Origin: an uncultured Clostridia bacterium
Lineage (GTDB): Bacteria; Bacillota; Clostridia; TANB77; CAG-508
Assembly: GCA_944392605.1 (NCBI GenBank)
Contig: CALXXE010000005.1
Location: forward strand, 7,289-71,288
Direction of reading: 5' to 3'
Length of the DNA: 64,000 nt
Notes under the pieces: generated by a model
Databases searched by the model: none
Told to the model about the DNA's origin: nothing
The model's input: the letters and a program-made list of their open reading frames with translations, nothing else
Program-made: the position numbers and the translations under genes
In this document: one piece after another, positions 1-64,000 of the stretch
Layout: the number at the start of each line of letters is the position of its first letter
Position numbering within the stretch: the stretch's first letter is position 1

Positions 1-2
1 GT

Positions 3-143
3 TCAAGAAGTTTTTATGTTGGAGACAATGTAAAAGAAGAAGATATTAAAGCTAAATTTAGAAATGGAACTTTAACACTTGAAATCCCTAAAAAAGATGA
101 TAAAAAAGAACTTTCAGAAAAGAAATATATTCCAATTGAATAA
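3..143 (+). CDS. Hsp20/alpha-crystallin family small heat-shock protein, C-terminal fragment (5-prime end lies outside the window)
   Basis: The frame is open from the window edge and reads ..RSFYVGDNVKEEDIKAKFRNGTLTLEIPKKDDKKELSEKKYIPIE*. This resembles the C-terminus of clostridial Hsp18-type sHSPs. TAA stop at 141-143, followed by a hairpin terminator. Confidence 0.7.
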   Translation, partial: SRSFYVGDNVKEEDIKAKFRNGTLTLEIPKKDDKKELSEKKYIPIE

Positions 144-151
144 TAAAAGAG

Positions 152-192
152 AACCTGTGTATTAGGAAACTAATATACAGGTTTATTTTTTT
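152..192 (+). terminator. Rho-independent terminator after the sHSP gene
   Basis: 13-bp stem aacctgtgtatta / taatatacaggtt (one G-U pair), 6-nt loop, then a T-run. Confidence 0.7.
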
Positions 193-283
193 CTTTGAAT
201 TTCTTATTGTTTACATTGTAAATTTTTTATGAAAAAATTATAAATAAGTTTAAAAAGATTATATTTATGTTATAATAAAAATC

Positions 284-1372
284 ATGAAAAGTTTTAATTA
301 TAATAATATAAACAGAGAAAATAATTTAATAAGAAAAGCAGTAAAAGTAATTAAAGAAAATCCTAAAAAAGTAAGGAATTTTATAATAGCAGTAGTAGTT
401 CTAATAATAATATCAATAGGAGTTCAAATGATAATTGAAGAAAGTAGAAAACAGAAATATGTAGAATATGATGGAGAAAATTTAAATGAAGCTAAATATC
501 CAGGATATAAGGAACTAATTGATAAGTTATTAGAAGAACATCCTAATTGGACTTTTACTTTATTTTATACTAAGTTAGATTGGAATGAGGTAATTAAAAA
601 TGAAGGACATTCTGATACTAGAACATATCCTTTAAATTTAGTACCTGATTCATCAAGTTATCCTGATGACTGGAAATGTGAGATAGATATAAATAAAAGA
701 TTTGATAATGGTACTTGGATGTGTGCTTCTGATAAAGCTATAAAATATAAGATGGACCCTAGAAATGTTTTAAATGATAATAATATATTCCAATTTAAAG
801 AGTTAAATTATGTTGAAGGAGCACAAACAGCAGAAGGATTAAAAGAAATTACAGATGGTTCATTCTTAGAAGGAGATAATATTTCAAAAGCTTTAATAGA
901 AGCAGGTAAAAATTCTAATTTGGATCCATATTTTATAGCTTCAAGATTAATACAAGAACAAGGAAGAGATGGAACTACTCTATCTAAAGGATATGAATAT
1001 AATGGAGCAATAGTGTATAATCCATTTAATATAAATGCTATAGGAAATTCTAGAGATGAGATACTAGAGAGTGCAGCAAGTTATGCATATGAGCAAGGAT
1101 GGGATAGCTTGGAAAAAGCAATTATTGGTGGAATTGAATTTATGAAAGAAGGATATATAAATGAAGGACAAAATACTTTGTATTTACAAAAATTTGATGT
1201 TGTAAAACAAGGTGGGCTATATGAACACCAATACATGCAGAATTTACTTGCACCAACATCTGAGGCTTCTAACATGAGAGATATTTATGAATCATCTAAT
1301 ACAGTAGATTCAAAACTTAACTTTATAATACCTCTATATGAGAATATGCCTGAAGAAATTTCAGAAGAGTAG
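284..1372 (+). CDS. Membrane-anchored peptidoglycan hydrolase-like protein (GH73/glucosaminidase-like C-terminal domain)
   Basis: 362-aa ORF with an N-terminal TM segment (FIIAVVVLIIISIGVQMII). The C-terminal stretch LDPYFIASRLIQEQG..NPFNINAIGNS..QNTLYLQKFDV resembles glucosaminidase-domain autolysins. Confidence 0.55.
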   Translation: MKSFNYNNINRENNLIRKAVKVIKENPKKVRNFIIAVVVLIIISIGVQMIIEESRKQKYVEYDGENLNEAKYPGYKELIDKLLEEHPNWTFTLFYTKLDWNEVIKNEGHSDTRTYPLNLVPDSSSYPDDWKCEIDINKRFDNGTWMCASDKAIKYKMDPRNVLNDNNIFQFKELNYVEGAQTAEGLKEITDGSFLEGDNISKALIEAGKNSNLDPYFIASRLIQEQGRDGTTLSKGYEYNGAIVYNPFNINAIGNSRDEILESAASYAYEQGWDSLEKAIIGGIEFMKEGYINEGQNTLYLQKFDVVKQGGLYEHQYMQNLLAPTSEASNMRDIYESSNTVDSKLNFIIPLYENMPEEISEE

Positions 1373-1482
1373 AATTAAAAAAATAAATAGTAAAATGAAT
1401 AAAAGAAAAAGGAAAAATTAAAAATATATTGTTATAAAATATTACAAATGATAAAATGTAAAAAAAGAAAGGAGAAGATGAT

Positions 1483-2265
1483 ATGAAATTAGAAAACAAA
1501 GTTGCAATAGTAACAGGTGGAGCTATGGGAAATGGATTAGGAATTGTAAAGACATTTTTAAAATATGGAGCAAAAGTTATAATTTTTGATTACTCAGACA
1601 AAATAGAAGAGACAGTAAATAGTTTAAGACAAGAAGGTAAAGAAGTAGAAGGATATTTAGTAGATATTAGAGATAAAGAAAGAATAAAAGAATGTGTAGA
1701 GAAGGTAGTTGAACAATATAAACAAATAGATATTTTAGTAAATAATGCAGGTGTTGCAAAATTAACACCATTCTTAGAGACTACTGATGAAATTAGAGAT
1801 TTCCATTTTGATATTAATATAAAAGGTAGTTGGAATATGTCTCAAGAAGTTTTACCTTATATGCCAAATGGTGGAGCAATTGTAAATCTTTCTTCTGTAA
1901 CAGGACCAATGGTTGCAGATACAGGTGAAGTTGCTTATGCTACAACAAAGGCAGCATTATATGGATTTACAAAAGGACTAGCTGCAGAGGTTGTAAACAA
2001 AGAAATAAGGGTAAATGCAATACTTCCTGGATATATTATGACACCAATGGTTGAAGGTATTGCAAAAGACTCTGATAGTAGTAATCCAGATTCAGTTGTA
2101 AAAGGTATAGCAGATGGAATTCCTATGGGTAGATTAGGAACAATAGAAGAACTAGGAGAGCTTGCAGCATTTTTAGCAAGTAATGAATCATCTTATATAA
2201 CAGGACAAGGTTTTGTAATTGATGGTGGTTCTACTCTTCCAGAAACTATGAGTGTAGGGGTGTAA
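1483..2265 (+). CDS. SDR family oxidoreductase (UcpA-like short-chain dehydrogenase)
   Basis: TGGxxGxG dinucleotide motif (VAIVTGGAMGNGLG), NNAG motif, and a YxxxK catalytic pair (YATTKAAL). Strong RBS ggagaag upstream. Confidence 0.85.
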   Translation: MKLENKVAIVTGGAMGNGLGIVKTFLKYGAKVIIFDYSDKIEETVNSLRQEGKEVEGYLVDIRDKERIKECVEKVVEQYKQIDILVNNAGVAKLTPFLETTDEIRDFHFDINIKGSWNMSQEVLPYMPNGGAIVNLSSVTGPMVADTGEVAYATTKAALYGFTKGLAAEVVNKEIRVNAILPGYIMTPMVEGIAKDSDSSNPDSVVKGIADGIPMGRLGTIEELGELAAFLASNESSYITGQGFVIDGGSTLPETMSVGV

Positions 2266-2268
2266 ACA

Positions 2269-2625
2269 ATGGTTTTATTTATAGAATATCCAAAATGTTC
2301 TACTTGTCAAAAGGCTAAAAAATGGCTAATTAATAATAATGTAGAGTTTGAAGATAGAAATATAGTTGAAAACACACCTACTGAAAAAGAACTAAAAAAA
2401 TGGATTACTGAAAGTAAGAAGGATATTAAAAAGTTCTTTAATACAAGTGGAATAAAATATAAAGAGCTTAATTTAAAAGAAAAATTACCAAATATGACAG
2501 ATGATGAAAAGATAAAACTTTTATCTAGTGATGGTATGTTAATTAAAAGACCACTTCTTATTACTGATAATACAATACTTACAGGTTTTAGAGAAAAAGA
2601 GTGGAAAGAAGCTTTTAAAAAATAA
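2269..2625 (+). CDS. ArsC/Spx/MgsR family protein (YffB-like)
   Basis: 118 aa with an N-terminal CxxC (YPKCSTCQKAKKWL), the NTSG motif, and the LIKRPLL motif typical of the ArsC fold. Starts 4 nt after the SDR stop. Confidence 0.8.
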   Translation: MVLFIEYPKCSTCQKAKKWLINNNVEFEDRNIVENTPTEKELKKWITESKKDIKKFFNTSGIKYKELNLKEKLPNMTDDEKIKLLSSDGMLIKRPLLITDNTILTGFREKEWKEAFKK

Positions 2626-2636
2626 TATAAAAATGT

Positions 2637-2675
2637 AGAACGTGTATAAATTATACTTATATGCGTTCTGTTTTC
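2637..2675 (+). terminator. Rho-independent terminator
   Basis: Long stem agaacgtgtataa / ttatatgcgttct followed by gttttc. Confidence 0.6.
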
Positions 2676-2720
2676 TGTAATTGATTATATAGGACTTTAG
2701 AAACAATTACACAAGCCTAA

Positions 2721-2752
2721 TTTTAATTTGGTCGAATTCGACCAAATTAAAA
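2721..2752. repeat. Perfect 32-bp palindrome ttttaatttggtcgaa|ttcgaccaaattaaaa
   Basis: Read directly. A related half-site ggtcgaaatcga follows at about 2762-2775. No ORF covers it. Confidence 0.9.
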
Positions 2753-2989
2753 CTGAATAAGGGGTCGAAATCGATTCCTTAAAAAAAAGAAGCAAGAGAG
2801 CATTATTTGCAAAGGTGGATAAAAGAAAATTTAGTTCCAACATTAACAGATAAATAAAAACAATATGAAATTTTACAAGAAAGTAAGGGAATAAGAAAAA
2901 TTGAGGAATTAAGTGAACAAAATTTATTAAATTAGTTATAAATATAAGAGCATAAAATCTTCTACTTTGGGTGGTGGAAGTTTATGCTC

Positions 2990-3193
2990 TTATAATTTTC
3001 TTAAAAATCTTTGAAATAATGTATTTTTGTTTTTATCTAAAAACTTGTTTCTTATTAAATATAATATTCCACAAAATAACAATATAACTGTAAAAAATAA
3101 AGTTATATATACTAAGTATTTATTTCTTTCTACTGTTGATAAAGTATTTAAATAAATTATATAATTACTAATCATTTTCTCATCCCTAATCAC
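2990..3193 (-). CDS. Hypothetical small membrane protein
   Basis: 67-aa ORF with one hydrophobic helix (LVYITLFFTVILLFCGILYLI). A hairpin sits at its 3-prime end (2946-2993). No recognisable family. Confidence 0.3.
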   Translation of the reverse strand: MIRDEKMISNYIIYLNTLSTVERNKYLVYITLFFTVILLFCGILYLIRNKFLDKNKNTLFQRFLRKL

Positions 3194-3318
3194 TTTAAAT
3201 ATTTATAAGAAAATGCTATCAAAAGGAATGAAAAAAGTCAATATAGAATATTCAAATTAATATATTATATTAAAAAACAAGATAAAAAATAAATATAGTA
3301 GAATAAAGTGAAAAACAA

Positions 3319-3678
3319 TTAAATGTTTCTAATTAGCATAATGAAATGCTTTATAAAATTTAATGTTTCAATTATTTCATCTTCTGAATAGTTTTGAAGT
3401 AATTCCTTTGTTTTATCAATACATTTATCATCAAGTCCATAAAGAATGTAATCAGCAGAATGTCCACTTAGATTTCTTAATTTTTTTAGACTTCTATATA
3501 CTAAATTTCCTTTCCCGTCTTCTACTAACCCCAAAAATTGACTAGATATACCTATTTCTTTGGCTAGCTCAGTTTTATTCATGTGTAGTTCATTTTCTCT
3601 TATGTCTCTTATTCTTTTTCCTCTTTTTTCTTGTTCCATTTTTTCTAATTCGTTATTATTATTATCACTTTTTTTCAT
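3319..3678 (-). CDS. XRE-family helix-turn-helix transcriptional regulator
   Basis: GKRIRDIRENELHMNKTELAKEIGISSQFLGLVEDGK is a classic HTH_3 motif. The gene is divergent from the response-regulator gene. Confidence 0.8.
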   Translation of the reverse strand: MKKSDNNNNELEKMEQEKRGKRIRDIRENELHMNKTELAKEIGISSQFLGLVEDGKGNLVYRSLKKLRNLSGHSADYILYGLDDKCIDKTKELLQNYSEDEIIETLNFIKHFIMLIRNI

Positions 3679-3818
3679 AATAAATACCTCATTTATTTTT
3701 TTCTATTTTATAAAATAAAAAATACAAATAGATAGTTAAAAATAATAAATAAATGTAGAAATTTGATGGGTTTTATGGTATATTGTAAGATATATAAAAC
3801 TAAAGGAGGCGTTTAGAA

Positions 3819-4604
3819 TTGACAAAGCCTATGAAAATTTTAATTGTAGAAGATGATATTAATGATTGTAATAATTTTATTAATTGTATTAAGAAAAGAG
3901 ATGACTTTGAACTAGTTGCTGTAACAGATTCTGATGTAGATGCATTAAAATATGTAAAACTAAAACATCCGGAAGGAATTGTATTAGATTTAGAATTAAA
4001 CAATAGTAAAAGTGGTAGCACAAATTCTTTAGAGTTTTTATCAAACTTGAAGAAACTAAATTTGAGTTATGAACCAATTGTTATTGTAACAACTCATGTA
4101 TATTCAAAGAAAACTTATGAAATTCTTCATAGAGAAGGAGTTGATTTAATTCTATATAAAGACCATCCTAAGTATTCTTGTGATAATGTTTTAAATAACT
4201 TTCTAATGTATAGAAATGTTTCTTCAGATAATCAACCTAAAACAATTTCTGAAGAAATAGAAGATAATGAAAATAAAATTTCAGATTTAATTAATCATGA
4301 ATTAGATTTGATTGGCGTAACTTCAAAACTTAAAGGAAGAAAATATATTCATGATGCTATTTTATATTTGATAGAAAATGAGAATAGCAATATTAATGTT
4401 ATTCAATATTTAACAAAGATTCATAAGAAATCCGGAAATACAATTACAAATGGTATTCAAAATGCAATTATTCATGCATGGAGAGTTTCATCAATTGAAG
4501 ATTTGGAAACTTATTATACTGCTAAAGTTAATTATGAAACAGGTGTACCAACACCTATGGAGTTTATATATTATTATGTAGATAAGATAAAGAAATTGAT
4601 CTAG
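3819..4604 (+). CDS. Response regulator with a receiver domain and a Spo0A-C-like DNA-binding domain
   Basis: The receiver has the acidic pocket ILIVEDD, phospho-acceptor VLDLEL, and T (VIVTTH) and K (ILYKDH) residues. The C-terminus LIGVTSKLKGRKYIHDAILYL..NGIQNAIIHAW parallels the Spo0A GVPAHIKGY..AI / RAIRHAIEVAW pattern. TTG start 9 nt after aaaggagg. Confidence 0.7.
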   Translation: MTKPMKILIVEDDINDCNNFINCIKKRDDFELVAVTDSDVDALKYVKLKHPEGIVLDLELNNSKSGSTNSLEFLSNLKKLNLSYEPIVIVTTHVYSKKTYEILHREGVDLILYKDHPKYSCDNVLNNFLMYRNVSSDNQPKTISEEIEDNENKISDLINHELDLIGVTSKLKGRKYIHDAILYLIENENSNINVIQYLTKIHKKSGNTITNGIQNAIIHAWRVSSIEDLETYYTAKVNYETGVPTPMEFIYYYVDKIKKLI

Positions 4605-4630
4605 TATTTAAAAAATACTAGATTTTTTTA
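4600..4630 (+). terminator. Rho-independent terminator after the response regulator
   Basis: 10-bp stem tctagtattt / aaatactaga, 3-nt loop, T7 run. Confidence 0.75.
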
Positions 4631-4736
4631 TTTTTCACCATTTTTTCTCATTAGGAAATACCAACTATCCAAGCCTACTTGGATGGTATTTTTTTTATAA
4701 CAAAAAGAAACAAAAATACCAAAGAAAAAGGTGGTG

Positions 4737-4796
4737 ATGAGTATGTCAGACTGGTTTGAAGGTCTATTAGAATGGATTAGATATTGGATAGGATAA
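4737..4796 (+). CDS. Candidate small Trp-rich peptide MSMSDWFEGLLEWIRYWIG (19 aa, or 17 aa from the second ATG at 4743)
   Basis: Below the ORF-track size cut-off and found by reading. RBS aaaggtggtg ends at 4736, 6 nt before the ATG at 4743. Flanked by hairpin + T-run structures at about 4659-4700 and 4818-4860. Sits between the response regulator and the kinase. Confidence 0.35.
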   Translation: MSMSDWFEGLLEWIRYWIG

Positions 4797-4886
4797 TAGA
4801 AGTGTAAATAATAAGAAAGATAATTGATATATTAAATATATTGATTATCTTTTGTTTTTTATGTATAATTTATAAGGTGAAGATTA

Positions 4887-6341
4887 TTGGAAAGTATAGC
4901 TAATGAACTTGTTGCAAATGTTATAAGAAATTTTTTTGTCTGTTTAGGAACTTATTGTACAATTATAAAATTTACAAATAAGAAACAGAAGGCTATTATA
5001 AAAACAATATTTATTATACTAATTACTAGCGTGTTATCTGCTCTAGCAAGTAAAGAATCAGGGCTAATATCTAGTTTAATAGTTCAAATATTGTTGATAT
5101 CAATCTTATATAGTTTTGTTATTAAGGTAGATATAGGATATGCATTAATTATAACAGCTATTTGTTTAAGTATAAATAACATTATATACCTTATTGCCAT
5201 AATATTTAATTATATAATAAATAATTTTTATAATATTCAAAACAATTATATAAATTTGTTAATATTAATATTATTTTACATATTTATTTTATATAGCGTT
5301 CTAAAATTAAAAAGAATAAAGAATGGAATTTCATTTTTAAGCGGGAAATTGAAGAATGAGTATTTTAATATATTAATACTCAATATAAGTGTAATAATAC
5401 TATTTTCTTTTACTATATTTACTAGTTCTGATATTAATTTTATTAGTAGAATATTCTTTATGGTTATAATTTTTTCTGCTATTATGTTTGTAACCATTCA
5501 AAAATCTTTACAGTTATATTATAAACAGAAAATGTTAGTTAAGGACTTGGAAGAAACAAAAGAAGAGTTGGAGAATAAGAAGAAAGAAGTAGAAGCATTA
5601 GAAAAAGAAAACTTAGAATTTAGTAAAATAAGTCATTCGATAGCACATAAGCAAAAATCTTTAGAACATAAATTAAATGAGTTAAGTATGAAAAGTGAAA
5701 TAGCAGATGAATTAGATATAAAAGATAGAATAGATGACTTGAGTAAGAATTTAATGAAAGAGACAATTGTAGTTTTAGATAAAACAGGAATAACTGAAAT
5801 AGATGATATGCTTTCTTATATGCAATCAGAATGTGTGAAAAATAAAATAGATTTTCAATTACAATTAAACGGTAACATCTATACAATGATAAATCATCAT
5901 ATAGATAAAGAAGAATTAGAAATATTACTTGCTGACCATATAAAAAATGCAATTATAGCAATCGGATATGGAGATAATGTAAATAAAAGTATTTTAGTAA
6001 GGCTTGGTAAAATAGATGGAAGTTATGGACTATATGTTTATGATTCAGGTATAGAGTTTGAAATAGAAACATTATTAAACTTAGGAAAGAAACCAAGTAC
6101 AACACATAAAGACTCAGGTGGTACTGGTATGGGATTCATGAATACTTTTGATACGTTAAGAAAACATAATGCAAGTTTTATAATAGAGGAATATGGAAAA
6201 CCTGTTAAAGATAACTTTACTAAAGCTCTAAAATTTAAGTTTAATGGTAAGAATGAATTTAAGATTTGTTCATATAGAGAAGAAGAAATAAAAAATAAAG
6301 ATAGAGAGAATTGTCTAATTGTAGAAAAACTATCTTTATAG
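4887..6341 (+). CDS. Membrane sensor histidine kinase, AgrC/GHKL-like (polytopic N-terminus, coiled coil, HATPase_c)
   Basis: About 6 TM helices lie in aa 1-205. A coiled-coil linker follows, with a candidate His box FSKISHSIAHKQKSL. The C-terminal ATPase has YVYDSGIEFE and the G2 box DSGGTGMGF. TTG start 6 nt after aaggtga. Confidence 0.75.
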   Translation: MESIANELVANVIRNFFVCLGTYCTIIKFTNKKQKAIIKTIFIILITSVLSALASKESGLISSLIVQILLISILYSFVIKVDIGYALIITAICLSINNIIYLIAIIFNYIINNFYNIQNNYINLLILILFYIFILYSVLKLKRIKNGISFLSGKLKNEYFNILILNISVIILFSFTIFTSSDINFISRIFFMVIIFSAIMFVTIQKSLQLYYKQKMLVKDLEETKEELENKKKEVEALEKENLEFSKISHSIAHKQKSLEHKLNELSMKSEIADELDIKDRIDDLSKNLMKETIVVLDKTGITEIDDMLSYMQSECVKNKIDFQLQLNGNIYTMINHHIDKEELEILLADHIKNAIIAIGYGDNVNKSILVRLGKIDGSYGLYVYDSGIEFEIETLLNLGKKPSTTHKDSGGTGMGFMNTFDTLRKHNASFIIEEYGKPVKDNFTKALKFKFNGKNEFKICSYREEEIKNKDRENCLIVEKLSL

Positions 6342-6398
6342 TAATAAAAATAAAGTATTAGCATAAGAATTAATAAGAAAAGGAGGTCTTATGCTAAT

Positions 6399-6974
6399 AT
6401 GGATTTAATTAAAAAAGCTTTTGATAAAGTAAAATCAAATAAGTTAATAAGAGTAGAATTGATTGTAATATTATTTAGCTTAATTTTAGGTACATTATTA
6501 CACTTTACATATGAATGGTCTGGTGAGAACTTATTTATAGGAAGTTTTAGTGCAGTAAATGAAAGTGTATGGGAACATTTAAAATTAGTATTTTATCCTA
6601 TGTTAATTGCAGCTATAGTAGAATATTTCTTTGTAAAAGATGTGTCTAATAATTATGTTGAAGCAAAAACAATAGGCATATTTACTGCGATATGCTTTAT
6701 AATAGTTTCATTTTTTACTTATTCAGGTATTATTGGAACAAGCATTATAGTAATAGATATTTTAATATTTATTATAAGTATAATTTTGGGTGAATATGTT
6801 GCATATAGGCTTATGAAAAGAGAAAATGAAAGTACTGTTACAACTGAGTGTTTATCAATTATTATACTTGTATTTTTACTTCTTTGCTTTATAATATTTA
6901 CATATTTACCACCAGAAGTTAATTTATTTAGAGATGTTACAACAGGAATATATGGAATAGGAAATATATTATAA
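6399..6974 (+). CDS. Polytopic membrane protein of unknown function (possibly a DUF6512-type family)
   Basis: 191 aa with 5-6 TM helices and the motif HFTYEWSGENLFIGSFSAVNESVWEHLKL. RBS aaaggagg upstream; terminator at 6974-7002. Confidence 0.55.
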   Translation: MDLIKKAFDKVKSNKLIRVELIVILFSLILGTLLHFTYEWSGENLFIGSFSAVNESVWEHLKLVFYPMLIAAIVEYFFVKDVSNNYVEAKTIGIFTAICFIIVSFFTYSGIIGTSIIVIDILIFIISIILGEYVAYRLMKRENESTVTTECLSIIILVFLLLCFIIFTYLPPEVNLFRDVTTGIYGIGNIL

Positions 6975-7040
6975 AAAGTAGGAAACACCTACTTTTTATT
7001 TTGCTTTTATATCTTAATTGGAAAAAATTTCAAAAAACTA

Positions 7041-7069
7041 TTGACAAAATTTGTAAAAATAATTATAAT
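7041..7069 (+). promoter_or_regulatory. Consensus sigma-A type promoter (TTGACA-17-TATAAT)
   Basis: ttgaca at 7041-7046, exactly 17 nt of spacer, tataat at 7064-7069. Confidence 0.55.
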
Positions 7070-7142
7070 AAGGACAGTTTTTAAATCAAAATATTTATTT
7101 TCTTAATATTTTATCGAAGATTTCAAACAAAAAGAGAATATG

Positions 7143-7309
7143 TTTAGATATCTGAGGCCATTATAAGCCCCTAATTTTGATCCCTAAATTAAATGAATTA
7201 TTCCCTATATTTTTAGTAAATTTATTTCAATCTTTAAAAAGTCCATAAATATAAAAAATAAAATGAAATTACAAATATAAAGTATTTATAATGGCCTCAG
7301 ATATCTAAA
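7143..7309. repeat. 167-bp MITE-like element or long hairpin with 24-bp perfect terminal inverted repeats
   Basis: tttagatatctgaggccattataa (7143-7166) is the exact reverse complement of 7286-7309. Both ends are flanked by TATG (7139-7142 and 7310-7313). The interior carries ccctaa/ccctaa/ccctat motifs. Confidence 0.5.
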
Positions 7310-7310
7310 T

Positions 7311-7682
7311 ATGTTTAAAGGAGGATTGAGAATAGTAGTTAGCAAAGGAAGAAGAAAAATAGCAGAGAATATAGTTTGTAAATATCTGAAAGATAATAAT
7401 TATATAATAGTAGAAAAAAACTTTGAATGTAAAAAAGAAATAATTGACTTAATTGCTTATGATGAATTAACTAAAGAATTAGTTTTTATTAAGTTAAAAC
7501 TTTATATAATTCCCAAAGAGTTAAAAGAAATTGCTGAAAATCAAGAGGTTCTAAAATCTATAGCTAAATACTATAATTATGAATACGGTCTTTATGACAT
7601 ACCATTTAGATTTGATATAATAAAAATATTTTTAAATAATAGTATCTATAAACTAAAACATATTAAAAGAGTTTTTAAATAA
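7311..7682 (+). CDS. Divergent YraN/UPF0102-like (PD-(D/E)XK-fold) protein
   Basis: KGRRKIAENIVCKYLKDNNYIIVEKNFECKKEIIDLIA...LVFIKLK matches the YraN pattern G..GE..A..YL...GY.I..RN.R...GEIDLIA...LVFVEVK, but the acidic Glu of the E-V-K motif is replaced. The start codon is uncertain: the ATG abuts the inverted repeat, and the aaaggagg RBS lies inside the ORF. Confidence 0.5.
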   Translation: MFKGGLRIVVSKGRRKIAENIVCKYLKDNNYIIVEKNFECKKEIIDLIAYDELTKELVFIKLKLYIIPKELKEIAENQEVLKSIAKYYNYEYGLYDIPFRFDIIKIFLNNSIYKLKHIKRVFK

Positions 7683-7690
7683 ATAAAAGC

Positions 7691-7711
7691 TGTCCAAAGT
7701 ATATTTGGACA
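7691..7711. terminator. Bidirectional hairpin between convergent genes
   Basis: tgtccaaa gtata tttggaca, with an A-run upstream and a T-rich tract downstream. Confidence 0.6.
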
Positions 7712-7721
7712 ACTATATTTT

Positions 7722-8927
7722 CTAGAATCTAATTATTTCATTATACATTTCCATAACAAAATTATCTGTCATACCTGAAATATATGATATTATAGCCCTA
7801 GAAAAATCTTGCTCATTAGAAATATCAAAAATAATTTTATTTTTCAACTTTAATTCTTCACGATTAGCGAAATCACAATAATTTTCTAAGAAATGATAAA
7901 AGCCATCTGATAATTTGGGATAGAATTTCTTTAAATTAGATAAGTTTAATAAAGTATTAGTATTATCATAACAAACTTTTAAAATATCGTAGATTTCATT
8001 AATAACAAGTTCAAAATATTTTGTAGAAGTAAGAGTACGTCTACTAAAATAAATATGTTTATAATTAAATTCTTTTATTTTATTCATTAATTCAAAAGCT
8101 TTTTGAGAAAAGCATAAACCTTTTTCAGGAGAAGAGTTTTCACATAAATCACATACTAAATAATTTATAATAGTACTGTTATTTAATGCTTCAGAAGAAT
8201 CATAATTCAATAAGTTGTATAATTCTTCTAAGTGGTTATCAAGTATTCCCAATGTAATTGCATCTTCTATATCACGTCCTATATATGAGATTTTATCAGA
8301 TATTTTAACTACACAAGCCTCCCATGTATATGGAGCATATTGATTAGGATGTATATACTCATTTAAATCTATAAATTCGTCTCTTGGTCGTAGTGCATTT
8401 TCATCTATTTCGCCACAGTGTGAAATAATACCATCACGAACTCCATAACATAGATTTAAATTATTTTTATATCCATCATGTCCTACTAGTAGTTCAATAG
8501 AGTCAACAAAATCTAAGCCATTTTTTTCATGCCAGAAACTAATTCCTAAATCTCTGTTAGAGATTTTAGAAATAATTTTTTCTCCTTCATGCCCAAAAGG
8601 ACTATGACCTAAATCATGACCGACTGCAATTGCTTTTGTTAATTCTGTATTTAAACCTAAGTAACTTGCAATTGTGTAGCTAATAGATTCTACGTGTGTT
8701 ACATGTTCAATTCTAGTACAAATATGATCATTTTCCGGAGAAAAGAATACTTGTGTTTTATGTTTTAATCTTCTATAAGCATTAGAATGGATTATTCTTG
8801 TATAATCTCTATCAAAAGAACTTCTTATATCAGTTTTCCTTGTCTCTAATGGTGCCATTCTTGAAATAACATTATTCCATTTAGGATTGTTCTCATTCAT
8901 GGCAAAATCTTTAAAAGAGTTTTTCAT
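7722..8927 (-). CDS. dGTPase-family deoxynucleoside triphosphate triphosphohydrolase (HD domain)
   Basis: FDRDYTRIIHSNAYRRLKHKTQVF..DHICTRIEHVTHV..VGHDLGHSPFGHEGE are the hallmark dGTPase/HD motifs. Confidence 0.85.
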   Translation of the reverse strand: MKNSFKDFAMNENNPKWNNVISRMAPLETRKTDIRSSFDRDYTRIIHSNAYRRLKHKTQVFFSPENDHICTRIEHVTHVESISYTIASYLGLNTELTKAIAVGHDLGHSPFGHEGEKIISKISNRDLGISFWHEKNGLDFVDSIELLVGHDGYKNNLNLCYGVRDGIISHCGEIDENALRPRDEFIDLNEYIHPNQYAPYTWEACVVKISDKISYIGRDIEDAITLGILDNHLEELYNLLNYDSSEALNNSTIINYLVCDLCENSSPEKGLCFSQKAFELMNKIKEFNYKHIYFSRRTLTSTKYFELVINEIYDILKVCYDNTNTLLNLSNLKKFYPKLSDGFYHFLENYCDFANREELKLKNKIIFDISNEQDFSRAIISYISGMTDNFVMEMYNEIIRF

Positions 8928-9190
8928 ATAATAATAACCTCCTAATTTTTTATTTTATATAAGAATTAACAATGTAATTGACTTATATAGTTTATAACAA
9001 ATAAGAAAAAAAGTCCAGAAAATAAATTATTAGTTATGCGTATTTTAGTTTTTGAAAATTTTATAGAATATAATTTAAAACAAAATATGTAAATAACAAA
9101 AGAATATAATTATATATAAATAAAAAACTAGAGAAAGTTCAATGTTTTGATTTTAAAATTAATAAAAAATAAAAGAAAGAAGGAAAATAA

Positions 9191-9982
9191 TTGGAAACAA
9201 ATATAGTATATTTTGATGAAACAGGAGATGATGGATTAATAAAAACATCAAGTGAAACATTTATATTAACTAGTATTTACATGTCATCAAAAAATTGGCA
9301 AAAAAATTATAACAAAATTAAATTTTTTCGAAGAGAATTAAAAGAAAAATATGGATTTTATATAAAAGAAGAAATGCACACAAAACATTTTTTAACAGAT
9401 AAAGATCCATATAGAAAATACAACTGGAACAAAGAAACAAAATTAGAAATTTTGAAAGCATTTACATTTGCTATTGCAAATTTAGACCTAACATGTATAA
9501 ATGTAATAATAGATAAAAGTAAAATTAAAAAACAAGATTATAAAATATTAGAAAATGCTCTAAAATATAATATTCAAAGGATAGATAATGATAGCAATGG
9601 TAAATGGAATTATATGATAATTACAGATAAAGGAAGAATAGCACCTATGAGAAAAACTGCTAGAGTGATAAGAACATATAATCCTATACAGTCAAAATAT
9701 TTTTTCTCATTTAAAAATCAGCCTATTTCAGGATTAATAGAAGATATACTAGAAAAAGATTCAAAAGAATCATACTTTATACAAATATGTGACTTTATTT
9801 CGTATTTTGTTCATTTGTATTATAAGTGTAGAGTAAATAAAAAAGATTTACCCAATAGAGTTGGAAATCTAATAGATAAAAAGTTTGTAGGAAGTGTGAT
9901 GGCAACATTAAAAAAATCAAATAAATTAAATTTAAAAGCCAATAAATCTAATAGTTATGGATTAGTAATTTACCCAAAATAA
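9191..9982 (+). CDS. DUF3800-like protein
   Basis: N-terminal VYFDETGD and C-terminal EKDSKESYFIQICDFISY match the DUF3800 pattern (DESG ... DS..S..IQ.aD). TTG start 7 nt after gaagga. Confidence 0.6.
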   Translation: METNIVYFDETGDDGLIKTSSETFILTSIYMSSKNWQKNYNKIKFFRRELKEKYGFYIKEEMHTKHFLTDKDPYRKYNWNKETKLEILKAFTFAIANLDLTCINVIIDKSKIKKQDYKILENALKYNIQRIDNDSNGKWNYMIITDKGRIAPMRKTARVIRTYNPIQSKYFFSFKNQPISGLIEDILEKDSKESYFIQICDFISYFVHLYYKCRVNKKDLPNRVGNLIDKKFVGSVMATLKKSNKLNLKANKSNSYGLVIYPK

Positions 9983-10107
9983 AACACCACCTACGGCACA
10001 TTCGTACTTTCAGTAGTTCAAGATGATTATATTAGAAAAAGTTATAAATGTCAAATCTTTTAGTACAATTTTATAAAATATTATGATATAAATCACATGA
10101 TTTTCTA

Positions 10108-10135
10108 TTGACTAAAAAATTATAAATAGTATAAT
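10108..10135 (+). promoter_or_regulatory. Sigma-A type promoter (TTGACT-16-TATAAT)
   Basis: ttgact at 10108-10113 and tataat at 10130-10135, upstream of the small ORF and the kinase gene. Confidence 0.5.
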
Positions 10136-10163
10136 AATTTTAGAAAAGAAAGGAGAACATAGA

Positions 10164-10298
10164 ATGTTTAATTTAGTAAGAGACGATTTTGATGAAAATT
10201 CAGATGATATATTAAATTCTATTAATAAAATGTTAGAAAAAAATAGAAAAGATAAAGAAGCAAAAGAAGATAATGAAGAAGAATCAAAAGGAGAATAA
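10164..10298 (+). CDS. Small acidic protein (44 aa) MFNLVRDDFDENSDDILNSINKMLEKNRKDKEAKEDNEEESKGE
   Basis: Untracked ORF with RBS aaaggagaa 7 nt upstream. Its stop lies 2 nt before the next ATG, and its 3-prime end supplies the RBS of the next gene. Confidence 0.35.
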   Translation: MFNLVRDDFDENSDDILNSINKMLEKNRKDKEAKEDNEEESKGE

Positions 10299-10300
10299 AA

Positions 10301-10972
10301 ATGGGAAAATTATTTGTAATAGATGGAACAGATGGTAGTGGAAAACAAACACAGTTTAATAAATTACAAGAAAGATTAAAAAAAGATGGAGTAGATTTTA
10401 GAGTAGTTAGTTTTCCAAATTATGATAGTCCAAGTTCTGGACTAGTTAAAATGTATTTATCAGGAGAGTTTGGAGAGAATGCAAAAGATGTAAGTCCATA
10501 TATTGCATCAACATTTTATGCTGCAGATAGATATGCAACATTTAAAACAGGATATCAAGAATATTATGATAATGGTGGAATAATACTAGCAGATAGATAT
10601 ACAACAGCTAATATGGTTCATCAAGCAGGCAAAATAGATAATGAAGAAGAAAGAGAAAAGTTTTTAAATTGGTTATGGGATTTTGAGTTTAATTTATATG
10701 GATTACCAGTTCCAACAGAAGTATTTTTCTTAAATATGCCAGTTGAGAAATCTTTAGAATTAATGAAAGACAGAGAAAATAAATTTACACATGGAGATAA
10801 AAAAGATATACATGAAAGAGATAAAAATCATTTAATAGATGCATATCATGCAGCTTGTTATGTTGCTAAAAAATATAATTGGTATGAAGTAAAATGTGTT
10901 AAAGATGATAAAATCAGGACAATAGAAGATATACATGAAGAAATTTATAATGAAATAGAAAAACATATATGA
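10301..10972 (+). CDS. tmk: Thymidylate (dTMP) kinase family protein
   Basis: P-loop FVIDGTDGSGKQTQ and the DRY motif (LADRYTTAN); length 223 aa. Confidence 0.75.
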   Translation: MGKLFVIDGTDGSGKQTQFNKLQERLKKDGVDFRVVSFPNYDSPSSGLVKMYLSGEFGENAKDVSPYIASTFYAADRYATFKTGYQEYYDNGGIILADRYTTANMVHQAGKIDNEEEREKFLNWLWDFEFNLYGLPVPTEVFFLNMPVEKSLELMKDRENKFTHGDKKDIHERDKNHLIDAYHAACYVAKKYNWYEVKCVKDDKIRTIEDIHEEIYNEIEKHI

Positions 10973-11001
10973 GACAAATAGGGACGAACCTTATTTGTCT
11001 C
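10971..11001. repeat. GAGAC..AGGGACG..GTCTC hairpin, copy A (also acts as a bidirectional terminator)
   Basis: 10-bp perfect stem gagacaaata / tatttgtctc with loop gggacgaacct. The TGA of tgagac is the tmk stop codon. Confidence 0.8.
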
Positions 11002-11002
11002 A

Positions 11003-11209
11003 TTACGCATCTTTTTCTATATTAATTAATTCATCAATTGTACAGTCTAGATATTTACAAAGTTCTTCTAAATATTTAAAAGAAATAGAAGAAGTCTCAC
11101 CATGTATAACACGATTTAAATTTCTAGAAGTAATATTCATATTTTGACATAACCAATATTTAGATTTATTTTTTCTTTTTAATAGTGTTTCAATATTAAA
11201 ACGAATCAT
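11003..11209 (-). CDS. Small XRE/Cro-like HTH regulator (68 aa from the internal Met)
   Basis: MIRFNIETLLKRKNKSKYWLCQNMNITSRNLNRVIHGE.. is an HTH. RBS gaggt precedes the ATG at 11209. The longer 100-aa reading in the ORF track has no RBS. Confidence 0.65.
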   Translation of the reverse strand: MIRFNIETLLKRKNKSKYWLCQNMNITSRNLNRVIHGETSSISFKYLEELCKYLDCTIDELINIEKDA

Positions 11210-11376
11210 ATCTCTTACCTCTTGGTAAACATTATAAAATATATTATTTAGATATTTAAGATACTTGAAAATACCACATTTCAAGAGTTTAATTTGATTA
11301 AACAATAAAAATAAAAACTTGAAAATTTTTCATAAAAATTGTAAAATTAGTTATCATAAATTTAGGTGGTGGAGAT

Positions 11377-12141
11377 ATGAAAGTATTATTAACAGGAGCA
11401 TCTTCTGGAATAGGAAAAGATATGGCAAAAATACTAAATAAAAAAGGTTATGATTTGGTATTAGTTGCAAGAAATGAAGAAAAATTAGATAATGTAAAAA
11501 AAGAATTAGAAAAAGAAAATACTGAAAATAAAATAGAAATAATACCATTGGATTTATCAGTAGAAGAAAATTGTAAAGAATTGTGTAAAAGAGTAAAAAA
11601 TGTTGATATTTTAATTAATAATGCAGGATTTGGAGATTGTGGAAATTTTACTAAAACAGATTTAGAAAAAGAAATGAAAATGATAAAAACAAATATAGTT
11701 GCATATCATATATTAATGAAAGAATATCTAAAAGAAATGAAAGAAAGAAATAGTGGTAAGATTCTTAATGTTGCATCTATTGCAGGTTTTATGCCAGGAC
11801 CACTAATGGCAACATATTATGCGACTAAAGCTTATGTTGTAAGATTATCAGAAGCAGTAAGAGAAGAACTAAAAAAAGAAAAATCAAATGTAAAAATAAG
11901 TATACTATGCCCAGGACCAGTTGCAACAAATTTTAATAATGTTGCAAATGTAAAATTTAAATTAAGAGAAGCAAATAGTTTTGATGTGGCTAAATATGCA
12001 ATTAAGAAAATGGAAAAAGGTAAGTTTTATATAGTGCCAGGCTTAGATGTTAAAATAGGAAGATTTGGAGCAAAAATATTTCCAACAAATTTAGTAAGTA
12101 AAGTAGCATATAGAGTTCAGAAAAGAAAATTGAAGGGATAA
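11377..12141 (+). CDS. SDR family oxidoreductase
   Basis: VLLTGASSGIGK, NNAG and YYATKAY motifs. Confidence 0.85.
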   Translation: MKVLLTGASSGIGKDMAKILNKKGYDLVLVARNEEKLDNVKKELEKENTENKIEIIPLDLSVEENCKELCKRVKNVDILINNAGFGDCGNFTKTDLEKEMKMIKTNIVAYHILMKEYLKEMKERNSGKILNVASIAGFMPGPLMATYYATKAYVVRLSEAVREELKKEKSNVKISILCPGPVATNFNNVANVKFKLREANSFDVAKYAIKKMEKGKFYIVPGLDVKIGRFGAKIFPTNLVSKVAYRVQKRKLKG

Positions 12142-12263
12142 ATATATGAATAATTGCAAGGTTTTATATTTGTTAAAGTATAAAACCTTATTTTATTGCA
12201 TAGGAAAAATCACTAAATTGTTTTAAAATGTTAATAAAAAGTAAAAAATTTATTTTAAAGTGA

Positions 12264-12292
12264 TTGCGAAAATTTGTTTCGTATGATATAAA
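12264..12292 (+). promoter_or_regulatory. Promoter (TTGCGA-17-TATAAA) overlapped by an SOS-box-like palindrome cgaaaatttgtttcg
   Basis: 12267-12281 contains GAAAATTTGTTT, one mismatch from the Firmicute LexA core GAAC-N4-GTTT/C. It lies directly upstream of dinD. Confidence 0.45.
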
Positions 12293-12375
12293 TATAGTAT
12301 TGAAATTCTTAAATTAGTAAACCTTAAATATAAAAAGTAATGAAATACAAAATTAGAAGGAAGGAGAAAGATGGT

Positions 12376-13221
12376 ATGGAAAAAGAGTTAGTAAATAAAA
12401 CAGAAAAAGATTTTGAGAGTATTAAACATATTGATGAAAATGGTGTGGAATTTTGGTATGCAAGAGAACTAATGACGATGTTAGAATATAAACAGTGGAG
12501 ACGTTTTGAACAAGTGATAGAAAAAGCAAAAGAAGCTTGTGAAAATAGCAATATAAAAGTAGATGACCATTTTGCCAACGTTGGCAAAATCGTGAAGGCG
12601 GGAGTAACTAGTAAAAATATTGGAGATATAAAATTAACTAGATATGCTTGTTACTTAATTGCTCAAAATGGAGATAGTAGAAAAAAAGCAATAGCAATGG
12701 CACAAACTTATTTTGCAGTTCAAACTAGAAAACAGGAAATAACAAGAAAAGAATATGAAAGTCTAAGTGAAGACGAAAAAAGACTATATACGAGAAAAAA
12801 TGTAAGAGATAAAAATAAATATTTATTTGATACTGCAAAAGCTGCAGGAGTTAAAAATTATGGAAAATTTAACAATTATGGATATAGAGGACTATATAAT
12901 GGAGAAACGGCAAAAGACATAGCAAATAGAAAAGGAATATCTCCAAGAGAAGATATATTAGATTATATGAGTAGTACAGAGCTTGCAGCTAATTTGTTTA
13001 GAATAACACAAACTGATGAAGTTAAAAAAAATAAAAATATAGATAATGAAAATGATGCTTGTAGAACGCACCATAATGTAGGACAAGCAGTTAGACAAAC
13101 AATAAAAAGAATCGGAGGTACAATGCCAGAGGATTTACCGACACCAAGTAGAAGTGCAAAAGAAATAGAAAAAGAAAGAAATAAGAATTTAAAAATTGAA
13201 AATAGAGAAAAATTAAATTAA
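12376..13221 (+). CDS. dinD: DNA damage-inducible protein D (DinD-like)
   Basis: FESIKHIDENGVEFWYARELMTMLEYKQWRRFEQVIEKAKEAC..TRYACYLIAQNGDSRKKAIAMAQTYFAVQTRKQE is the conserved DinD N-terminal region. ATG at 12376 is 9 nt after aggag. Confidence 0.8.
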   Translation: MEKELVNKTEKDFESIKHIDENGVEFWYARELMTMLEYKQWRRFEQVIEKAKEACENSNIKVDDHFANVGKIVKAGVTSKNIGDIKLTRYACYLIAQNGDSRKKAIAMAQTYFAVQTRKQEITRKEYESLSEDEKRLYTRKNVRDKNKYLFDTAKAAGVKNYGKFNNYGYRGLYNGETAKDIANRKGISPREDILDYMSSTELAANLFRITQTDEVKKNKNIDNENDACRTHHNVGQAVRQTIKRIGGTMPEDLPTPSRSAKEIEKERNKNLKIENREKLN

Positions 13222-13226
13222 TGTTA

Positions 13227-13397
13227 TTGACAAGTAAATACAAATTATGGTAAACTAAAGATGTGTTAGGAGTGTACTTAAGGGAGAAATTCTGAGCAGT
13301 ACAGAGTAGAAAAATTCTACTTACACTAGAAAAGTAAGAAAAGCCTTACTTGAGGAGTCTTAAACAAGATTTTTCAAGTGAGGCTTTTTAGATTTTT
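13227..13397 (+). promoter_or_regulatory. Promoter (TTGACA-18-TGgTAAACT) plus a structured leader with a terminator/antiterminator arrangement
   Basis: Terminator gccttacttga / tcaagtgaggc (13343-13384) followed by T-runs. The competing hairpin agtaag / cttact shares the ccttact segment. Upstream are the helices agtgta/tacact and gtaga/tctac. Confidence 0.45.
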
Positions 13398-13410
13398 AGG
13401 AGGGGATATT

Positions 13411-14196
13411 ATGCAAGGAGTAAGGGAGTTACTAGAAAATTACTATTCGGGTTATGAAGAAAATGAAAGATTAGTAAAAGATAAAGCACATAAGGTAGAA
13501 TTTTTAACTACAACTAAATATATTGATAAATATATAAAGCCAGGAGATAAAATACTAGAAGTAGGTGCAGGCACAGGAAGATATTCTCTTTATTATGCTA
13601 GTAAAGGTTATGAAGTGGAAGCGGTAGAATTAACTAAGTGGAATATAGAAGAATTCAAGAAAAATATAGATGAGAATATGAATGTGAGCGTTCATGAAGG
13701 AAATGCTTTAGACCTAAGTATGTATAAAGATAATCTTTTTGATATAACTTTAGTGTTAGGACCAATTTATCACTTATTTAGTATGGAGGAGAAGAAAAAA
13801 GCTATAGAAGAAGCAATTAGAGTAACAAAACCACATGGAAAAATCTTTATTGCTTATATAACAAATGATATTGTTATAATAACTTATGGACTAAAGAAAG
13901 GAAATTTATTAAAATTAAAAGATGTTTGTGATGAAAATTATAAAGTTAAAGAAATACCAGAAGAAATATTTTCAGTAAATTATATTGAAGAATTTGAAAA
14001 CATGATGAAGAAATTTCCAGTAAAGTTTTTAAATGAATTAGGAGTAGATGGGTTATCTGAAAGTTTGGAGGAATATATAAATAATTTATCAGATGAAGAA
14101 TATGAAGTGTGGTTAGATTACCATTTCAAAAATTGTGAACGAAAAGATATAATGGGCTATAGTAGTCATGTAGTCTATATATGTGAAAAAAACTAA
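13411..14196 (+). CDS. Class I SAM-dependent methyltransferase
   Basis: Motif I ILEVGAGTGRYSLYYA, post-I acidic residue VEAVE, and motif II-like LFDITLVLGP. ATG at 13411 follows aggagg. The ORF-track start at 13378 lies inside the terminator stem. Confidence 0.8.
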   Translation: MQGVRELLENYYSGYEENERLVKDKAHKVEFLTTTKYIDKYIKPGDKILEVGAGTGRYSLYYASKGYEVEAVELTKWNIEEFKKNIDENMNVSVHEGNALDLSMYKDNLFDITLVLGPIYHLFSMEEKKKAIEEAIRVTKPHGKIFIAYITNDIVIITYGLKKGNLLKLKDVCDENYKVKEIPEEIFSVNYIEEFENMMKKFPVKFLNELGVDGLSESLEEYINNLSDEEYEVWLDYHFKNCERKDIMGYSSHVVYICEKN

Positions 14197-14257
14197 ACAA
14201 AAAAAGAAGCGTCAAAAATTATAAAAGAAAATTTTAATTTATAAAGGAGAGTTTGGA

Positions 14258-14758
14258 ATGATTAGATATTATGAAAAAGAAGATATAGAACAAATAGCGA
14301 AAATAATTGATGAAGATTGGAAGATAGCTTTTAAAGGAATTATTGCTGAGGACTATCTAAAAAATTTAAATTATAAAGATAGAGAAAAAAGAATAAGAGA
14401 TAAATATCAAAAAGAAAAAGCGATAGTATATGAGGATAATGGAATTATAAAAGGTTTTTGTAGGTTTGGAGAAAATAGAGATGATGAGAAAGAATTAGCA
14501 GAAATATATGCTTTATATGTTAAAAACGATGAAAGAAGAACAGGTATAGGAGAAAAACTTATAACTAAAGCTAAAGAAATTTTGAAAGAAAGAGGATATG
14601 AAGAAGTTCTTCTTTGGTGTTTAGAAGAAAATAAAAATGCAAGAAACTTTTATGAAAAAGTTGGAGGTAAATTATATAAAGAAAGATTATTTAAAATTGG
14701 AAATATATATTATAATGAGGTAAGTTATAAATATAATTTAAAGGGGGAATTAGAATGA
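14258..14758 (+). CDS. GNAT family N-acetyltransferase
   Basis: The acetyl-CoA motif RRTGIGEKLI and NKNARNFYEKVG are typical of GNAT motifs A/B. Confidence 0.8.
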   Translation: MIRYYEKEDIEQIAKIIDEDWKIAFKGIIAEDYLKNLNYKDREKRIRDKYQKEKAIVYEDNGIIKGFCRFGENRDDEKELAEIYALYVKNDERRTGIGEKLITKAKEILKERGYEEVLLWCLEENKNARNFYEKVGGKLYKERLFKIGNIYYNEVSYKYNLKGELE

Positions 14759-15321
14759 AGTATTTTAGGAAGTTAGTAGGAGAACATATTTATTTATCAC
14801 CAATAAGAGTAGAAGATGTGGAAAAATATACAGAATGGATGAATGATTTTGAAACAACAGATTATACTGGAAGAAGTAGTCAAATATATACAGTAGAAAA
14901 TGAAAGAAAATGGTTAGAAGGTAGTATAGAGGATAAATCAAATCAAATATTTGGAATAGTAGATTTAGAAAATGATAAACTTATAGGAAATTGTGGAATT
15001 TACAAAATTGATTCAAAAAATAGAACTGCAACACTTGGAATATTTATAGGAGATAAGGAAGAACGAAATAAAGGATATGGAACAGAAACAATAAAACTAT
15101 TATTAGATTATGGATTTAACTATTTAAACTTACATGAAATACAATTAGATGTAATGTCTTTTAATGAAAGGGCAATTAGATGTTATGAAAAGGCAGGATT
15201 TAAGCAATATGGAAGAAGAAGAGAATCTGAATATGTAAATGGTAAGTATTATGATAGAATAAGTATGGATATTTTAAAGTCTGAATTTAAAGAGAGTTAT
15301 ATAAAAAATAAAAACATATAA
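14755..15321 (+). CDS. GNAT family N-acetyltransferase (RimJ/RimL-like)
   Basis: RNKGYGTETIKLLLDYGF and NERAIRCYEKAGF motifs. Overlaps the upstream GNAT gene by 4 nt (ATGA). Confidence 0.8.
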   Translation: MKYFRKLVGEHIYLSPIRVEDVEKYTEWMNDFETTDYTGRSSQIYTVENERKWLEGSIEDKSNQIFGIVDLENDKLIGNCGIYKIDSKNRTATLGIFIGDKEERNKGYGTETIKLLLDYGFNYLNLHEIQLDVMSFNERAIRCYEKAGFKQYGRRRESEYVNGKYYDRISMDILKSEFKESYIKNKNI

Positions 15322-15358
15322 GGGAGTTTTCCTTTATATGTTTTACTTTTTATTTTTT

Positions 15359-16075
15359 CTATATATTAGAAAAAACTTTTCCTAAAGAATCGTTAATAAC
15401 TAAGTTTGCGATGTTGTCAAAAGGAGTTGTAGACTTATTAATTAATATCAAGTTTTTTCCATTGAAATACCTAATTAAGCCACTTGCAGGATAAACAGTA
15501 AGTGAAGTACCACCAATTATCAAAGTATCACAATTTGAAATTACGTTTATGGAATTTGTGTAAATTTCCTCATCTAAAGGCTCTTCGTAAAGGACAACAT
15601 CGGGCTTAATAATTCCACCACAACTACAGTATGGAACACCTGTAGAATTAAAGATAAAGTCAGCATCGTAGAACTTATGGCATTTCGTACAATAATTTCT
15701 CAGAACACTTCCATGTAATTCATAAACAACTTTAGAGCTAGCCTTTTGATGAAGACCATCAATATTTTGGGTAACTACAGCTTTAAGTTTTTCTTGTTTT
15801 TCTAGTTCTGCCAATTTTAAATGAGTAACGTTTGGTTTAAACTTTAAAGAATTCATTTTATCTCTATAAAATTTAAAAAATTCCTCGGTATTTTCGTAAA
15901 AGAAATGATGACTCAAAATTTCTTCTGGCGGAAATTTATATCTTTGATTATATAAACCATCTTTACTGCGAAAGTCAGGAATACCACTTTCAGTAGAAAC
16001 ACCTGCACCTCCAAAAAATACTATATTGTTACTCATATTAACTATTTTTTTAAATTTTTCTATTTTTTCATCCAT
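15359..16075 (-). CDS. cobB: NAD-dependent protein deacylase, Sir2 family (CobB)
   Basis: GAGVSTESGIPDFRS, TQNIDGLH, and the zinc ribbon CTKC..CSCGG. ATG at 16075 is 5 nt after aggtga. Confidence 0.85.
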   Translation of the reverse strand: MDEKIEKFKKIVNMSNNIVFFGGAGVSTESGIPDFRSKDGLYNQRYKFPPEEILSHHFFYENTEEFFKFYRDKMNSLKFKPNVTHLKLAELEKQEKLKAVVTQNIDGLHQKASSKVVYELHGSVLRNYCTKCHKFYDADFIFNSTGVPYCSCGGIIKPDVVLYEEPLDEEIYTNSINVISNCDTLIIGGTSLTVYPASGLIRYFNGKNLILINKSTTPFDNIANLVINDSLGKVFSNI

Positions 16076-16182
16076 AAAAATCACCTGAATGTATTATATA
16101 ATAAGAAAGAGAATAATTAAATATAAAAAGAGAAAAGATTAGAAAAGATAAGTGTTAAAACTAATATTTTAATGTATTTATA

Positions 16183-16211
16183 TTGACAAAAGCAAACAAA
16201 CATTCTATAAT
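16183..16211 (+). promoter_or_regulatory. Perfect consensus promoter TTGACA-17-TATAAT with a degenerate SOS-like spacer
   Basis: ttgaca at 16183-16188 and tataat at 16206-16211. The spacer contains aaacaaacattc, two mismatches from GAAC-N4-GTTC. Confidence 0.55.
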
Positions 16212-16226
16212 AAAATCGGTGATAAT

Positions 16227-17444
16227 ATGGAAAAACAAATATTACACGTGGATGTTAATAATGCCTTTTTAAGTTGGACAGCTGTTGAAATGTTAAAAAA
16301 CGGAGCAGATATTGATATAAGAGAGATTCCAGCAATTATTGGAGGAGACGAAACAAAAAGATCAGGTATAGTTTTAGCTAAAAGTATGAAAGCAAAGGAA
16401 TGTGGAATAAGGACAGCAGATACAATTTACCAAGCAAAGTTAAAATGTCCAGGAATAAAAATATATCCGTCCAACTTTAAAATATATAGAAAATATTCAG
16501 ATAGTTTATTTAAATTATTATCTGAATATACTGATAAGATAGAAAGATTTAGTATAGATGAATGTTTTTTAGATATGACAGATTACTTAATGAAAGATAC
16601 TTTATTAAATAAGGCAAAAGAAATAAATAGAAGAGTAAAAGAAGAATTAGGTTTTACTGTAAATGTTGGAGTGGCTCATAATAAGCTTTTAGCAAAAATG
16701 GCATCTGATTTCACAAAACCAGATAGAGTACATACATTATTTGAAGATGAAATAAAAACTAAGATGTGGTCACTTCCGGTGTCAGAATTATTTATGTTAG
16801 GAAAGAAAACAGTTCCAAAACTTTTTAATATGCAAATAAGAACAATAGGAGATTTAGCGAGAACGAGCAAGGAATTATTACATAAAAAATTTGGAAAACA
16901 TGGAATTTTAATGTGGGAATATGCAAATGGAATAGATAATTCAGAAGTACATTTTGAAAAAGAAAAACCAAAAGGAATAGGAAACTCTATTACACTTCCA
17001 GAAAATATAACAGAAATAGAAAAACTAGAAGAGATAATACTTGCTCTTGCAGAACAAGTATCGTTTAGATTAAGAAAATATGATATGTTAGCAAAAACTG
17101 TTAATGTTCAACTTAGAACAAAAGATTTTGAGGACACATCACATCAAAAAAAATTACCAGAAGCAACTTCTTCAACAAAAGAAATATCAAAAATGGCTAA
17201 AGAGTTATTAAATGAAATGTTTCATAAACCAATGGCTATTAGATTGGTCGGTTTAAGAGTTGATAATTTGGTGGAAAAGGAACAAATGCAACTATCACTT
17301 TTTAGTAATAAAGAAATAGAAAAGCAAGAAAAATTAGATAAAGTGATAGATGACTTGAAAAATAAATATGGCTATAATAAAATAACGAGAGCAGGAAAAA
17401 TGAGCGCAGGAGATTATTTGAATTTAAAAGATATAAAAAAATAA
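16227..17444 (+). CDS. dinB: DNA polymerase IV (Y-family translesion polymerase)
   Basis: ILHVDVNNAFLS, SIDECFLDMT, and VNVGVAHNKLLAKMASDFTKPD are canonical DinB motifs. Confidence 0.9.
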   Translation: MEKQILHVDVNNAFLSWTAVEMLKNGADIDIREIPAIIGGDETKRSGIVLAKSMKAKECGIRTADTIYQAKLKCPGIKIYPSNFKIYRKYSDSLFKLLSEYTDKIERFSIDECFLDMTDYLMKDTLLNKAKEINRRVKEELGFTVNVGVAHNKLLAKMASDFTKPDRVHTLFEDEIKTKMWSLPVSELFMLGKKTVPKLFNMQIRTIGDLARTSKELLHKKFGKHGILMWEYANGIDNSEVHFEKEKPKGIGNSITLPENITEIEKLEEIILALAEQVSFRLRKYDMLAKTVNVQLRTKDFEDTSHQKKLPEATSSTKEISKMAKELLNEMFHKPMAIRLVGLRVDNLVEKEQMQLSLFSNKEIEKQEKLDKVIDDLKNKYGYNKITRAGKMSAGDYLNLKDIKK

Positions 17445-17455
17445 GAGGTAGTTTT

Positions 17456-17986
17456 ATGATAGAAATACAATATGAAGGAAAAAGTATACCCTATACATTA
17501 CAGAGATCAAGGATAAAGAATTTGTATATATATGTAAAGAATGGAGAGGTTATTGTAAAAGCTCCGTTAAGACTTTCAAATAAGTATATAGAGGAATTTT
17601 TAAACAAGAAATCAAAATGGATTTATGAAAATTTAGAAAAGAGTAAAAATAAGGTAAAGAAAGAAAAAGAGGAAAAAATACAAAAGGCAGATGTAGAAAG
17701 ACTTCAAAAAATAGTAGGAGAAAATATTTATAAGTATTCTAAGATATTAGGAAAAAGACCAAAGAAGGTTAGAATAAAAGATTTAAAATATGCTTGGGGG
17801 AGTTGCTCAAGTAATCAAAACATATCTATAAACCTAAAACTCGCAAATAAAGATGAAAAGGCAATTGAATATGTGGTTTTACATGAAATGTGCCATTTAA
17901 TACATATGAATCATTCTAAAAGTTTTTGGGATTTAGTAGAAAAAAACATGCCTAAATACAAAGAATATAAAAAATTACTTGCTTAA
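17456..17986 (+). CDS. YgjP-like metal-dependent hydrolase (DUF45 / M48-like)
   Basis: WGSCSSNQNISINLKL and HEMCHLIHMNHSKSFW (HExxH). Confidence 0.8.
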   Translation: MIEIQYEGKSIPYTLQRSRIKNLYIYVKNGEVIVKAPLRLSNKYIEEFLNKKSKWIYENLEKSKNKVKKEKEEKIQKADVERLQKIVGENIYKYSKILGKRPKKVRIKDLKYAWGSCSSNQNISINLKLANKDEKAIEYVVLHEMCHLIHMNHSKSFWDLVEKNMPKYKEYKKLLA

Positions 17987-18039
17987 GGACTTAAGTTCGT
18001 TTATAATAAAAGAAAATTTAAGATTTAGGAGAATTTATA

Positions 18040-18957
18040 ATGTGGAAAAGAAAAGACCTAAAAAACAAGGCAAGAAAGGTAGTTAAAAAGAACTATTGGA
18101 CAGCACTAGTTGTATGTTTTTTATTAGCTTTGTTTACAAGTGAATTTGGGACTTCTATTATAGGAATATGGCAAGGTGGAGATAGTATTGACCCAAATTA
18201 CGTTGTTAAACAAGAAAATATAGTAGAAAATAATGATATGGCTGAAGAAAAGCTAGACAAAATAGAAGAACAAGAAGCAAAGCTAGAAGAGAAAAAATCT
18301 CTACTTGGTGAAGTTGAACTTAGAATATTAAGGTTAATAGAATTAAATGTAAATAATTTAATAAAATCAGAGAAATATATTTTTAGGGTTTGGGATGCAA
18401 TAGAATTATTTGGAATAAAAGAAACAGGATTAGGAGTAGGAATCATTTTAATAGCTATTATTGCATTAGCATATATTATAATGATTGCAGAGCCTTTAAA
18501 AGTAGCAGGAAAAAAATATTTCTTAGGAGCAAGAGAAGACGAGAATACTAAAATGGGAGTAATGAAAGAAATATTTAAAAAAGGTAATTGGAAAAATGTT
18601 ACTATAACTATGCTTATAAAAAATATTTATAATCTATTATGGTTCTTAACAATTATAGGAGGAGTTATAAAATTTTATGAATATAGAATGATACCATATA
18701 TATTAGCAGACAATCCTAAAATAAGTAGAAAAGAAGCATTTCACCTTTCAAAAGAAATGATGAGACATAATAAGTGGAGAACTTTTATTTTGGATCTTAC
18801 ATTCATTTTATGGAATATATTATCTTTAGCAACTTTTGGCTTCTTAAATATTTTATATGTAAATCCATACCAAGCAGCAACTTCAACAGAGTTATATGTT
18901 ACGTTAAAAAATAAAGACATAGAGGAAATAGAAGACAATAAAAAAGTTAATAAATAG
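18040..18957 (+). CDS. DUF975-like integral membrane protein
   Basis: N-terminal RKDLKNKARKVVKKNYWTALVVCFL and several TM helices; terminator at about 18963-18996. Confidence 0.65.
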   Translation: MWKRKDLKNKARKVVKKNYWTALVVCFLLALFTSEFGTSIIGIWQGGDSIDPNYVVKQENIVENNDMAEEKLDKIEEQEAKLEEKKSLLGEVELRILRLIELNVNNLIKSEKYIFRVWDAIELFGIKETGLGVGIILIAIIALAYIIMIAEPLKVAGKKYFLGAREDENTKMGVMKEIFKKGNWKNVTITMLIKNIYNLLWFLTIIGGVIKFYEYRMIPYILADNPKISRKEAFHLSKEMMRHNKWRTFILDLTFILWNILSLATFGFLNILYVNPYQAATSTELYVTLKNKDIEEIEDNKKVNK

Positions 18958-19182
18958 TAAAAGAAAGTAGTAGTAATGTAGAAATTACTACTATTTTTGA
19001 CTAATAGATTTTTTTAGAATAATAAATATTAAAAAGAATAAATTTGTAATTAATTATATTATAACATTTTTTCTACGCAAAAATACTCGAAACTTGTAGA
19101 AACTTGCGATGAAAAGTTCTTGCAAACTAGCCTTTTTAATAGTATTATAAAAAGGTGTGATACAAAAGAGGAGGGGATAAGT

Positions 19183-19506
19183 TTGAATATTTTCTTCGGA
19201 GGTACTTTTATAAAAAAAGAAGAACTTCAAGAAGCGGGGATTGAACATCCAATAAAATTAGAATATTATAAGATAATTAATGAAGATGAATTTATAAAAA
19301 ATAGTAATGCAAAATATGGAATTAAAGTTGTTAAAACAGAATATTTAAATAATGATGCAAAAGTAGAAGATGAAACAATAAAACATTTATCAAATAGTGA
19401 ACAAAGGATTGATGAAATATTAAATATTTTAAAACAAAATGAGGTAACACCTATTACAACAAAAGATGTTATTTCAGATGTATCAAAAAATACTTTTTAT
19501 TTATAA
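19183..19506 (+). CDS. Hypothetical protein upstream of topA
   Basis: TTG at 19183 is 6 nt after agaggagggg. The sequence has coding-like composition. No family was recognised with confidence. Confidence 0.4.
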   Translation: MNIFFGGTFIKKEELQEAGIEHPIKLEYYKIINEDEFIKNSNAKYGIKVVKTEYLNNDAKVEDETIKHLSNSEQRIDEILNILKQNEVTPITTKDVISDVSKNTFYL

Positions 19507-19609
19507 CAAAACAAAAATTCTAATAAAAAGCTTGCAAAATGCTAAAAATTAAGCTAAAATAACTTATGATAAAAAATAGGCAAAAAAGGAAAATAATAAG
19601 GAGGCATAT

Positions 19610-21640
19610 ATGGCTGATAAATTAATAATAGTAGAATCACCAGCTAAAGCCAATACTATAAAAAAGTTTCTAGGAGGCAGTACAAAGGTAGTAGCATCAA
19701 TGGGACATGTAAGAGACTTACCAAAATCAAAATTAGGTGTTGATATTGAACATGATTTTGAACCAGAATATATAAATATTAGAGGAAAAGGAGATTTAAT
19801 AAAATCTTTAAAGAAGGAAGCAAAAAGTGCAAAGAAAATCTATCTTGCAACTGACCCTGATCGTGAAGGAGAAGCAATAGCTTGGCATTTAGCAACTATA
19901 TTAAATGATGATAAAGATAAAATAGTAAGAGTAACTTTTAATGAGATAACAAAAGGAGCAGTAAAAAAAGCAATCAAAGAACCAAGAAGTATAGATATAA
20001 ACTTGGTAGATGCACAACAAGCAAGACGTGTCTTAGATAGAATTGTTGGTTATAAAATAAGTCCTCTTTTATGGAAAAAAGTAAGAAGAGGATTATCAGC
20101 TGGACGTGTACAGTCAGTTGCTGTTAAATTAATAGTAGATAGAGAAGAAGAAATAGAAAAATTCATACCAGAAGAATATTGGAACATATTTGTTGATTTA
20201 GAAGATGAAAAGTCTAAGAAACAATTTGAAGCAAAATTTTATGGAAAAGATGGCAAAAAACAAGAAATAAATAACAAAGAAGAAGCAGATGAAATCTTAA
20301 AGAATATAGATAAAGCAAAATATGTAGTACAAGAAGTAAAGAAAGGTGAGAAGAAAAGAAATGCAGCACCACCTTTTACAACAAGTACTATGCAACAAGA
20401 AGCATCTAGAAAATTAGGATTTACTTTAAAGAAAACAATGTCAGTTGCTCAAATGCTATATGAAGGAATAAAAATAGACACTAGAGGAACAGTTGGTTTA
20501 ATTACTTATATGAGAACAGATTCAACAAGAATTTCAGAAGAAGCAAGAAAAGCTGCTAAAGAACATATAGTATCTACTTATGGAGAGGAATATTATGAAA
20601 ATAGATATTATAAAACAAGCAAAGATTCTCAAGATGCTCATGAGGCAATAAGACCAACATATGCAGAATTGGAGCCAGATAGTATAAAAGACTCATTAAC
20701 AAAAGATCAATATAAATTATACAAATTGATTTATAATAGATTTATGGCAAGTCAAATGGCGTCTGCTATATATAATACTATGGCGGTTACTATAGATGCA
20801 AATAGTTATATATTTAAAGCTAATGGACAAAGTTTAAAATTTAAAGGTTTTATGACATTATACGTTGAAGGCGAAGAATCTAAAGAGGAAGAAAAAGGAA
20901 TGCTTCCAGATTTAGAGGAAAATCAAGAAGTAAAGAAGATTAAAATTAATCCAAAACAAAGCTTTACAGAACCACCTCCAAGATACACAGAAGCAAGTTT
21001 AGTAAAGGCCCTAGAAGAAAAAGGAATAGGTAGACCAAGTACATATTCACCAACTATAACAACTATTTTGGAAAGACATTATATTGAAAAAGAACAAAAA
21101 CAATTAGTTCCAACAGAATTAGGAAAAGTGGTTAATAAATTATTAATAGAAAATTTTACAGATATAATTAACGTTGAATTTACAGCGAAAATAGAAAATG
21201 AGTTTGATGAAATTGCAGAAGGTAAAGAACCATGGAAGAAAATGATAAGAGAGTTCTATGGACCTTTTAAGAAGGAATTAGACAAAGTAGAAAAAAACTT
21301 AGAACATGTTGAAATAGAAGAAGAGGTGTCAGATATTCCTTGTGAGAAATGTGGTAGGATGATGGTTTATAAATATGGTAGATATGGTAAGTTCTTAGCT
21401 TGCCCTGGATATCCAGAATGTAAAAATACTAAACCAATTATAGAATATGTTGATGTACCATGTCCTAAATGTGGAGGAAAAGTACAAATAAGAAAAACTA
21501 AAAGAAAAAGAAATTATTATATTTGTGAAAACAATCCAAAAAGTTGTGATTATATTTCTTGGAATAAGCCTAAACCAGGAGAAAAATGGGATGCTAAAGA
21601 AGCAGAGAGTATAAAAAAAGAAACTAAAAATACACCATAA
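19610..21640 (+). CDS. topA: DNA topoisomerase I
   Basis: TOPRIM motifs LIIVESPAKA and ATDPDREGEAIAWH, active-site region GLITYMRTDST, and C-terminal Cys4 zinc ribbons (CEKCG..CPGYPEC, CPKCGG..C). Confidence 0.95.
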   Translation: MADKLIIVESPAKANTIKKFLGGSTKVVASMGHVRDLPKSKLGVDIEHDFEPEYINIRGKGDLIKSLKKEAKSAKKIYLATDPDREGEAIAWHLATILNDDKDKIVRVTFNEITKGAVKKAIKEPRSIDINLVDAQQARRVLDRIVGYKISPLLWKKVRRGLSAGRVQSVAVKLIVDREEEIEKFIPEEYWNIFVDLEDEKSKKQFEAKFYGKDGKKQEINNKEEADEILKNIDKAKYVVQEVKKGEKKRNAAPPFTTSTMQQEASRKLGFTLKKTMSVAQMLYEGIKIDTRGTVGLITYMRTDSTRISEEARKAAKEHIVSTYGEEYYENRYYKTSKDSQDAHEAIRPTYAELEPDSIKDSLTKDQYKLYKLIYNRFMASQMASAIYNTMAVTIDANSYIFKANGQSLKFKGFMTLYVEGEESKEEEKGMLPDLEENQEVKKIKINPKQSFTEPPPRYTEASLVKALEEKGIGRPSTYSPTITTILERHYIEKEQKQLVPTELGKVVNKLLIENFTDIINVEFTAKIENEFDEIAEGKEPWKKMIREFYGPFKKELDKVEKNLEHVEIEEEVSDIPCEKCGRMMVYKYGRYGKFLACPGYPECKNTKPIIEYVDVPCPKCGGKVQIRKTKRKRNYYICENNPKSCDYISWNKPKPGEKWDAKEAESIKKETKNTP

Positions 21641-21712
21641 CACTTGACAATATGGTGTATTTTTGGTATCATTTTAAAAGTCTTTGCATAATATATAAAG
21701 ACTAAAGAAAAT

Positions 21713-21786
21713 GCAGGTATAGTTTAATGGTAAAATAAAACCTTGCCAAGGTTTAGTTGCGGGTTCAATTCCCACTACCTGCTCCA
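21713..21786 (+). tRNA. tRNA-Gly (anticodon GCC)
   Basis: Hand-folded cloverleaf: acceptor gcaggta/tacctgc, anticodon stem aaacc/ggttt, loop ttGCCaa, T-loop ttcaatt, encoded CCA. There is one C-A mismatch in the T stem. Confidence 0.8.
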
Positions 21787-21789
21787 TAT

Positions 21790-21863
21790 GGCGAGTTAGC
21801 CAAGCGGTAAGGCACGAGTCTGCAAAACTCTGATGGTGGGTTCGACTCCCACACTCGCCTCCA
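21790..21863 (+). tRNA. tRNA-Cys (anticodon GCA)
   Basis: Acceptor ggcgagt/actcgcc, anticodon loop ctGCAaa, T arm gtggg ttcgact cccac, encoded CCA. Confidence 0.85.
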
Positions 21864-21870
21864 TCTAAAA

Positions 21871-21912
21871 AATCTTGTAACTAGTTAAAATACTAAGTTA
21901 CAAGATTTTTTT
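21871..21912 (+). terminator. Rho-independent terminator after the tRNA pair
   Basis: 12-bp stem aatcttgtaact / agttacaagatt followed by a T7 run. Confidence 0.8.
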
Positions 21913-21974
21913 GAAGATTAATACAATTTTAATGATATTAAATAATATTTATAAATAAAATTTTACATGTTCGC

Positions 21975-22003
21975 TTGTTTTTTATTTAAAAATGTTGTAT
22001 AGT
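21975..22003 (+). promoter_or_regulatory. Candidate promoter of the small hydrophobic-peptide gene (TTGTTT-17-TATAGT)
   Basis: Read directly; about 60 nt upstream of the peptide ATG. Confidence 0.35.
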
Positions 22004-22064
22004 GTAAAATATAGGAAATGAGAATAAGCAGATGTGGTTTGCCTCCAACAAGGAGGTGAGGCGT

Positions 22065-22184
22065 ATGGTAGAAATAAAAGCATTATTATTAATAATAAAA
22101 TTACTTTTTGCTGGTCTTGTATCAGTAACTATCATTACGTTTGCCTTAGTTATAGCATTAGTTGTAATTATTAGCAAACAATAA
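22065..22184 (+). CDS. Candidate type I toxin: 39-aa hydrophobic peptide MVEIKALLLIIKLLFAGLVSVTIITFALVIALVVIISKQ
   Basis: Untracked ORF with strong RBS aaggaggtg 7 nt upstream. It has a single TM helix and a polar tail. The SD can be sequestered by the upstream gcctcc (22041-22046 pairs with 22052-57). A convergent antisense promoter lies downstream. Confidence 0.5.
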   Translation: MVEIKALLLIIKLLFAGLVSVTIITFALVIALVVIISKQ

Positions 22185-22191
22185 AACCAAT

Positions 22192-22280
22192 AAAAAAAAC
22201 ACATCTGTGAAAACTTTGGCGAGTTTGATGTGTTTTTACATATATAATTCGGCAAACCACTTTGTGGTTTCTTGTTTCCT
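22192..22280 (-). ncRNA. Candidate antisense (antitoxin-like) sRNA, about 90 nt
   Basis: Minus-strand promoter TTGACT (22315-22310), 17-nt spacer, TATAAT (22292-22287). 5-prime hairpin gaaaccac/gtggtttg. Terminator aaaaacacatc..gatgtgttttt plus a T-run is shared with, and complementary to, the 3-prime end of the peptide mRNA. Confidence 0.4.
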
Positions 22281-22344
22281 ATAATTATTATACACAGATT
22301 TTTAGAAAAAGTCAAATAATTTTCAAAATAAAATCAAATGTGTT
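22261..22344. repeat. 84-nt promoter-module repeat, copy 1
   Basis: Aligns by hand to 23543-23626 at roughly 75 % identity with two compensating 1-nt gaps. Shared blocks are tttgtggtt, tttcct, aaaagtcaaat and ataaaatcaaa.gtgtt. Confidence 0.7.
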
Positions 22345-22580
22345 AAAAATGTGTTAAAATTAAAAAAACTAATACTTGAAAGCCAGTATATGAGCAAGTT
22401 AGGAGAATTAGTCTATACGACTGTCGCCGCCACTGATAATCAGGAAATAATTATTTAAATATTCCTGATTTTTTTATACTCAATAATGCAAACGTTTTTT
22501 TGTATTATTCTTAAAACTTGTGGTAATATATGTTAAAATTATGCACAATAAATTAGAAAATTTAATATAGGAGAAATAGA

Positions 22581-23279
22581 ATGGAAGAAAACAATGAAGA
22601 GAAAAAGAATCAAGAACAAAAAAATGAAGCAATGATACATAAAGATAATTCTTTAAATAGATTAGATTTGTCATTTATAAAACATATTGATTTAAAAGAA
22701 TATAAATTATGTAATTTGTTAGCTTATTGGATTTATGATTTCGCTAATTATCATGATCAGGAAAGAGAATTTGATACAACTAAAATGATTACTTTTAAGC
22801 GTGGAAATATTATAAAGGCAAATTTAGGATTTAATGTTGGACATGAATTAGGTGGATTACATTATTGTATTGTTTTAGATAAAATTGATAATCCTAAAAA
22901 TGGAACTTTAAATGTAATACCATTAACTTCAAAGAAAAATAAAAAATATCCAAAATCTGCAATAGACTTAGGAAATGAAATTTTTGATACATTAAATGCT
23001 TTATATTCAAAAGAAATTAAAAAATTGTCTAATAAATATCAAGATATATGGAGTCTTCCGGCTGAAAGAGTAGAACAGTTTACATCTGATTTTGAATATG
23101 TAAAAAAGATAAAAGATGAAATATCAAAAATGAAAATAGGAAGTGTTGCTCTTATAAATCAAATAACCACAATAAGCAAACAGCGAATATTTGATGATGA
23201 TATTCTAAGAAGAGTTCGCTTATCTAAAGATAGTCTAGATTTATTAGATAAGAATATTATAAAATATTTTACAAAATAA
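22581..23279 (+). CDS. Oversized PemK/MazF-like toxin-fold protein (232 aa) with an N-terminal extension and an internal insertion
   Basis: FKRGNIIKANLGFNVGHELGGLHYCIVLDK..LNVIPLTSKK and the C-terminal GSVALINQITTISKQRI parallel the MazF blocks GD.....F....G.E..G.RP.LV.. / ..V.PLTS / S.....QIRTIDK.RL. No MazE-like ORF lies upstream. Confidence 0.55.
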   Translation: MEENNEEKKNQEQKNEAMIHKDNSLNRLDLSFIKHIDLKEYKLCNLLAYWIYDFANYHDQEREFDTTKMITFKRGNIIKANLGFNVGHELGGLHYCIVLDKIDNPKNGTLNVIPLTSKKNKKYPKSAIDLGNEIFDTLNALYSKEIKKLSNKYQDIWSLPAERVEQFTSDFEYVKKIKDEISKMKIGSVALINQITTISKQRIFDDDILRRVRLSKDSLDLLDKNIIKYFTK

Positions 23280-23485
23280 TAGGAGAACTGCTATGAGTTC
23301 TCCAAAGTCTTCTGACGCCCGACTACACTAATGTAGTGGGAAAGTTAAATAAATTATAACATTAATTATTTAACTTGTCAAATTGTATTGACATTAATAA
23401 TATATGCAAACAATCAAATTTTTATACATATTATTTTAAATATTGGAGTTACAATTTTTAAATATAGGTGAAAAATATAAGTAAT

Positions 23486-23563
23486 AAAAAATAACCATTC
23501 TGCTTTGTACGGTCGAATGGTTATTATTCTTCACGCAACTAATTTGTGGTTATTTTATTTCCT
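23486..23563 (-). ncRNA. Second candidate sRNA driven by promoter-module copy 2 (about 78 nt)
   Basis: Minus-strand TTGACT (23598-23593), 17-nt spacer, TATGAT (23575-23570). Terminator ataaccattc/gaatggttat plus a T-run on the minus strand. No partner peptide ORF was found opposite it. Confidence 0.3.
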
Positions 23564-23626
23564 GCATTTATCATACTTAGGTTTTGGGTAAAAGTCAAAT
23601 GATTCGATAATAAAATCAAAGGTGTT
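23543..23626. repeat. 84-nt promoter-module repeat, copy 2
   Basis: See copy 1. Same orientation, on the other side of the PemK-like gene. Confidence 0.7.
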
Positions 23627-23760
23627 TAATTAAATAAATTAATATTTATAATAAGGTGTCTTTTTCTAAGTATTTGATAAAAGGTGAAAAATATGATAAA
23701 ATAAAGAGTGAAGCAATTTGCTATTAGCAGCAGATCCGAAATACGCGAAAGGAGCGCACT

Positions 23761-24561
23761 ATGATTATCCGGAGAAACGTTGTGGTGTCAGAAGATGATA
23801 ATCGCTATTCCAAGAAGTTCGTGAATCCAGTAATTCCTGATGGGTATCGGCATGTGACTGGTACTGACTGGAAGACTGGTTTCCAAATTGAAAGGATTAC
23901 AGACGGAAGTTTGTTTGAGTTCGTGCCTGTGGGATGCTTGAAGAGTAATGGAACTCTGGATGGAACAAACTTCAATGAGAAGTTTGGAAGAAGGAGGTTC
24001 TATCCGGACAATTCAGATGAACTTGGCGAGGAGCCAATACATGGAACTATGAACCTTCTTTGGAATCAACTCCAAAGTGTCAGAGAGTATGGAGGCTTTT
24101 ATGTAAGCTGTGCAATTTCAAGGTCTAAGGCCTTGAAGCCGATTTCCATTCCAGGTAGGCAGCCTTGGACAATGGTCGATTTTGACCATGCAATGTACTT
24201 GGCAAGAAACTTTGAGCCCAAGAAGGACTTTAGCAGTCATCTTCTTTTCGGTGCAGAGTATGACTCTATTCTTGAATGGCTCATCGAATCAGGCAAGATG
24301 ACGTCTCAAGAGGTCACAGAGCAATGCGATTGCATAAGCTATGGAAGAATCTATGATGGCAACATTATGGGTTTTGGGACTATAGCTGAGTGGACGCAGG
24401 AAAAGGCTATAAAAGGAACAAAGGCAAAGCCTGCAGTTCGAGGAACTACGCTAAAGATGGATGGTACTACGAATCCTCTAGCGTGGAGACAGGAAACTCA
24501 GAAGTACATAAAGAGACCTTATATAGGTTTCCGAGTGGCTCTCTTCATCCCCATAGTTTGA
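23761..24561 (+). CDS. FGE-sulfatase (SUMF1/EgtB/PvdO)-like domain protein, compositionally foreign
   Basis: PWTMVDFDHAMYLARNF, LLFGAEYDSILEWL, GNIMGFGTIAEWTQE and the terminal PYIGFRVAL follow the FGE-sulfatase pattern (W..V.W..A..Y, LPTE.EWE, GNV.EW, .GFR.). RBS aaaggag. G+C is 24/60 and 29/60 in the first two 60-nt blocks, against 18/60 in neighbouring genes. Confidence 0.55.
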   Translation: MIIRRNVVVSEDDNRYSKKFVNPVIPDGYRHVTGTDWKTGFQIERITDGSLFEFVPVGCLKSNGTLDGTNFNEKFGRRRFYPDNSDELGEEPIHGTMNLLWNQLQSVREYGGFYVSCAISRSKALKPISIPGRQPWTMVDFDHAMYLARNFEPKKDFSSHLLFGAEYDSILEWLIESGKMTSQEVTEQCDCISYGRIYDGNIMGFGTIAEWTQEKAIKGTKAKPAVRGTTLKMDGTTNPLAWRQETQKYIKRPYIGFRVALFIPIV

Positions 24562-24572
24562 TGCCACAAATT

Positions 24573-24610
24573 AAGCCCCTGGTGTACCAGGGGCTTTGCT
24601 ATTTTATTTA
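24573..24610. terminator. GC-rich hairpin terminator between convergent genes
   Basis: aagcccctggt / accaggggctt (11 bp) followed by a T-rich tract. Confidence 0.75.
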
Positions 24611-25453
24611 TTTTAATTCTTTAAAGAAATGATATTCTGTTCCAGAAGTATTTTTACCTCTATATGTATAACCATCATATATTCCACCTAAGTCAATATC
24701 AAGTTTCATATTATATGCAAATTTTTGATTTAAGTTATTTACAATGTGAATTGTAAAATTTAAAGTATAATTAATATCTTCTAAATTTATACCAACTTCT
24801 TGTAAAACTTTTCCGTTAAAAGAAACAGAGCTTGAATCACTAGTAACAGAATAGTTTGTTAATAAGTCTTTGTTCAAGAATCCTAAAGAAATAGGATTAG
24901 AACAATCAGTATAAAATGTTGGTTCATCATAATTATGGTTTTCATTTTCATTATTAGTATTTACTATATTGAAATCAATTCTACCATTTTCTGGACTCGT
25001 TATATCTTGATATTTACCAAAGTTTAATGGATTTTTATAGTTTAATATTCTTGTGCCATTTTCAGATTTAGCATCCACCGAAATATTATCAATATATAAT
25101 TCTTTTACAGTATTTTCATCAGTTAAATCAGAAACTGTTTGACTATTATCCAGATAAATAGAAATGTCAGTATATTGTGAGATAGACATATTGCTTAAAG
25201 ATTGATCCTCTGAGTTATCAATTGCATTAGCACTATTGTATAATAATATTCTTTGTACACTAAAAATAGGACTCTCATTTTCTTCAGCTATTTCTACCAT
25301 TTGATTTGCGAAGTTGTTTTTAGCAAAAGCATCAGCAAATACAAAGTTATAGTATAATATTAACAATATAATTGCTAAAACAATTAAAATAACAAAAGCT
25401 AGTTTTACATTTTTTATTTTAAACTTAAACTTTTTCATAGAGTGTAATTCCAT
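24608..25453 (-). CDS. Hypothetical membrane-anchored/exported protein
   Basis: 281 aa with an N-terminal TM segment (VKLAFVILIVLAIILLILYY) and an Asn/Ser-rich extracellular part. Co-oriented with the hydrolase gene just upstream of it (25481-26908); the first codon is uncertain. Confidence 0.5.
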   Translation of the reverse strand: MELHSMKKFKFKIKNVKLAFVILIVLAIILLILYYNFVFADAFAKNNFANQMVEIAEENESPIFSVQRILLYNSANAIDNSEDQSLSNMSISQYTDISIYLDNSQTVSDLTDENTVKELYIDNISVDAKSENGTRILNYKNPLNFGKYQDITSPENGRIDFNIVNTNNENENHNYDEPTFYTDCSNPISLGFLNKDLLTNYSVTSDSSSVSFNGKVLQEVGINLEDINYTLNFTIHIVNNLNQKFAYNMKLDIDLGGIYDGYTYRGKNTSGTEYHFFKELK

Positions 25454-25480
25454 CCTTTCTTTATTTTTAGAGTATCTTTT

Positions 25481-26908
25481 CTAAGAATCTAATCTATTAT
25501 ATAACATTTCCATGTAACTATATACTTTTTCATGCCAATTTTCATCAGATGCATATCTAGTATTTACACCTTCTACAGTAGGACCATTGTAGTACCAACC
25601 TTCTGCAGTTTCTCCATCATATATTTTTGTCCCTGCAGGATTTAAATAATATTTAACTAAAGATTTAGCAACGGTTTCGATTCCTTCTTGATAACTGTCA
25701 AATTCAAGAGAAGATTCATAAGGTGATTCATCATAAGCTCCATATCCAAATAAATTATTTTTATCTTTTGCAATATTTGAAGTTCCCCAAGCACTTTCGT
25801 GGATAGCTATAGAAGCTAGGAATATACCGTTTATATTATATTTTTTTTCTACATTATAGAATGCTTGATAATTATTTTCAAAAATTTTGTTCTTATCGTT
25901 AGGAATATTTGTAAATATTGTTTTATAATCATTTAAAGTTAAACCGCTTGATTTATTTAATTCCATTCCAATATTAACTTTAAGTAAAATTCTTTGAATT
26001 CTATTTTTCTCTACAATATTAGGTGTAGTTATTGGTGAAGTTAAATTAGAAGTCTTAATATATCCTTCAACACCATCAAATGAAACTTTAGCCCATTCTT
26101 CACTAGGAAGTTCAAGTAATTTCACATCTATACTTCCTTTTACTTCTGCAACATCAGTAGAAGTATCATTTGTTTCGGATTTTAATTTATCATCGTTTAC
26201 AAGATACATTGTATCTCCAATATGTACTTGATGTTTTGCTAAGAATTCTGATGTACCACGAGATATCAATTTAGGTGTAGGCTCAACTAAGTTTGTTCTC
26301 GCTAAAATAGTTTCCTCTACAAAATTACCATTTTCATAAGTTTTTACAACCGTAACTTGATCTTTTCCAAGTACACCTTCTTGAGTTACAACTTCTTCAC
26401 CTTTTGGTAAAGTGGCATTATCAGTATATGTAGTTTCAAATTCAACATCACGTTCTTCTGTTGCTTGTTCTTTTACTCTGTCCATACCAGCATTTTCAGA
26501 AATGATGCTTTGCATATTTAGTCTATGTCTATTTAATTCATAAGCTTCTACTTCTTGTGAGCTCTCAGTACTTGCATAACTTTCCGTAAAAGCTAGGTCT
26601 TTTGGAAAAAACAAAGCCATAGAAACAACTAAGATTCCACAACCTGTTAAAATATGTGATAGTTTTAAATCATTTGACTTTTGTTTGCTTGTCCTATCTT
26701 TGGTACGGAAATTAGAAGCAAAGACATTAGAGTTATTCTTTACTCTAGTAGGCTTAACCTTAGCTTTAGGTTTATGTTTTTGAGTCTTTTTTATTTGCTT
26801 TGCATATTCTGCTTGAGCTTGTGGATTATTTCTTATTGCTTGAAGCTCTTTAAAGACATCAGATAAATTTCTATTATCATAGTTAAAAGAATTTTTATCA
26901 TCTAACAT
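25481..26908 (-). CDS. Cell-wall hydrolase: TM anchor + G5 domain + SH3b-like domain + C-terminal GH73 N-acetylglucosaminidase
   Basis: G5-like VTQEGVLGKDQVTVVKTYENGNFVEETILARTNLVEPTPKLISRGT. SH3-like WAKVSFDGVEGYIKTSNL. Glucosaminidase FLASIAIHESAWGTSNIAKDKNNLFGYGAYD. ATG at 26908 has RBS aggaaagagag. Confidence 0.8.
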   Translation of the reverse strand: MLDDKNSFNYDNRNLSDVFKELQAIRNNPQAQAEYAKQIKKTQKHKPKAKVKPTRVKNNSNVFASNFRTKDRTSKQKSNDLKLSHILTGCGILVVSMALFFPKDLAFTESYASTESSQEVEAYELNRHRLNMQSIISENAGMDRVKEQATEERDVEFETTYTDNATLPKGEEVVTQEGVLGKDQVTVVKTYENGNFVEETILARTNLVEPTPKLISRGTSEFLAKHQVHIGDTMYLVNDDKLKSETNDTSTDVAEVKGSIDVKLLELPSEEWAKVSFDGVEGYIKTSNLTSPITTPNIVEKNRIQRILLKVNIGMELNKSSGLTLNDYKTIFTNIPNDKNKIFENNYQAFYNVEKKYNINGIFLASIAIHESAWGTSNIAKDKNNLFGYGAYDESPYESSLEFDSYQEGIETVAKSLVKYYLNPAGTKIYDGETAEGWYYNGPTVEGVNTRYASDENWHEKVYSYMEMLYNRLDS

Positions 26909-27103
26909 AGCTTTACTCTCTTTCCTCATAAAATAATACACATTTATTATATAATAACAATTTAATTATGTCCACACCTTTTGTCAAAAAATCTACTATT
27001 AGAAGAAATTACTAACTAATAGAAGGCATATTTTGGGTAAACTATTGTTAGATGCAAATGTTTTATGGTAAAATGTAGAAAAAAGTAAAAGGGAGAAATT
27101 AAT

Positions 27104-27388
27104 ATGTATATACCAAATCCTATTGATACAAGCAATATAATTTTAGATGAAGAAATACTTAAGTTAGCAGATTTGCTTGCAAAAAATACTCATGAAATAT
27201 GGTCAAGAAATAGAATTGAAGAAGGTTGGACTTATGGAGCGGAAAGAAACGATGAAAAAAAGACTACTCCTTGTCTAGTATCCTATGAAGAGCTTCCAGA
27301 AAATGAAAAAAAATATGATATAGATACCTCACTAGAGACGTTGAAATTAATAAAAAAGCTTGGATATAAGATAGAAAAGGAGGTATAG
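27104..27388 (+). CDS. Stand-alone RyR (ryanodine-receptor repeat) domain protein, 94 aa
   Basis: LAKNTHEIWSRNRIEEGWTYGAERNDEKKTTPCLVSYEELPENEKKYDIDTSLETLKLI matches the RyR-domain consensus (H..W...R...GW.YG......K..P.LVPY..L...EK..D). RBS aaagggag. Confidence 0.75.
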   Translation: MYIPNPIDTSNIILDEEILKLADLLAKNTHEIWSRNRIEEGWTYGAERNDEKKTTPCLVSYEELPENEKKYDIDTSLETLKLIKKLGYKIEKEV

Positions 27389-27391
27389 AAG

Positions 27392-29218
27392 ATGCAAACA
27401 TGTTTTTTGATAGCTGTGATAATTACGATAGCTAGCATTATAGCTGTTTTTAAATATAAAGAAAACGCAAAAACTAAAATCGTTATAATGATAATTTCTT
27501 CAATTGTATCATTGTCAATATTAGTATTTCCACTAATAGAACAAGAAAATGTTGTTTTTAAAGTTATGAATTCGTTTTTTTATGCTATACAAAGTATAGG
27601 AATAAATCAAGATTTATCTTTAATATCTAGTATAGATTTACATACTTTACAAGGGATAGTATATTCTTTTTATATGTATTTACTTTTCTTGGCATTACCT
27701 GTTTTGACAGCTAGCGTTATTTTAATAGTTTTAGGTGATATATTTGTTAAAATAGAATTTGCCTTAAATAAAAATAAAAGACTTTATATTTTTTCAGAAA
27801 TGAATGAAAAATCATTAATGGTTGCAAAAAGGATTTTAAATAGAAAAGGAAATAATGCAAAAATAGTTTTTGCAAATTTTGATAGAGAAAAAAATAAGGA
27901 AAATATAAAAGCAATAAGGATATCAAATAGTATAGTAAACATAAAAATAGGAGATGAAAATAAAGTAACTTTTTATTTAATTTCCGAGAATGAAGAAGAA
28001 AATCTAGAAAATGCTTTAGAATTAATTACAAAATATCATAAAAGAGAAAAAACTAAAATATATGTAGTAAACAATTCAGAAGTTGCCACAATAATTTTAG
28101 ATTCCACAGATAAAGGAAAAATAAATGTAGAAATTATAAATGAAACTGAAAGAATGATTTATGATCTTTTAGATAGAATACCATTATATTTAAATTCAAT
28201 AAATGATAAAATATCTGTATTAATAGTTGGTTGCGGAAGAGTAGGTCAAGAATTTTTAAAAACAATTGTATGGTGTGGCCAAATAATCGGATATGAATTA
28301 GAGATAAATGTTATAGACATAAATGCTGATAAAATTAAAGAAGAAATAAATATAGAACAACCAGAACTTTTAGAAAATTATAATATAAATTTTATAAATG
28401 CAGATATTAAGTCTAAAAATGCAAGTGAAGAGATAGAAAAGCTATCAGAAGTAAATTATATATTTGTATCAATGGAAAGCGATGAAAAGAATATTGAGAC
28501 AGCAATTTTACTTAGAAGAATGTTCTTAAGACAAGATAAAGATGGGTTTAATAGACGTCCGATAATTAATTTATGGATAGACAATGAGAATAAGAAAGAG
28601 AAAATAAATGGACTAGTAAATGAAAGAAATAATTCATACAACTTAAATGCGTTTGGAAGTATTAAAGATATGTATTATGATAATTGTATAATAAATTCAA
28701 AATTAGAAAGCTTAGCAAAACAAGTTCATTTATCATACAGTCCAAAAGATGTTAATTTGAAACAATATAATTCATTGGAATATAATAAATGCTCTTCTAG
28801 AGCAACTGCACTTCATTTAAAATATAAATTATATTCTGTTTTAAGAGAAAAATATACTAACAATATAGAAGAAGATTTAAAAAATTATGAAGAGATTGCA
28901 AATGATAAAATAGTAGAGGAATTAAGTGAGAATGAGCACGAAAGATGGAATGCTTATACAAGAAGTATTGGATATACAAAAAAAACTATAGAAGAAGTAA
29001 AAAGTTATATAGAAAACACAGGGGATTATAGACATTTCTTAGCAAAATTCCATCCAGCTCTTGTAGAATATGAAGAGTTAGATAAAGTAAGTGAGGAACT
29101 AAATAAATTAACAGGAAAAGAGATTGATTTAAAAGAAAGCGATAGAATGATTATTAGAAATATACCAAATATCTTTAAAAAATATATTAAAAGGGGAGTT
29201 GTAAAAGGTGAAGAGTGA
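27392..29218 (+). CDS. Membrane protein with a Rossmann-type NAD(P)-binding fold and a C-terminal RyR-like domain
   Basis: 3-4 TM helices in aa 1-120. GxGxxG at VLIVGCGRVGQEF. The C-terminus ENEHERWNAYTRSIGY..FHPALVEYEELD resembles a second RyR-type repeat. Starts 4 nt after the gene 1 stop. Confidence 0.6.
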   Translation: MQTCFLIAVIITIASIIAVFKYKENAKTKIVIMIISSIVSLSILVFPLIEQENVVFKVMNSFFYAIQSIGINQDLSLISSIDLHTLQGIVYSFYMYLLFLALPVLTASVILIVLGDIFVKIEFALNKNKRLYIFSEMNEKSLMVAKRILNRKGNNAKIVFANFDREKNKENIKAIRISNSIVNIKIGDENKVTFYLISENEEENLENALELITKYHKREKTKIYVVNNSEVATIILDSTDKGKINVEIINETERMIYDLLDRIPLYLNSINDKISVLIVGCGRVGQEFLKTIVWCGQIIGYELEINVIDINADKIKEEINIEQPELLENYNINFINADIKSKNASEEIEKLSEVNYIFVSMESDEKNIETAILLRRMFLRQDKDGFNRRPIINLWIDNENKKEKINGLVNERNNSYNLNAFGSIKDMYYDNCIINSKLESLAKQVHLSYSPKDVNLKQYNSLEYNKCSSRATALHLKYKLYSVLREKYTNNIEEDLKNYEEIANDKIVEELSENEHERWNAYTRSIGYTKKTIEEVKSYIENTGDYRHFLAKFHPALVEYEELDKVSEELNKLTGKEIDLKESDRMIIRNIPNIFKKYIKRGVVKGEE

Positions 29219-31295
29219 TGTATTTATTAGTTATAGTTCAAAAGAATATGAAACAGCAAATATAGTAAGACAAACATTAAAAAGTAATAAAATAAAATGT
29301 TGGATGGCTCCTGAATCCATACCAGCAGGTTCTAATTATTCAAGAGAAATACCTAAAGGAATAAGAGAATCTCAGATTTTTTTACTTATATTATCTAGCT
29401 CATCTCAGGACTCAATATGGGTATCAAGAGAAATAGACCAAGCTTTAAATGAAAGAAAGATAATAATTCCTTTCCAAATAGAAGACTTTAAGTTGAATGA
29501 TTCTTTTAATTTTTATTTGAGCCAAGTGCAGAGAATTACAGCATTTACACAGCTACAAGATTCATTAAATAAGCTAGTCGAAAAGATAAAAGCAATTATA
29601 AATATAGAAAATGACAATAATACTGCTAATGAAAAGAAACAAGACGAAAAAGTTGTAAAACAACAAACAAAACAAAGTAAAAATACCATATATGATAATG
29701 GTGATATATATGAGGGAGAGTTAGTTGATGGCAAAAGAAATGGAAAAGGCAAAATGGAGTATGCAAATGGAGACATATATGAAGGATTATTTAAAAATGA
29801 TTTAAAAGCTGGAAAGGGTAAAATGACTTATGCAAATGGTGACATATATGAGGGATTTTTTGCAAAAGATAAACCAAGTGGAAGAGGAAGATACATATAT
29901 GTAAATGGCAATTACTATGAGGGATATTTTGCAGATGGTAAGTTTAACGGAAAAGGTAAGCTTAGATATGTTAATAGGAATATATATGAAGGAACCTTTG
30001 AAAACGGTTTACGAAATGGTGAAGGAAAACTTACATATTTTACAGGTAATGTATATGAGGGACAGTTTGATAAAGACAAAATGAATGGAAAAGGTAGAAT
30101 GACATATAATAATGGTAATGTATATGAAGGGGAATTCAAAGACAATAAACCTTGTGGAAAAGGTAAAATGGTTATTAAAGATTTAGGAGTATATGAAGGA
30201 GAGTTTTGTAAAGGAAAATTCAATGGAGAAGGTATGTTAAAAACAGAAAATGGTATTGTTAAAGAAGGAACATGGGAAAATAATAATTTAATTGGGCGAA
30301 TAAAACATACAGATAAAGATGGAGTAATAACCTTTGGAAATTGTACTTATAATGAAGTTGATAAAACTTATAAGTTAGTTTGGGAAGATATTGTAGATAG
30401 TTACGAAGGGCAAATGATGTATGGTTTATATAATGGAAAAGGAATATACAATTATGAAGATGGAACATATTATGAAGGAGATTGGAAAAATGGTTTAAAA
30501 GAAGGAAAAGGCAAAGCAACATATGAAGATGGAACATATTATGAAGGTGACTTTAAAGATGGAATAAGAGAGGGAAAAGGAAAATACGTATATAAAAATG
30601 GAACATATTATGAAGGAGATTTTAAAAATGGAACAAGTGAAGGAAAAGGCAAAGAAACATATGAAAATGGAAGTTATTATGTAGGGGAGTTTAAAAACGA
30701 CAAAAGAGAAGGAAAAGGAAAATATGTATATAATGATGGAACATATTATGAAGGAGAATGGAAAAATGATAAAAGTGAGGGAAAAGGCAAAGAAACATAT
30801 AATGATGGAAGTTATTATGAAGGTGAATTTAAAAATGGAATAAAAGAAGGAAAAGGTAAATATATATGGAAAGAAGGAACTTGTTATGAAGGCGATTTTA
30901 AAAACGGAGTAAGAGAAGGAAATGGAAAATATGTATATAATGATGGAACATATTATGAAGGAGAATGGAAAAATGATAAAAGTGAGGGAAAAGGCAAAGA
31001 AACATATGAAAGAGGAGGATATTATATAGGAGATTTTAAAAATAATAAAAGAGAAGGAAAAGGAAAACTAGTGGGAAAAAATGGAGAACTTTATGAGGGA
31101 GACTTTAAAAATGGCGTAGCAGAAGGAAATGGAAAAGAAACATTTAGAAATGGAGATTATAGAGAAGGTGAATATAAGGAATTTAAATTATATAATGGTG
31201 TTTATTATAATAAAAAGAGTAATAAAAAAATATATTATGAAAATGGAAACCCTTTAAATAAGATAGAAGCTTTATTTAAAAAGAAGAAAAAATAA
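29208..31295 (+). CDS. TIR-domain protein fused to about 21 MORN repeats
   Basis: N-terminal SDVFISYSSKEYETANIVRQTL...IFLLILSSSSQDSIWVSREIDQAL is a bacterial TIR with a candidate catalytic Glu in WVSREI. Two blocks of 23-aa repeats follow (Y.NGD.YEG.F.....GKGK; I count 9 + 12). The GTG start overlaps the gene 2 end by 11 nt. Confidence 0.85.
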   Translation: MKSDVFISYSSKEYETANIVRQTLKSNKIKCWMAPESIPAGSNYSREIPKGIRESQIFLLILSSSSQDSIWVSREIDQALNERKIIIPFQIEDFKLNDSFNFYLSQVQRITAFTQLQDSLNKLVEKIKAIINIENDNNTANEKKQDEKVVKQQTKQSKNTIYDNGDIYEGELVDGKRNGKGKMEYANGDIYEGLFKNDLKAGKGKMTYANGDIYEGFFAKDKPSGRGRYIYVNGNYYEGYFADGKFNGKGKLRYVNRNIYEGTFENGLRNGEGKLTYFTGNVYEGQFDKDKMNGKGRMTYNNGNVYEGEFKDNKPCGKGKMVIKDLGVYEGEFCKGKFNGEGMLKTENGIVKEGTWENNNLIGRIKHTDKDGVITFGNCTYNEVDKTYKLVWEDIVDSYEGQMMYGLYNGKGIYNYEDGTYYEGDWKNGLKEGKGKATYEDGTYYEGDFKDGIREGKGKYVYKNGTYYEGDFKNGTSEGKGKETYENGSYYVGEFKNDKREGKGKYVYNDGTYYEGEWKNDKSEGKGKETYNDGSYYEGEFKNGIKEGKGKYIWKEGTCYEGDFKNGVREGNGKYVYNDGTYYEGEWKNDKSEGKGKETYERGGYYIGDFKNNKREGKGKLVGKNGELYEGDFKNGVAEGNGKETFRNGDYREGEYKEFKLYNGVYYNKKSNKKIYYENGNPLNKIEALFKKKKK
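30717..30800 (+). repeat. 84-bp exact direct repeat inside the MORN array, copy 1
   Basis: ggaaaatatgtatataatgatgg...ggcaaagaaacatat is identical to 30924-31007. Offset is 207 bp, equal to three MORN units. Confidence 0.9.
30924..31007 (+). repeat. 84-bp exact direct repeat inside the MORN array, copy 2
   Basis: Identical to 30717-30800 by hand comparison. Confidence 0.9.
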
Positions 31296-31310
31296 TTTTA
31301 TTTATTGTTA

Positions 31311-31349
31311 AAAGATAAACTATGGATGGATTTATAGTTTATCTTTTTT
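31311..31349 (+). terminator. Rho-independent terminator ending the RyR/TIR operon
   Basis: 13-bp stem aaagataaactat / atagtttatcttt plus a T-run. Confidence 0.8.
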
Positions 31350-31437
31350 GATTTTTATTATCAGAAAAAGTTAGTAATTGCTTGCAAAATTCACAAAATA
31401 GTATATAATATACATATGTGAGAAAGAAGGTGAAAAA

Positions 31438-32112
31438 GTGAATTTAGAAGAGCTAGAAAAAAATATAGGTTATACATTTAAAAACAAAGAACTACTAAAA
31501 CAAGCACTAAGGCATACATCTTATGCTAATGAACGTAACTTAGAAAGTAATGAAAAATTAGAGTTTTTAGGAGACAGTATATTAGAATTTTTATCAAGTA
31601 AATATATCTATAATAAGTATACAAAACTAAGAGAAGGAGAAATGACTAAAGTTAGAGCAACAGTGGTATGTGAAAAAAGCCTGTACAAAGTAGCAAAATT
31701 GCATAATTTTAGTGATTTCTTGTACTTAGGAAAATCAGAGCAAAAGACAGATGGAAGCAAAAGACCTGCAATTCTAGCAGATAGTGTAGAAGCTGTAATA
31801 GCGGCTATATACTTAGATGGTGGGTTAGAAGAAGCAGAAAAATTTATAATAGAAAATTTAAAAGATGCAATCTTAGATGCAACAAAACATGTAGGAGATA
31901 AAGATTATAAAACAGTATTACAAGAAAAGCTTCAAGAACATGGTGATGTAAAAATAGAATATAAAACAATAGGAGAAAGTGGACCAGATCATGATAAAAC
32001 ATTTGAAGCAGATGTAGAAGTAAACGGAAAATTCTTAGCAAAAGGAAAGGGGAAAAGTAAAAAGGAAGCACAAATGCAGGCAGCCAAAAAGGCACTGGAA
32101 AATTTAAATTAG
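31438..32112 (+). CDS. rnc: Ribonuclease III
   Basis: Signature NEKLEFLGDSILEF, ADSVEAVIAAIYLDGG, and the C-terminal dsRBD (GPDHDKTFEADVEVNGK..GKGKSKKEAQMQAAKKAL). GTG start after aaggtga. Confidence 0.95.
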   Translation: MNLEELEKNIGYTFKNKELLKQALRHTSYANERNLESNEKLEFLGDSILEFLSSKYIYNKYTKLREGEMTKVRATVVCEKSLYKVAKLHNFSDFLYLGKSEQKTDGSKRPAILADSVEAVIAAIYLDGGLEEAEKFIIENLKDAILDATKHVGDKDYKTVLQEKLQEHGDVKIEYKTIGESGPDHDKTFEADVEVNGKFLAKGKGKSKKEAQMQAAKKALENLN

Positions 32113-32126
32113 AAGAGAGGTAATTT

Positions 32127-33170
32127 ATGAAAAAACAGTACATTATACCAATATTTGTACCACATCTAGGATGTCCAAATGATTGCATATTTTGTAATCA
32201 AAAATCTATAAGTGGTCAAAAAAATGAAATGACTAAAGAAGAAGCCGATAAAATAATAAAGAATTACCTAAAAAGTATGAACAAAGAAGATGCACAAATA
32301 GAAATTGCATTTTTTGGAGGAAGTTTTACAGCAATACCAGAAGAAAAACAAGAGGAGTTATTACAAGTTGCTTACCAATATGTAAAAAGTGGAGAGGTAG
32401 AAAGCATTAGAGTTTCAACTAGACCGGATAGCATAAGTAAACCGATTTTAAAGAGGCTTAAAAAATATGGAGTAAAAACAATAGAGCTTGGTGTTCAATC
32501 TACAAATAATTATATTTTAAATAGAATAAATAGAGGTCATACATTTGAAGATGTTAAAAAAGCATCAAAAATGATTAGATGGAATGGATTTAGGTTAGGA
32601 CACCAAATGATGGTGGGACTACCTGAAAGTACAAGATTAGATGAAATAAATACAGCAAAACAATTAATAAAATTAAAACCTAAAATGGTAAGAATTTATC
32701 CAACATTAGTTATAAAAAATACAAAACTCGAAAAAGAATATGAAGAAGGAAAATATAAACCACTATCAGTTGTACAAACAGTAGAAATTTGTAAGGATTT
32801 AGTAAGAATGTTTGCAGATAGAAAAATAGATGTAATAAGAATAGGGCTTCAAACAACAGATGAAATATCAGATCCAAGTAACAAAGATAGTGAAGTAATT
32901 GCAGGACCATATCATCCAGCTTTAAGACAGTTAATAGAATCAGCAATGTGGTATGACGCAATAGTAGGAAAAATAAAGAAATTAAATGTAAAAGTAAAAG
33001 AAGTAGAAGTCACAGTAAATCCAATTGATAGCAATAATGTAATAGGACATAAAAAGGAAAACGTCTTGAAACTAAAAGATACATATGATGTGGATTTAGT
33101 TTTAAAACAAGATAAAAAAGTAAAACAAGGAAAGTCAAAAATAGTAGTAACTAAAACTTATACAGATTAG
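32127..33170 (+). CDS. Radical SAM protein (ELP3/YhcC-like)
   Basis: CPNDCIFC CxxxCxxC cluster motif near the N-terminus. The position after rnc is common in Clostridia. Confidence 0.8.
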   Translation: MKKQYIIPIFVPHLGCPNDCIFCNQKSISGQKNEMTKEEADKIIKNYLKSMNKEDAQIEIAFFGGSFTAIPEEKQEELLQVAYQYVKSGEVESIRVSTRPDSISKPILKRLKKYGVKTIELGVQSTNNYILNRINRGHTFEDVKKASKMIRWNGFRLGHQMMVGLPESTRLDEINTAKQLIKLKPKMVRIYPTLVIKNTKLEKEYEEGKYKPLSVVQTVEICKDLVRMFADRKIDVIRIGLQTTDEISDPSNKDSEVIAGPYHPALRQLIESAMWYDAIVGKIKKLNVKVKEVEVTVNPIDSNNVIGHKKENVLKLKDTYDVDLVLKQDKKVKQGKSKIVVTKTYTD

Positions 33171-33239
33171 AAAACTAAAATAAAGAAAAAAGAATAAATC
33201 ACCTATATTTTACCAATAATAAAATAAAGGTGATTTTTT

Positions 33240-34115
33240 ATGGATATGATAAATGAAAAAAATGAAGAAAGAAAAGGAATGACGAGAAGAATTGTCTTAG
33301 AAATATTAGGAACAATAATTGGTTCGTTTGTAATGGCATTAGGAGTATCATTGTTTTTGCTTCCTAATCAATTATCATCAGGAGGAGTAGCAGGTATTGC
33401 AACTATAACTTATTATTTATTAAATATACCAATGGGAACAATGATATTATTAATAAATATTCCATTGTTTCTAATATCAATATTAAAGGTGGGAAAATAC
33501 TTTTTTATAAAATCTGTAATAGGAACAGCTACATTATCATTTTTTATAGATATATTAGATAAATTTGAGCCATTAACAGAGGATAGGTTCTTAGCTTGTG
33601 TATATGGTGGAATTATTTTAGGAATAGGAACAGCAATTCTACTAAAAGCAAACTCATCAACAGGGGGAAGTGACTTAGTAAGCTATGTAGCAAAAAAGTA
33701 TAAGCCAACAGTACAAGCGGGGAATATTATAGTTATTGTAGATATTATAATAGTAAGCTTAAATATGATATTTCTAAAAGAAATAGAAATAGGGCTTTAT
33801 TCGGCAATTGCAATTTATTTAATGGGAAAAATGATAGATATTTTATTTGAGGGAATAGATTTTACGAAATTAATGATTATAATTTCAGATAAAAATGAGG
33901 AAATAGCAAAAGCAATATTAGAAAAGATAGAAAGAGGTTCAACAGGTCTTTATGGAAAAGGTATGTATACAGGAAGAGAAAAGCTAGTACTCATGTGTGC
34001 AGCATACAGAAATGATGTAGCTAAAATAAAAATGATAGCAAGAAGAATAGATCCAAGAAGTTTTATAGTAATAACAAATTCAAGGGAAGTAGTAGGACAA
34101 GGATTTGAAAAATGA
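33240..34115 (+). CDS. YitT family membrane protein (DUF2179 C-terminal domain)
   Basis: FLLPNQLSSGGVAGIATI and STGGSDLV motifs, with a C-terminal soluble domain (GSTGLYGKGMYTGRE). Confidence 0.8.
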   Translation: MDMINEKNEERKGMTRRIVLEILGTIIGSFVMALGVSLFLLPNQLSSGGVAGIATITYYLLNIPMGTMILLINIPLFLISILKVGKYFFIKSVIGTATLSFFIDILDKFEPLTEDRFLACVYGGIILGIGTAILLKANSSTGGSDLVSYVAKKYKPTVQAGNIIVIVDIIIVSLNMIFLKEIEIGLYSAIAIYLMGKMIDILFEGIDFTKLMIIISDKNEEIAKAILEKIERGSTGLYGKGMYTGREKLVLMCAAYRNDVAKIKMIARRIDPRSFIVITNSREVVGQGFEK

Positions 34116-34144
34116 GAAAAAGAGGGACGGGGGTTTTTTGTCTC
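34114..34144. repeat. GAGA(C)..AGGGACG..GTCTC hairpin, copy B
   Basis: tgagaaaaagagggacgggggttttttgtctca. The TGA of tgaga is the yitT-family stop codon. Confidence 0.7.
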
Positions 34145-34239
34145 ATTTTATAAGATAAAGTGAAAACAAATTTGTTTTAGAACTAATAATTATTATTGAA
34201 CTTAAAGTATAAATGTTGTAAAATAAAAATGGTGATAAT

Positions 34240-35106
34240 ATGAAAGAGCAAATATATGAGATAGAAAATGCAGACTCATTTGAATTAAAAGATATCTTTG
34301 ATTGTGGACAATGCTTTAGATGGAATGAACAAGAGGACGGAAGTTATACAGGAGTATTTAAAGGAAATGTTTTAAATGTTAAAAAAGAAGAAAATAAAGT
34401 AACATTTAAAGGTATATGTAATGGAGATATAAAAGAAGTTGTAGAAGATTATTTTGACTTAAATAGAGATTATGAAAAAATAAAAGAAACTTTAAGTCAG
34501 ATAGATGATAATATGAAAAAAAGTGTTGAATATGGTAGAGGAATACGAATACTTAATCAAGACTTATGGGAAACAATTATATCTTTTATAATATCTGCAA
34601 ATAACAATATTCCTAGAATAAAAGGAATAATAGAAAGATTATCTAAAAACTATGGAAAAGAAATAGATTATAGTGGAGAAAAATATTATACATTTCCAAC
34701 TGCAGAAGAATTAAAAGATGTAAGTGTAGAAAAATATAGAGAATTAGGATTAGGATTTAGAGATATAAGGCTTTATGAAACAACAAAAATGATATTAAAT
34801 GGAAAAGTGGATTTAGATGAATTAAGAAACAATCCAGACACTATGGAGGTAAGAGATAAATTATTAACATTATCAGGAGTAGGACCTAAAGTTGCAGATT
34901 GTATATTATTATTTTCAGACTTAAAAAGATTTGAAGTATTTCCAATAGATGTATGGGTAAGAAGAGTTATGAATGACTTATACATAAAGAATGAAGATGA
35001 AACAAAGGTAAATAAAAAACAAATAGAGAAAATAGCAAAGGAAAAATTTGGAGACTTAGCAGGATTAGCACAACAATATTTATTTTATTGGAGAAGAGAA
35101 GCGTAA
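34240..35106 (+). CDS. ogg: 8-oxoguanine DNA glycosylase / HhH-GPD family
   Basis: FDCGQCFRW N-terminal motif, HhH LSGVGPKVADCILLF, and catalytic Asp region FPIDVWV. Confidence 0.8.
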   Translation: MKEQIYEIENADSFELKDIFDCGQCFRWNEQEDGSYTGVFKGNVLNVKKEENKVTFKGICNGDIKEVVEDYFDLNRDYEKIKETLSQIDDNMKKSVEYGRGIRILNQDLWETIISFIISANNNIPRIKGIIERLSKNYGKEIDYSGEKYYTFPTAEELKDVSVEKYRELGLGFRDIRLYETTKMILNGKVDLDELRNNPDTMEVRDKLLTLSGVGPKVADCILLFSDLKRFEVFPIDVWVRRVMNDLYIKNEDETKVNKKQIEKIAKEKFGDLAGLAQQYLFYWRREA

Positions 35107-35252
35107 AAGAGGATAGAATGGCAAGTGAAGTGCTTGCTATTTTTTGCTTTCTGTTATAAAATTTAAGGAAAGAAAAAGAAGAGAAAGATGTGTCACTGAT
35201 GCGAAATTTTTTGCACAAAGGAAACGTCCCCAATGCGAAATAGGAGGTAGAG

Positions 35253-38200
35253 ATGGGCTTAAGACTTATTTATGGAAAATCTGGTAGTGGTAAAAGTAGT
35301 TATTGCTTTTCTGAGATTGCAAGACTAATTGAAAAGGAACATGAAAAGAAAATCTTTATAATAACACCAGAACAATTTTCATTTACAGCAGAAAGAAAAT
35401 TAATGGATGAAATGGAAAAGTTGGGAAGTAGTGCTGCTATTTATGCCGAAGTAATAACCTTAAGCAGAATGGCTTATCGTGTCATGCAAGAAGTTGGGGG
35501 AGAAAATAGAGAGCTTTCAAAATGTGGAAAGGCTATGCTTATATATTCAATATTAAGTAATAATAAAAAGAATTTAAAATTTTTAGGTAAGTCAGATGAA
35601 AATATTGATTTAAGCATGAGAGCGATTACAGAATTAAAAAAACACGGCGTAGGTGTAGAAGATTTATTAAGTGAAATAGATAAAACGGAAGATGTTTATT
35701 TAAAAAACAAATTACAAGATATGGCATTAATTTATCAGGGGTTTGAAGAAAAAATTACTGGAAGTTATATAGAGGATACTGATTTATTAACAATACTTGC
35801 TGATAACTTAAGTAAGGTAGATTTAGTAAAAGATAGCATCATATTTATAGATGAATTTGCTGGATTCACATATCAAGAATATCAAGTTATTAAAGAAATG
35901 CTTGCTTTAGCAAAAGAAGTAAATATAACAATGTGCGTGGATGATTTGGATTTTAATACTAATCCAGATATTGATATTTATTATCCAAATAAATTAACAG
36001 TAAAGAGACTATTAGATTTAGCTAAAGAAAATGATATTGGAGCTGAAGAGTTTGTACATTTAGAAACTGAGCCTCGTTTTAAAACAGAGGAATTAAAATT
36101 TTTAAGTAATAATTTATATAATCCTAAATCCACAAAATATGGGAAAGATGTGGAGAACTTATCTATTTTTCTTGCTAAAAATGAATATTCAGAAGTAGAA
36201 GAAGTGGCAAGAAAAATACAAAAGTTAGTAAGAGAAGAAAACATGTGTTACAACGATATATCAATAATAACTAAAAATATAGAAGGTTATTCATCTTTAG
36301 TTAGAGCTATTTTTAGAGAATATGATATACCTGTTTTTATAGATGAAAAAAGAGATTTAAATCAAAACATAATAGTTCAATATGTACTTAGCATATTAGA
36401 GATTCTAACTAAAAACTTTTCTTCTGAGTCCATATTTAGTTATATAAAACTAGGATTTTTAGATTATGAAAAAGAAGAGATTTTTAAGTTAGAAAATTAT
36501 TGTAATAAATGGGGTATTAAATTAAATAAATGGAAAAAAGATTTTACATATGAACTAGATAACGAAAATAAGAAAAATGAAGTTCAAAGATTAAATGAAA
36601 TAAGAAAAGAGATAATAAATCCTTTACTTAAATTACAAGATAATATAAGAAAAGAAAGAACTGCTAAAAATATTACTTTAGCTTTGTACAACTTTATAAT
36701 AGAGCAAAATATAGAAGAAAAGATAGCAGATAAGGTAAGAGAATTAGAAGAAAATAATTTAGTGGATTTAGCAAATGAGTATAAAGAAAGTTATCAAATA
36801 ATACTAGATATTTTCGATGAAATTGTTTTAATATTTGACGAAGATAAAATGACAGTTGATAAATATCAAAAGATATTAAAGATAGGACTAAAAAATAGCG
36901 GACTTGGAAAAATCCCAGGAACAGCTGACCAAGTAATTTTAGGTGATGTTGATAGGTCAAGGAGTCATAAGGTAAAAGTTGTGTTTATCTTAGGTTTAAA
37001 TGATGGAAGTTTTCCAAGCGTAAATAAAGATGAAGGATTTTTAGATGATAGTGATAGAGAAATATTAAAACAAGATGGAATAGAACTTGCAAATGGTACA
37101 ATAGATCAGTTATATGAAGATAAATTTAATATTTACAAAGCTTTTACAACAGCTGAAGAAAAGATATATTTATCATATAGCTCATCAGATAAAGATGGAA
37201 AATCATTAAGACCTTCAGTACTAGTTACACAAATTAAGAAAATGTATCCAAAATTAAAAGAAGAAAGTGATGTAACAACTAAAAAATATGAACTTGTAAA
37301 TAAAAAAGTTACATATGAAGAATTAATAGAAAATATTGCAAAAATAAGAAATAAAGAAGAAATAGACGAAGTATGGTATCAAATATATAGTTATTATAAA
37401 TCTCAAGAAGGATGGAATGAAAAATTACAGGAGGATTTAAAAGGATTAAAATACACAAATATACCAGAAGATATAAAACAAGAAAACATTGATAAACTAT
37501 ATGGAAATACATTAAAAACTAGTATATCAAGATTAGAAAAATATAGAGGTTGTCCTTTTTCATATTACTTACAATATGGATTAAAATTAAAAGAAAAAGA
37601 AAGCTTAAAAATACAAAGTTTTGATACAGGTTCTTTTATGCATGAAACAATTGATAATTTCTTTGAATATGTTAGACAAGAAAATTTAAATCTAGCAGAA
37701 ATAGAAGAAGAACAGATTCTAGAAATTGTATCCAAAATAGTAGATGAAAGTTTAAAATTAAATAAAAATTTTATATTTACAGCTACAACTAAATATAAAG
37801 TTTTGGTTAGAAGATTAAAAAAGATAGTTTCAAAAGCACTAAAATATATTATACAAACAATTATCTATAGTGATTTTTCTGTAGAGGGGACAGAGATAGA
37901 ATTTGGTGAAAAAGGTAAGTATAAACCAATTATTTTAGAACTAGAAAATGGTAAGAAAATAGAAATAACAGGAAAAATAGATAGAATAGATACGGCATCT
38001 AGTGAAGACGGAAAATACTTAAGAATTATAGATTATAAATCATCAGCAAAGAATATTGACTTAAATGAAGTATATGCAGGACTCCAAATACAGCTTTTAA
38101 CATATACAGATGCAATATGTAGAGAAGAAGATATATTGCCAGCAGGAATATTTTATTTTTCACTATTAGAACAAATTGCTAATGCAGATAAGAGAATAGA

Positions 38201-38621
38201 TGAAGAACAAATAGAAGAGTTAATTAGGAAAAACTTTAGAATGAAAGGCTTAATAATAGCTGACGTAAAGATTATAAAGATGAATGATAATACTTTACAA
38301 TCAGGAAGTTCAAAATTAGTTCCAGCAGCGATAACTTCTAAAGGAAGTGTGAATGAAAAATGGACAAACGGCGTAAAACAAGAGGAGTTTAAAGTTTTAC
38401 AAGATTATATCTATAAAACTATAAAAGATATTTCAAGAGAAATCCTAAGTGGAAAAATAGATTTAAAACCATATAATAAGCAAGGAAAAACACCTTGTGA
38501 ATATTGTGAGTACAAGGCAATATGTGGATTTAATCCAAGACTAAACAATAATAAATATAATTATATAGATAAAAAATCAAAAGACGAAATTCTAATGAAA
38601 ATGAAAAATGAGACAAAATAG
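35253..38621 (+). CDS. addB: Helicase-exonuclease AddAB, subunit AddB
   Basis: N-terminal LIYGKSGSGKSS Walker A. C-terminal RecB-type nuclease (IDRID..RIIDYKSS) and Fe-S cysteines (..C..CEYCEYKAIC). 1122 aa. Confidence 0.9.
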   Translation: MGLRLIYGKSGSGKSSYCFSEIARLIEKEHEKKIFIITPEQFSFTAERKLMDEMEKLGSSAAIYAEVITLSRMAYRVMQEVGGENRELSKCGKAMLIYSILSNNKKNLKFLGKSDENIDLSMRAITELKKHGVGVEDLLSEIDKTEDVYLKNKLQDMALIYQGFEEKITGSYIEDTDLLTILADNLSKVDLVKDSIIFIDEFAGFTYQEYQVIKEMLALAKEVNITMCVDDLDFNTNPDIDIYYPNKLTVKRLLDLAKENDIGAEEFVHLETEPRFKTEELKFLSNNLYNPKSTKYGKDVENLSIFLAKNEYSEVEEVARKIQKLVREENMCYNDISIITKNIEGYSSLVRAIFREYDIPVFIDEKRDLNQNIIVQYVLSILEILTKNFSSESIFSYIKLGFLDYEKEEIFKLENYCNKWGIKLNKWKKDFTYELDNENKKNEVQRLNEIRKEIINPLLKLQDNIRKERTAKNITLALYNFIIEQNIEEKIADKVRELEENNLVDLANEYKESYQIILDIFDEIVLIFDEDKMTVDKYQKILKIGLKNSGLGKIPGTADQVILGDVDRSRSHKVKVVFILGLNDGSFPSVNKDEGFLDDSDREILKQDGIELANGTIDQLYEDKFNIYKAFTTAEEKIYLSYSSSDKDGKSLRPSVLVTQIKKMYPKLKEESDVTTKKYELVNKKVTYEELIENIAKIRNKEEIDEVWYQIYSYYKSQEGWNEKLQEDLKGLKYTNIPEDIKQENIDKLYGNTLKTSISRLEKYRGCPFSYYLQYGLKLKEKESLKIQSFDTGSFMHETIDNFFEYVRQENLNLAEIEEEQILEIVSKIVDESLKLNKNFIFTATTKYKVLVRRLKKIVSKALKYIIQTIIYSDFSVEGTEIEFGEKGKYKPIILELENGKKIEITGKIDRIDTASSEDGKYLRIIDYKSSAKNIDLNEVYAGLQIQLLTYTDAICREEDILPAGIFYFSLLEQIANADKRIDEEQIEELIRKNFRMKGLIIADVKIIKMNDNTLQSGSSKLVPAAITSKGSVNEKWTNGVKQEEFKVLQDYIYKTIKDISREILSGKIDLKPYNKQGKTPCEYCEYKAICGFNPRLNNNKYNYIDKKSKDEILMKMKNETK

Positions 38622-38641
38622 GGACGGACATAAAGTGTCTC
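38610..38641. repeat. GAGAC..AGGGACG..GTCTC hairpin, copy C
   Basis: gagacaaaatagggacggacataaagtgtctc. It encodes the last residues (E-T-K) and the TAG stop of addB. Confidence 0.7.
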
Positions 38642-38653
38642 AAAGGAGGAAAA

Positions 38654-39502
38654 ATGGATTTATCAAATGAAAATGTAATTCATATAAAAAAAGATGGTAT
38701 AGAATATTTACAATTTAGGAAATTGTTAGAATATAAAGATATAATAAATCATGCATATTCATTAGGAACAGATATGGATTTTAGAACTTCAAGAGCAAAT
38801 AGTGAATTATCTAAAGAAGAATATGCGAATTCATTAAATAATTATGATAAATTATGCAAGTCAATTGGCTGTGATTATAGGAATTTAGTAAAAGGTATTC
38901 AAAGGCATACAAATAATGTTAAGGTTGTATCAGAAAAAATAAATAAAGATACTCCTGATTTCAGATGTAAAGAATATGAAAATATTGATGGGTTAATTAC
39001 TAATAAAGATAATTTTATTTTAGCAAGTACCAGTAGCGATTGTATTTCATTATTATTCTTTGACCCTGTAAAAAAAGTAATTGCAAATGTACATTCAGGT
39101 TGGAAAGGAACTCTTCAAAGAATATCTGTGAAGACCATAGAAAAAATAGTAAATGAATTCACTTGCAATCCAGAAGATATAATTGTTTGTATTTGCCCAT
39201 CAATTAGAAAATGCCATTTTGAAGTTGGGGAAGATGTAAAAGATATGTTTGAGAAGGAATTTCAAGATTTAGGAGAAGAAAATTTAAAAGAAATAATAGA
39301 AGAAAAAGTTCCAAGTAAAAAATGCTTTATTGACACAGTTCTAATAAACAAAATAATATTAGAAAGAGAAGGTTTAAAAAAAGAAAATATAATCGATAGT
39401 AAAATCTGTACAATGTGCAACCCTGGAATGTTACATTCATATAGAGTGGAAAGAGAAAATTATGGCTTAAATACGGCTTTAATTGAATTAAAAGGAGAAT
39501 AG
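38654..39502 (+). CDS. pgeF: Peptidoglycan editing factor PgeF (YfiH / laccase-domain, DUF152)
   Basis: ADCISLLFFDP, HSGWKGT and CPSIRKCHFEVG motifs. Confidence 0.85.
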   Translation: MDLSNENVIHIKKDGIEYLQFRKLLEYKDIINHAYSLGTDMDFRTSRANSELSKEEYANSLNNYDKLCKSIGCDYRNLVKGIQRHTNNVKVVSEKINKDTPDFRCKEYENIDGLITNKDNFILASTSSDCISLLFFDPVKKVIANVHSGWKGTLQRISVKTIEKIVNEFTCNPEDIIVCICPSIRKCHFEVGEDVKDMFEKEFQDLGEENLKEIIEEKVPSKKCFIDTVLINKIILEREGLKKENIIDSKICTMCNPGMLHSYRVERENYGLNTALIELKGE

Positions 39503-39508
39503 TTAAAT

Positions 39509-40432
39509 ATGATAATTCCAAATAAATTAAAAAAAGGTGATACAATAGGAGTTGTTGCACCATCAAATCCAATAGTTGGAGATAATATAGAAGAAATTAT
39601 GAGAGCAAAAGAAAAGGTAGAAAAAGACGGTTTTAAAGTAGAGTTTTCAAAAAATCTTTTTTCTAATACATGTGACTACAGTAGTACAGCAAAAGAAAAA
39701 GCAGAAGATATAAATTATATGTTTTCTAATAAAAATATAAAAATGATATGGTGTGCTAAAGGTGGGGAAAATTCAAATTCTACTTTTGAATATTTGGATT
39801 ATGATATAATAAAAAAGAATCCAAAGATTATCTGTGGATATAGTGATATAACATCAATTACAAATATAATAACTGCAAAAGCTGGACTTGTTACATTTAG
39901 TGGAACAAACTTTAAAACAATTGCAACAGATGAGACGGATTTTAGTTATAATGAAGCCTTAAAGCGTTTTGTTGATTGTAATCTGAGTTTAGGAACACCA
40001 GAAGACTATAAAGTGTTAAATGATGGAATGGCAGAGGGAGAGTTGATAGGTGGAAATCTTAGTTTAACAAGAGGATTGGTAGAAGGAAAATATAAGATAG
40101 ATTTTAAAGATAAAATATTATTTTTAGAAGAACTAGGATTTGAAACAGGTCCTGCTATGGCTAGTAATTACTTATATTATATGAAACAAAATGGTGTGTT
40201 CAACAAAATAAAAGGATTATGGATAGGAAGTTATAACCACGAAAGTCAAATTTCTTTAGAGAAAATAATTTTAAATGTAATTGGAGATGAATATAATTTT
40301 CCTATTATAAAATCAGATAATTTTGGACATATTGAACAAAAAATAGTAATACCAATTGGAACAAAAGCAAGAATAGATACAACTTCAAAAGAAAAGATAA
40401 CACTATTAGAAAAATGTGTAAATGAAATATAG
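39509..40432 (+). CDS. LD-carboxypeptidase (peptidase S66)
   Basis: GDTIGVVAPS, nucleophile motif CGYSDITS, and C-terminal FGH. Confidence 0.85.
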   Translation: MIIPNKLKKGDTIGVVAPSNPIVGDNIEEIMRAKEKVEKDGFKVEFSKNLFSNTCDYSSTAKEKAEDINYMFSNKNIKMIWCAKGGENSNSTFEYLDYDIIKKNPKIICGYSDITSITNIITAKAGLVTFSGTNFKTIATDETDFSYNEALKRFVDCNLSLGTPEDYKVLNDGMAEGELIGGNLSLTRGLVEGKYKIDFKDKILFLEELGFETGPAMASNYLYYMKQNGVFNKIKGLWIGSYNHESQISLEKIILNVIGDEYNFPIIKSDNFGHIEQKIVIPIGTKARIDTTSKEKITLLEKCVNEI

Positions 40433-40444
40433 AAGGAGAAAGAA

Positions 40445-40997
40445 ATGTACGACAATTGGGAAGAGTTAGAAGAGTCTATAAAAGGTTGTAATAAGTGTAA
40501 ATTGCGTAATGGAAGAACCAATATTGTATTTGGAACTGGAAATAAAAATGCTAGATTAATGTTTATTGGAGAAGGACCTGGAGCAGACGAGGACAGACTT
40601 CGGGGAGCCTTTTGTAGGTAGAGCAGGTAAACTAATGAATCTAGCTTTTCAAGCAATAGGATTAAAAAGGGAAGAAGTCTATATTGCAAATATTGTAAAA
40701 TGTAGACCACCAGGAAATCGTAATCCAGAAGAGGATGAATGTGAAGCCTGCATGAATTATTTAAGAAATCAAGTAATATTAGTAAAACCAGAAATAATAG
40801 TACTTCTTGGAAGTGTTGCACTAAAACATATACTAGGAAAAGAATATGGAATAACGGCTTCTAGAGGAAAATGGATGGAGAAAAAAGGAATTAAATATAT
40901 GCCAACATGGCATCCAGCAGCACTTTTAAGAGATGAAACTAAGAAAATAGATTTTGCAAATGACTTACAACTTGTAATGAAAGAATTGAACAAGTAG
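40445..40997 (+). pseudogene. Family-4 uracil-DNA glycosylase interrupted by a 1-nt frameshift
   Basis: Frame A (40445-40621) reads [58 protein letters not shown]. Frame B continues ..[35 protein letters not shown] to 40997. Removing one nt near 40598-40602 restores [22 protein letters not shown]. Confidence 0.75.
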
Positions 40998-41062
40998 TAT
41001 AGCAATTGACGTAAATGTATATATGTAATAAAATATAGCAAAATGTTTATAGGGAGAAGAAG

Positions 41063-42340
41063 ATGGAAGGAATAAAAGAAAAAGCAGATTATTGTTTAAA
41101 TTGTAAAGTGAAACCTTGCTCAAATAAAGGATGTCCACTTCATAATGAAATACCAGATTTTATAAAAGAGGTAAAGGAAGGAAATATTGATAAAGCATAT
41201 GAAATATTATGTAAGACAACAGTCCTTCAAGGAGTTTGTGGAAGGATTTGTCCTCATCAAAAACAATGCGAAGGGTCTTGTGTAAGAGGAATAAAAGGAG
41301 AACCAGTTCAAATTGGAGATTTGGAGTCATTTGTTTTTGATAAGGCTATGGAAGAAGGAAATTCTTTATCAAAAGTTTGGAGTGAAGAAATAGAGGAAAA
41401 CAAGAAAAAATTAAATAATAAAAAAGTAGCTGTAATAGGTGGAGGACCAGCAGGTTTAACAGCTGCAGCATTTTTAGCAAAAGGTGGTGTAGAAGTTACA
41501 ATATATGAAAAATATGATTATTTGGGTGGACTTTTAGTACATGGTATTCCTGATTTTAGGCTTGATAAAGAAATTGTAAAACAAACAGTAGATAACATTT
41601 TAGATTTAGGTATTAAAGTAAAATATGGAAAAGTACTTGGAAAAAACTTGAATTTAGATGATTTAGAAAAAGAATATGATGCTATATTTTTAGCTTTTGG
41701 AGCAAATTGTTCTTCAAAGATGGGAGTAGAAGGAGAAGAACTAGATGGTGTATATGGAGGAAATGAATTATTAGAATATGATATGAATCCAAATTATGAA
41801 GGAAAAGTAGTTGCTGTTGCAGGTGGCGGAAATGTAGCAATGGACTGTGCAAGAACTATAAAAAGACTTGGAGCAAAGGAAGTAAAAGTAGTATATAGAA
41901 GAGCAAGAGAACAAATGCCAGCTGAAGATAAAGAAGTAGAAGAGGCAATGGAAGAAGGAGTAGAATTTCTATTCCAAAATAATATAGTAAAAATTACTGG
42001 AGAAAATAAAGTAGAAAAATTAGAGTTAATAAAGACAGAGTTAGTTCAAAAAGAAGGAGACACTAGACTTTCTCCTGTAAACGTAGAAGGAAGTAACTAT
42101 ATAATTGATGCGGATTATGTTGTTATGGCATTAGGAGCAAATCCTGAATCTTTTGTAAAAGATTTAAACTTAAGTCTAAATAAATGGGGAAATATTGAAG
42201 TAAATGAAAATTATGAAACTTCAAGACCTAGAATATATGCAGGAGGAGATTTGGCAGGAGTAAGAGGAACGGTAGCATGGGCAGCGTTTTCAGGAAGAGA
42301 AGCAGCAAAAAAAATAGTAGAAAAATTAAAAGAAGCTTAG
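41063..42340 (+). CDS. GltD-family NAD(P)H-dependent oxidoreductase (glutamate synthase small-subunit-like)
   Basis: N-terminal Fe-S cysteines (C..C..C..C, CGRICPH..CE..C), FAD motif VAVIGGGPAGLTAA, and NAD motif VAVAGGGNVAMD. Confidence 0.85.
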   Translation: MEGIKEKADYCLNCKVKPCSNKGCPLHNEIPDFIKEVKEGNIDKAYEILCKTTVLQGVCGRICPHQKQCEGSCVRGIKGEPVQIGDLESFVFDKAMEEGNSLSKVWSEEIEENKKKLNNKKVAVIGGGPAGLTAAAFLAKGGVEVTIYEKYDYLGGLLVHGIPDFRLDKEIVKQTVDNILDLGIKVKYGKVLGKNLNLDDLEKEYDAIFLAFGANCSSKMGVEGEELDGVYGGNELLEYDMNPNYEGKVVAVAGGGNVAMDCARTIKRLGAKEVKVVYRRAREQMPAEDKEVEEAMEEGVEFLFQNNIVKITGENKVEKLELIKTELVQKEGDTRLSPVNVEGSNYIIDADYVVMALGANPESFVKDLNLSLNKWGNIEVNENYETSRPRIYAGGDLAGVRGTVAWAAFSGREAAKKIVEKLKEA

Positions 42341-42353
42341 AGTTTAAGCTTCT

Positions 42354-43454
42354 TTATTCATTAATATTTTCTTTTGTAGTTTTTCCTAAAAGTAATCTTT
42401 TGATAGCTTTAAATATTGAAACAAAGATGTTTTCTTTTTTAGTAATAACTTTAATTGCTGTTTCAACTTCGCCATTTTCTATGCTATTATATTTCTTTTC
42501 TAGTTCCATCATTTTATTTACATAGTAATCATTAAAGAATGTATAGCCTTCCATGCATCCAAGACAGTCTTTAAAATTATATAATTTTCTCCTATAGTTT
42601 TCGACTTCTTCTAAATTAGAAATTGAATTAAATGATGCATCGAAATAACTAGAAATTATAAGATTTTGTGTTCTCATAAAAGTTAAAGAAATTTCACTTT
42701 TTAATTCATCAATTTTTTCAAGCATTCCATCGACTTTTTTGTTTCTATCATCAATAGCTGCTATTTTATTATTTAATTTAATAATTTCTTCTTCACTATT
42801 TAAGATATCATCAATAGCATTTTGAACTGCCATAAAAGTTTTTGGAGATGTAAGATTTGCGAATTGTTCTTTAAAATTATCATTACTATTTAGTGTGCTT
42901 TCAAATAAAACATCTTCACCTACTATATATGCAAGTTGATTTACAAGACAACATTCTAGCGGATAATATGAAGGACTTGTTGTTTCAAAGCTAATTCCAA
43001 AATACTTAACATATTCTTTTGGTATACCATTAACTTTAGAAGCCATAAGCTGAACTGCTGCTTCATTTAATCCTAATCCATATATTTTAAATTCTGTATA
43101 ATCACAAAGCCCCATTCTAAGTAAATAATTTCTTTTATCTTTTACTTCTTGTAAATAATGAATACATTCATGAATTGCAAATTCTTCCAAATCTTCATCT
43201 TGAATATGTTCATTAAAATAAATAGAGGTATTTTTATAAAAATAGTTAGCCTCGGCCATTCCTTCAGGCATTTTTGCTTTATACATATTTAATCTAGATA
43301 ACTTAATAAATAATTCATTTTGATTCAAATTAAATTCAGGAAATGTATCACATAATTTTATTGAAACATTTCTTGCAATAGAATTAATTTTTAATGTATC
43401 TAGTTTTTCTGTTACTTCAATTCCATCTTTCCTTAAATCTGATTCTATGCTCAT
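42354..43454 (-). CDS. Hypothetical protein with an HExxH metallopeptidase-like motif
   Basis: FAIHECIHYLQ. 366 aa with a coiled-coil C-terminal half; no family recognised. Confidence 0.45.
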   Translation of the reverse strand: MSIESDLRKDGIEVTEKLDTLKINSIARNVSIKLCDTFPEFNLNQNELFIKLSRLNMYKAKMPEGMAEANYFYKNTSIYFNEHIQDEDLEEFAIHECIHYLQEVKDKRNYLLRMGLCDYTEFKIYGLGLNEAAVQLMASKVNGIPKEYVKYFGISFETTSPSYYPLECCLVNQLAYIVGEDVLFESTLNSNDNFKEQFANLTSPKTFMAVQNAIDDILNSEEEIIKLNNKIAAIDDRNKKVDGMLEKIDELKSEISLTFMRTQNLIISSYFDASFNSISNLEEVENYRRKLYNFKDCLGCMEGYTFFNDYYVNKMMELEKKYNSIENGEVETAIKVITKKENIFVSIFKAIKRLLLGKTTKENINE

Positions 43455-43590
43455 ACTTAATCTCCTTGTAGTTTAATCTAATAATATTATACTATAAAAA
43501 AGTACTAATAATATTTCATAAGTATTAAATATTAATTACAGTTTAGTTACAAAGGAACTACTGGCTAATTTGTAGTTTTTTCAAAATGAC

Positions 43591-43619
43591 TTGACATTTA
43601 AAACTAAAGTTACTATAAT
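43591..43619 (+). promoter_or_regulatory. Perfect consensus promoter TTGACA-17-TATAAT
   Basis: ttgaca at 43591-43596 and tataat at 43614-43619. The nearest long ORF starts 390 nt downstream. Confidence 0.5.
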
Positions 43620-44011
43620 ATCATCATAATTTGATTTCAAATGTTAGTTAAGTTAAAAAGTCAATTTAGGAAAATATTTAAATAAGAAAAAATATGAAGC
43701 GTACGTAATAAAAATAGATTAGTTCAAAATTATTAATATCAAATTTTAAAATCAATATAAATTCATTGAAACTAAAAATCAAAAGTATTAAAGAGTTTTT
43801 ATCAAGTTTATTACCAAGTAAAATAGAACAAGGAAAAAATGACAATAGACAAAAAAGTAGAAAAATGGAAGAAAAAATTAGAAGACTTAAGAATTTTAAA
43901 CGAAAATTTTAAATTCTAGAATATTTTTTATTTGACTTTTTTTCTTGGGAATTTTATACTAACTATACATTTAATCGAATTATAAAATAAAAATTTATAA
44001 GGAGGATAAAA

Positions 44012-44473
44012 ATGGACAATAAAGAAATTAATTCTATTATATTAAAAATTTATGAAGAACAAAAGAAAACAAATAAAAAAATGGGAAAAATGCAAAAGCA
44101 AATGAAGAGTATGCAAGAACAAATGGGAGGCATGCAAGAACAAATGGGAAGCATGCAAGATAAAATAGGAGGATTAGAAAATAAATACGATGGATTACAA
44201 GGAAAGGTAATAAAGTTACAAGAGCAAGTAAGTGAAATGCAGGCTTCAGTGAATGAAATACCAGAAATTAAAGAAGAACTAAGGACACTTAGTGGTAGAG
44301 TTGCAGTAATAGAAAAAGAACACGGCGATAAATTACAAATATTACTTGATGTTGTTACTGGAAATAGTGAGAAAAATAAAGAATTAGAAAAAAGAATTGA
44401 AAAAGATGAAAAAATTATAAATAGACATTCAGATGAAATTTATTATTTAAAAAAAGAAGTTCAAAATGGTTAA
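44012..44473 (+). CDS. Hypothetical coiled-coil protein with Met/Gln-rich repeats
   Basis: The MQKQMKSMQEQMGGMQEQMGSMQDKIGG repeat is followed by heptad-like sequence. RBS aaggagg. Confidence 0.5.
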   Translation: MDNKEINSIILKIYEEQKKTNKKMGKMQKQMKSMQEQMGGMQEQMGSMQDKIGGLENKYDGLQGKVIKLQEQVSEMQASVNEIPEIKEELRTLSGRVAVIEKEHGDKLQILLDVVTGNSEKNKELEKRIEKDEKIINRHSDEIYYLKKEVQNG

Positions 44474-44510
44474 AAGCCTATTAGAACTTTTACCCTAATA
44501 GGCTTCTACC

Positions 44511-46934
44511 TTATTTTATAACAATATTATAAATTTTATTTTTAACATAAATTTCTTTCACAACTGTTTTACCTTCTAATTTTGAATCAATTGCTTCATG
44601 TACTTTTTGCTTAACAGAAGCTTCATCTTCATCTAGAGAAATTTGAACAGTTCCTTTTAATTTTCCATTAAATTGAATAGGTAAAGTGATTTCATCAGCA
44701 ATTGTTTTTGATTCATCATATTCAGGCCATTTTTGGTAAGATAAATCTTCTTTTTCACCTAATACAGATTGACTAAGTTCTTCTGTAATATGAGGTGCAA
44801 ATGGATTTAATAATTGTAAAAATGTCTTAAATTCAGCTTTATTAATAGTTTTTTCTTTATAGAATTCATTTACCATTGTCATAAATGTAGATATGCAAGT
44901 ATTAAATTTCATTTCTTCGATATCTGAAGAAACTTTTTTAATAGCTCTATGCATCATTTTTTCGAACTTAGGAGAATAGCTATCTCCATCAATTAACATT
45001 GTTTGCATGTTCCATACTCTGTCTAAGAATTTTGAACAACCTCTAATACTTTCCATAGACCATGGTGCTGTTTGGTCAAATGGTCCCATAAACATTTCAT
45101 AAACTCTAAAGCTATCAGCACCAAATTCATCAACAACTTCATCAGGATTAACCACATTACCTTTTGATTTAGACATTTTTTCTCCATTGCTACCTAAAAT
45201 CATACCATGAGAAGTTCTTTTTTGATATGGTTCCCTTGTTGGAACAACACCTATATCATATAAGAATTTATGCCAAAATCTTGAATATAGTAAATGCAAT
45301 GTTGTATGTTCCATACCTCCATTATACCAGTCAACAGGTGACCAATACTCTAAAGCTTCTTTTGAAGCTAAAGCTTTATCATTATGTGGGTCCATATATC
45401 TTAGATAATACCAAGATGAACCAGCCCATTGAGGCATAGTATCAGTTTCCCTTGTAGCTTTTCCACCACAATGAGGGCAAGTTGTATTTACCCAGTCAGT
45501 ATGTTTTGCTAAAGGAGATTCACCATTTTCTCCTGGCTCATAATCTTCTATGTCAGGCAATTTTAATGGAAGTTCGTCTTCTGGAATTGGAACCCATCCA
45601 CATTTTTCACAATGAACCATAGGAATTGGTTCACCCCAATAACGTTGTCTAGAAAATACCCAATCACGAAGTTTATAATTTACTTGTCTTTTACCAATAT
45701 TATTTTCTTCTAAATATTCTATAACTTTTTTCTTAGCATCCTTCACAGATAAATCATTCAAAAATCCTGAATTAATTAAAATACCAGTTTCAACATCTGT
45801 AAAAGCTTCTTTTTGTACATCACAAACAACATCATCAGAATTTGATTTAATAACTTGTACTATTGGTAAATTAAATTTAGTTGCGAATTCATGGTCACGA
45901 GTATCATGTGCAGGAACGGCCATAATTGCACCTGTTCCATAAGTAATTAAAACATAATCTGATATCCAAATAGGAATTTCTTTTCCAGTTAATGGATTTA
46001 TTGCTTTAATACCTTTAACTTCACAACCTGTTTTATCTTTGTTCAATTCTGATCTTTCAAAGTCAGATTTTAAAGCAGTTTTTCTTTTATATTCTTCAAC
46101 CTCAGTCATATTAGTGATTTTACTAGATAATTTTTCAATAATATGGTGTTCTGGTGCAACTACCATATATGTAGCTCCAAAAAGAGTATCTGGTCTAGTT
46201 GTATAAACTGTCAAAGTTTCATCAGAATCTGCAATTTTAAATGTAACTTCAGCACCTTCACTGCGACCAATCCAATTTATTTGTTGAGCTTTAATTTTAT
46301 CTAAGTAATTAACATCATCTAAATCATCAATTAGTCTTTTTGCATATTCAGTTATTTTTAGCATCCATTGACTTTTTTCTTTTTGAACAACAGGGCTTCC
46401 GCATCTTTCACATACACCATTTACAACTTCTTCATTTGCTAGACCTACCTTACATCCAGTACAGAAGTTAATTGGCATAGTGGCTTTGTAAGCTAAACCG
46501 TGTTTATAAAGTTGAATAAAAATCCATTGAGTCCATTTATAATAATCAGGGTCTGTTGTATTAACTTCTCTTGACCAATCAAAAGAAAAACCGATTGATT
46601 TTAATTGTGATTTAAAGTGTGCAATGTTTTTTTCAGTCGTGATTTTTGGATGAATGTGATTTTTAATTGCATAGTTTTCGGCAGGAAGACCAAATGCATC
46701 AAAACCTATTGGGAATAAAACATTATATCCTTGCATTCTTTTTTTTCTCGCAATAACATCCAAAGCTGTATAACTTCTTGGATGTCCAACGTGAAGGCCT
46801 TGTCCAGAAGGATAAGGAAATTCAATTAATCCATACCATTTTTTCATAGAGTAATCATCTTTTGCATTAAAAGTACCTTCACTATACCATTTTTTTTGCC
46901 ATTTTTTTTCTATTTCTTTAAAATTATAAGCCAT
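44511..46934 (-). CDS. leuS: Leucine--tRNA ligase
   Basis: HIGH motif ([12 protein letters not shown]) and KMSKS (KMSKSKGN). True start is [13 protein letters not shown] at 46934. The 47-codon N-terminal extension in the ORF track is non-coding-like. Confidence 0.95.
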
Positions 46935-47050
46935 AAAAAAAGCCCCTTTCGCTAGTTTATTTTCCCGTATTATATAACAAAAAATGGGATAAATCAAGGG
47001 TTGCATTAAAAAACGAAAAATGTTAGAATTGTTCCTAGAGGTGTAAAAAA

Positions 47051-47836
47051 GTGATAGATATAACAAAAGCAAAAAAAGAATTTAAAAAATATGTAGAAAA
47101 GTATGATATAAATAATCCAAAAATAAAATTAAAAATAGCCCATATAGAAAGAACATCTATAATTGCAAGGAAAATGGCAGAAAGCTTGAAATTATCAGAA
47201 GAAGATATAGAACTTGCAGAACTAATTGGTTTACTTCATGATATAGGAAGATTTGAACAAGTAAAAATATATGGAACATTTGTAGACCATTTAAGTGAAA
47301 ATCACGCAAAAATGGGTGTAGATATTTTATTTAAAGATGGTTTGATAAGAAATTTTATAGAAGATGATAAATATGACAGGATAATAGAACTTGCAATAAT
47401 AAATCATAATAGAGATAGAAAGCAAATAACGAAAGATATAAGTGATAAGGAAGATTTACATATTAAGCTAATAAGAGACAGCGATAAAACAGACATACTT
47501 TATGTACTTACATTCGAAGATGAAAAATCAGTATGGGAATCTGACGATATAGAAGATGAAAAATTTACAGATGAAATATATAGAGAATTTATAGAAAAAC
47601 ATAGTATTATTTATAAAAATAGAAAAACACATGCAGATGCATTAATTGGGCATTTCGCATATGCATTTGATTTTAATTTTGATTATGGATTAAAATGCGT
47701 GTTAGACAATAAGTATTATGATAAAATCTATGATAGAGTTAAATTTAAAGATGAGGAGACTAGAAATAGATTTAAAGAAATTTATAATATAACGACTAAT
47801 TATATAAAAGAAAGAGTGACTAGTGATAATGATTAA
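47051..47836 (+). CDS. HD-domain phosphohydrolase, paralog 1
   Basis: [17 protein letters not shown] (HD motif) and [13 protein letters not shown] start after agaggtg. Confidence 0.75.
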
Positions 47837-48608
47837 TTTAGGAAAATGTAAAGAAGAGTTTTTAAAATATACTGAAACATATGATTTACAAAATGAAGGA
47901 ATAAAAAGAAAACAGTTACACTCATTAAGAGTAATGGAAGAAAGTAAAAGAGTAGCAGAGGCGTTAAAACTAAGTGAAGAAAAGATAGAACTAGCAGAGT
48001 TAATAGGACTTCTTCACGATATAGGAAGATTTGAACAGTATAATAGAGGAAATACATATCTTAACGAAATGCTATTAGACCATGCAAGATTAGGAGTAGA
48101 AGTATTAATAAAAGATGATTATATAAAAAAGTATATAGATAATGAACAATATATTCCAATAATACTTACAGCAATAAATAATCATAATAAATTTAAAATA
48201 GAAGATGGCTTGAATGAAGAAGAAATGTTATTTGCAAAAATTATAAGAGATGCAGATAAATTAGATATTCTTTATGAAGGTGTAGAGATATATTGGAATA
48301 CTCAAAGAGAAAAAGAAAATGTGGAAAATAGCAAAATAAGTATTAATATAGAACAACAATTTAAAGTAGAAAGACAAGTAAAAAAGTTAGGAAATGAAAG
48401 AAATGATACAGTAGATGGATTATTAATTTTACTATCATACATATATGATATTAACTTTAAAGAAACATTAGAAATAATAAATAAAGAAGACTATGTAAAT
48501 AGAATTTTAGATAGATTTGATTTTAAAGATGAACAGACAAAAGAACGAGTAGAACAGTTAAAGAAGATATTACTTAGGTTCATAAGATTATCTTTAAGAA
48601 AAAAATAA
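47823..48608 (+). CDS. HD-domain phosphohydrolase, paralog 2
   Basis: Same architecture and the identical [18 protein letters not shown] block; IRDADKLDIL. Overlaps paralog 1 by 14 nt. Confidence 0.75.
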   Translation: MIMINLGKCKEEFLKYTETYDLQNEGIKRKQLHSLRVMEESKRVAEALKLSEEKIELAELIGLLHDIGRFEQYNRGNTYLNEMLLDHARLGVEVLIKDDYIKKYIDNEQYIPIILTAINNHNKFKIEDGLNEEEMLFAKIIRDADKLDILYEGVEIYWNTQREKENVENSKISINIEQQFKVERQVKKLGNERNDTVDGLLILLSYIYDINFKETLEIINKEDYVNRILDRFDFKDEQTKERVEQLKKILLRFIRLSLRKK

Positions 48609-48614
48609 AAAAGG

Positions 48615-50603
48615 ATGATAAAATTGGGCAAAAAATTAATAATAACAGAAAAGCCGTCTGTTGCTATGGAGTTTGCTAAGGCGTTAAAGATAACAACTAA
48701 AAGAAAAGATGGATATTTAGAGTCAGAAGAATGGATAATTACTTGGTGTGTGGGACACCTAGTAACAATGAGCTATCCTGAAAAATATGATGAAAAATTA
48801 AAATATTGGAGGTTGGATACACTTCCTTTTATACCTGAAGAATGGAGATATGAAATTATTCCTCAAGTTCAAAAACAATTTAATATAGTACAAGGCTTGC
48901 TTCAAAGAGAAGATGTTGAAGTGATATATAATGCAGGAGACTCTGGAAGAGAGGGAGAATATATCCAAAGATTAGTATTTATGATGGCAAGACCAAATCC
49001 AAATGCAAAGATGAAAAGAGTTTGGATAGATTCACAGACAGAAGAAGAAATCTTAAGAGGAATAAGAGAAGCAAAAGATTTATCAGAATATGATAGTTTG
49101 TCTGATAGTGCGTATTTGAGGGCAAAAGAAGATTATTTGATAGGAATCAATTTTTCAAGATTACTTTCTATAATATATGGAAGAAATCTGGCAAATAAAA
49201 TAAATGAAGATAAAGCATCCATTTCGGTTGGAAGAGTTATGACTTGTGTTCTTGGAATGGTTGTTTCTAGAGAAAGAGAAATTAGAAATTTTAAGAAAAC
49301 AAAATATTATAAAGTACAAGGTTTGTTTGGAACTCAAGATTCTACTTTTGGAGCAGAGTGGAAAGTAAATGAAAATTCAATAATGTTTGAATCACCTAAG
49401 TTATATAATGAATCAGGGTTTAAGAAAGAAAATGGCGCAAAAGAATTTATTAAAGGGCTAGCAGGTAAAAATGCTAAAATAGTAGAATTAAAGAAATCCA
49501 AACAAAAAGAAAATCCACCACTTTTATTTAATTTGGCAGAAATACAAAATCAATGTACAAAAAGATTTAAAATAAAGCCAGATGAGACATTAGAGATAAT
49601 ACAAAATTTATATGAGAAGAAATTGGTTACATATCCTAGAACAGATGCGAGAGTTTTGTCAACAGCTGTAGCAAAAGAGATTACTAAAAACTTAAATGGT
49701 ATTGCAAGAGGATATAAAGACGAAGAAGTTCAAGGATATATTAAAAAAATGGTAGAAGAAAAATATTCTACAAATTTAATTAAAACAAAATATGTAAATG
49801 ATAGTAAAATAACAGACCACTATGCAATTATTCCAACAGGACAAGGTTTTGAAAATTTTAATAATTTACCAGAATTACATAAGAAAGTCTATAAAGTAAT
49901 TGTAAATAGATTTTTAGCAATATTTTATCCAGCAGCTGAATATCAAAAAATACAAGTAACGTTAGAAATAGAAAATGGAGAAAAAAAGGAAAATTTCTTT
50001 GCAAGTGAAAAAGTATGTATAAAACAGGGATTCTTAGAGATTCTAAAACCTGAAAAAGTAAATAGTAAAAAGAAAGAAGAAATCAAAAAAGATAATGAAA
50101 TAGATAATGAAGTAAATGAAGATAAACAAGAAAATAATATAGAAATATTAAAAAGTTTGAAAAAAGGACAAGTTCTCGAAGTACAAAATTATGAACTAAA
50201 AGAAGCGGAAACTTCACCACCTTCTAGATATAATTCAGGTTCTATAATTCTTGCTATGGAAAACGCAGGAAAGTTAATAGAAGATGAAGAATTAAGAGAA
50301 CAAATAAAGGGAGCGGGAATTGGTACTAGTGCAACAAGAGCAGAGATTATAAAAAAGTTAGAGAAAATAAGATATATAGAGATTAATAAAAAAACACAAA
50401 TAATAACACCTACTTTAAAGGGAGAAACTATATATGATATTGTATATCAGTCTATGCCAGATATGTTAAATCCCAAATTAACAGCAAGTTGGGAAAAGGG
50501 GTTAGATATGGTGGCAAAAAAAGAAATAAAACCAGATGTATTTATGGATAAGCTAACAAATTATATAAATTCTAAGTTTAATAAATTAGTTATAAAAATG
50601 TAA
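48615..50603 (+). CDS. topB: DNA topoisomerase III
   Basis: TOPRIM LIITEKPSVA and AGDSGREGEYI. Active-site region LVTYPRTDARVLS. No C-terminal zinc ribbons. Confidence 0.9.
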   Translation: MIKLGKKLIITEKPSVAMEFAKALKITTKRKDGYLESEEWIITWCVGHLVTMSYPEKYDEKLKYWRLDTLPFIPEEWRYEIIPQVQKQFNIVQGLLQREDVEVIYNAGDSGREGEYIQRLVFMMARPNPNAKMKRVWIDSQTEEEILRGIREAKDLSEYDSLSDSAYLRAKEDYLIGINFSRLLSIIYGRNLANKINEDKASISVGRVMTCVLGMVVSREREIRNFKKTKYYKVQGLFGTQDSTFGAEWKVNENSIMFESPKLYNESGFKKENGAKEFIKGLAGKNAKIVELKKSKQKENPPLLFNLAEIQNQCTKRFKIKPDETLEIIQNLYEKKLVTYPRTDARVLSTAVAKEITKNLNGIARGYKDEEVQGYIKKMVEEKYSTNLIKTKYVNDSKITDHYAIIPTGQGFENFNNLPELHKKVYKVIVNRFLAIFYPAAEYQKIQVTLEIENGEKKENFFASEKVCIKQGFLEILKPEKVNSKKKEEIKKDNEIDNEVNEDKQENNIEILKSLKKGQVLEVQNYELKEAETSPPSRYNSGSIILAMENAGKLIEDEELREQIKGAGIGTSATRAEIIKKLEKIRYIEINKKTQIITPTLKGETIYDIVYQSMPDMLNPKLTASWEKGLDMVAKKEIKPDVFMDKLTNYINSKFNKLVIKM

Positions 50604-50701
50604 ATTAATTTGTTAATCTAAGATAGAAATGCTATAATAAAACACATATAGCTATGCTATATTGCAAGGAAGGTATTTAGAGCAAAGAGAAAGGAACTAG
50701 G

Positions 50702-51313
50702 ATGAAACTGTATAATGGTGATTTCCCTAAAAATATTCTGTTGAGTGTACCAAAGGGAAAAGCATGGACCATTGGAGGACAGATATTCTCTACAGATGAT
50801 TTACCAAAAAAGTTGCTTGCAACTTTTGTATCACTAGAGGATGTGAAATTGGCATGGAGAAAGGTAACTCTTGTAAAATTTTCTGTTGAACCGATTTTTA
50901 GTATGCAGATAGCAATCAGGCAAGATGGGTATGGAAATGAATACTATGATGTCGAAAGTATAAACAGGATATGTGGCCTTATCTCACAGCCAGGAATGAA
51001 GATAGTAAGAAGTGCTATTCCTCAAGACGAATTTGTTGAGCAAAGAACAGACGAGAAGCCATACTGGCTATATAATCCAGATGATAAATATCATGCAAAG
51101 TTCGTCGAGAAAGGTATGGTATGGACAACAAGTATTTTGGGGTGTGATTTTGGTTATTACTATGAATGTTATAGTAGTAAAAATGGAAATGTGATAAGAA
51201 AGGTTGGAGATAGAAGCCTTTTATTGGAAGAACCAAGAGCAGTAAAGCCAGTTGTCTTTTTTGATGCTAAGGCTTTTGTAAAATCACGACAGATGAGCTT
51301 AGCGTTTGCTTAA
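50702..51313 (+). CDS. Orphan hypothetical protein, compositionally foreign (203 aa)
   Basis: Clean ORF with RBS aaaggaa and an AT-rich promoter TTGTTA-17-TATAAT at 50610-50638. Hand counts give 23/60 and 25/60 G+C at 50941-51060. No family recognised. Confidence 0.55.
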   Translation: MKLYNGDFPKNILLSVPKGKAWTIGGQIFSTDDLPKKLLATFVSLEDVKLAWRKVTLVKFSVEPIFSMQIAIRQDGYGNEYYDVESINRICGLISQPGMKIVRSAIPQDEFVEQRTDEKPYWLYNPDDKYHAKFVEKGMVWTTSILGCDFGYYYECYSSKNGNVIRKVGDRSLLLEEPRAVKPVVFFDAKAFVKSRQMSLAFA

Positions 51314-51322
51314 GTACTAACA

Positions 51323-51350
51323 ATAAAGTCCCTTTTTATAGGGACTTTAT
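51323..51350. terminator. Bidirectional hairpin terminator
   Basis: ataaagtccct / agggactttat (11 bp). Overlaps the stop of the convergent acyltransferase gene. Confidence 0.7.
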
Positions 51351-51916
51351 TGATTTAAATCATATATTTTTTTGATTAATTTATTGGATTCTTCTTTTAA
51401 ATTTGCTTTGTTTTTTAATAAGTTATTATCTAGAAAATAAGGTTTTCCAAAGATAACTTTAACTTTTGAGAAAAAATGAGGTCTTCTAGTAATAAATACA
51501 GGAATGATTGGTACATTTAATTTTGAGGCTATAAATGTTACACCATTATGAACTTTTTTACCAATATCCTTTTCTTCTTTTATAATTCCACCTTCAGCAA
51601 ATATTAGGAGTTCGCAAGGTTTATTATCTTTAAATACGTTTAAAGAATGTAATAAACTTTTTATATCAACTTTTTTTCTATCGACAGGAAAAACATTATA
51701 ATGTTTTAAAATTCTTGAAATCAATCTATTTTTGAATATTTCGGATTTCGCCATAATAGATAGATTTTTAGATACAGGGTATATAAAAAAAGGGTCAAAA
51801 ACACTAGAGTGATTAGGACAAATTAAAAATCTATCATATTTTTGTAAATTTTCTATATTATAATAATGAACTTGAAATAGTAATTTACAAAAAAGGAATT
51901 TTATAAATCTTTTCAT
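51347..51916 (-). CDS. 1-acyl-sn-glycerol-3-phosphate acyltransferase family (PlsC-like)
   Basis: HxxxxD motif (CPNHSSVFDP) and the FAEGG motif. Confidence 0.8.
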   Translation of the reverse strand: MKRFIKFLFCKLLFQVHYYNIENLQKYDRFLICPNHSSVFDPFFIYPVSKNLSIMAKSEIFKNRLISRILKHYNVFPVDRKKVDIKSLLHSLNVFKDNKPCELLIFAEGGIIKEEKDIGKKVHNGVTFIASKLNVPIIPVFITRRPHFFSKVKVIFGKPYFLDNNLLKNKANLKEESNKLIKKIYDLNQ

Positions 51917-52039
51917 AGAATGTAACCTCTCTATTTATATTATATTTTATTATATAAATAAGAAAATATAAAGTCAATAATTGACAAAACGAGATGATTT
52001 TGATATAACATATATATACAAAAGAGAGGAGAGATACAT

Positions 52040-52444
52040 ATGAACGAGAAAAAATACAAATCAGTTGTTGTAATATGGGGAGTAATTTTCTTAGTTTTAC
52101 ATACACTATCATTAATTAATGTAATAGGATTAAGACCTTTTTATTATACATATTTAACAAAATTAATCACATCCTTTGTTGCATTAATAGTTTTAGCATT
52201 AGTTATAATTTTTATGGGACTTTCATTAAAAAAGAAAAAGGCTGGTCCTATTATAGGAATTATACTTGGTGCAATTTATATTTTAAACTTTAATCTTACA
52301 CATATATTTATGAGTGTTGTAAATCTAGTAGCTGGTGTTTGTTTTATAATATCTTGTGTAGGTATGTTAAAATTTATTAGTAAAGCAAACAAAAGTGAAA
52401 AAACAGAAAGTAAAGAAGAAAAACAAACTGAAAACAATGCTTAA
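52040..52444 (+). CDS. Hypothetical membrane protein
   Basis: 134 aa with four hydrophobic helices and a Lys/Glu-rich tail. Confidence 0.5.
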   Translation: MNEKKYKSVVVIWGVIFLVLHTLSLINVIGLRPFYYTYLTKLITSFVALIVLALVIIFMGLSLKKKKAGPIIGIILGAIYILNFNLTHIFMSVVNLVAGVCFIISCVGMLKFISKANKSEKTESKEEKQTENNA

Positions 52445-52464
52445 AAATAAAGCTGGAGAATGAC

Positions 52465-55400
52465 ATGAATACAATACTTGGAGAACTTGGTAAAAGTCAA
52501 AAATTTGTCGAAATCGTAAATAGAATAGAAAATAAAAAAAGTCCGATAGCAATATCGGGCTTAAATGACGTTGGAATGGTAAGTATTGGAACAGCAATAC
52601 ATGAGTTTACTAAAAAACCAATTTGCATATTAACATATAATGAGATACAAGCAAAAAAAATATATGAAGATATTAAGTATTTTACTGATAATATTGTATT
52701 TTTCCCAAAGAAAGATGTTGTAACATATGATTATGTTGCGGAAAGTAAAGAAAATTTATATGAAAGAATAGAAGTATTAAATAAAATAAAATCAAAAAGA
52801 GGTTTAATGGTCGTAACAACAATAGAAGCTTCAATGCAAAAACTTCCTAAAAAAGAAATTTTATTTAAAAATGAACTTAAGTTTAAGGTAGGAGAAGAAT
52901 ATAACTTAGAAGATGTAAAAAAGAATCTAGTTGATTTAGGATATGCTAGATATGACTTAATAGAAGGAAGAGGACAGTTTAGTGTAAGAGGAGATATTGT
53001 AGATATAGCAGTAAATAATAAAACTGGTATTAGGATTGAATTTTGGGGAGATGAAATAGATTCTATTCGTGAATTTAATATAGAAAGTCAAAGGTCAATT
53101 GCAAATAAAAATGAAACTACGATTTATCCTGCAAACGAATATGTTCTAGAACAAAGTGTAGATTTAGTATGTAAAAAAATAAGAGAAAAATATAAAGAAT
53201 ATGAAAATAAAAATGTAATTGAAGAAGACATAGAGCAGATAAAATTAGGAAATTATATAAGCAAGGTTGATAAATACTTTGATTGTTTTTATGAAAAACA
53301 AGAAACTATCTTAGATTATTTAAATTCTAATTATGTATTGTTAATAGATGAAATAGGAAAAATAGAACAAAGAAGCCAAAACATCAAGAAGGACAGAGAA
53401 AATTTAATATCAAGTCTGATTTCAAAAGAAAAAGAAGTGCCAGAAGCTATTTTTAATGAATTAGATTTTGATGATATTTTAAACATTTTGGATAAGAAAC
53501 AATTAGTTTATATTGAAAAACAAGATAGTATATCAAAAATAGATTGTGAAAAATACAAATTAAACTATAGAGACGTTAATTACTATAAAAGTGAGATAGA
53601 TAATTTATTTACAGACTTAAAAAATAATTTAAAGAAAGATAAAAATATTTATATATTAATAGATTCAAAAGAGAAAGCCAAAAAATTAAAAGAATTACTA
53701 GAAGAAAAAGAAATTACTTGCAAGATAGAGGAAAAATTAAATCAAACTATAGTAGTTAAGGCTAGAGAAAAAATTGTTACAATTTCTATAGGTAAATTAT
53801 CATCAGGTTTTGAAAATTATGATATAGGTCAAATTGTAATAGAAGCAAATGAATTAGTAAGTGGTGAAAAGAAAAGAAGAAGAGTTACAAATACAGCTTT
53901 TAAAGAGGGAGAAAAAGTTGTTTTTGCAGACTTAAAACAAGGTGACTATGTAGTTCACAGAAGATACGGAATTGGTGTTTATATTGGTGTAAATACTATT
54001 AAAGCTGATGGAATTGTTAAAGATTATATTAAGATAAAATATAGAGATGATGCTATTTTATATATTCCTACAAGTGATTTAGATAGTATAAGGAAATATG
54101 TTGGTGGAGATAGAATAAAACCAAAGATAAATAAACTTGGAAGCAAAGAGTGGGATAATACTAAGGCAAGAGTAAAGAAAAATTTAAGAGAGGTTGCAAA
54201 AGAATTAATAGAACTTTATGCTAAAAGAGAGAAGGCTCAAGGATTTGCTTTTAGTAAAGATACTCCTTGGCAAAAAGAGTTTGAAGATAAATTCCCATAC
54301 CAAGAAACAGATGACCAATTAAGATGTATTGAAGAAATAAAAAAAGATATGGAAAAACCAAAACCAATGGATAGATTACTTTGTGGTGATGTTGGCTATG
54401 GTAAAACAGAGGTTGCTATGAGAGCAGCATTCAAAGCAGCAATGGATGGAAAACAAGTTGCATATTTAGCTCCTACGACAGTTCTTGCAGAGCAACAATA
54501 TCAAGAGTTTAAAGAAAGAATGAAAGATTTCCCTGTAAGAATAGAAATATTAAATAGATTTAAAAGTAAAAAGTATCAAAATGAGGTTGTTAAGAAATTA
54601 AAACTTGGGGAAGTTGATATTGTAATAGGTACACATAGATTACTTGGAAAAGATGTAGAATTCAAGGACTTAGGACTACTAATTATAGATGAAGAGCATA
54701 GATTTGGTGTAAAGCATAAAGAAAAAATAAAACAAATGAAGATGAATATAGATGTTTTAACAATGACTGCAACGCCAATCCCAAGAACTATGCATATGTC
54801 TATTGTTGGAATTCGTGATATGTCTGTTATTTACGAACCACCTTATAATAGGAAGCCAGTTCAAACTTATGTGTTGGAATATGACCAAGAAGTTATAAGA
54901 GAAGCAATTACAAAAGAACTTGAGAGAAATGGTCAAGTATTCTATATATTTAATAATGTAGAAGGTATTGCAAGAAAGGCAGAAACAATATCAGAGTTGG
55001 TTCCTGAAGCGAATGTTGCATATGCACATGGACAGATGACAGGAAGCAGGATTGAAGATATTATGCAAGAGTTTGTTGAAGGAAATACTAATGTTTTGGT
55101 ATGTACTACAATTCTAGAATCAGGAATTGATATTCCAAATGCTAATACTATTATTGTTGAAAATGCGGATAGGATGGGATTAGCACAATTGTATCAGATA
55201 CGTGGTAGAGTTGGAAGGTCAGAAAGACAAGCATATGCTTATATAACATATAAAAGAGATAAATTACTTACAGAGATTGCAGATAAGAGGTTAAAAGCAA
55301 TAAAAGAATTTACAGAGTTTGGTTCTGGATTTAAAATTGCAATGAGAGACCTAGAAATCCGTGGAGCTGGAAGCTTACTTGGAGAAATTCAATCTGGACA

Positions 55401-55941
55401 CTTAGAACAAGTTGGATATGATACTTATTGTGATTTACTAGACCAAGTTGTAAAAGAAATGAAAGGTATTGAAGTAAAACCTGAAGTTGATATTCAAATT
55501 GATTTAGATATTACAAGTTATATACCAGATACTTATATTGAAGATAGTAGTGAGAAAATTGATATTTATCAAAAGATTGCACTATGTAGAACAGAAGAAG
55601 ATATTGGAAATGTTATTGATGAAATTATTGATAGATTTGGTAATACGCCAAAAGAATTAAATAATTTACTAGAGATAGCAAGAATAAAACAATTATGCAA
55701 ATTGACAGCTGTTATAAAAGTTACAGAAAAGAAAAACAGAACTACAGGTTCTCAAAATGTTGTGTTCTATTTTGATAAAGATAAATATGACCCAAGTATA
55801 ATAACCACACTTCTAAAGAAATATGGAACTAAAATTAAGTTTTCAACTGGTATTGAACCATATATTACTTTACTTCTTAAAAATCAAACAGAAGAACAAC
55901 TTATTAAAGAAATAAAAGAGTTCTTAGATACAATAAAATAG
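52465..55941 (+). CDS. mfd: Transcription-repair coupling factor
   Basis: 1158 aa. CarD-like region GDYVVHRRYGIGVY, helicase motifs LLCGDVGYGKTEVA / IIDEEHRFG / TATPIPRT / QLYQIRGRVGRS, and a TRG region. Confidence 0.95.
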   Translation: MNTILGELGKSQKFVEIVNRIENKKSPIAISGLNDVGMVSIGTAIHEFTKKPICILTYNEIQAKKIYEDIKYFTDNIVFFPKKDVVTYDYVAESKENLYERIEVLNKIKSKRGLMVVTTIEASMQKLPKKEILFKNELKFKVGEEYNLEDVKKNLVDLGYARYDLIEGRGQFSVRGDIVDIAVNNKTGIRIEFWGDEIDSIREFNIESQRSIANKNETTIYPANEYVLEQSVDLVCKKIREKYKEYENKNVIEEDIEQIKLGNYISKVDKYFDCFYEKQETILDYLNSNYVLLIDEIGKIEQRSQNIKKDRENLISSLISKEKEVPEAIFNELDFDDILNILDKKQLVYIEKQDSISKIDCEKYKLNYRDVNYYKSEIDNLFTDLKNNLKKDKNIYILIDSKEKAKKLKELLEEKEITCKIEEKLNQTIVVKAREKIVTISIGKLSSGFENYDIGQIVIEANELVSGEKKRRRVTNTAFKEGEKVVFADLKQGDYVVHRRYGIGVYIGVNTIKADGIVKDYIKIKYRDDAILYIPTSDLDSIRKYVGGDRIKPKINKLGSKEWDNTKARVKKNLREVAKELIELYAKREKAQGFAFSKDTPWQKEFEDKFPYQETDDQLRCIEEIKKDMEKPKPMDRLLCGDVGYGKTEVAMRAAFKAAMDGKQVAYLAPTTVLAEQQYQEFKERMKDFPVRIEILNRFKSKKYQNEVVKKLKLGEVDIVIGTHRLLGKDVEFKDLGLLIIDEEHRFGVKHKEKIKQMKMNIDVLTMTATPIPRTMHMSIVGIRDMSVIYEPPYNRKPVQTYVLEYDQEVIREAITKELERNGQVFYIFNNVEGIARKAETISELVPEANVAYAHGQMTGSRIEDIMQEFVEGNTNVLVCTTILESGIDIPNANTIIVENADRMGLAQLYQIRGRVGRSERQAYAYITYKRDKLLTEIADKRLKAIKEFTEFGSGFKIAMRDLEIRGAGSLLGEIQSGHLEQVGYDTYCDLLDQVVKEMKGIEVKPEVDIQIDLDITSYIPDTYIEDSSEKIDIYQKIALCRTEEDIGNVIDEIIDRFGNTPKELNNLLEIARIKQLCKLTAVIKVTEKKNRTTGSQNVVFYFDKDKYDPSIITTLLKKYGTKIKFSTGIEPYITLLLKNQTEEQLIKEIKEFLDTIK

Positions 55942-56089
55942 AGGAAAAAGAATAAAATGCGTTAAGTAATTATAAAATATATTTCTATCAATCATATTTA
56001 TCTGATTAGTACAAGCAAGTGATACTACTAATAATAAAAATATAGATATCAATAAAATCCAAAACTTGCTAAAACTTAAAAAAAGTTAT

Positions 56090-56134
56090 AAAATACAATA
56101 GTACAGTAAATAATAAATGTACTATTGTATTTTA
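56090..56134 (+). terminator. Long perfect hairpin (15-16 bp) in the mfd 3-prime region
   Basis: aaaatacaatagtaca / tgtactattgtatttt. The ORF-track start at 56125 sits inside it. Confidence 0.6.
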
Positions 56135-56196
56135 TAGAGGATGTTTTTTGGGATGGACTTAAAAACATGATGAAGATATTTTTAAGGAGATTTTTT

Positions 56197-56988
56197 ATGA
56201 ATGTAATTTCAAGTAAAGATAATGAAATAGTAAAGTCAGTTAAAAAGTTAAAAGAAAAGAAATATAGAGATTTAGAAAATGCCTACATAGTAGAAGGAAT
56301 AAAAATGGTAAGAGAAGCAATAGAAGAAAAAGCTTTGATTAGGCAAATAATAATATGTGATGATTGTGAAAAATCTGATAGTATACCAAAAGAATTAATG
56401 TATGAGATAGCAAAATATGATTGTACGTACGTTACAAGTAAAGTATTTAAATATATATCAGAAGTACAGACACCACAAGGTGTGCTTGCTGTAATTGAAA
56501 AAAATAATGGAGATTTAGATATTAATTATAATGAAGATATAATAGTAGCTTTAGATGACATACAAGACCCAGGAAATTTAGGAACTATTTTAAGAACAGT
56601 AGATAGTGTAGGATTAACACAAATATTAGTATCAAAAGGAACAGCAGATTGCTATAATCCAAAAGTAGTTCGTTCGAGTATGGGAGCAATATATAGAGTA
56701 AAGGTTATAGAATGTGAAGATTTATTAGAAACATTAAAAGAAATTAAGAAAAATAAATTTAAAATATTAGTAACATCTTTAGGTGATAGTAAGAATATTT
56801 ATGATATGAAATATAATAAAAAAGTGTTAGTAATAGGAAACGAAGCAAATGGTGTAGAAGAAAGAATTATGAATATAGCAGATGAGAAAATAAAAATACC
56901 AATGCTTGGAAGAACAGAAAGTCTAAATGCAGCAGTAGCAACAGGAATAGTATTATATGAATATGTAAGGCAAAAGTTAGGAAAATAA
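56197..56988 (+). CDS. TrmH/SpoU family RNA 2-prime-O-methyltransferase
   Basis: LDDIQDPGNLGTILRT, VIGNEANGV and ESLNAAVA motifs. ATG at 56197 follows taaggag. Confidence 0.85.
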   Translation: MNVISSKDNEIVKSVKKLKEKKYRDLENAYIVEGIKMVREAIEEKALIRQIIICDDCEKSDSIPKELMYEIAKYDCTYVTSKVFKYISEVQTPQGVLAVIEKNNGDLDINYNEDIIVALDDIQDPGNLGTILRTVDSVGLTQILVSKGTADCYNPKVVRSSMGAIYRVKVIECEDLLETLKEIKKNKFKILVTSLGDSKNIYDMKYNKKVLVIGNEANGVEERIMNIADEKIKIPMLGRTESLNAAVATGIVLYEYVRQKLGK

Positions 56989-57022
56989 TTAAAATAATTT
57001 GATTAAGAAAAGAGGAAGAAAG

Positions 57023-57526
57023 TTGAAAATAAATATAGTAATGGTAGAACCAGAAATTCCACAAAATACAGGAAATATTGCAAGAACATGTGCCGCAATA
57101 GGAGCAAAATTACATCTAGTATATCCATTAGGATTTAGTATATCAGATAAAGCAGTAAAAAGAGCAGGACTTGATTATTGGGATAAGTTAGAAATAGAAG
57201 AACATACATCGTTTAAAGAGTTTTTAGAAAAATATAAACCAGAAGAAAATAATATGTTTTTTGCAACAACAAAAGGAAAACATGTATATTCAAAGCCTGA
57301 TTATAGTAAAATGGATGAAGTATTTTTATTATTTGGAAAAGAAACTAAAGGACTTCCAGAAGATATATTACAAAAATATATTGATAAAACAATAAGAATA
57401 CCTATGAGAGAAACACTAAGATCTTTAAATTTATCAAACTCTGTTTCAATAGTTGTATATGAAGTATTAAGACAGAAAAATTTTGAGGGTTTAGAGGAAA
57501 TAAGTAGTTATTTTGACAATAAGTAA
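57023..57526 (+). CDS. trmL: tRNA (cytidine/uridine-34 2-prime-O)-methyltransferase TrmL
   Basis: INIVMVEPEIPQNTGNIARTCAA, LFGKETKGLP and RSLNLSNSV motifs. TTG at 57023 follows agaggaag. Confidence 0.85.
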   Translation: MKINIVMVEPEIPQNTGNIARTCAAIGAKLHLVYPLGFSISDKAVKRAGLDYWDKLEIEEHTSFKEFLEKYKPEENNMFFATTKGKHVYSKPDYSKMDEVFLLFGKETKGLPEDILQKYIDKTIRIPMRETLRSLNLSNSVSIVVYEVLRQKNFEGLEEISSYFDNK

Positions 57527-57785
57527 TTATTTTGTCGAATATTGCGATGAAAAGTTAAAAAACATTAAGAGAAAAGCTTGGCTTTTCTCTATTTTTGTGA
57601 GATAATAAGTAAGGATTATTAATTCAAAAAATTTTGTTCAAGATTTTTTAAATCTAAAAAATGAATTCCAGAGAAAAATTAAGCAAAAAAGAGAAAAAAG
57701 AATAGAGGTGGAGAATCACTTCATAATTTACTTTGAAATAAAAGTTGATTTGTAGATTGAAAACAATAAAATAAGGAGGAAAGAT

Positions 57786-58859
57786 TTGGAAGTTTTTAGT
57801 TACAATGATTATATAAAGTGCATACACACTTTGCGTCTTAATGCAGTTTTTAGATTGGCAGAAGAAGGGACAGAATATAATCTAGAAATACATAAACAAA
57901 AGAAAAAAATAAAAAATGTACATGATAAGATAATAAAAAAGATTTTAAAAAATAGAAACGAAGTAGCAAATATAATAAATGGCTTTGTAGGAATTAGAGA
58001 AAAAATAAAAGGAGAAAATTTAGTAAAATATACTAATAGTTTTGTAACTGGAAAATATAAATCAAGGGAAGCTGATATTGTATATAGATTAAAAGATAAA
58101 GATATATTTTTTTTAATAGAACATCAATCGTCAGTGGATAATAATATGGTATATAGGATGTTAGATTATTGTATTGATATTATTTATGATTGGAGTACGT
58201 CTATAAAAATAAAAAAAGGAATAAAATATCCAATTGTAGTGCCAATAGTTATTTATACAGGCACAGATAAATGGAGAGTATCTACAGATTTTAGTAAAAT
58301 GCAAATTAGTGATTATATATTTCAAAATTATAAAATAGATTTTAAATATAATTTAATTGAAATAAATAAGATTTCATTCAAGTATTTAATAGAAAAAAAG
58401 ACTTTGTTTTCACATGCTATGGCACTTGAAAAAACTAGAGACTATGAAGATTTTAAAGAAATATTAAATAAAATATTAATAGTAAGTAATAAAGATAAAG
58501 AGGTTCAGGAAGAATTATATAATATATCGTCACTTTTACTTGAAAATCTTATGAAAGACGGTTACAGTGAAGAATTTTTGGATGAAATATATTTTAAAAT
58601 AGAAGGAGGAAGAAGTATAATGCCAAGTTTATATGAAAGACAAGTTCAAGGATTTAGGAAAGATATTAGAAAATGGGTTGATGAGTATATACAAGAAGGA
58701 AAAGAGGAAGGAAAGGAAGAAGGAGAACGAAAGAGTATTAAGAAGGTTGTAAAAAATTTAATTGATAATAATAGTTCAGATGAGTTTATAATGAAAATTA
58801 CTAATATTACAAAAAATGAATTAGAAGAATATAAGAAAGAATTATTAGTAAATAATTAA
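57786..58859 (+). CDS. Rpn/YhgA-like PD-(D/E)XK recombination-promoting nuclease (putative transposase family)
   Basis: HDKIIKKIL.., READIVYRLKDKDIFFLIEHQSSVDNNMVYRMLDY, and the repetitive Glu/Lys C-terminus are typical of the family. TTG start after aaggagg. Confidence 0.7.
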   Translation: MEVFSYNDYIKCIHTLRLNAVFRLAEEGTEYNLEIHKQKKKIKNVHDKIIKKILKNRNEVANIINGFVGIREKIKGENLVKYTNSFVTGKYKSREADIVYRLKDKDIFFLIEHQSSVDNNMVYRMLDYCIDIIYDWSTSIKIKKGIKYPIVVPIVIYTGTDKWRVSTDFSKMQISDYIFQNYKIDFKYNLIEINKISFKYLIEKKTLFSHAMALEKTRDYEDFKEILNKILIVSNKDKEVQEELYNISSLLLENLMKDGYSEEFLDEIYFKIEGGRSIMPSLYERQVQGFRKDIRKWVDEYIQEGKEEGKEEGERKSIKKVVKNLIDNNSSDEFIMKITNITKNELEEYKKELLVNN

Positions 58860-59071
58860 ATATAAAAATAGGGGCTTTTGGTAAAAAGCTAAAAGTTTTT
58901 AAAAATAAACTTATTAGTAAATATTATAGCGCATGATTTACAAAAGTTAGAAAAATGATAAAAAAGAGAGTAAAATAGAGAATTTATAAATAAAACTTTA
59001 CAAACAAAGAAAAATGAGGCTTTGACTAGAAGAACTCATCATGTTAAATTTACTTATAAGGAGGGATAGAA

Positions 59072-59419
59072 ATGGAAATGATTGACGCAAATGTAGATTT
59101 TAAATTAATAGGACAAAGGATAAGAGAAGCAAGAGCTAGAAAAGGATGGTCTCAAGAAAAACTATCAGAAACTATAGATGTTGCAACAGCATATCTTAGC
59201 AGAGTAGAACGAGGAGGGACGGCTATAAATTTAAAAAGATTAGGACAAATATCAATAGCACTAGATGTTCCTATGGAAGAATTAATAACAGGAGTAGTTA
59301 AAGAAGATTATAGATATTTAAATAAAGAATTTGATGATTTATTAAAGCAATGCTCAAAAGATAAGCAAAGGTTAATATATAATATTGCAAAAATAGTTGT
59401 AGGAGTAAAATTCGTATAG
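59072..59419 (+). CDS. XRE-family HTH transcriptional regulator
   Basis: IGQRIREARARKGWSQEKLSETIDVATAYLSRVERG. Confidence 0.8.
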   Translation: MEMIDANVDFKLIGQRIREARARKGWSQEKLSETIDVATAYLSRVERGGTAINLKRLGQISIALDVPMEELITGVVKEDYRYLNKEFDDLLKQCSKDKQRLIYNIAKIVVGVKFV

Positions 59420-59474
59420 AAAAATTCCTTTACAAAACATGAAAAATAGTATAAACTACCGTTAGGTGATAAAA

Positions 59475-62400
59475 ATGTATTTAAAAAGACTAGAATTACA
59501 AGGGTTCAAATCTTTTGCAGATAAAACAATATTAGAATTTATGCCAGGAATAACATCAGTAATAGGACCAAATGGTTCGGGAAAAAGTAATATATCAGAC
59601 GCAATTCGTTGGATTTTAGGCGAGCAAAGTATGAAGTCATTAAGAGGGAGTAAGTCACTAGATATTATTTTTTCAGGAACACAAAATAGAAAATCACTAG
59701 GTTTTGCTGAAGGCTCATTAGTGTTCGATAATACAGATGGAACTTTACCTATTGAGTATACAGAAGTTACTATTACAAGAAAGTTATATAGAAGTGGTGA
59801 AACTGGATATTATATAAATAAAGTACCATGTAGACTAAAAGATGTATTAGAATTATTTATGGATACAGGTATTGGTAAAGATGGATATTCTATAATTGGA
59901 CAAGGCAAGATAGATGAAATCTTAAGTAATAAATCAGAAGATAGAAGAAATATTTTTGAGGAAGCAGCAGGAATTGTAAAATATAGAACTAGAAAACAAG
60001 AATCTGAGAAAAAGTTAGAACGTACGAAGCTTAATTTACTTAGAATAAATGATATACTATCAGAAATAGAAAGTAATATTGAGCCTTTAAAAATAAGTGC
60101 GGAGAAAGCTAAAAAATATTTAAACTTAAGAGAAGAACTAAAGAATATAGAAATTGGTTTATTTATATATAATATAGAAAAATACAAAGAAAGTTTAGAA
60201 CAAATTGTAAAAGATGAAGAAATTTATAAGACCCAATGTGAAGAAGAACAACAAAAGATGGAAAGAATAAAGGCATTAAAAGAAGAATTGAAATCTCAAA
60301 TAGACGAAATAACAACTAGAATAGAAGAAATGTCAAATATAGGTTTTGAGAGTCAAAAAGAAATAGAAATGTTAAATTCAGATATTAGTGTTGCAAAAAC
60401 TAGAATAGAAAATAATAATGAAAATACTGGAAGATACGAGAAAGAAATAGAAGAGGCTAAAGAGAAATTAAAAGACTTAAGCGAAGAAATGGAACAGAAA
60501 AAACAAAAGAGGGACAATTTAAAAGAAAATAAAGAAAAGTTCCAAAAAGAATTAGAAGAAAAAGAAGAAGAATTAAGAAAAATAACAGAAAAACTATCTA
60601 GTAAAGAACTTGAAATAGAAGGATATAAAACAAAAGTATCTGAAAATACTGACAAAAAATATGAGTTGCAAGGAGATGTACATACTCAAGAAATTAATTT
60701 TGAAAACTTTGAAAAAAGAGAAAGACAGATTCAAAATGAGATTGCATCTAACATATCTGAATTGGATAGTACTAGAATGCAAAAAGAAGATTTGGCAAAA
60801 GAATTTTATGATATTGACAGCAAAAGAAATAAAATAGTAAAAAGCTTAGATGAAGTAAATGTAAAGAAAGAAGAAGCTGATAAAAAAGTAAAATTATATG
60901 AGAATAATATAAATGCATATCAAAGTGAAAAAAGAATAAAAGAATCAAGATTAAGATTCTTAGAGGAAACAGAAAAAGAAAAAGAAGGTTATATTAAAAG
61001 TGTAAAATCACTTTTAAAAGATTGTGAAAACATCAAAGAATTGGGAAAAGGTATGCATGGAGTATTAGCAAATATAATTGAAGTTCCAGAAGAATATCAA
61101 ACAGCAATAGAGATGTGTTTAGGAGCAAGTCTTCAAAATATTGTAACAGAGACAGAAGAAGATGCTAAAAAATTGGTAGAACATTTAAGAAAAAACAATC
61201 TTGGAAGAGTATCATTTTTACCTATAACATCAGTAAGAGGAAAAAGACTAGATAAAATAAAAGGAAAAGAGCCAGGTGTAATTGGAATTGCATCAGATTT
61301 AATAAAATATGATAGAAAATATGAGCAAATAATAACTAATTTATTGGGAAGAACAGTAATAGTAGATAATATGGATACAGCAATTAAACTTGCAAAACAA
61401 AATGGATATTCATTTAGAATAATTACTGTGGAAGGTGATGTAATTAATCCATCAGGAGCAATTACAGGGGGCTCAGTTACTAAAAAGACTGTAAATATAC
61501 TAGGTAGAGGAAGAGAAATAGAAAAACTTCAAAAAGAAATAAAGGATTTGGAAGATAAAATAAAGAAACAAGAACAAGAAAAGAGAGAATATGAAGATTC
61601 AATTGAAGATATTTTTGAGGAAGCAAGTAGCTGGGAGAAAGAACTTCAAGAAATTGATATAACATATGCAACAGAAAAACAAAAATTAGTTTCGGTTGAA
61701 GAAAATATTAGTAAAATAGAGCAAAGAGTAAATAAACTAAAAGAAGAAAAAGAGAAACTAAAAGAAGAAAAAGAAAATGCAGTAAATAGAAAGCAAGTTA
61801 TTCAAGAGGAAATTAGTAAATTAACAGAAGAAACAGAAAAATTAACAAATATTATTCAAGAATTTGCCGATCTTAATAAAGATAACCAAAAATATGTAGA
61901 TGATTTGAATTTTGATATTACAAACTTAAAGATATCAGTATCATCATTTGATGAAAGCGAAGCATCTATTGAAGAGTTACAGGAAAGGATAAATACGGAA
62001 GTAGAAAACACAAAACGAAGTATCGAACATAAAACAAGACAAATAGAAGAAATAAAACAAGATAATATAGCTTTAAATGAATCAATAAAAGACATAGAAG
62101 AAAAAATTGAGAAAATAAAAGAAGAAGTAAAAAATAGTGGAAGTAAAATAGAAGAATTAAAACAAGATAGAATAGACAAAAATGAGAAACTAAAAGCAAG
62201 AGAAGATGAAATAAATGATAAATTTAAAGTTATAGAAGATTTAAAAGCACAAGTCGTAAAAATAGATGTTAAGAAAACAAAAATAGAAGATGATATGAAT
62301 GGTATTATTAACAAAATGTGGGAAGAGTACGAATTAACACCAAATAATGTAAAAGATTGTAGAAGACCTGAAAATGTTCAGTTAACACAAAAAAAAGTAA

Positions 62401-63032
62401 ATGGTTTAAGAAAAGAATTAAAGGAACTTGGAAGTGTTAATGTGGATGCAATAGAAGAATATAAAAACATGAAGGAAAGATATGACTTTATGTGTGAACA
62501 AAGAGTAGACTTAGAAGATACTATGGCAAAATTAAGAAAGATAATCACAGATATGACACAAACAATGAAAGAGCAATTTAGAAATAAATTCGACTTAATT
62601 AATAAAAATTTTGCAGAAGTATTTAAAGAATTATTTGGTGGAGGAAATGCTTCACTAAAACTAGAAGATGAAGATAATATCTTAGAATGTGGAATTGATA
62701 TTAATGTTCAACCACCAGGAAAGAAATTACAAAACATGATGTTATTATCAGGAGGAGAAAAGGCATTTACAGCAATAGCTTTATTATTTGCAATACTTAA
62801 AATAAATCCAGCACCATTCTGTGTACTAGATGAAATAGAGGCAGCACTAGATGATGTAAATGTATATAGATTTGCAGATTACTTAAAGAAGTTCTCAGAA
62901 AATACACAGTTCCTAGTTATAACACATAGAAAAGGAACAATGGAAGCAGCAGACACAGTATATGGTGTAACAATGGAAGAAAACGGAATATCAAAATTAT
63001 TATCAATGAAATTAGCAGAGGTGAGACAATAG
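59475..63032 (+). CDS. smc: Chromosome segregation protein SMC
   Basis: MYLKRLELQGFKSF..GPNGSGKSN Walker A, long coiled coils, the hinge (GVLANIIEVPEEYQTAIE), the signature LSGGEKA, and Walker B FCVLDEIEAALD. ATG at 59475 follows aggtga. Confidence 0.95.
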   Translation: MYLKRLELQGFKSFADKTILEFMPGITSVIGPNGSGKSNISDAIRWILGEQSMKSLRGSKSLDIIFSGTQNRKSLGFAEGSLVFDNTDGTLPIEYTEVTITRKLYRSGETGYYINKVPCRLKDVLELFMDTGIGKDGYSIIGQGKIDEILSNKSEDRRNIFEEAAGIVKYRTRKQESEKKLERTKLNLLRINDILSEIESNIEPLKISAEKAKKYLNLREELKNIEIGLFIYNIEKYKESLEQIVKDEEIYKTQCEEEQQKMERIKALKEELKSQIDEITTRIEEMSNIGFESQKEIEMLNSDISVAKTRIENNNENTGRYEKEIEEAKEKLKDLSEEMEQKKQKRDNLKENKEKFQKELEEKEEELRKITEKLSSKELEIEGYKTKVSENTDKKYELQGDVHTQEINFENFEKRERQIQNEIASNISELDSTRMQKEDLAKEFYDIDSKRNKIVKSLDEVNVKKEEADKKVKLYENNINAYQSEKRIKESRLRFLEETEKEKEGYIKSVKSLLKDCENIKELGKGMHGVLANIIEVPEEYQTAIEMCLGASLQNIVTETEEDAKKLVEHLRKNNLGRVSFLPITSVRGKRLDKIKGKEPGVIGIASDLIKYDRKYEQIITNLLGRTVIVDNMDTAIKLAKQNGYSFRIITVEGDVINPSGAITGGSVTKKTVNILGRGREIEKLQKEIKDLEDKIKKQEQEKREYEDSIEDIFEEASSWEKELQEIDITYATEKQKLVSVEENISKIEQRVNKLKEEKEKLKEEKENAVNRKQVIQEEISKLTEETEKLTNIIQEFADLNKDNQKYVDDLNFDITNLKISVSSFDESEASIEELQERINTEVENTKRSIEHKTRQIEEIKQDNIALNESIKDIEEKIEKIKEEVKNSGSKIEELKQDRIDKNEKLKAREDEINDKFKVIEDLKAQVVKIDVKKTKIEDDMNGIINKMWEEYELTPNNVKDCRRPENVQLTQKKVNGLRKELKELGSVNVDAIEEYKNMKERYDFMCEQRVDLEDTMAKLRKIITDMTQTMKEQFRNKFDLINKNFAEVFKELFGGGNASLKLEDEDNILECGIDINVQPPGKKLQNMMLLSGGEKAFTAIALLFAILKINPAPFCVLDEIEAALDDVNVYRFADYLKKFSENTQFLVITHRKGTMEAADTVYGVTMEENGISKLLSMKLAEVRQ

Positions 63033-63043
63033 TCTCATCTCTT

Positions 63044-63706
63044 TTAAATTGTAAATTTAATAATGCCAAGGATTATAAGTAAAATACCAGAGACTATTGA
63101 CCATATGTTTGATGGTAATTTAGAAAAATTATAAAGCTTTTTACCTAAAAAATTTCCTGATCTTAAGAAAAACAATTGAAAGAATCCTAACAAAAATGGA
63201 AAAATATAAGTATTAATTCCTATAACACTTCCGCCAATTCCAACACATAGAGAATCTATTGAAAGTGCGCACCCAAGAAAAAGGGCCTCTTTACTATCTA
63301 TTTTATTTGAATTATCAAAATCTGAAGATACAGGATCTTTTATTATCTTAATTGTAATTCCTAAAAATTTTATAAAAAAAGAATATGTTTTTTGATAATT
63401 ATAGTTCTTTATCTTTTTTTCTTCAAACTTTTTGGATTTTTTATCTTTTTTTAAAGCTTGAAAGCAAATAAATATTCCCATTACAATAAATAAAAAACTA
63501 CCTAAGTAATCTATTATAAAATTTGGAAATATAAGTTTTAGAATATTTCCTAAATATAAAGATATTAATGTAACTATAAAAGATATTAGGAAAATAACTA
63601 ACTTTCCATTAAATGAAATCGCTGTATTTCTCATTCCATAAGTAATTCCAATACCAAGAGAGTCTATACTACTAGATATAGCTAAAAGAATTGTAGTAAA
63701 TAACAT
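63044..63706 (-). CDS. ytaF: Sporulation membrane protein YtaF (MntP-like fold)
   Basis: AISSSIDSLGIGITYG and ALSIDSLCVGIGG duplicated motifs; six TM helices. Confidence 0.75.
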   Translation of the reverse strand: MLFTTILLAISSSIDSLGIGITYGMRNTAISFNGKLVIFLISFIVTLISLYLGNILKLIFPNFIIDYLGSFLFIVMGIFICFQALKKDKKSKKFEEKKIKNYNYQKTYSFFIKFLGITIKIIKDPVSSDFDNSNKIDSKEALFLGCALSIDSLCVGIGGSVIGINTYIFPFLLGFFQLFFLRSGNFLGKKLYNFSKLPSNIWSIVSGILLIILGIIKFTI

Positions 63707-63796
63707 AATAATACCCCCTATAACATATTATGACAAAATTTTTAATATGTTAGAGAAAAGTGAAACCGACTTATAGAAAGAGAAATTGTAAAATTA

Positions 63797-63825
63797 TTGA
63801 CACAAAATGAAATAAATGGTAAAAT
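63797..63825 (+). promoter_or_regulatory. Promoter TTGACA-17-TAAAAT
   Basis: ttgaca at 63797-63802 and taaaat at 63820-63825. Confidence 0.5.
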
Positions 63826-63831
63826 TCAGTT

Positions 63832-63944
63832 AGTCATAAGGAATAATTATGATTAACAATAGTAAAATAAAAAGTAAGACCGAAGTCTTACTTATCAGTT
63901 TTGGAGTTGAGATCACTTTTGTCAGGGGCGATCTCAATTTTTTC
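63832..63944 (+). ncRNA. Candidate structured small RNA or leader (three hairpins ending in a terminator)
   Basis: Hairpins ttagtcataa/ttatgattaa, aagtaagac/gtcttactt and ttgagatc/gatctcaa plus a T7 run. A 36-codon ORF (63849-63959) runs through the terminator, so coding is doubtful. Confidence 0.35.
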
Positions 63945-64000
63945 TTTGCTTATGCGTAATATGTATTTAGAAAAACTAGTAATTATAACCAATATGCCGT

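Follow-up and report, generated by a model that had tools for sequence, protein, structure and literature searches.

A locus within a 64-kb (64,000-nt) stretch of DNA, here called the window, from an uncultured gut member of the Clostridia with low GC (26.7%) very likely encodes an undescribed cell-to-cell signalling system; we found no published account of such a system in the literature. We interpret it as probably a chromosomal peptide-pheromone (quorum-sensing-type) two-component module of low-GC gut Clostridia, assembled from new parts. Its gene content and protein domains are directly observed: an XRE-type regulator, a response regulator (RR) with a receiver and a Spo0A_C domain, a 17-aa open reading frame (ORF), a histidine kinase (HK) with seven transmembrane helices and a DUF6512 membrane protein (Table 1). 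An initial annotation had placed all of these genes where we find them and had read them as a peptide-signalling cassette in which a regulator with Spo0A output is combined with a polytopic kinase and an unprocessed-looking linear peptide, without AgrB; comparative data support that reading. If it is true, a tiny Trp-rich peptide and its adjoining membrane sensor would make up matched 'dialects' inside one gut species, and the signal would run through a protein related to Spo0A, the master regulator of sporulation.

Table 1. Features of the locus, in window coordinates
Feature	Position	Strand	Basis
XRE-family HTH regulator, 119 aa	3319..3678	-	weak HTH_3 and HTH_19 matches
Putative promoter/operator block, XRE–RR spacer	3750..3790	.	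alignment of 50+ loci, motif search
Response regulator, 261 aa, receiver + Spo0A_C	3819..4604	+	Pfam PF00072 and PF08769 above cut-offs
Presumed RR terminator, A+T-rich hairpin + T-run overlapping RR stop codon	4601..4629	+	visible in sequence
Two direct repeats, TTTTTCACCAT and TTTTTTCTCAT, ~11 bp apart	4631..4652	+	alignments
Hairpin ATACC-N~20-ATGGTAT, then T-run	4658..4697	+	terminator scan, covariation
Ribosome-binding site (RBS) of peptide gene, AAAGGTGGTG	4727..4736	+	near-invariant in loci
Peptide gene, 17 aa, no leader, proposed pheromone	4743..4796	+	conserved ORF + RBS
Hypervariable allelic cassette, peptide codon 3 to end of HK membrane domain	4749..5480	+	same-species contig comparison
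Presumed peptide terminator, hairpin + T-run after peptide gene	~4815..4860	+	RNA folds, sequence
HK sigma-A-type promoter, TTGATT, 17 nt, TATAAT	4841..4869	+	promoter scan 10 of 12
Histidine kinase, 484 aa, 7-TM sensor + DHp + GHKL ATPase	4887..6341	+	AlphaFold2, Foldseek, invariant residues
DUF6512 membrane protein, 191 aa	6399..6974	+	PF20122, 127 bits
Bidirectional terminator hairpin closing the unit	6971..6999	.	terminator scan

First, a within-species cassette with defined borders is directly observed. Among same-species contigs that encode an identical RR protein and whose flanks are 98–99.6% identical in DNA, blastn detects no similarity over the stretch between peptide codon 3, the left border, and the point where the HK membrane domain ends; this stretch spans a partly conserved terminator/promoter. 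Independent metagenome contigs leave the window sequence at 4741–4748 and rejoin it at 5480–5484. Same-species alleles share 31–40% amino acid identity over HK residues 1–200 and are 97–98% identical over the cytoplasmic half (residues 201–484), and at least four peptide/sensor alleles occur in one species. In our reading, peptide and sensor are inherited jointly as an exchangeable cassette, so that strains would form at least four specificity groups (pherotypes), the allele pattern of the agr, comCD and comQXP pherotypes.

Second, the identity of the sensor domain tracks that of the peptide. Across 66 pairs of close relatives with catalytic domains at least 85% identical, sensor-domain identity correlates with peptide identity (Spearman 0.54, p = 3e-6) whereas catalytic-domain identity does not track it (Spearman 0.21), both as pairwise values that ignore kinship, and sensor identity climbs stepwise with peptide identity, from 37% to 50% to 88%. 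Such co-evolution could reflect physical contact instead of a social signal, if an unsecreted peptide at the cytoplasmic or inner membrane interface tuned the kinase of its own cell; MgrB or SafA acting on PhoQ and Sda acting on KinA are intracellular parallels. The lack of a leader and of a conserved exporter, the short and strongly amphipathic helix, the strict linkage to the HK gene and the very short extracellular loops of the kinase would all suit such a cell-autonomous partner, as would the tracking itself. We nevertheless consider it unlikely: several sharply bounded alleles of saturated divergence per species are a signature of cell discrimination, as in agr, comCD and comQXP, and are to our knowledge unreported for intracellular kinase modulators, and a transcription unit of its own with activator-type repeats fits autoinduction.

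Third, the peptide gene is conserved as a gene while its product diversifies. The small ORF with a good RBS that the initial annotation had noticed between RR and kinase is real, and its product is now fixed at 17 aa (MSDWFEGLLEWIRYWIG), starting from an ATG (4743) spaced as in all relatives; AAAAGGTGGTGA is nearly invariant 6–8 nt ahead of this ATG in all loci. Strict linkage of peptide gene and kinase gene is directly observed: a Trp-rich amphipathic ORF of 13–20 aa with a conserved RBS accompanies the HK in 60 of 60 HK-bearing related loci (the first set), and a peptide ORF was found in 74 of 79 HK-anchored loci, lying ~100–150 nt upstream of the HK gene even where insertions or ~40 kb separate RR and HK. 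Absence of the ORF from homologous RR–HK pairs had been set in advance as the finding that would count against the reading, and the opposite emerged, with the ORF kept between or beside them. By these counts, the recurrence of ORF, RBS and residue pattern is more than chance. More distant RR–HK pairs, in Lachnospiraceae and Oscillospiraceae, have no recognizable small ORF, and the kinase family therefore does not always need an adjoining peptide gene.

The peptides are highly variable (61 distinct sequences in 64 loci) and keep the pattern W-arom-[DE]-x-[LF]-x-x-W-[ILV]-x-x-W-x-G on an amphipathic helix (muH 0.54 versus 0.25 in shuffles); Cys occurs in 14 of 61 and is not conserved. Where species share one peptide, nucleotide differences in its gene are synonymous only. 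We know of no example of a leaderless peptide sensed by a membrane kinase. As a counterpoint, a strongly amphipathic Trp-rich 15-mer could stay in the membrane of its own producer.

The RR has the receiver and Spo0A-like output domain that had been proposed for it, with matches to Response_reg (33.2 bits against a cut-off of 30.2) and Spo0A_C (53.1 bits against 25, over profile positions 1–104 of 104) and with D12, D57, T91 and K114 invariant among homologues, D57 being the predicted phospho-acceptor. A C terminus unlike that of Spo0A, the other outcome named beforehand as adverse, was not what we found: it is Spo0A-like by sequence profile, and a profile of RR homologues (n = 29) also matches the solved Spo0A C-domains 1LQ1 and 1FC3 (E ~9e-5, residues 159–259). 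The RR is collinear with Spo0A over its full length (TIGR02875 positions 2–256), carries the Spo0A_C fold signature and would be fed directly by a histidine kinase, as Spo0A is by clostridial orphan sporulation kinases; unlike Spo0A, it reaches 66 bits against the TIGR02875 cut-off of 200, its recognition helix is changed from SRVERAIRHAIEVAW to NTITNGIQNAIIHAW, and its neighbours are not spoIVB or recN. By these comparisons it is a Spo0A paralogue and, with a phosphorylatable receiver and Spo0A_C domain retained, looks functional (AlphaFold2 model, mean pLDDT 76.6). The paralogue family comprises at least 163 clusters at the 50% identity level, extends to Lachnospiraceae and Oscillospiraceae and pairs across Clostridia with the kinase family of the HK. 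Spo0A paralogues have been noted previously, with no function given (bioRxiv 10.1101/2022.02.25.481979; PMC13020158).

In its AlphaFold2 model, the HK has a sensor of seven transmembrane helices (residues 1 to ~200) with very short extracellular loops, followed by a long helix into a DHp/CA fold. The His box SHSIAHKQKS is real and as atypical as first described; its phospho-acceptor in the DHp domain, H250 (codon 5634–5636), is invariant among the family members (76 of 76), whereas H254 is confined to this clade, and the GHKL ATPase residues are N354, D386-x-G388 and G412-x-G414-x-G416. With the catalytic residues retained in a DHp–CA fold, the kinase looks functional. Major-residue frequency per column is 0.42–0.63 in residues 1–200, mostly 0.7–0.85 in residues 201–460 and 0.53–0.64 at residues 261–300. 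The label 'AgrC-like' holds for the architecture, the seven helices and DHp/CA fold being borne out by structure prediction, but not for family membership: Foldseek gives ZraS, KinB and HK853 as best matches and AgrC at rank 28, the only Pfam kinase match is a sub-threshold HATPase_c (21.7 bits against 26.4), HATPase_c_5 is not matched, no curated family scores above its cut-off, and the HPK10 signature and LytTR domain are absent from the system. We therefore reject the HK as a member of the AgrC family and keep an analogy of architecture.

Fourth, conserved cis-elements, likewise directly observed, surround the peptide gene. Relatives carry two or three copies of the direct repeats, as TTTTTCGCCAT or TTTTCGTCAT, which match the Spo0A-box consensus TGNCGAA in reverse complement, and between −150 and −50 from the peptide ATG these motifs are 50–65-fold enriched relative to the rest of 1.4 Mb of loci; they resemble the tandem 0A boxes of Spo0A and are proposed sites for phosphorylated RR (RR~P). 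Repeats of regulator type upstream of a leaderless, amphipathic, helical peptide of 13–20 aa would also fit a mainly effector role, as either a surfactant like PSMs and delta-toxin or a leaderless bacteriocin, whose gene is a target of the two-component system and whose inducing activity, if any, is secondary; agr-controlled PSMs and plantaricin A, at once pheromone and antimicrobial, are precedents. We give this little credence. It leaves the joint replacement of peptide and sensor membrane domain unexplained, no immunity or transporter gene is linked, and the peptides, near-neutral in charge at 13–17 aa, fall below the length of known PSMs and leaderless bacteriocins.

A hairpin with a T-run (4658..4697), placed downstream of the repeats and ahead of the peptide RBS, is supported by covariation: over 56 sequences, the share of paired cells is 85% versus 35–56% in slid controls, and 49 cells are compensatory versus 22 in shuffles (0 of 500 shuffles as high), with G–U pairs on the plus strand only. 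Its 3′ arm holds TGGTATTTT, which resembles an extended −10, and the element may serve as terminator, operator or overlapping promoter. Upstream, the XRE–RR spacer block has the family consensus ATATGGTATTTTATGAGATTTTATGGTATATTAT and stays beside the XRE gene in loci with a separate RR; the window retains the second copy, ATGGTATATT, at 3775–3784, which would read as a TRTGnTATATT extended −10 towards the RR gene.

The initial annotation had assigned a terminator to each gene, which stands for the RR (conserved as CTAGTA...TACTAG + T7 in most loci), the peptide (a hairpin in nearly all loci, by RNA folds of the spacer) and DUF6512, but not for the HK or XRE genes: the terminator scan and the sequence give none between HK and DUF6512 and none evident after XRE. 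A strong hairpin and T-run directly after an ORF of 15–17 codons with three conserved Trp codons, and upstream of the HK gene, brings to mind a leader peptide acting in cis, in which ribosome stalling at those codons would sense charged tRNA-Trp and govern read-through of the terminator into the HK gene, in the manner of trp-type attenuation. This is very improbable indeed. The HK has its own conserved promoter downstream of, and overlapping, that terminator, with the −35 within the terminator's 3′ arm (strict TTGAnn-N16-18-TAWAAT in 41 of 60 loci). The Trp codons are not in tandem and fall at i, i+7 and i+11 on one helix face, non-Trp positions (D/E, L/F, G) are conserved too, no alternative antiterminator pairing was seen, and the peptide varies jointly with the sensor protein sequence, a pattern not predicted by codon sensing.

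In the pheromone reading, basal expression would come from the TTGATT-17-TATAAT promoter for the HK and the extended −10 promoter for the RR. The 17-aa leaderless, Trp-rich amphipathic peptide, translated from its own small transcription unit, would exit through unlinked machinery, build up outside the cell and bind the seven-helix sensor of its cognate kinase at or within the membrane. The HK would then autophosphorylate at H250 and phosphorylate the Spo0A-paralogue RR at D57 by phosphotransfer; RR~P would bind the Spo0A-box-like tandem repeats ahead of the peptide gene, giving positive feedback (autoinduction), and presumably also control a regulon. The divergent XRE protein would repress the system or set its threshold.

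Parts of this scheme recall known systems. As in staphylococcal and clostridial agr (AgrB–AgrD–AgrC–AgrA), a small peptide gene adjoins a polytopic HK without a large extracellular domain, a hypervariable cassette over peptide and sensor membrane domain yields within-species specificity groups, and autoinduction probably runs via regulator repeats upstream of the peptide gene. Unlike agr, the locus lacks AgrB, a propeptide and any conserved Cys that could form a thiolactone, its kinase is not of the HPK10/HATPase_c_5 type (H-box K-I-x-H-K-D-N-K), the RR output is Spo0A_C in place of LytTR, and each gene has a separate promoter instead of one shared operon. As in ComC–ComD–ComE, BlpC-H-R and PlnA-B-CD, the signal is probably a linear amphipathic helix of ~15–17 residues, unmodified and resembling mature CSP, the sensor is a multi-pass kinase, and pherotype polymorphism couples peptide and receptor. 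In contrast to these double-glycine systems, the locus lacks a C39-peptidase ABC exporter, the kinase family is unrelated at the sequence level, the RR is not of LytTR type, and the entire ORF of only 13–20 aa leaves no GG leader.

ComQ–ComX–ComP–ComA of Bacillus is similar in that the polymorphic cassette ends within the N-terminal membrane domain of the kinase, the conserved Trp recalls the prenylated Trp of ComX, and ComA is also not LytTR-type; it differs in that no ComQ prenyltransferase gene is adjacent here, a propeptide is absent, and the RR has a Spo0A_C output, not NarL/LuxR. Rgg/ComR–SHP/XIP (RRNPP) systems likewise pair an XRE-family regulator with a very short adjacent ORF that lacks a Sec signal, and a Trp motif is shared by type II ComS/XIP peptides. 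Their peptides leave through the ABC transporter PptAB, which is unlinked and so offers a precedent for the absence of a linked exporter here. Unlike in RRNPP systems, the XRE protein, of 119 aa, lacks a TPR domain for peptide binding, and the peptide co-varies with a receptor that is a membrane kinase instead of a regulator in the cytoplasm.

As first noted, the window offers no AgrB-type or other peptide-processing gene: a Pfam scan of its large ORFs (at least 110 aa beyond 12 kb, plus the cassette's own ORFs) gave no AgrB, C39, exporter, protease or modifying enzyme, and no conserved exporter, protease or modifying enzyme lies near related loci. The XRE protein is matched by models of DicA-like and control proteins, and Pfam shows in it neither a TPR nor any other domain for peptide binding. 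In 61 of 80 loci its gene is conserved and divergently oriented, and it adjoins the peptide–HK pair even when the RR is elsewhere in the genome; XRE–peptide–HK is the tightest linkage group. DUF6512, once counted as a cassette member, drops out of the core as an accessory gene: it occurs in 18 of 80 loci and, at 98% identity between pherotype alleles, is not hypervariable. With no terminator between the two, it is probably co-transcribed with the HK.

The best-supported reading of this locus, and in our judgement a probable one, is that it encodes a quorum-sensing-type peptide/two-component system with pherotypes, that is, groups of peptide/sensor specificity. Three lines of evidence carry this reading, all drawn from sequences in metagenome assemblies of uncultured organisms: the linkage of a small open reading frame (ORF) to the histidine kinase (HK), an allelic cassette running from peptide codon 3 to the end of the HK membrane domain, and cis-elements around the peptide gene. 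The features concerned, in a window of 26.7% G+C, are listed in the table.

Features of the signalling locus and of other parts of the window
Feature	Position	Strand	Remark
XRE-type HTH gene (XRE)	3319-3678	-	119 aa; divergent
Response regulator (RR)	3819-4604	+	261 aa
A+T-rich hairpin with T-run	4601-4629		after RR stop codon
Direct repeats TTTTTCACCAT and TTTTTTCTCAT	4631-4652		~11 bp apart
Hairpin ATACC-N~20-ATGGTAT with T-run	4658-4697		
Small ORF (peptide)	4743-4796	+	
HK	4887-6341	+	484 aa
HK-DUF6512 spacer	6342-6398		10-bp stem TTAGCATAAG / CTTATGCTAA, found by eye
DUF6512 membrane protein	6399-6974	+	191 aa
Perfect consensus promoter	7041-7069		TTGACA, 17 nt, TATAAT
Inverted-repeat element	7140-7310		~170 bp between ~26-bp perfect inverted repeats ATGTTTAGATATCTGAGGCCATTATAA ... 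TTATAATGGCCTCAGATATCTAAA
Bro-N domain protein	12340-13221		
PemK/MazF-like ORF	22581-23279		232 aa; toxin domain at aa 73-133 only
Two-gene pair	27392-31295		608-aa ORF and 695-aa protein, 11-nt overlap
YhgA-like (Transposase_31) protein	57786-58859		

The output domain of RR had been described in the initial annotation as Spo0A-like and not LytTR, and profile searches bear this out. In Pfam, RR reaches 33.2 bits for Response_reg (cut-off 30.2) and 53.1 bits for Spo0A_C (PF08769, cut-off 25), the latter over all 104 profile positions, and a profile of 29 RR homologues matches the Spo0A C-terminal domain structures 1LQ1 and 1FC3 (E ~9e-5) over aa 159-259. All Foldseek matches of the RR model were driven by the receiver domain and were uninformative on the Spo0A_C fold, so we base the Spo0A_C assignment on the sequence profiles. 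The receiver has the generic two-component residues, all invariant: the acidic pocket (E11/D12), Asp (D57), Thr (T91) and Lys (K114). Against the Spo0A equivalog model TIGR02875, RR aligns end to end with 66.1 bits, below the cut-off of 200, and the Spo0A recognition helix SRVERAIRHAIEVAW aligns with NTITNGIQNAIIHAW in RR, with Arg and Glu residues replaced, such that the conserved 0A-box recognition helix is not kept. Because pairing of RR and HK homologues recurs in Anaerocolumna, Roseburia and Oscillospiraceae, the comparison argues for a lineage of Spo0A paralogues rather than orthologues. Paralogues of spo0A have been noted in Clostridiales (bioRxiv 10.1101/2022.02.25.481979), and the non-sporulating Faecalibacterium duncaniae has three Spo0A homologues (PMC13020158), in neither case with a function given.

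HK reaches the threshold of no curated family; its sole kinase match is HATPase_c (21.7 bits, cut-off 26.4), and an HK profile searched against all PDB sequences retrieved RsbW alone (E = 0.01). The AlphaFold2 model (pLDDT 68) has seven helices in aa 1-205 that lead directly into a long helix, then a DHp-CA module whose Foldseek matches include ZraS, KinB and HK853. In our reading of the model, Lys/Arg-rich loops (aa 31-37 and 141-157) put the N-terminus on the outer side of the membrane, and the external loops would be very short. The description of HK as AgrC-like thus holds for the polytopic seven-transmembrane (7-TM) region and the DHp-CA fold and fails for kinship, as HK is not an HPK10 kinase and AgrC ranks 28 among its Foldseek matches. 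The generic kinase boxes are present (H250, N354, D386-x-G388 and G412-x-G414-x-G416), with H250 invariant in 76 kinases and a family H-box of K-I-x-H-K-D-N-K-L-I-P-A-M-E. Across the family, the membrane domain varies much more than the cytoplasmic half: the major residue of a column has a frequency of 0.42-0.63 in aa 1-200 and mostly of 0.7-0.85 in aa 201-460, down to 0.53-0.64 at aa 261-300.

First, the small ORF is linked to HK. Searching species-representative genomes with RR gave 145 relatives, from which 80 loci were kept; these are metagenome-assembled genomes of uncultured gut Clostridia from humans (Hadza, Nepal), rabbits, goats and mice, and include Clostridium sp. CAG:343 and one closed 1.55-Mb chromosome. 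Most of the 80 keep the synteny of XRE, RR and HK. The initial annotation had raised the test of whether the small ORF, with its good ribosome-binding site, and the DUF6512 gene accompany RR and HK; the former does, since all 60 HK-bearing loci have an ORF of 13-20 aa upstream of HK with a nearly invariant ribosome-binding site, AAAAGGTGGTGA, and the latter is found in only 18 of the 80 loci. The peptide ORF lies ~100 nt (median 104) upstream of HK and keeps this place despite insertions between RR and HK (L029, L041, L050, L065 and L069 of the compared loci). In ~10 genomes, RR is on a different contig or at a distance of ~40 kb and XRE, peptide ORF and HK are together, which identifies these three as the core linkage group. 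Anchored on HK, a search recovered the ORF at 74 of 79 loci; at least 4 of the other 5 have no upstream sequence.

In one sub-clade, RR stands alone between pcrA and an 82-aa ORF (L048/L238 and L052/L232, each on the same contig; L040/L223, L058/L235, L059/L240 and L076/L241); XRE, peptide gene and HK are here on a different contig or ~40 kb distant, and the repeats and hairpin seen in the window again lie upstream of the peptide gene. A candidate second kinase in a 3-kb insertion of L164 and L168 was discarded, the 484-aa ORF there being an unrelated secreted protein.

The peptides vary around one common pattern, with 61 different sequences in 64 loci: W at position -7 (40/61), an aromatic residue at -6, D/E at -5 (52/61), L/F at -3 (57/61), W at 0 (58/61), an aliphatic residue at +1, W at +4 (57/61) and G at +6 (32/43). 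They form strongly amphipathic helices, with a mean hydrophobic moment of 0.54 compared with 0.25 for shuffled sequences; Cys occurs in 14 of the 61, at no fixed position. Two species pairs have an identical peptide encoded by different DNA, with only synonymous changes in the ORF and 70-88% identity in the 60 nt upstream of it.

Second, peptide and sensor domain vary together within a species. The decisive comparison used contigs that encode exactly the RR protein of the window. In four such loci (L162, L163, L165 and L169), DNA identity to the window is 96-99.6% across the left flank, XRE-RR, the 3′ half of HK, DUF6512 and the right flank (98-99.6% for the flanks), and blastn found no match over the peptide ORF or the first 600 nt of the HK gene. 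The contigs are identical through the ribosome-binding site, the ATG and codon 2 of the peptide and diverge thereafter; protein identity in HK is 31-40% over aa 1-200 and 97-98% over aa 201-484. Contigs from independent metagenomes part from the window sequence at 4741-4748 and match it again from 5480-5484. At least four peptide alleles occur at one species level: MSDWFEGLLEWIRYWIG (the window), MSWFDAFWKWFSYWIG, MREWFDAFCKWFSLWI and MDWYDVFLKWLSLWL. Among 66 HK pairs with catalytic domains at least 85% identical, sensor-domain identity follows peptide identity (Spearman 0.54, p = 3e-6, which is only indicative as the pairs are not phylogenetically independent) and catalytic-domain identity does not (Spearman 0.21); mean sensor-domain identity is 37% for peptides below 40% identity, 50% for those at 60-80% and 88% for identical peptides. 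A further comparison gave a like trend. Hypervariability of this kind in peptide and sensor defines the agr groups and the comCD and comQXP pherotypes. A PSM- or bacteriocin-like effector peptide is an improbable alternative, giving no account of the joint replacement of sensor domain and peptide.

Third, cis-elements surround the peptide gene; their anatomy is observed, and from it we infer functions. Relatives carry two or three copies of the direct repeats, many as TTTTTCGCCAT or TTTTCGTCAT, both matching the Spo0A-box consensus TGNCGAA in reverse complement, and the repeat motifs are 50-65-fold enriched at -150 to -50 of the peptide gene over the rest of the 1.4 Mb of fetched loci. In the hairpin between the repeats and the peptide ORF, with the structure specified by hand, 85% of cells are paired compared with 35-56% in slid registers, 49 cells are compensatory (22 in shuffles), and the + strand alone has G-U pairs. 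RNAalifold returned no consensus for this hairpin, its register shifting between sequences, and Rfam gave no family at E ≤ 1 across 3200-7300; the covariation supports the hairpin. The 3′ arm of the hairpin, ATGGTATTTT, has two further copies in a conserved block beside XRE (ATATGGTATTTTATGAGATTTTATGGTATATTAT), and this block stays with XRE even where RR is elsewhere. The sequences TGGTATTTT and TGGTATATT are putative extended -10 elements and possibly XRE operators. RNA runs aligned to the window (one doubtful metatranscriptome and unlabelled contigs) gave the cassette borders only and no transcript ends. A sigma-A promoter on the conserved TTAACA/TTGACA-like hexamer behind the T-run was discarded, as it lacks a -10 and would place the transcription start within the ribosome-binding site.

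A strong hairpin with a T-run also follows the peptide gene, and its 3′ arm carries TTGATT, with TATAAT 17 nt further on, by which HK has its own predicted promoter (strict match in 41 of 60 loci). This promoter argues against a leader-peptide attenuator, which needs read-through and clustered codons; the Trp codons are spaced along the helical face rather than clustered, and a Trp-codon leader peptide is accordingly the least probable of the alternatives, one to which we give very little credence. The proposal that each gene has its own terminator stands for RR and the peptide gene, each followed by a hairpin and T-run, and falls for HK, with none between it and DUF6512. In that spacer, the stem holds the DUF6512 ribosome-binding site in its loop and has no T-run, so translational control of DUF6512 is possible.

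Searches of the loci and of the large ORFs of the window gave no processing or export gene for the peptide, as the initial annotation had noted for AgrB. An AgrB-type protease gene was absent from the cassette, the 80 related neighbourhoods and the Pfam-scanned large ORFs of the 64-kb window; an ABC exporter or C39 peptidase from the neighbourhoods and those ORFs; and a ComQ isoprenyl transferase from the cassette and the neighbourhoods. More generally, the related loci share no gene for a transporter, protease or modifying enzyme near the peptide, and the Pfam-scanned large ORFs of the window include none. A missing leader and exporter would suit a non-secreted peptide that tunes HK inside the producing cell, which we regard as the main rival and still unlikely, since it leaves unexplained why one species has several sharply bounded alleles.

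Read as a quorum-sensing-type system, the locus would work like agr, comCDE and comQXPA, yet it departs from them in every tested criterion except the hypervariable cassette. It shares with agr a peptide and sensor cassette with within-species groups, but lacks AgrB; where agr has an AgrD-type propeptide with a conserved Cys/Ser for the thiolactone ring, an HPK10 kinase (HATPase_c_5, H-box H-D-x-x-N) and a LytTR output in AgrA, here there is an ORF of 13-20 aa without fixed Cys, a K-I-x-H-K-D-N-K H-box and a Spo0A_C output. ComCDE/Blp/Pln systems use a GG-leader precursor and a C39-peptidase ABC exporter, whereas this ORF is too short for a leader and no such exporter was found; their signal is linear and unmodified, and the peptide here is a predicted amphipathic helix with no linked modifying enzyme, which unlinked enzymes may yet modify or trim. 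The ComQ gene adjacent to the peptide gene in ComQXPA is missing, the XRE protein has HTH matches only and no TPR-type peptide-binding domain (Pfam and curated models), unlike the cytoplasmic receptors of RRNPP systems (Rgg/ComR/PlcR/Rap-type), and RR has the Spo0A_C domain in common with Spo0A but falls short of its equivalog cut-off.

Three parts have not been recognised before: the leaderless Trp-rich peptide, the uncurated kinase family and the Spo0A-paralogue output. None of four clusters looked up in source annotations bears a name, and the literature searched holds no description of this signalling system or of DUF6512. Nor did mobile-element or defence searches place the locus: HK has no plasmid match, RR matches phage-like contigs (five) at only 23-28% identity, and PADLOC returned weak HTH and receiver matches only. 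We see an even chance that this is the first of a new Gram-positive quorum-sensing class, in which a leaderless ribosomal peptide without dedicated processing or export genes would act through a new 7-TM kinase family and a Spo0A paralogue. Such a class would have several pherotypes in each species and be widespread among uncultured gut Clostridia with small genomes, from human, rabbit, goat and mouse hosts. It would also give a first function to the unexplained Spo0A paralogues of Clostridia, whose RR-HK pairs extend to Lachnospiraceae and Oscillospiraceae.

The RR family extends further. From 1.84 billion representatives, its profile retrieved 163 clusters (50% identity level) at E ≤ 1e-30, rising to 483 at E ≤ 1e-10, and kinase clusters in metagenomes number at least 2,978; ten sampled distant RR members score 63-101 bits on the Spo0A model, all well below 200. 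Distant loci, in Lachnospiraceae (Roseburia, Agathobacter, Herbinix, Anaerocolumna xylanovorans DSM 12503), Oscillospiraceae, Acutalibacteraceae and others, nearly all have a 7-TM kinase homologue (24-38% identity) directly downstream. At least 16 loci with RR 42-49% identical to that of the window have Trp/Tyr-rich ORFs of 13-17 aa (for example, MSFWEWLLYWINGKG, MDWWTELMKALSYWCR and MWDELIDYIKKILGV), some also with an XRE gene, and the more distant Lachnospiraceae and Oscillospiraceae pairs have no consistent small ORF across loci. The Spo0A-paralogue/7-TM-kinase pair is thus widespread in Clostridia, with the XRE and peptide version as a branch of it in small-genome gut lineages. In A. xylanovorans (L093, 4992-7451) and other loci of the L081-L160 set, from cultured and uncultured Lachnospiraceae and Oscillospiraceae, RR and the 7-TM kinase occur without recognisable peptide ORF or XRE; a mini-ORF, MFVTV..., immediately precedes the kinase in both L081 and L093 but is unconvincing.

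If the quorum-sensing reading is true, two-component peptide quorum sensing is no longer tied to AgrB/AgrD, to GG-leaders with ComAB-type exporters or to ComQ/ComX, nor to HPK10 kinases and LytTR or NarL regulators. Spo0A paralogues of Clostridiales and of non-sporulating Faecalibacterium would gain a testable function. Strain-level ‘dialects’ would be markers of social structure in abundant, uncultured gut Clostridia, and the peptides and receptors (at least four in one species, dozens across species) a compact orthogonal set for synthetic biology. As the peptides are short and apparently unmodified, they can be synthesized directly, which makes the hypothesis testable although the organisms are uncultured.

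The Bro-N and YhgA-like proteins point to small mobile or phage-derived insertions; the genes around them are otherwise of housekeeping type, including addB, leuS, mfd and two type IA topoisomerases. The PemK/MazF-like ORF is longer than is usual for MazF-type toxins. The inverted-repeat element, just before a yraN-like gene, folds as RNA at -45.6 kcal/mol (z = -5.2) and has no Rfam match, and related loci keep its arms. Candidate identities are a structured leader or sRNA, a MITE and an invertible segment. Finally, the two-gene pair is a candidate anti-phage defence: the 608-aa ORF has no Pfam match, and the 695-aa protein has an N-terminal TIR domain, seven MORN repeats and weak PADLOC matches to ThsB and PDC-S66.

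Follow-up and report, generated by a model that had tools for sequence, protein, structure and literature searches.

Convergent Peptide and Antisense RNA Genes of Uncultured Gut Clostridia as a Probable Multicopy Type I Toxin-Antitoxin Family

[quoted passage not shown] The basic elements on which that proposal relied are present, namely, a 39-aa open reading frame (ORF) at 22065-22184 on the plus strand, whose product is MVEIKALLLIIKLLFAGLVSVTIITFALVIALVVIISKQ; a strong Shine-Dalgarno (SD) sequence, aaggaggtg at 22050-22058, 6 nt 5′ of the ATG; and, on the opposite strand, a TTGACT-17-TATAAT promoter at 22315-22287 which agrees with the consensus at 11 of 12 positions. Comparative genomics supports the type I reading, and it is proposed that the module probably represents one copy of an undescribed, multicopy type I TA family of uncultured gut Clostridia, based on a conserved ORF, a conserved and stronger antisense promoter, a common terminator, a sequestered SD, and one-sided decay. 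The features of the module are as follows.

21975-22003, plus strand: candidate toxin promoter, read from the sequence (-35 TTGTTT at 21975-21980, 17-nt spacer, -10 TATAGT at 21998-22003)
22011-22064, plus strand: candidate toxin mRNA leader, from the single-sequence fold, the consensus fold, and near-invariance across 90 copies
22011-22025, plus strand: leader block A, AUAGGAAAUGAGAAU
22028-22036, plus strand: leader segment X, GCAGAUGUG
22034-22043, plus strand: leader block B, GUGGUUUGCC
22041-22046, plus strand: anti-SD, GCCUCC
22052-22058, plus strand: SD, GGAGGUG
22065-22184, plus strand: gene for a 39-aa hydrophobic peptide, candidate toxin, from ORF conservation and an AlphaFold2 helix
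22129-22135, plus strand: AUG-lock partner CUAUCAU (Thr-Ile-Ile codons), pairing with the start region AUGGUAG (22065-22071)
22139-22179, plus strand: ORF-internal hairpin, in which GUUUGC (22139-22144) pairs with GCAAAC (22174-22179)
22192-22237, both strands: bidirectional intrinsic terminator, equal to the 46-nt RNA overlap, from sequence, folds, and compensatory changes
22192-22282, minus strand: candidate antitoxin small RNA (sRNA) of ~91 nt, from covariance model R1, consisting of a leader (AUAGGAAACAAG), a 5′ hairpin (22254-22270), an AU-rich linker, and the terminator
22287-22315, minus strand: sRNA promoter (-35 TTGACT at 22315-22310, 17-nt spacer, -10 TATAAT at 22292-22287)

Genes for tRNAs adjoin the module here and in four related genomes. 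A gene for RNase III is located at 31438-32112, 9 kb from the module in the same window.

Judging by its conservation in homologous loci, the ORF is selected as a coding sequence: it is intact in 86 of 90 nonidentical copies, every indel is a multiple of three, and pairwise differences at codon positions 1, 2, and 3 amount to 0.31, 0.18, and 0.32, respectively, with position 2 being the most conserved. An alternative in-frame start at 22032, specifying 50 aa, was rejected, as the SD stands in front of 22065 and paralogues whose spacers differ in length do not preserve the upstream frame. AlphaFold2 models the product as a single continuous helix across residues 2 to 38 (pLDDT of 95), and it is presumed to be a single-helix membrane peptide which serves as the toxin. 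The polar tail consists solely of SKQ(K), with one or two lysines at the C terminus, while Pro and the PXXXG motif are absent from all 82 aligned peptides, whose tail is SK(QK). Type I toxins typically possess longer, charged tails, which counts against the TA reading. Scans of five peptide classes against Pfam, NCBIfam, PHROG, and PADLOC returned nothing above noise (Pfam yielded only unrelated DUFs at an E value of ≤10), a search of PDB sequences with the peptide profile returned only an unrelated FXYD chain (E = 0.64), and a protein homology search with a 40-aa paralogue as the query recovered only unnamed gut-metagenome peptides. The peptide genes of the family are mostly uncalled or unnamed. 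As judged by such searches, the peptide is in no known toxin family, the lysine-tailed toxins of Clostridioides difficile included.

Nontoxic examples are numerous among the small hydrophobic proteins of Gram-positive bacteria. The absence of a long charged tail and of a toxin-family match would also suit a regulated, harmless membrane protein, namely, an accessory subunit or modulator of a membrane complex, its synthesis being adjusted by an RNA antisense in cis and its role lying outside addiction and killing. The occurrence of at least five paralogues per genome, and the use of one RNA chassis by five or more classes of peptide, make a single partner for such a protein unlikely, however, and this explanation is considered improbable, also in view of the regulatory features detailed below.

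Recurrence of the whole module in the same genome, at 67 to 83% identity, and in 42 of 61 related genomes indicates that its layout is more than a chance arrangement. Within the genome itself, the module is intact five times and decayed once, and the sRNA occurs twice as an orphan. In the taxonomic family, the covariance model built for the sRNA finds matches in 114 of 151 genomes and in 43 of 50 genera, at one to nine copies per genome, and matches were also obtained in three other families of the order. Most module copies are chromosomal, with one located on a predicted viral contig (L294). The INPHARED phages and PLSDB plasmids contained no match to the module, and four pattern matches in IMG/VR represented one true module, one distant relative, and two chance matches in GC-rich DNA. 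At the gathering threshold, Rfam yielded no match in the window except two tRNAs; the best subthreshold matches were Spy779816 (26.5 bits, 67 needed) and RefA9 (21.8 bits, 49 needed), and a permissive search produced only weak matches to Spy779816 (in a wider search stretch alone), RefA9, and RAGATH-27.

Decay of the module is markedly one-sided, as the toxin gene is deleted, truncated, or decayed beside 19 of 88 sRNA genes, whereas the sRNA is missing from only 1 of 86 intact toxin genes (Fisher P = 1.5e-5). Several of the toxinless sRNAs converge on ordinary genes (L154, L177, L178, and L250), and the sRNA 5′ domain is conserved beyond the apparent need of toxin mRNA pairing, both of which are compatible with the sRNA being the primary unit, e.g., a trans-acting regulator or transcript-end element for which the peptide gene is one of several terminator-sharing neighbors. 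Yet traces of the toxin gene or of its leader persist in 12 of the 19 cases, with a 3′ fragment of the ORF in six, an internal deletion in three, a point or frameshift mutation in two, and loss of the SD in one, which marks them as decayed modules rather than independent genes, while co-variation of the sRNA leader with the adjacent toxin mRNA leader ties the sRNA to its toxin partner. An sRNA-centered function of the module is very unlikely, and the orphan sRNAs, which account for about a fifth of the total, could nonetheless possess an sRNA function of their own.

The TA reading further draws on the predicted architecture of the two transcripts. The bidirectional terminator claimed in the initial annotation corresponds to a hairpin at 22197-22235 flanked by an A-run (22192-22199) and a T-run (22233-22237), which makes termination possible on both strands, and, the terminator being common, the two RNAs would be perfectly complementary over their last 46 nt (~45 nt had been estimated). 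Its stem displays compensatory changes at four pairs, with 27 sequence-by-pair cells changed on both sides versus 6.3 expected. The antisense RNA, whose length had been put at ~90 nt, is predicted to extend from ~22282 to ~22192 (91 nt) and to fold into a 5′ hairpin followed by the terminator (-19.0 kcal/mol, z = -2.7), and covariance model R1 assigns this copy a score of 79.4 bits (E = 6e-12). The sRNA promoter is conserved, as 85 of 86 modules possess it, with a -35 element of TTGAC[AT] in 76 of 85 and a -10 element of TATAAT in 81 of 85, at a fixed distance of 5 nt from the leader. When promoter strength was expressed as consensus matches out of 12 in 63 nonredundant modules, the sRNA promoter averaged 11.3 and the toxin promoter 8.8 (P = 5e-11), the former outscoring the latter in 56 modules and tying with it in 7, with no module showing the reverse. 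In the present copy, the toxin promoter, which has a weak -35 element (TTGTTT), fell under the threshold of the promoter scanner; the toxin mRNA is predicted to measure roughly 225 nt. A conserved GTTCGCT motif is located at 21969-21975, its last base being the first base of the toxin -35 element; a LexA or Cheo box was rejected here, as only a half-site is present.

The leader of the toxin mRNA is near-invariant among the 90 copies, and the mRNA appears to be folded such that its translation is impeded at more than one site (single-sequence fold of -53.6 kcal/mol, z = -3.2). The proposed sequestration of the SD by gcctcc (22041-22046) is recovered in the minimum-free-energy fold, and the SD hairpin is retained in the consensus fold of 55 homologous mRNAs, in which segment X also pairs with the 5′ arm of the terminator. 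In the consensus fold, the start region is joined to its partner within the ORF by seven base pairs, in which G-C and G-U alternate, and this AUG lock is also seen in the fold of this copy; at the corresponding column, 81 of 81 threonine codons are ACT, and ATC is preferred. The ORF hairpin of the consensus fold contains a compensatory pair (G-C in 25 sequences and A-U in 22), and rare codons are fixed within it, alanine being encoded by GCC in 68 of 69 copies versus 2.9% genome-wide and AGC occurring in 59 copies versus AGT in 12. Given these compensatory or wobble changes and the fixation of rare codons at paired positions, the mRNA is, on comparative grounds, translationally locked by the SD hairpin, the AUG lock, and the ORF hairpin, held in place by rare codons.

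Segment X represents a copy of the terminator 3′ arm which co-varies with the terminator, and it is complementary to CACAUCUGU, the sequence of the terminator 5′ arm in the mRNA. Read by eye at the class level, with automatic terminator calling having missed some divergent modules, X and the terminator arm show matching changes across five sequence classes: CAGAUGUG with CACAUCUG, AGCAGA(A)GUGUGU with ACACACUCUGCU, GCAGAG(..)AUGUG with CACAUCUCUGC, CAGAG(U)GUGUG with CACACCUCUG, and GCAGA(U)GUGG with CCACUCUGC. Cognate X/terminator-arm pairs outscore permuted pairs (P < 5e-4). The pairing has a local hairpin as a competitor and is absent from the single-sequence minimum-free-energy fold, both of which count against the reading.

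The leaders of the two RNAs are near-identical and co-varying. Blocks A and B (22011-22043) face 22249-22282 as long inverted repeats with 10 to 14 identical bases per block, and this inverted orientation renders the mRNA and sRNA leaders alike rather than complementary; the antitoxin copy of blocks A and B co-evolves with the toxin leader, the central address segment alone being exchanged. Since these co-varying repeats bracket the module, it is conceivable that they are DNA sites, such as the terminal repeats of a small mobile cassette or the recombination sites of an invertible segment, with the RNA features being secondary, and the multiple copies, the adjoining tRNA genes, and the copy on a viral contig would be in keeping with such a role. 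Both promoters, however, lie outside the repeats and are nevertheless conserved at fixed distances, the module is not associated with a recombinase or transposase, and the short stretch of identity per block is likewise unfavorable, which together leave this explanation extremely unlikely.

With regard to RNA-RNA contact, an 8-nt direct repeat, TGTGGTTT, located 5′ of the SD at 22033-22040 and again at 22262-22269, gives the sole 5′ complementarity. The sole extra mRNA/sRNA contact found extends over 8 to 13 nt, between UGUGGUUU(gc)CUCCA in the mRNA and UGGAGAAACCACA in the sRNA; the predicted site at which the 5′ domain of the sRNA would meet the mRNA leader is consistent, while the energy of the contact is no better than that of shuffled controls (mean z = -0.9). 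The contact is weaker in this window's copy, where the sRNA leader carries CAAG in place of UGGAG and the hairpin loop is 1 nt shorter. Complementarity is otherwise confined to two self-folded terminator hairpins, a finding which counts against the TA reading. The mRNA-strand terminator loop contains UUGR in 45 of 79 copies (UUGG in this copy). Two further roles for the leaders were rejected, namely, a coding function for the sRNA leader (AUGGAG...), whose AUG is missing in this copy, and binding of the two leaders to 16S rRNA, as co-variation specific to each module is not accounted for by an invariable host partner.

A somewhat doubtful extension of the TA reading is that the conserved unit may be the RNA chassis rather than a toxin family, with the sRNA acting as a molecular mimic of the mRNA leader. 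The strands for which the sRNA would then compete with the mRNA leader are the 5′ arm of the terminator and, should transcripts read through, the complement of the leader as well; in a fold of such a hypothetical transcript, block A also pairs with its own complement. The amount of sRNA would thereby select between two mutually exclusive long-range mRNA folds, an effect beyond site masking, and one chassis could have been reused for at least five unrelated peptide classes.

Under the TA reading itself, the presumed antitoxin sRNA of ~90 nt would be made in excess from its near-consensus convergent promoter and would dock on the terminator region of the mRNA, probably by loop-loop contact. The resulting duplex may serve as a substrate of RNase III, the gene for which lies in this window. 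By analogy with SR4, occupation of the terminator arm by the sRNA would, in addition, free segment X and allow the SD hairpin to lengthen from 6 to 9 or 10 bp. Upon loss of the sRNA, a stable mRNA would eventually be translated, and the peptide would then be expected to damage the membrane. One-sided decay, a double translation lock, and an antitoxin promoter which is never the weaker of the two are what would be expected if the product were harmful, and they fit such a product better than the harmless membrane protein considered above.

The family is present in approximately three-quarters of the sampled genomes of an uncultured family of small-genome gut Clostridia, at up to nine copies per genome, and its peptide and sRNA match no curated family. 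If the proposed function is correct, these membrane-active peptides and their antisense RNAs would represent an additional, widespread class within the human and animal gut microbiome, with possible roles in mobile-element maintenance, phage defense, or persistence. The regulatory design would combine three parts, i.e., a double lock held by rare codons, a leader which copies a terminator arm, and an antitoxin which copies the toxin leader, and the observed co-variation marks the compensatory mutations with which to probe how a toxin can be controlled through short antisense overlaps. For the annotation of these loci, the leader pattern and the covariance model of the sRNA represent usable tools.

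Comparison with characterized systems places the module in a familiar context. In hok/sok and aapA1/IsoA1, the toxin mRNA is kept inert by long-range pairing of its 5′ leader with its 3′ end. Pairing of X with the terminator arm would constitute a similar 5′-to-3′ fold-back, the difference being that the antitoxin of those systems binds the 5′ region and that 3′ processing activates the mRNA. The modules of C. difficile (CD0956.2/RCd10, CD0977.1/RCd11, and others), to which the initial annotation had likened this locus, belong to the same class and resemble it in the convergent arrangement of toxin and antisense RNA, in a ribosome-binding site with the consensus AGGAGG, and in the presence of several copies per genome (PMC7699646, PMC6563280). 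They differ in that the overlap of antitoxin with toxin transcript is more extensive and that their toxins, of 34 to 53 aa, possess a lysine-rich, positively charged C terminus (PMC7699646), in contrast to the one or two lysines and unrelated sequence observed here; they are also concentrated in prophages, whereas most copies of the present family are chromosomal. Large homology searches for type I modules recovered almost none in other Clostridia (PMC6563280). In SprA1/SprA1AS and SprA2/SprA2AS of Staphylococcus aureus, the genes similarly overlap at their 3′ ends only, leaving the antitoxin with a nonoverlapping 5′ domain which can target the toxin 5′ region in trans, where it pairs with the ribosome-binding site and blocks ribosome loading (PMC6393315); in the present module, the 5′ complementarity is short, lies on the anti-SD side, and does not surpass shuffled controls.

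The suggested precedent of txpA/RatA and bsrG/SR4 from Bacillus subtilis holds with respect to overlap of the antitoxin with the 3′ end of the toxin mRNA, and to a stronger antitoxin promoter, a hydrophobic peptide of ~38 aa, and an SD within a stem. It does not extend to the size of the overlap, which is here restricted to the terminator (46 nt). RatA overlaps its target by about 75 nt. The corresponding figure for SR4 is about 123 nt (PMC3834814). No homology of the peptide to BsrG or TxpA was found in family scans (Pfam, NCBIfam, and PHROG), and the sRNA, unlike SR4, contains a copy of the mRNA leader. The 5′ end of bsrG mRNA pairs with the 3′ region targeted by the antitoxin, so that SR4 frees the 5′ end and lengthens the SD stem (PMC3834814), and pairing of X with the terminator arm would permit the same type of switch.

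An overlap limited to the terminator brings the layout nearer to SprA1/SprA1AS and to par of Enterococcus faecalis pAD1, which specifies the Fst mRNA, RNA I, and the antitoxin RNA II, than to txpA/RatA or bsrG/SR4. Like par and par-like loci, the module combines convergent promoters with a common bidirectional intrinsic terminator, whose complementary stem-loops can kiss, and occurs in several copies and on chromosomes (PMC7472228); an intramolecular stem-loop sequesters the SD in both, and short extra complementarity exists in the 5′ parts of both RNAs. The peptide does not join the Fst/Ldr superfamily, whose members show a conserved Trp, a PXXXG(C) motif within a hydrophobic domain, and a charged tail at the C terminus (PMC7472228), as it is devoid of the motif, the Trp, and a long charged tail and yielded no Pfam or solved-structure match. 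Furthermore, the 5′ direct DNA repeats of par (DRa/DRb) render its RNAs complementary over the start codon, whereas the long repeats of the present module are inverted. As to the YUNR U-turn in the terminator loop of the par toxin RNA, the UUGR described above may be a counterpart in those copies which possess it, and some par homologues likewise do without the motif (PMC7472228). Among known systems, the layout of the module is, overall, closest to those of par and bsrG/SR4.

The candidate module consists of two genes which face each other across a common terminator, one for a hydrophobic peptide (the presumptive toxin) and one for a small RNA (sRNA; the presumptive antitoxin).

Parts of the module and its predicted RNAs
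21975-22003, plus strand: toxin promoter, weak (TTGTTT, 17-nt spacer, TATAGT)
22041-22046, plus strand: anti-SD gcctcc, 5′ of the SD and paired with it in the minimum-free-energy fold of the mRNA
22050-22058, plus strand: SD aaggaggtg, 6 nt before the ATG
22065-22184, plus strand: candidate toxin ORF of 39 codons, read from the sequence
22197-22235, both strands: terminator hairpin, with an A-run (22192-22199) and a T-run (22233-22237) on its flanks
22315-22287, minus strand: sRNA promoter, TTGACT-17-TATAAT, matching 11 of 12 consensus positions
about 22282 to about 22192, minus strand: predicted sRNA of 91 nt, with a 5′ hairpin plus terminator fold

The 39-codon ORF and the opposite-strand promoter of the initial annotation were both recovered, and its suggestion that the strong SD could be sequestered by the upstream gcctcc is borne out by the predicted toxin mRNA fold (-53.6 kcal/mol, z = -3.2). 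Because the hairpin is flanked by an A-run and a T-run, termination is possible on both strands, in keeping with the bidirectional terminator that had been proposed; the antisense RNA, expected at about 90 nt, is predicted at 91 nt (fold of -19.0 kcal/mol, z = -2.7), and the predicted mRNA/sRNA overlap is 46 nt where about 45 nt of complementarity had been claimed. That this arrangement represents a real, conserved two-RNA module is, in our assessment, very nearly certain.

Conservation of the ORF at homologous loci, on which the initial annotation had partly staked its reading, was observed in 86 of 90 non-identical modules, which keep a frame of 33 to 42 codons; the other four include L010, in which the start codon is lost, and L056 and L089, in which the frame is truncated. 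ORF indels comprise whole codons in every case, and pairwise differences at codon positions 1, 2 and 3 amount to 0.31, 0.18 and 0.32, respectively, the residues thus staying hydrophobic because the second position is conserved. The peptide, whose consensus is M[IV]E..LL.II[YK][IL]L..L...TII.FALIIALV.I[IL]SK(QK), was modeled by AlphaFold2 as a single continuous helix (residues 2 to 38, pLDDT 95). At least four other peptide classes are carried by the same RNA architecture, among them MIEAVLLEIIYLLLF..VVETIIVFALIILVIILSK, MVKVILFFIISLMLSLTLNVALTAVLYKNWVDKQLHK, MIEFLMFLIIGLIISTTINVALLTVIYIQWTNKE, and a class of 49 to 52 aa, MLLEQVYL...RKLDNKK... As judged from sequence conservation, the ORF is a gene, as is the sRNA, whose promoter is spaced a constant 5 nt from the leader ATAGGAAATGGAGAAACCACAAACGTGGTTTGCC in 85 of the 86 intact-ORF modules, with TTGAC[AT] as the -35 element (76/85), a spacer of 16 to 18 nt, and TATAAT as the -10 element (81/85). 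Predicted sRNA lengths range from 82 to 97 nt across modules; the CCAC/GUGG core of the 5′ hairpin is invariant, and in the terminator stem 27 sequence-by-pair cells are changed on both sides versus 6.3 expected, a value reached in 0 of 500 shuffles.

With an exact pattern for the leader and its SD, 119 loci were retrieved, the majority in records titled uncultured Clostridia, Clostridium sp. CAG:440 or Clostridium sp. 28_17, from the guts of human, goat, rabbit, and mouse hosts. Within the taxonomic family, R1, a covariance model of the sRNA built from 69 sequences, has matches in 114 of 151 genomes (1 to 9 copies per genome) and in 43 of 50 genera; three other families of the same order are matched as well. 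The module is a family and not a chance arrangement. Searches of Rfam with the module, of Pfam, NCBIfam, PHROGs, and PADLOC with its peptides, and of PDB sequences gave no match, nor was the module found among INPHARED phages and PLSDB plasmids; it is described by no curated library. Protein database relatives of the peptide are all unnamed, one being labeled a hypothetical Caudoviricetes protein, and a true module copy is present on one IMG/VR contig (L294). A further IMG/VR locus, L293 (UViG 3300012155_000004, 38% G+C; 12882-12919, minus strand), has the leader layout of the family (AGCAGATGTGGTTTGCCTCC, spacer, GGGAGGTG) followed by a different 29-aa peptide, MNDMYKLLTLLLAFGTFIIVLLTFIFKFS; its terminator arm AAAACCACUCUGC is complementary to leader GCAGA(U)GUGGUUU, and AGGUAAUCA stands at the start of both RNAs. 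This locus is a distant relative of the architecture in a different organism or phage.

Within its own genome (2.0 Mb, 27.6% G+C, 38 contigs), where other module copies show 67 to 83% identity, R1 detected seven copies, one of the matches being an orphan sRNA. Five modules are intact by inspection (the window copy, two on contig 16, and one each on contigs 4 and 6), and one, on contig 11, is decayed, its start codon being gone and stops being present. A second orphan, degenerate, lies in the window (23543-23626). On the minus strand at 23483-23598, a degenerate further copy of the sRNA promoter and leader comprises TTGACT (23598-23593), a 17-nt spacer, TATGAT (23575-23570), and AGGAAATAAAATAACCACAAATTAG, with a differing terminator, ATAACCATTC...GAATGGTTAT plus T-run (about 23523-23483). 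No convergent hydrophobic ORF was found there, and this copy has the look of an antitoxin relative, orphaned or decayed. Three modules (L157, L276, and C11:32297-32373 of the own genome), all damaged on the toxin side, lie directly 3′ of a gene whose product ends ...PTNSEFIAMIADKLRL..., which we take to resemble the Spo0A C terminus.

The module is preceded by topA, tRNA-Gly(GCC), and tRNA-Cys(GCA). Both tRNA genes also adjoin it in the related genomes of L009, L010, L037, and L074, L037 having two different modules in tandem (at 5436 and 5959); the site may be either inherited or a hotspot. The motif (T)GTTCGCT[TA]G (21969-21980 in the window), which runs into the toxin-promoter -35 element, is conserved in modules of the main class (peptides related to that of the window) and of the 49-52-aa class, and recurs in L003, L011, L188, L193, L208, L210, L213, L215, and L289; it could serve as an operator or belong to an unusual promoter, and represents no more than a Cheo-box-like half-site. 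Directly outside the module (22336-22475, plus strand) lie two tandem copies of the 11-mer aaatgtgttaa (22336-22357) and an ORF of 35 aa that is not hydrophobic (22351-22458). A hairpin resembling a terminator, T-run included, spans about 22437-22475 and would be the next stop signal if the toxin mRNA passed its own terminator. Downstream, a PemK/MazF-like gene (22581-23279, plus strand) encodes 232 aa (Pfam PemK/MazF E = 4.7e-12, best stretch only residues 73 to 133), with no recognizable antitoxin ORF beside it. A perfect TTGACA-17-TATAAT promoter with TG (23381-23353, minus strand), followed by a hairpin and intrinsic terminator (23303-23282), is predicted to yield an RNA of about 60 to 70 nt ending 3 nt from the stop of this gene; this minus-strand unit (23282-23381) could be an antisense RNA or RNA antitoxin for this solitary MazF-like gene.

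Besides the layout and the conservation of both genes, comparative analysis of the family reveals promoter asymmetry, one-sided decay, and locks on translation. Among 63 non-redundant modules, the toxin promoter never comes closer to the consensus than the sRNA promoter does: the sRNA promoter is the better match in 56, and the two tie in 7 (means of 11.3/12 for the sRNA promoter versus 8.8/12 for the toxin promoter; Wilcoxon p = 5e-11). In the sRNA-anchored sample (89 loci, 88 assessable), SD and ORF are intact in 69/88, and the toxin gene is lost with sRNA and promoter kept in 19/88 (seven orphans without ORF remnant, six loci with a 5′-truncated remnant, three with an internal deletion, two with a point or frameshift mutation, and one with the SD lost); conversely, in the toxin-leader-anchored sample the sRNA is missing for 1 of 86 intact ORFs (L122, a terminator-loop insertion; Fisher's exact p = 1.5e-5). 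That the sRNA outlasts the toxin gene, and hardly the reverse, is what one would anticipate of a peptide that does harm when the RNA is absent. The consensus fold of 55 main-class mRNAs (RNAalifold) retains the SD hairpin, a 7-bp helix of the start region AUG[AG]UAG with the Thr-Ile-Ile codons CUAUCAU, and an ORF hairpin GUUUGC/GCAAAC, in which one pair shows compensation, being G-C in 25 sequences and A-U in 22. Rare codons mark the paired positions: NCG and AGC are favored, ACT is fixed at the paired column in 81/81 threonine codons, and alanine GCC occupies a paired position in 68/69 copies versus 2.9% genome-wide. The peptide is presumed to be toxic, and the module very probably belongs to a type I toxin-antitoxin family not described before.

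Segment X of the mRNA leader (GCAGAUGUG, 22028-22036) is identical to the terminator 3′ arm in the sRNA sense and is thus the complement of the terminator 5′ arm in the same mRNA; on the mRNA strand, and not on the sRNA strand, the match continues into the loop. X tracks the terminator across five sequence classes, cognate pairs outscoring permuted pairs (p < 5e-4), and in the consensus mRNA fold its long-range helix with the 5′ arm (9 bp) is preferred to the terminator hairpin. Block A (the first 12 to 14 nt) and the 10-nt block B are each alike in the mRNA and sRNA of one module and vary jointly from module to module. In the 49-52-aa class alone, similarity is 8.5 for cognate versus 6.4 for permuted pairs (p < 2e-4), with GAUAAGC, GAUGAAC, GAUAAAC, and GAUGAGA as examples, each shared by the two RNAs of a module. 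A fixed host partner as the cause of these twin leaders is ruled out by such module-specific co-variation. In a hypothetical read-through mRNA (22011-22290), block A is predicted to fold back onto its complement and X onto the terminator arm (z = -7). Roles for X and the twin leaders are put forward as hypotheses.

It is proposed that an abundant sRNA would dock on the mRNA terminator region, where a UUGR (YUNR-like) loop motif is present in 45/79 copies, including that of the window, and that a 46-bp duplex would form, cuttable by RNase III, which is encoded within the window (31438-32112). Occupation of the terminator arm by the sRNA would free X, whereupon the SD stem could lengthen from GCCUCC/GGAGGU to the 9 to 10 bp of the minimum-free-energy mRNA fold. 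A possible second contact, sRNA UGGAGAAACCACA with mRNA leader UGUGGUUU(gc)CUCCA, is found consistently, is weaker in the window copy, and scores no better than shuffled controls; it is possible but not supported.

[quoted passage not shown] The bsrG/SR4 precedent originally invoked thus stands as a likeness in mechanism, and that of the Clostridioides difficile modules as one in taxonomy (PMC7699646, PMC6563280), although the module is placed with neither; nor is it placed with SprA/SprAAS, with which it shares the 3′ overlap and a free 5′ domain (PMC6393315). In layout, it is nearest to par, which has convergent promoters, a common terminator, and an SD stem-loop (PMC7472228), but it lacks two defining features of that system, as its peptide is without any Fst motif and its long repeats are inverted, those of par being direct.

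Follow-up and report, generated by a model that had tools for sequence, protein, structure and literature searches.

What does an operon do that places a stand-alone ryanodine receptor (RyR) domain, a membrane protein with a similar domain and a TIR protein side by side in an uncultured Clostridia bacterium? Our analysis of this locus, contained in a window of 64,000 nucleotides, led us to propose that the operon probably encodes a Thoeris-like TIR immune-signalling system of an undescribed type, in which a channel-like effector carries an RyR domain as its sensor. The three genes lie on the forward strand: g1 (27104-27388) encodes a 94-aa RyR protein of the R12-type repeat, g2 (27392-29218) a 608-aa membrane protein and g3 (29208-31295) a 695-aa protein with a GTG start and TIR and MORN domains. 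The first-pass annotation had described three co-directional, tightly coupled genes, and the positions of the ORFs were exactly as claimed: g1 and g2 are separated by a spacer of 3 nt, g2 and g3 overlap by 11 nt, and the Shine-Dalgarno sequence AAAGGGGAG precedes the g3 start at this overlap. The operon ends in a terminator-like hairpin followed by a T-run (31310-31356, forward strand). The hairpin, previously placed at 31311-31349, stood up in the folding test at 31310-31347 (MFE of -15.4 kcal/mol, z=-6.2, equalled by 0/200 shuffles); its 17-bp stem is A/T-rich, which is why the consensus scanner overlooked it. Upstream of g1, a consensus scan gave a candidate promoter at 27045-27074 of the same strand (TTGTTA, an 18-nt spacer and a TG-extended TAAAAT), a weak candidate since shuffled sequence yields promoter-like sites at least as often. 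The operon leader gave no Rfam match.

The product of g3 begins with a TIR domain (residues 1-135; 29208-29612; TIR_2 E=6e-20, ThsB_TIR E=1e-5) that carries a putative catalytic glutamate, Glu75, in the motif SIWVSREI. The conservation anticipated for this residue was borne out, as 42/43 TIR domains encoded at g2 loci retain it, and within A4 it does not vary. Residues 160-650 (29685-31157) comprise two MORN arrays of about 19 repeats, the proposed trigger-sensing module. Pfam MORN matched 18 stretches (E=2e-105) and a regular expression counted 17 plus 2, that is, about 18-19 repeats rather than the 21 or so first reported. The underlying DNA contains 9 tandem copies of a 69-nt unit at 75-80% match, a pattern that points to a recent expansion of the array.

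The membrane domain of g2 (residues 1-125; 27392-27766) contains three clear hydrophobic segments, as judged by hydropathy and charge, and TM2 is linked to TM3 by an acidic amphipathic segment (49-88); of the three to four helices first suggested, the fourth was not sustained. In the AlphaFold2 (AF2) model, with a pLDDT of 89.5, the helices of this domain span residues 2-21, 26-48, 54-70, 75-80 and 86-125; P47 and P103 are invariant, and the topology is compatible with an M1-P-M2 arrangement. Two Rossmann/RCK-like domains follow (residues 130-430; 27779-28681). The second matches Pfam TrkA_N at residues 276-378 above its cut-off (24.9 vs 23.8 bits), and G280 and G282 of its GxGxxG motif are invariant, G285 is near-invariant and at least 90% of the homologs retain D309, so the Rossmann fold assigned to this protein was upheld. 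The top Foldseek matches of the whole model were GsuK, TrkA, the CASTOR gating ring and Slo1, and by this resemblance of predicted folds g2 may be called channel-like. Neither the homolog alignment nor the hydropathy analysis revealed a K+ selectivity filter of the TVGYG type. With GsuK (4gx5), TrkA (4g65), CASTOR (6o7a) and Slo1/BK, g2 shares a membrane domain, a long inner helix, tandem Rossmann/RCK domains and a nucleotide site formed by GxGxxG plus an acidic residue; it differs from them in its low identity (10-14%), the missing K+ filter, an extra N-terminal TM segment and the appended RyR domain.

This last, helical RyR-like domain (residues 437-601; 28700-29194) is the proposed ligand sensor. 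Its Pfam RyR match is below threshold (17.7 bits; cut-off 27.4), yet the C-terminal RyR-like repeat proposed for g2 found support in its RyR-type residues: among 27 g2 homologs of 29-76% identity, E515, H516, R518, W519 and H554 do not vary, and at least 90% retain D584. Its sole sequence-level PDB match was an RyR repeat (HPALVEYDEL vs HPCLVPYDEL). Two 2026 preprints report that phage RyR domains (PF02026) bind or cleave 2'/3'cADPR, with nanomolar affinity for cyclic ADPR signals; binding or cleavage of cADPR isomers by this family has been demonstrated for phage proteins only. In spacing and context, H516/W519/H554/D584 of g2 match H75/W78/H100/D117 of RyDEP (mycobacteriophage DyoEdafos gp78) and H129/W132/H154/D171 of RyR-Tad (Pectobacterium phage CB1 gp68). 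It is uncertain whether D584 is the counterpart of the catalytic Asp of RyDEP, because HMMER aligns that stretch of g2 differently. These viral anti-defence proteins destroy or sequester the signal, whereas the RyR domains of the operon are host-encoded and TIR-linked, and the one in g2 is fused to a membrane/RCK body and presumed to be a receptor.

The g2 family is large (1,686 cluster representatives at E<=1e-30), and its genomic linkage to TIR genes, which the earlier reading had required, was confirmed by the neighbourhoods. A bona fide TIR gene was located within two genes of g2 and on the same strand in 26/36 informative non-redundant loci, and in two more a DUF4062 gene stood in place of TIR; no TIR of any kind was present in the remaining 8/36, therefore part of the g2 family has other partners or works alone. 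All 11 informative loci of the close clade qualified (10 with a bona fide TIR, 1 with DUF4062). TIR genes made up 46/204 of the genes near g2 vs 3/261 of those farther off in the same loci (Fisher p=6.5e-15), and g2 homologs at 51% and 31% identity adjoin TIR genes. The juxtaposition of the three genes is not due to chance, and the trio of g1, g2 and a TIR-repeat gene recurs in Bacillota and Bacteroidota. Across these loci the gene order varies, two or three TIR genes may surround one g2 (L033, L042, L068, L071, L072), and the C-terminal modules of the TIR proteins include MORN, WD40, LRR_4, LRR_5, RHS and HD_3. The analogy once drawn between the MORN array and junctophilins carries no weight, since MORN is swapped for WD40, LRR, RHS or HD in homologous loci.

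From these data we infer the identity of a signal, its binding by g2 and g1, a channel activity and an anti-phage role. In the Thoeris-like system that we propose, g3 would act as both sensor and signal synthase, its repeat array recognizing a trigger that is most likely a phage or envelope component. The TIR domains would then assemble, and Glu75 would serve to turn NAD+ into a signal derived from ADP-ribose, most probably a cyclic ADPR isomer (2'cADPR, 3'cADPR or cADPR), which may bind the His516/Trp519/His554 pocket in the RyR-type domain of g2. The effector would be g2 itself, with its three-TM, P-loop-like membrane domain, a long helix and a tandem-RCK "gating-ring" body; once ligand-bound it may open or disrupt the membrane, so that ion gradients collapse and growth halts, as in abortive infection. 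The small g1 protein would be an accessory, free RyR repeat that docks on g2 as an extra ligand-binding subunit or, alternatively, buffers or hydrolyses stray signal and thereby sets the activation threshold. The core of the original proposal, a TIR signal sensed by RyR domains and executed by a membrane effector, came through every computational test run, while its peripheral arguments (the variable region and the MORN/junctophilin pairing) did not.

Thoeris systems (types I-XI; Ofir et al. 2021; bioRxiv 10.64898/2025.12.03.692087) likewise place a TIR with a catalytic Glu beside a conserved effector that has a small-molecule-binding domain; they often have several TIR genes per effector, as with ThsB, and membrane-acting effectors are common among them (types II, VI, VII and X). 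The effectors described comprise SIR2-SLOG, TM-Macro, SLOG, caspase, DUF2270, DUF6650, SLATT, CMP hydrolase-TPR, TIR-SLOG, ion channel and HIT, and neither the g2 family nor an RyR/R12 sensor is among them. The operon also differs in its large TIR proteins with C-terminal repeat arrays and in the addition of a third, small RyR gene. It shares its concept with type X Thoeris (ThsK), a TIR gene with a predicted ion-channel effector, but there an effector of ~223 aa stands beside a 165-aa ThsB-type TIR. Homology of g2 to that effector was rejected (hhalign probability of 1.35% against the g2 family). In PADLOC the ThsA models did not match the operon proteins, the ThsB models matched weakly, and g1 and g2 were unrecognised, leaving generic TIR similarity only; neither PADLOC nor NCBIfam classifies the operon, in agreement with the view that this is not a named system.

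As for g1, it is essentially a single RyR repeat, as first described: the Pfam RyR domain covers the full model (E=1.3e-34), residues 2-93 align with the RyR-like protein 3NRT of B. thetaiotaomicron (E=3.6e-32) and residues 2-88 with animal RyR repeat 1. Like g1, the B. thetaiotaomicron "putative ryanodine receptor" (3NRT, 6UAG) is a stand-alone repeat of ~100 aa, which forms dimers; it has a His at the position of g1 Thr55. Because it was seen in just 3/65 mapped non-redundant loci, g1 is an accessory gene and not a core one; all fetched loci together contained seven small RyR ORFs. Rather than an effector subunit, g1 could be a host-encoded protein that buffers the signal or switches it off: as a sponge, or as a glycosidase similar to RyDEP, it would clear away basal or leftover cADPR-type signal, much as ring nucleases do in type III CRISPR; we regard this as possible but would not favor it. 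In support of this idea, both residues of the RyDEP dyad have counterparts in g1 (H30, D72), as has the stacking Trp (W33 of the H30-x-x-W33 motif), all with identical spacing; the phage homologs of g1 (254 phage records encode g1 relatives) are sponges or glycosidases, g1 is dispensable in most loci, and one sampled small RyR gene stands alone, with neither g2 nor TIR in its vicinity. On the other hand, Thr55 occupies the position of the phosphate-binding His of RyDEP and RyR-Tad, a replacement that occurs in about half of the g1 family and may weaken binding, and a physical association is argued for by the fusion of g1 to the g2 C-terminus in the homologs P0061 and P0071 (Rosetta-stone fusions) and by 3/4 sampled small RyR genes that abut g2-family genes (E=1e-99, 2e-58 and 4e-34), one of them in a locus from Flavobacteriales, where a TIR-WG-repeat gene accompanies g2 and RyR. 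The fused RyR copy of P0061 has the same fold as 3NRT/6UAG (TM 0.83-0.88, 54-56% identity). In the fusion model, the RyR-like domain of g2 and the RyR fused to it can be aligned one after the other with R12 structures of two repeats, but in the AF2 monomer they are not packed like an R12 domain (rmsd ~25 A).

The genomic setting raises the question of whether the module serves defence at all. The operon had been placed in a variable region next to tRNAs and beside TA-like modules. This location is unsupported because the operon keeps the same site, between the housekeeping genes glucosaminidase and rnc, in each of the six places displayed when the identical rnc protein was looked up (22 contigs read); within the species it is fixed. 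The tRNAs are found 5.2 kb upstream, and the sole TA-like gene is a PemK-like ORF (22581-23279) 3.8 kb away. Housekeeping genes also surround many of the homologous loci, e.g. priA/def/fmt/murD or thrC/trpS/recR, a setting atypical for defence islands. The g2 protein might move cations as a transporter or channel under RCK control, with ATP, ADP, NAD and ADPR tuning its activity through the Rossmann and RyR sites, and TIR-MORN might be an envelope-associated NAD/ADPR regulator (e.g. in stress, sporulation or cell-wall homeostasis). We consider such a housekeeping signalling role unlikely, even though IMG/VR viral contigs yielded no g2 relatives, ATP/ADP are ligands of animal R12 domains (PDB 6uhh, 9l9b) and RCK proteins classically regulate K+ flux. 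The fast turnover of TIR sensor modules, the varied gene order and the multiplied TIR genes are hallmarks of conflict systems; AbiD, IetA-like ATPase, integrase, PemK and T4SS genes neighbour several homologous loci (in L095 the order is g2::RyR fusion, AbiD, TIR-MORN), and the apparent recent expansion of the MORN DNA argues in the same direction.

Within a defence role, the TIR-repeat protein could itself do the killing, as an NADase that infection switches on, like the TIRs of CBASS, Pycsar, pAgo and TIR-STAND, with g2 and g1 as regulators or detectors; g2 might use its Rossmann and RyR sites to sense the membrane or nucleotide state and control the TIR, or the RyR domains might protectively mop up ADPR/cADPR by-products. 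NADase sensors made of one protein also have an N-terminal TIR followed by an array of repeats, the nearest PADLOC matches of g3 are the single-gene candidate PDC-S66 and SAVED-TIR effectors, and the GxGxxG and D309 of the second Rossmann domain of g2 are typical of NAD/ADP binding, GsuK being a protein that binds ADP and NAD (4gx1). This arrangement seems quite unlikely to us: one g2 with several TIR-repeat genes fits many sensors for one effector better than many effectors under one regulator, a membrane protein with an invariant ligand pocket follows the classic design of effectors in type II, VI, VII and X Thoeris, and RyR domains bind cyclic ADPR signals tightly.

That the three genes are unrelated neighbours whose domain combination is coincidental is effectively refuted by their translational coupling, the g2/g1 gene fusions and an adjacency conserved across loci at 25-50% identity in two phyla, with the Fisher test cited above.

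In the animal RyR, too, R12-type repeats (Repeat1-2) belong to an ion-channel-like protein and cADPR is implicated, although the channel bodies are unrelated, the animal R12 consists of two repeats in one chain, a packing that the g2::RyR fusion model does not reproduce, and direct cADPR binding by R12 is not established. The g2 family with its putative RyR sensor domain is absent from the described Thoeris effectors and, if the Thoeris-like reading is true, this operon would echo in bacteria the animal pathway that leads from cADPR to the RyR channel.

The operon consisted of three open reading frames on the plus strand, g1 (27104-27388; 94 aa), g2 (27392-29218; 608 aa) and g3 (29208-31295; 695 aa), lying exactly where the first-pass annotation had placed them, and Pfam backed the domains it had assigned, namely a ryanodine-receptor (RyR) domain in g1, a Rossmann fold in g2 and a TIR domain with MORN repeats in g3. 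A spacer of 3 nt separated g1 from g2, while g2 and g3 overlapped by 11 nt, the GTG start of g3 being preceded by the ribosome-binding site AAAGGGGAG. The three genes were followed by a 17-bp, A/T-rich hairpin and a T-run (31310-31356; -15.4 kcal/mol, z=-6.2), which the consensus scanner skipped for the sole reason that it requires G+C-rich stems. Neither in the leader nor in the rest of the operon did any Rfam family match, and a riboswitch or other structured RNA in the leader was discarded on this basis.

The N-terminus of g3 matched TIR_2 (E=6e-20) and was followed by MORN repeats (E=2e-105, 18 stretches in Pfam; about 19 repeats in two blocks by regular expression) of the tandem 23-residue YxGxW/F...GxG form that defines this repeat. 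The second block (30435-31067) was a tandem array also at the DNA level, with nine copies of a 69-nt unit at 75-80% matches and super-periods of 138 and 207 nt, a pattern that points to a repeat expansion of recent date. Metagenome assemblies broke at this block, with a 100-N scaffold gap in one conspecific contig (L105) and a few indels within the repeat array in another (L104); natural decay of g3 was considered for these contigs and rejected, as they gave no evidence of loss. PADLOC returned nothing more specific for g3 than a generic TIR-level similarity.

Homologs of g2 were numerous: a word-indexed search yielded 81, almost all of about 590-610 aa and lacking annotation, and an exhaustive profile search at E<=1e-30 recovered 1,686 cluster representatives (clustering at 50% identity). 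None was found in phages in IMG/VR. On their contigs, a 51%-identical homolog had a TIR-WD40 gene directly upstream and a 31%-identical homolog a short TIR gene in the same place. A metagenome scan with the g2 family alignment provided 80 loci, in which ORFs were called and searched with iterated HMMs. Once loci redundant at 90% identity had been dropped, 36 were informative, meaning that g2 either had a TIR neighbour or was bordered on each side by 2.5 kb or more of sequence. In 26 of these 36 loci a bona fide TIR gene was located no more than two genes from g2 and on the same strand, in two a DUF4062 protein took its place, and eight had neither. All 11 informative loci of the clade that shares 40% identity or more with the g2 of the window had such a neighbour (10 bona fide TIR, 1 DUF4062). 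Of the 204 genes at most two positions away from g2, 46 were TIR genes, versus 3 of the 261 farther off, which served as an internal control from these loci (Fisher p=6.5e-15), and the pairing was present in both Bacillota and Bacteroidota. The proposal of a signalling system in the first-pass annotation turned on the homologs being linked in other genomes and on the TIR domain keeping its catalytic glutamate; the former was apparent from the 26 loci; as for the latter (E75 in g3), 42 of the 43 distinct TIR domains at g2 loci retained it, and it was invariant in A4, a protein alignment containing the g3 TIR. A TIR protein with the catalytic glutamate and a candidate cognate effector adjoining it across taxa are both traits of Thoeris.

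The order of the two genes was variable, the TIR gene lying either upstream or downstream of g2, and so was the module that the TIR protein carried at its C-terminus, which could be MORN, WD40 propellers, LRR_4, BspA-type LRR_5, RHS, a PQQ-like propeller, HD_3 or none. Some loci contained two TIR genes (TIR-HD and TIR-LRR) or three around a single g2, resembling the Thoeris pattern of several ThsB sensors with one effector. Genes for AbiD, an IetA-like ATPase, an integrase, PemK or type IV secretion system (T4SS) components were found near g2 in some loci. The two DUF4062 loci were counted apart because this domain, at first treated as TIR-like (Pfam STIR clan), was not confirmed as such: a single-sequence hhalign comparison with the TIR profile gave a probability of 0.9%.

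The eight TIR-less loci imply that part of the g2 family has other partners. An IetA-like AAA-AAA-M41 protein was encoded in three of them. In four distant, TIR-less loci (L029, at 7556-11092, and L030, L034 and L047), the next gene downstream of g2 encoded an FtsH-like protein with AAA_2, AAA and Peptidase_M41 domains (about 1,170 aa); its ATPase part matched the defence ATPases IetA (E=6e-47), DolB and PDC-M37B of PADLOC, and it may be an alternative partner of g2. A hidden TIR domain in the 255-aa N-terminus of the AAA-AAA-M41 protein was discarded, since this region showed neither a Pfam match nor TIR similarity. An AbiD/Abi_2 gene (PADLOC AbiD, E=1.4e-51) was located directly after g2 in L095 (8099-9040) and L098 (7930-8862); in the clade of the homologs P0061 and P0066 it separates g2 from TIR-MORN or TPR/DUF4062 genes, an arrangement that may be a composite system. 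In L106 (339-12279) the g2-RyR unit was embedded in a long co-directional cluster encoding a T4SS coupling protein, a ClpP-like protease, transglutaminase-like and RidA-like proteins, two TIR proteins and a methyltransferase, which may be part of a conjugative element and form a conflict island of larger size. Several loci distant from one another also had a gene for a transglutaminase-core protein as the immediate upstream neighbour of g2 (L071, 4351-5676; L056, 59-5968; L106, 2618-3679).

With respect to its domains, g2 showed three clear hydrophobic segments and a TrkA_N Rossmann match barely over threshold (24.9 bits versus a cut-off of 23.8). An AlphaFold2 model built with the family alignment (pLDDT 89.5, pTM 0.81) began with a helical membrane domain, from which a long helix (residues 86-125) ran into two Rossmann domains, and ended in a further helical domain. 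In a Foldseek search of the PDB, the top-ranking structures were those of GsuK, a K+ channel gated by multiple ligands (its ADP complex among them), TrkA, the gating ring of CASTOR and Slo1/BK, with E values down to 1.6e-5 for GsuK, TrkA and CASTOR. The predicted architecture of g2 is that of a membrane domain joined to a tandem-RCK gating ring, and the sequence has the GxGxxG motif and the acidic residue at the end of beta-2 typical of RCK/TrkA_N proteins: G280 and G282 were invariant, and G285 and D309 near-invariant. As the second Rossmann domain retains GxGxxG and D309, g2 may hold a second adenine-nucleotide site. Charge distribution assigned the loops 21-29 and 119-130 to the cytoplasm, and residues 49-88, between TM2 and TM3, were acidic and amphipathic, resembling an M1-P-loop-M2 unit. 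The K+ selectivity filter T-x-G-[YF]-G, which follows the pore helix in tetrameric K+ channels of the GsuK/MthK type, was not found in g2; the TM2-TM3 segment reads ...SIGINQDLSLISSIDL... and contains only a loosely conserved LNxD. Tandem g2 paralogs occurred in single loci (L024, L034, L080, L087), and the 972-aa homolog P0220 carried a second Rossmann-plus-RyR module at its C-terminus, implying that the Rossmann-RyR pair acts as a duplicable unit.

So far, only anti-defence proteins of phages, described in two 2026 preprints, connect RyR-type domains with cyclic ADP-ribose (cADPR) signals. The mycobacteriophage protein RyDEP, a cADPR glycosidase with a catalytic His/Asp dyad, is a PF02026 domain in which W78 stacks on the adenine and H100 touches the phosphates; six of eight viral homologs bound cADPR-type signals, and the majority of the phage homologs with the RyDEP dyad, Trp and His residues did so without cleavage (2026 preprint). 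RyR Tad, the RyR domain of gp68 from Pectobacterium phage CB1, binds canonical cADPR and 2'cADPR as well as 3'cADPR, the last with an affinity of 43 nM, with contacts from H129/W132, K147/H154 and K170/D171 (2026 preprint). The link between the animal RyR channel and cADPR has long been debated and is still without a binding site.

The RyR match of g2 (residues 505-574) scored 17.7 bits, below the cut-off of 27.4, and its assignment as RyR-like rests on the invariance of a motif, a PDB profile match and the serial alignment of a fusion protein model to R12 structures. E515, H516, R518, W519 and H554 were invariant in 27 homologs of 29-76% identity, D584 was kept in at least 90% of them, and the stretch HPALVEYDEL was the only one in g2 with a sequence-level PDB match, to a RyR protein of B. 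thetaiotaomicron. The RyDEP-type positions would correspond to H516, W519, H554 and D584, the equivalence of the latter to the catalytic Asp of RyDEP being less certain because g2 has insertions there. By analogy with the homologous phage domains, which bind 2'/3'cADPR, the putative pocket formed by the invariant H516, W519 and H554 could be the signal-binding domain expected of a Thoeris effector.

In g1, one complete RyR domain was recognized (PF02026; 118.7 bits versus a cut-off of 27.4, E=1.3e-34). It has the RyDEP positions H30, W33 and D72, with the phosphate-binding His replaced by T55, and the Trp(+22)His(+17)Asp spacing is common to RyDEP, RyR Tad and g1. Among the 120 closest of its homologs (2,196 in total, mostly of 92-100 aa) the equivalent of position 55 was Thr in 61 and His in 54. 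Threonine at this position was rejected as a mark of the g2-linked proteins: the seven stand-alone small RyR ORFs over all fetched loci were of the Thr type, but His-type genes also occurred beside g2 and TIR. Since few mapped non-redundant loci (3 of 65) had a small RyR gene next to g2, we regard g1 as accessory. From the other direction, three of four small RyR genes sampled on long contigs had a g2-family gene as immediate neighbour (hmmsearch E=1e-99, 2e-58 and 4e-34); two of these three loci also contained TIR genes, one of them, from Flavobacteriales, in the order TIR-WG-repeat, g2, RyR. Moreover, in the homologs P0061 and P0071 a g1-like RyR domain was fused to the C-terminus of g2. The P0061 locus, ordered as g2::RyR fusion, AbiD and TIR-MORN, repeats the domain trio of the window in a clade of only 46% identity, and does so next to a genuine abortive-infection gene. 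Gene adjacency and fusion make a strong case for a functional tie of g1 to g2. The AF2 monomer model of P0061 was confident per domain, and both of its repeats aligned serially onto R12 structures at about 25 A rmsd; an intramolecular pairing of the two repeats like that of the animal R12 domain was not supported, given this rmsd against two-repeat R12 targets. A Thr-type small RyR gene in L108 (6001-6291) was an orphan directly after gltX, with neither g2 nor TIR nearby, which means that the small RyR family is not wholly tied to the TIR-g2 system. Residues 2-88 of g1 aligned without gaps to repeat 1 of mammalian RyR2 (domain E=7e-21), an unusually high cross-kingdom conservation that suggests horizontal transfer.

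The operon was flanked by a G5-glucosaminidase gene on the opposite strand at one side and by rnc and a radical-SAM gene at the other, with a tRNA pair 5.2 kb and a PemK-like toxin ORF 3.8 kb upstream. The latter (22581-23279; 232 aa), directly after tRNA-Gly and tRNA-Cys, carried the PemK/MazF-like domain at residues 73-133 (E=4.7e-12) inside a longer protein. Between it and the glucosaminidase gene, two ORFs of 266 aa (23761-24561) and 281 aa (24608-25453) had no Pfam match; the same pair borders the operon in the conspecific contigs L100-L103. A single-sequence scan of reference genomes returned two loci. The first-pass annotation had taken a location in a variable region as a sign of defence. 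This argument was not sustained because the operon occupied the same site in 6 of 6 places listed in an identical-rnc look-up (22 contigs), and again in a related Clostridia MAG with a 77%-identical g2; an empty-site variant was sought in the rnc contigs and none was found. Similar housekeeping flanks were present at the loci of the 51%- and 31%-identical homologs. Such flanks and the fixation of the operon in the species favour a non-immune module for NAD or ion homeostasis, an explanation we nonetheless judge unlikely, as the sensor modules turn over fast and known defence-family or mobile-element genes neighbour g2 in other loci. That the TIR protein would itself be an NADase effector, with g2 and g1 as its regulators, seems to us slightly less probable still.

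Thoeris-type immunity is defined by the reader of the TIR-made signal. The core of the initial interpretation is supported by the gene neighbourhoods and conserved residues, and we consider it reasonably probable that the operon encodes a Thoeris-like system in which a TIR signal is read by the RyR pocket of g2, which would act on the membrane. The TIR-repeat proteins would detect the trigger and produce an ADPR-derived signal; this would be read by the invariant RyR pocket of g2, g2 would then act on the membrane, and g1 might serve as an accessory RyR subunit or as a signal buffer. We are less sure of the channel step than of the signalling logic.

A December 2025 survey (10.64898/2025.12.03.692087) recognized Thoeris types I-XI and 29 putative types. 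Neither the two 2026 preprints nor the available portion of the survey text mentioned a host-encoded RyR-domain effector, and further literature searches were also empty; the survey passages, which included part of its supplementary Table S1, contained no RyR or TrkA effector term, and none of six JGI scaffold identifiers of g2 loci appeared in the same portion of text, although g2 may already figure among the unnamed putative classes of the survey. PADLOC gave nothing for g1 or g2, and NCBIfam nothing above its cut-off. The effector of type X, ThsK, a validated 'ion channel', has about 223 aa and lies beside a 165-aa ThsB-type TIR, from which g2 differs; homology of the two was rejected (hhalign against the g2 profile, probability 1.35%), and the type X TIR, used as a query against plasmids, recovered type II (Macro) loci only. 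By PADLOC, NCBIfam, the ThsK comparison and the available survey passages, g2 fits none of the described Thoeris effector families (ThsA, ThsC-ThsL), and within these sources the operon is best classed as TIR signalling with a putative new effector and sensor.

It is possible, though we hold it doubtful, that g2 is an ion channel whose gating depends on an isomer of cyclic ADP-ribose, sensed by its RyR R12-type repeat. Bacteria would then possess a chain from TIR cyclase to cADPR-type signal, RyR and channel, and host g1 and g2 would be the source of the phage RyDEP and RyR Tad sponges, and possibly of the animal RyR repeats; there would also be good grounds for trying isomers of cADPR on the R12 domain of animals. 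To our knowledge, every new Thoeris reader domain so far has led to new chemistry or a new killing mechanism. Should the Thoeris-like reading hold, the host family, with at least 1,686 clusters at 50% identity, would carry a RyR-type pocket of invariant ligand residues on a channel-like membrane protein beside TIR synthases. It would account for the origin of the phage RyR sponges, offer a bacterial model in which ligand gating by RyR domains can be studied with ease, lend a candidate function to the orphan bacterial 'putative ryanodine receptor' proteins of solved structure, and represent a new, apparently abundant Thoeris type of gut and rumen Clostridia and Bacteroidota missed by current annotation tools.
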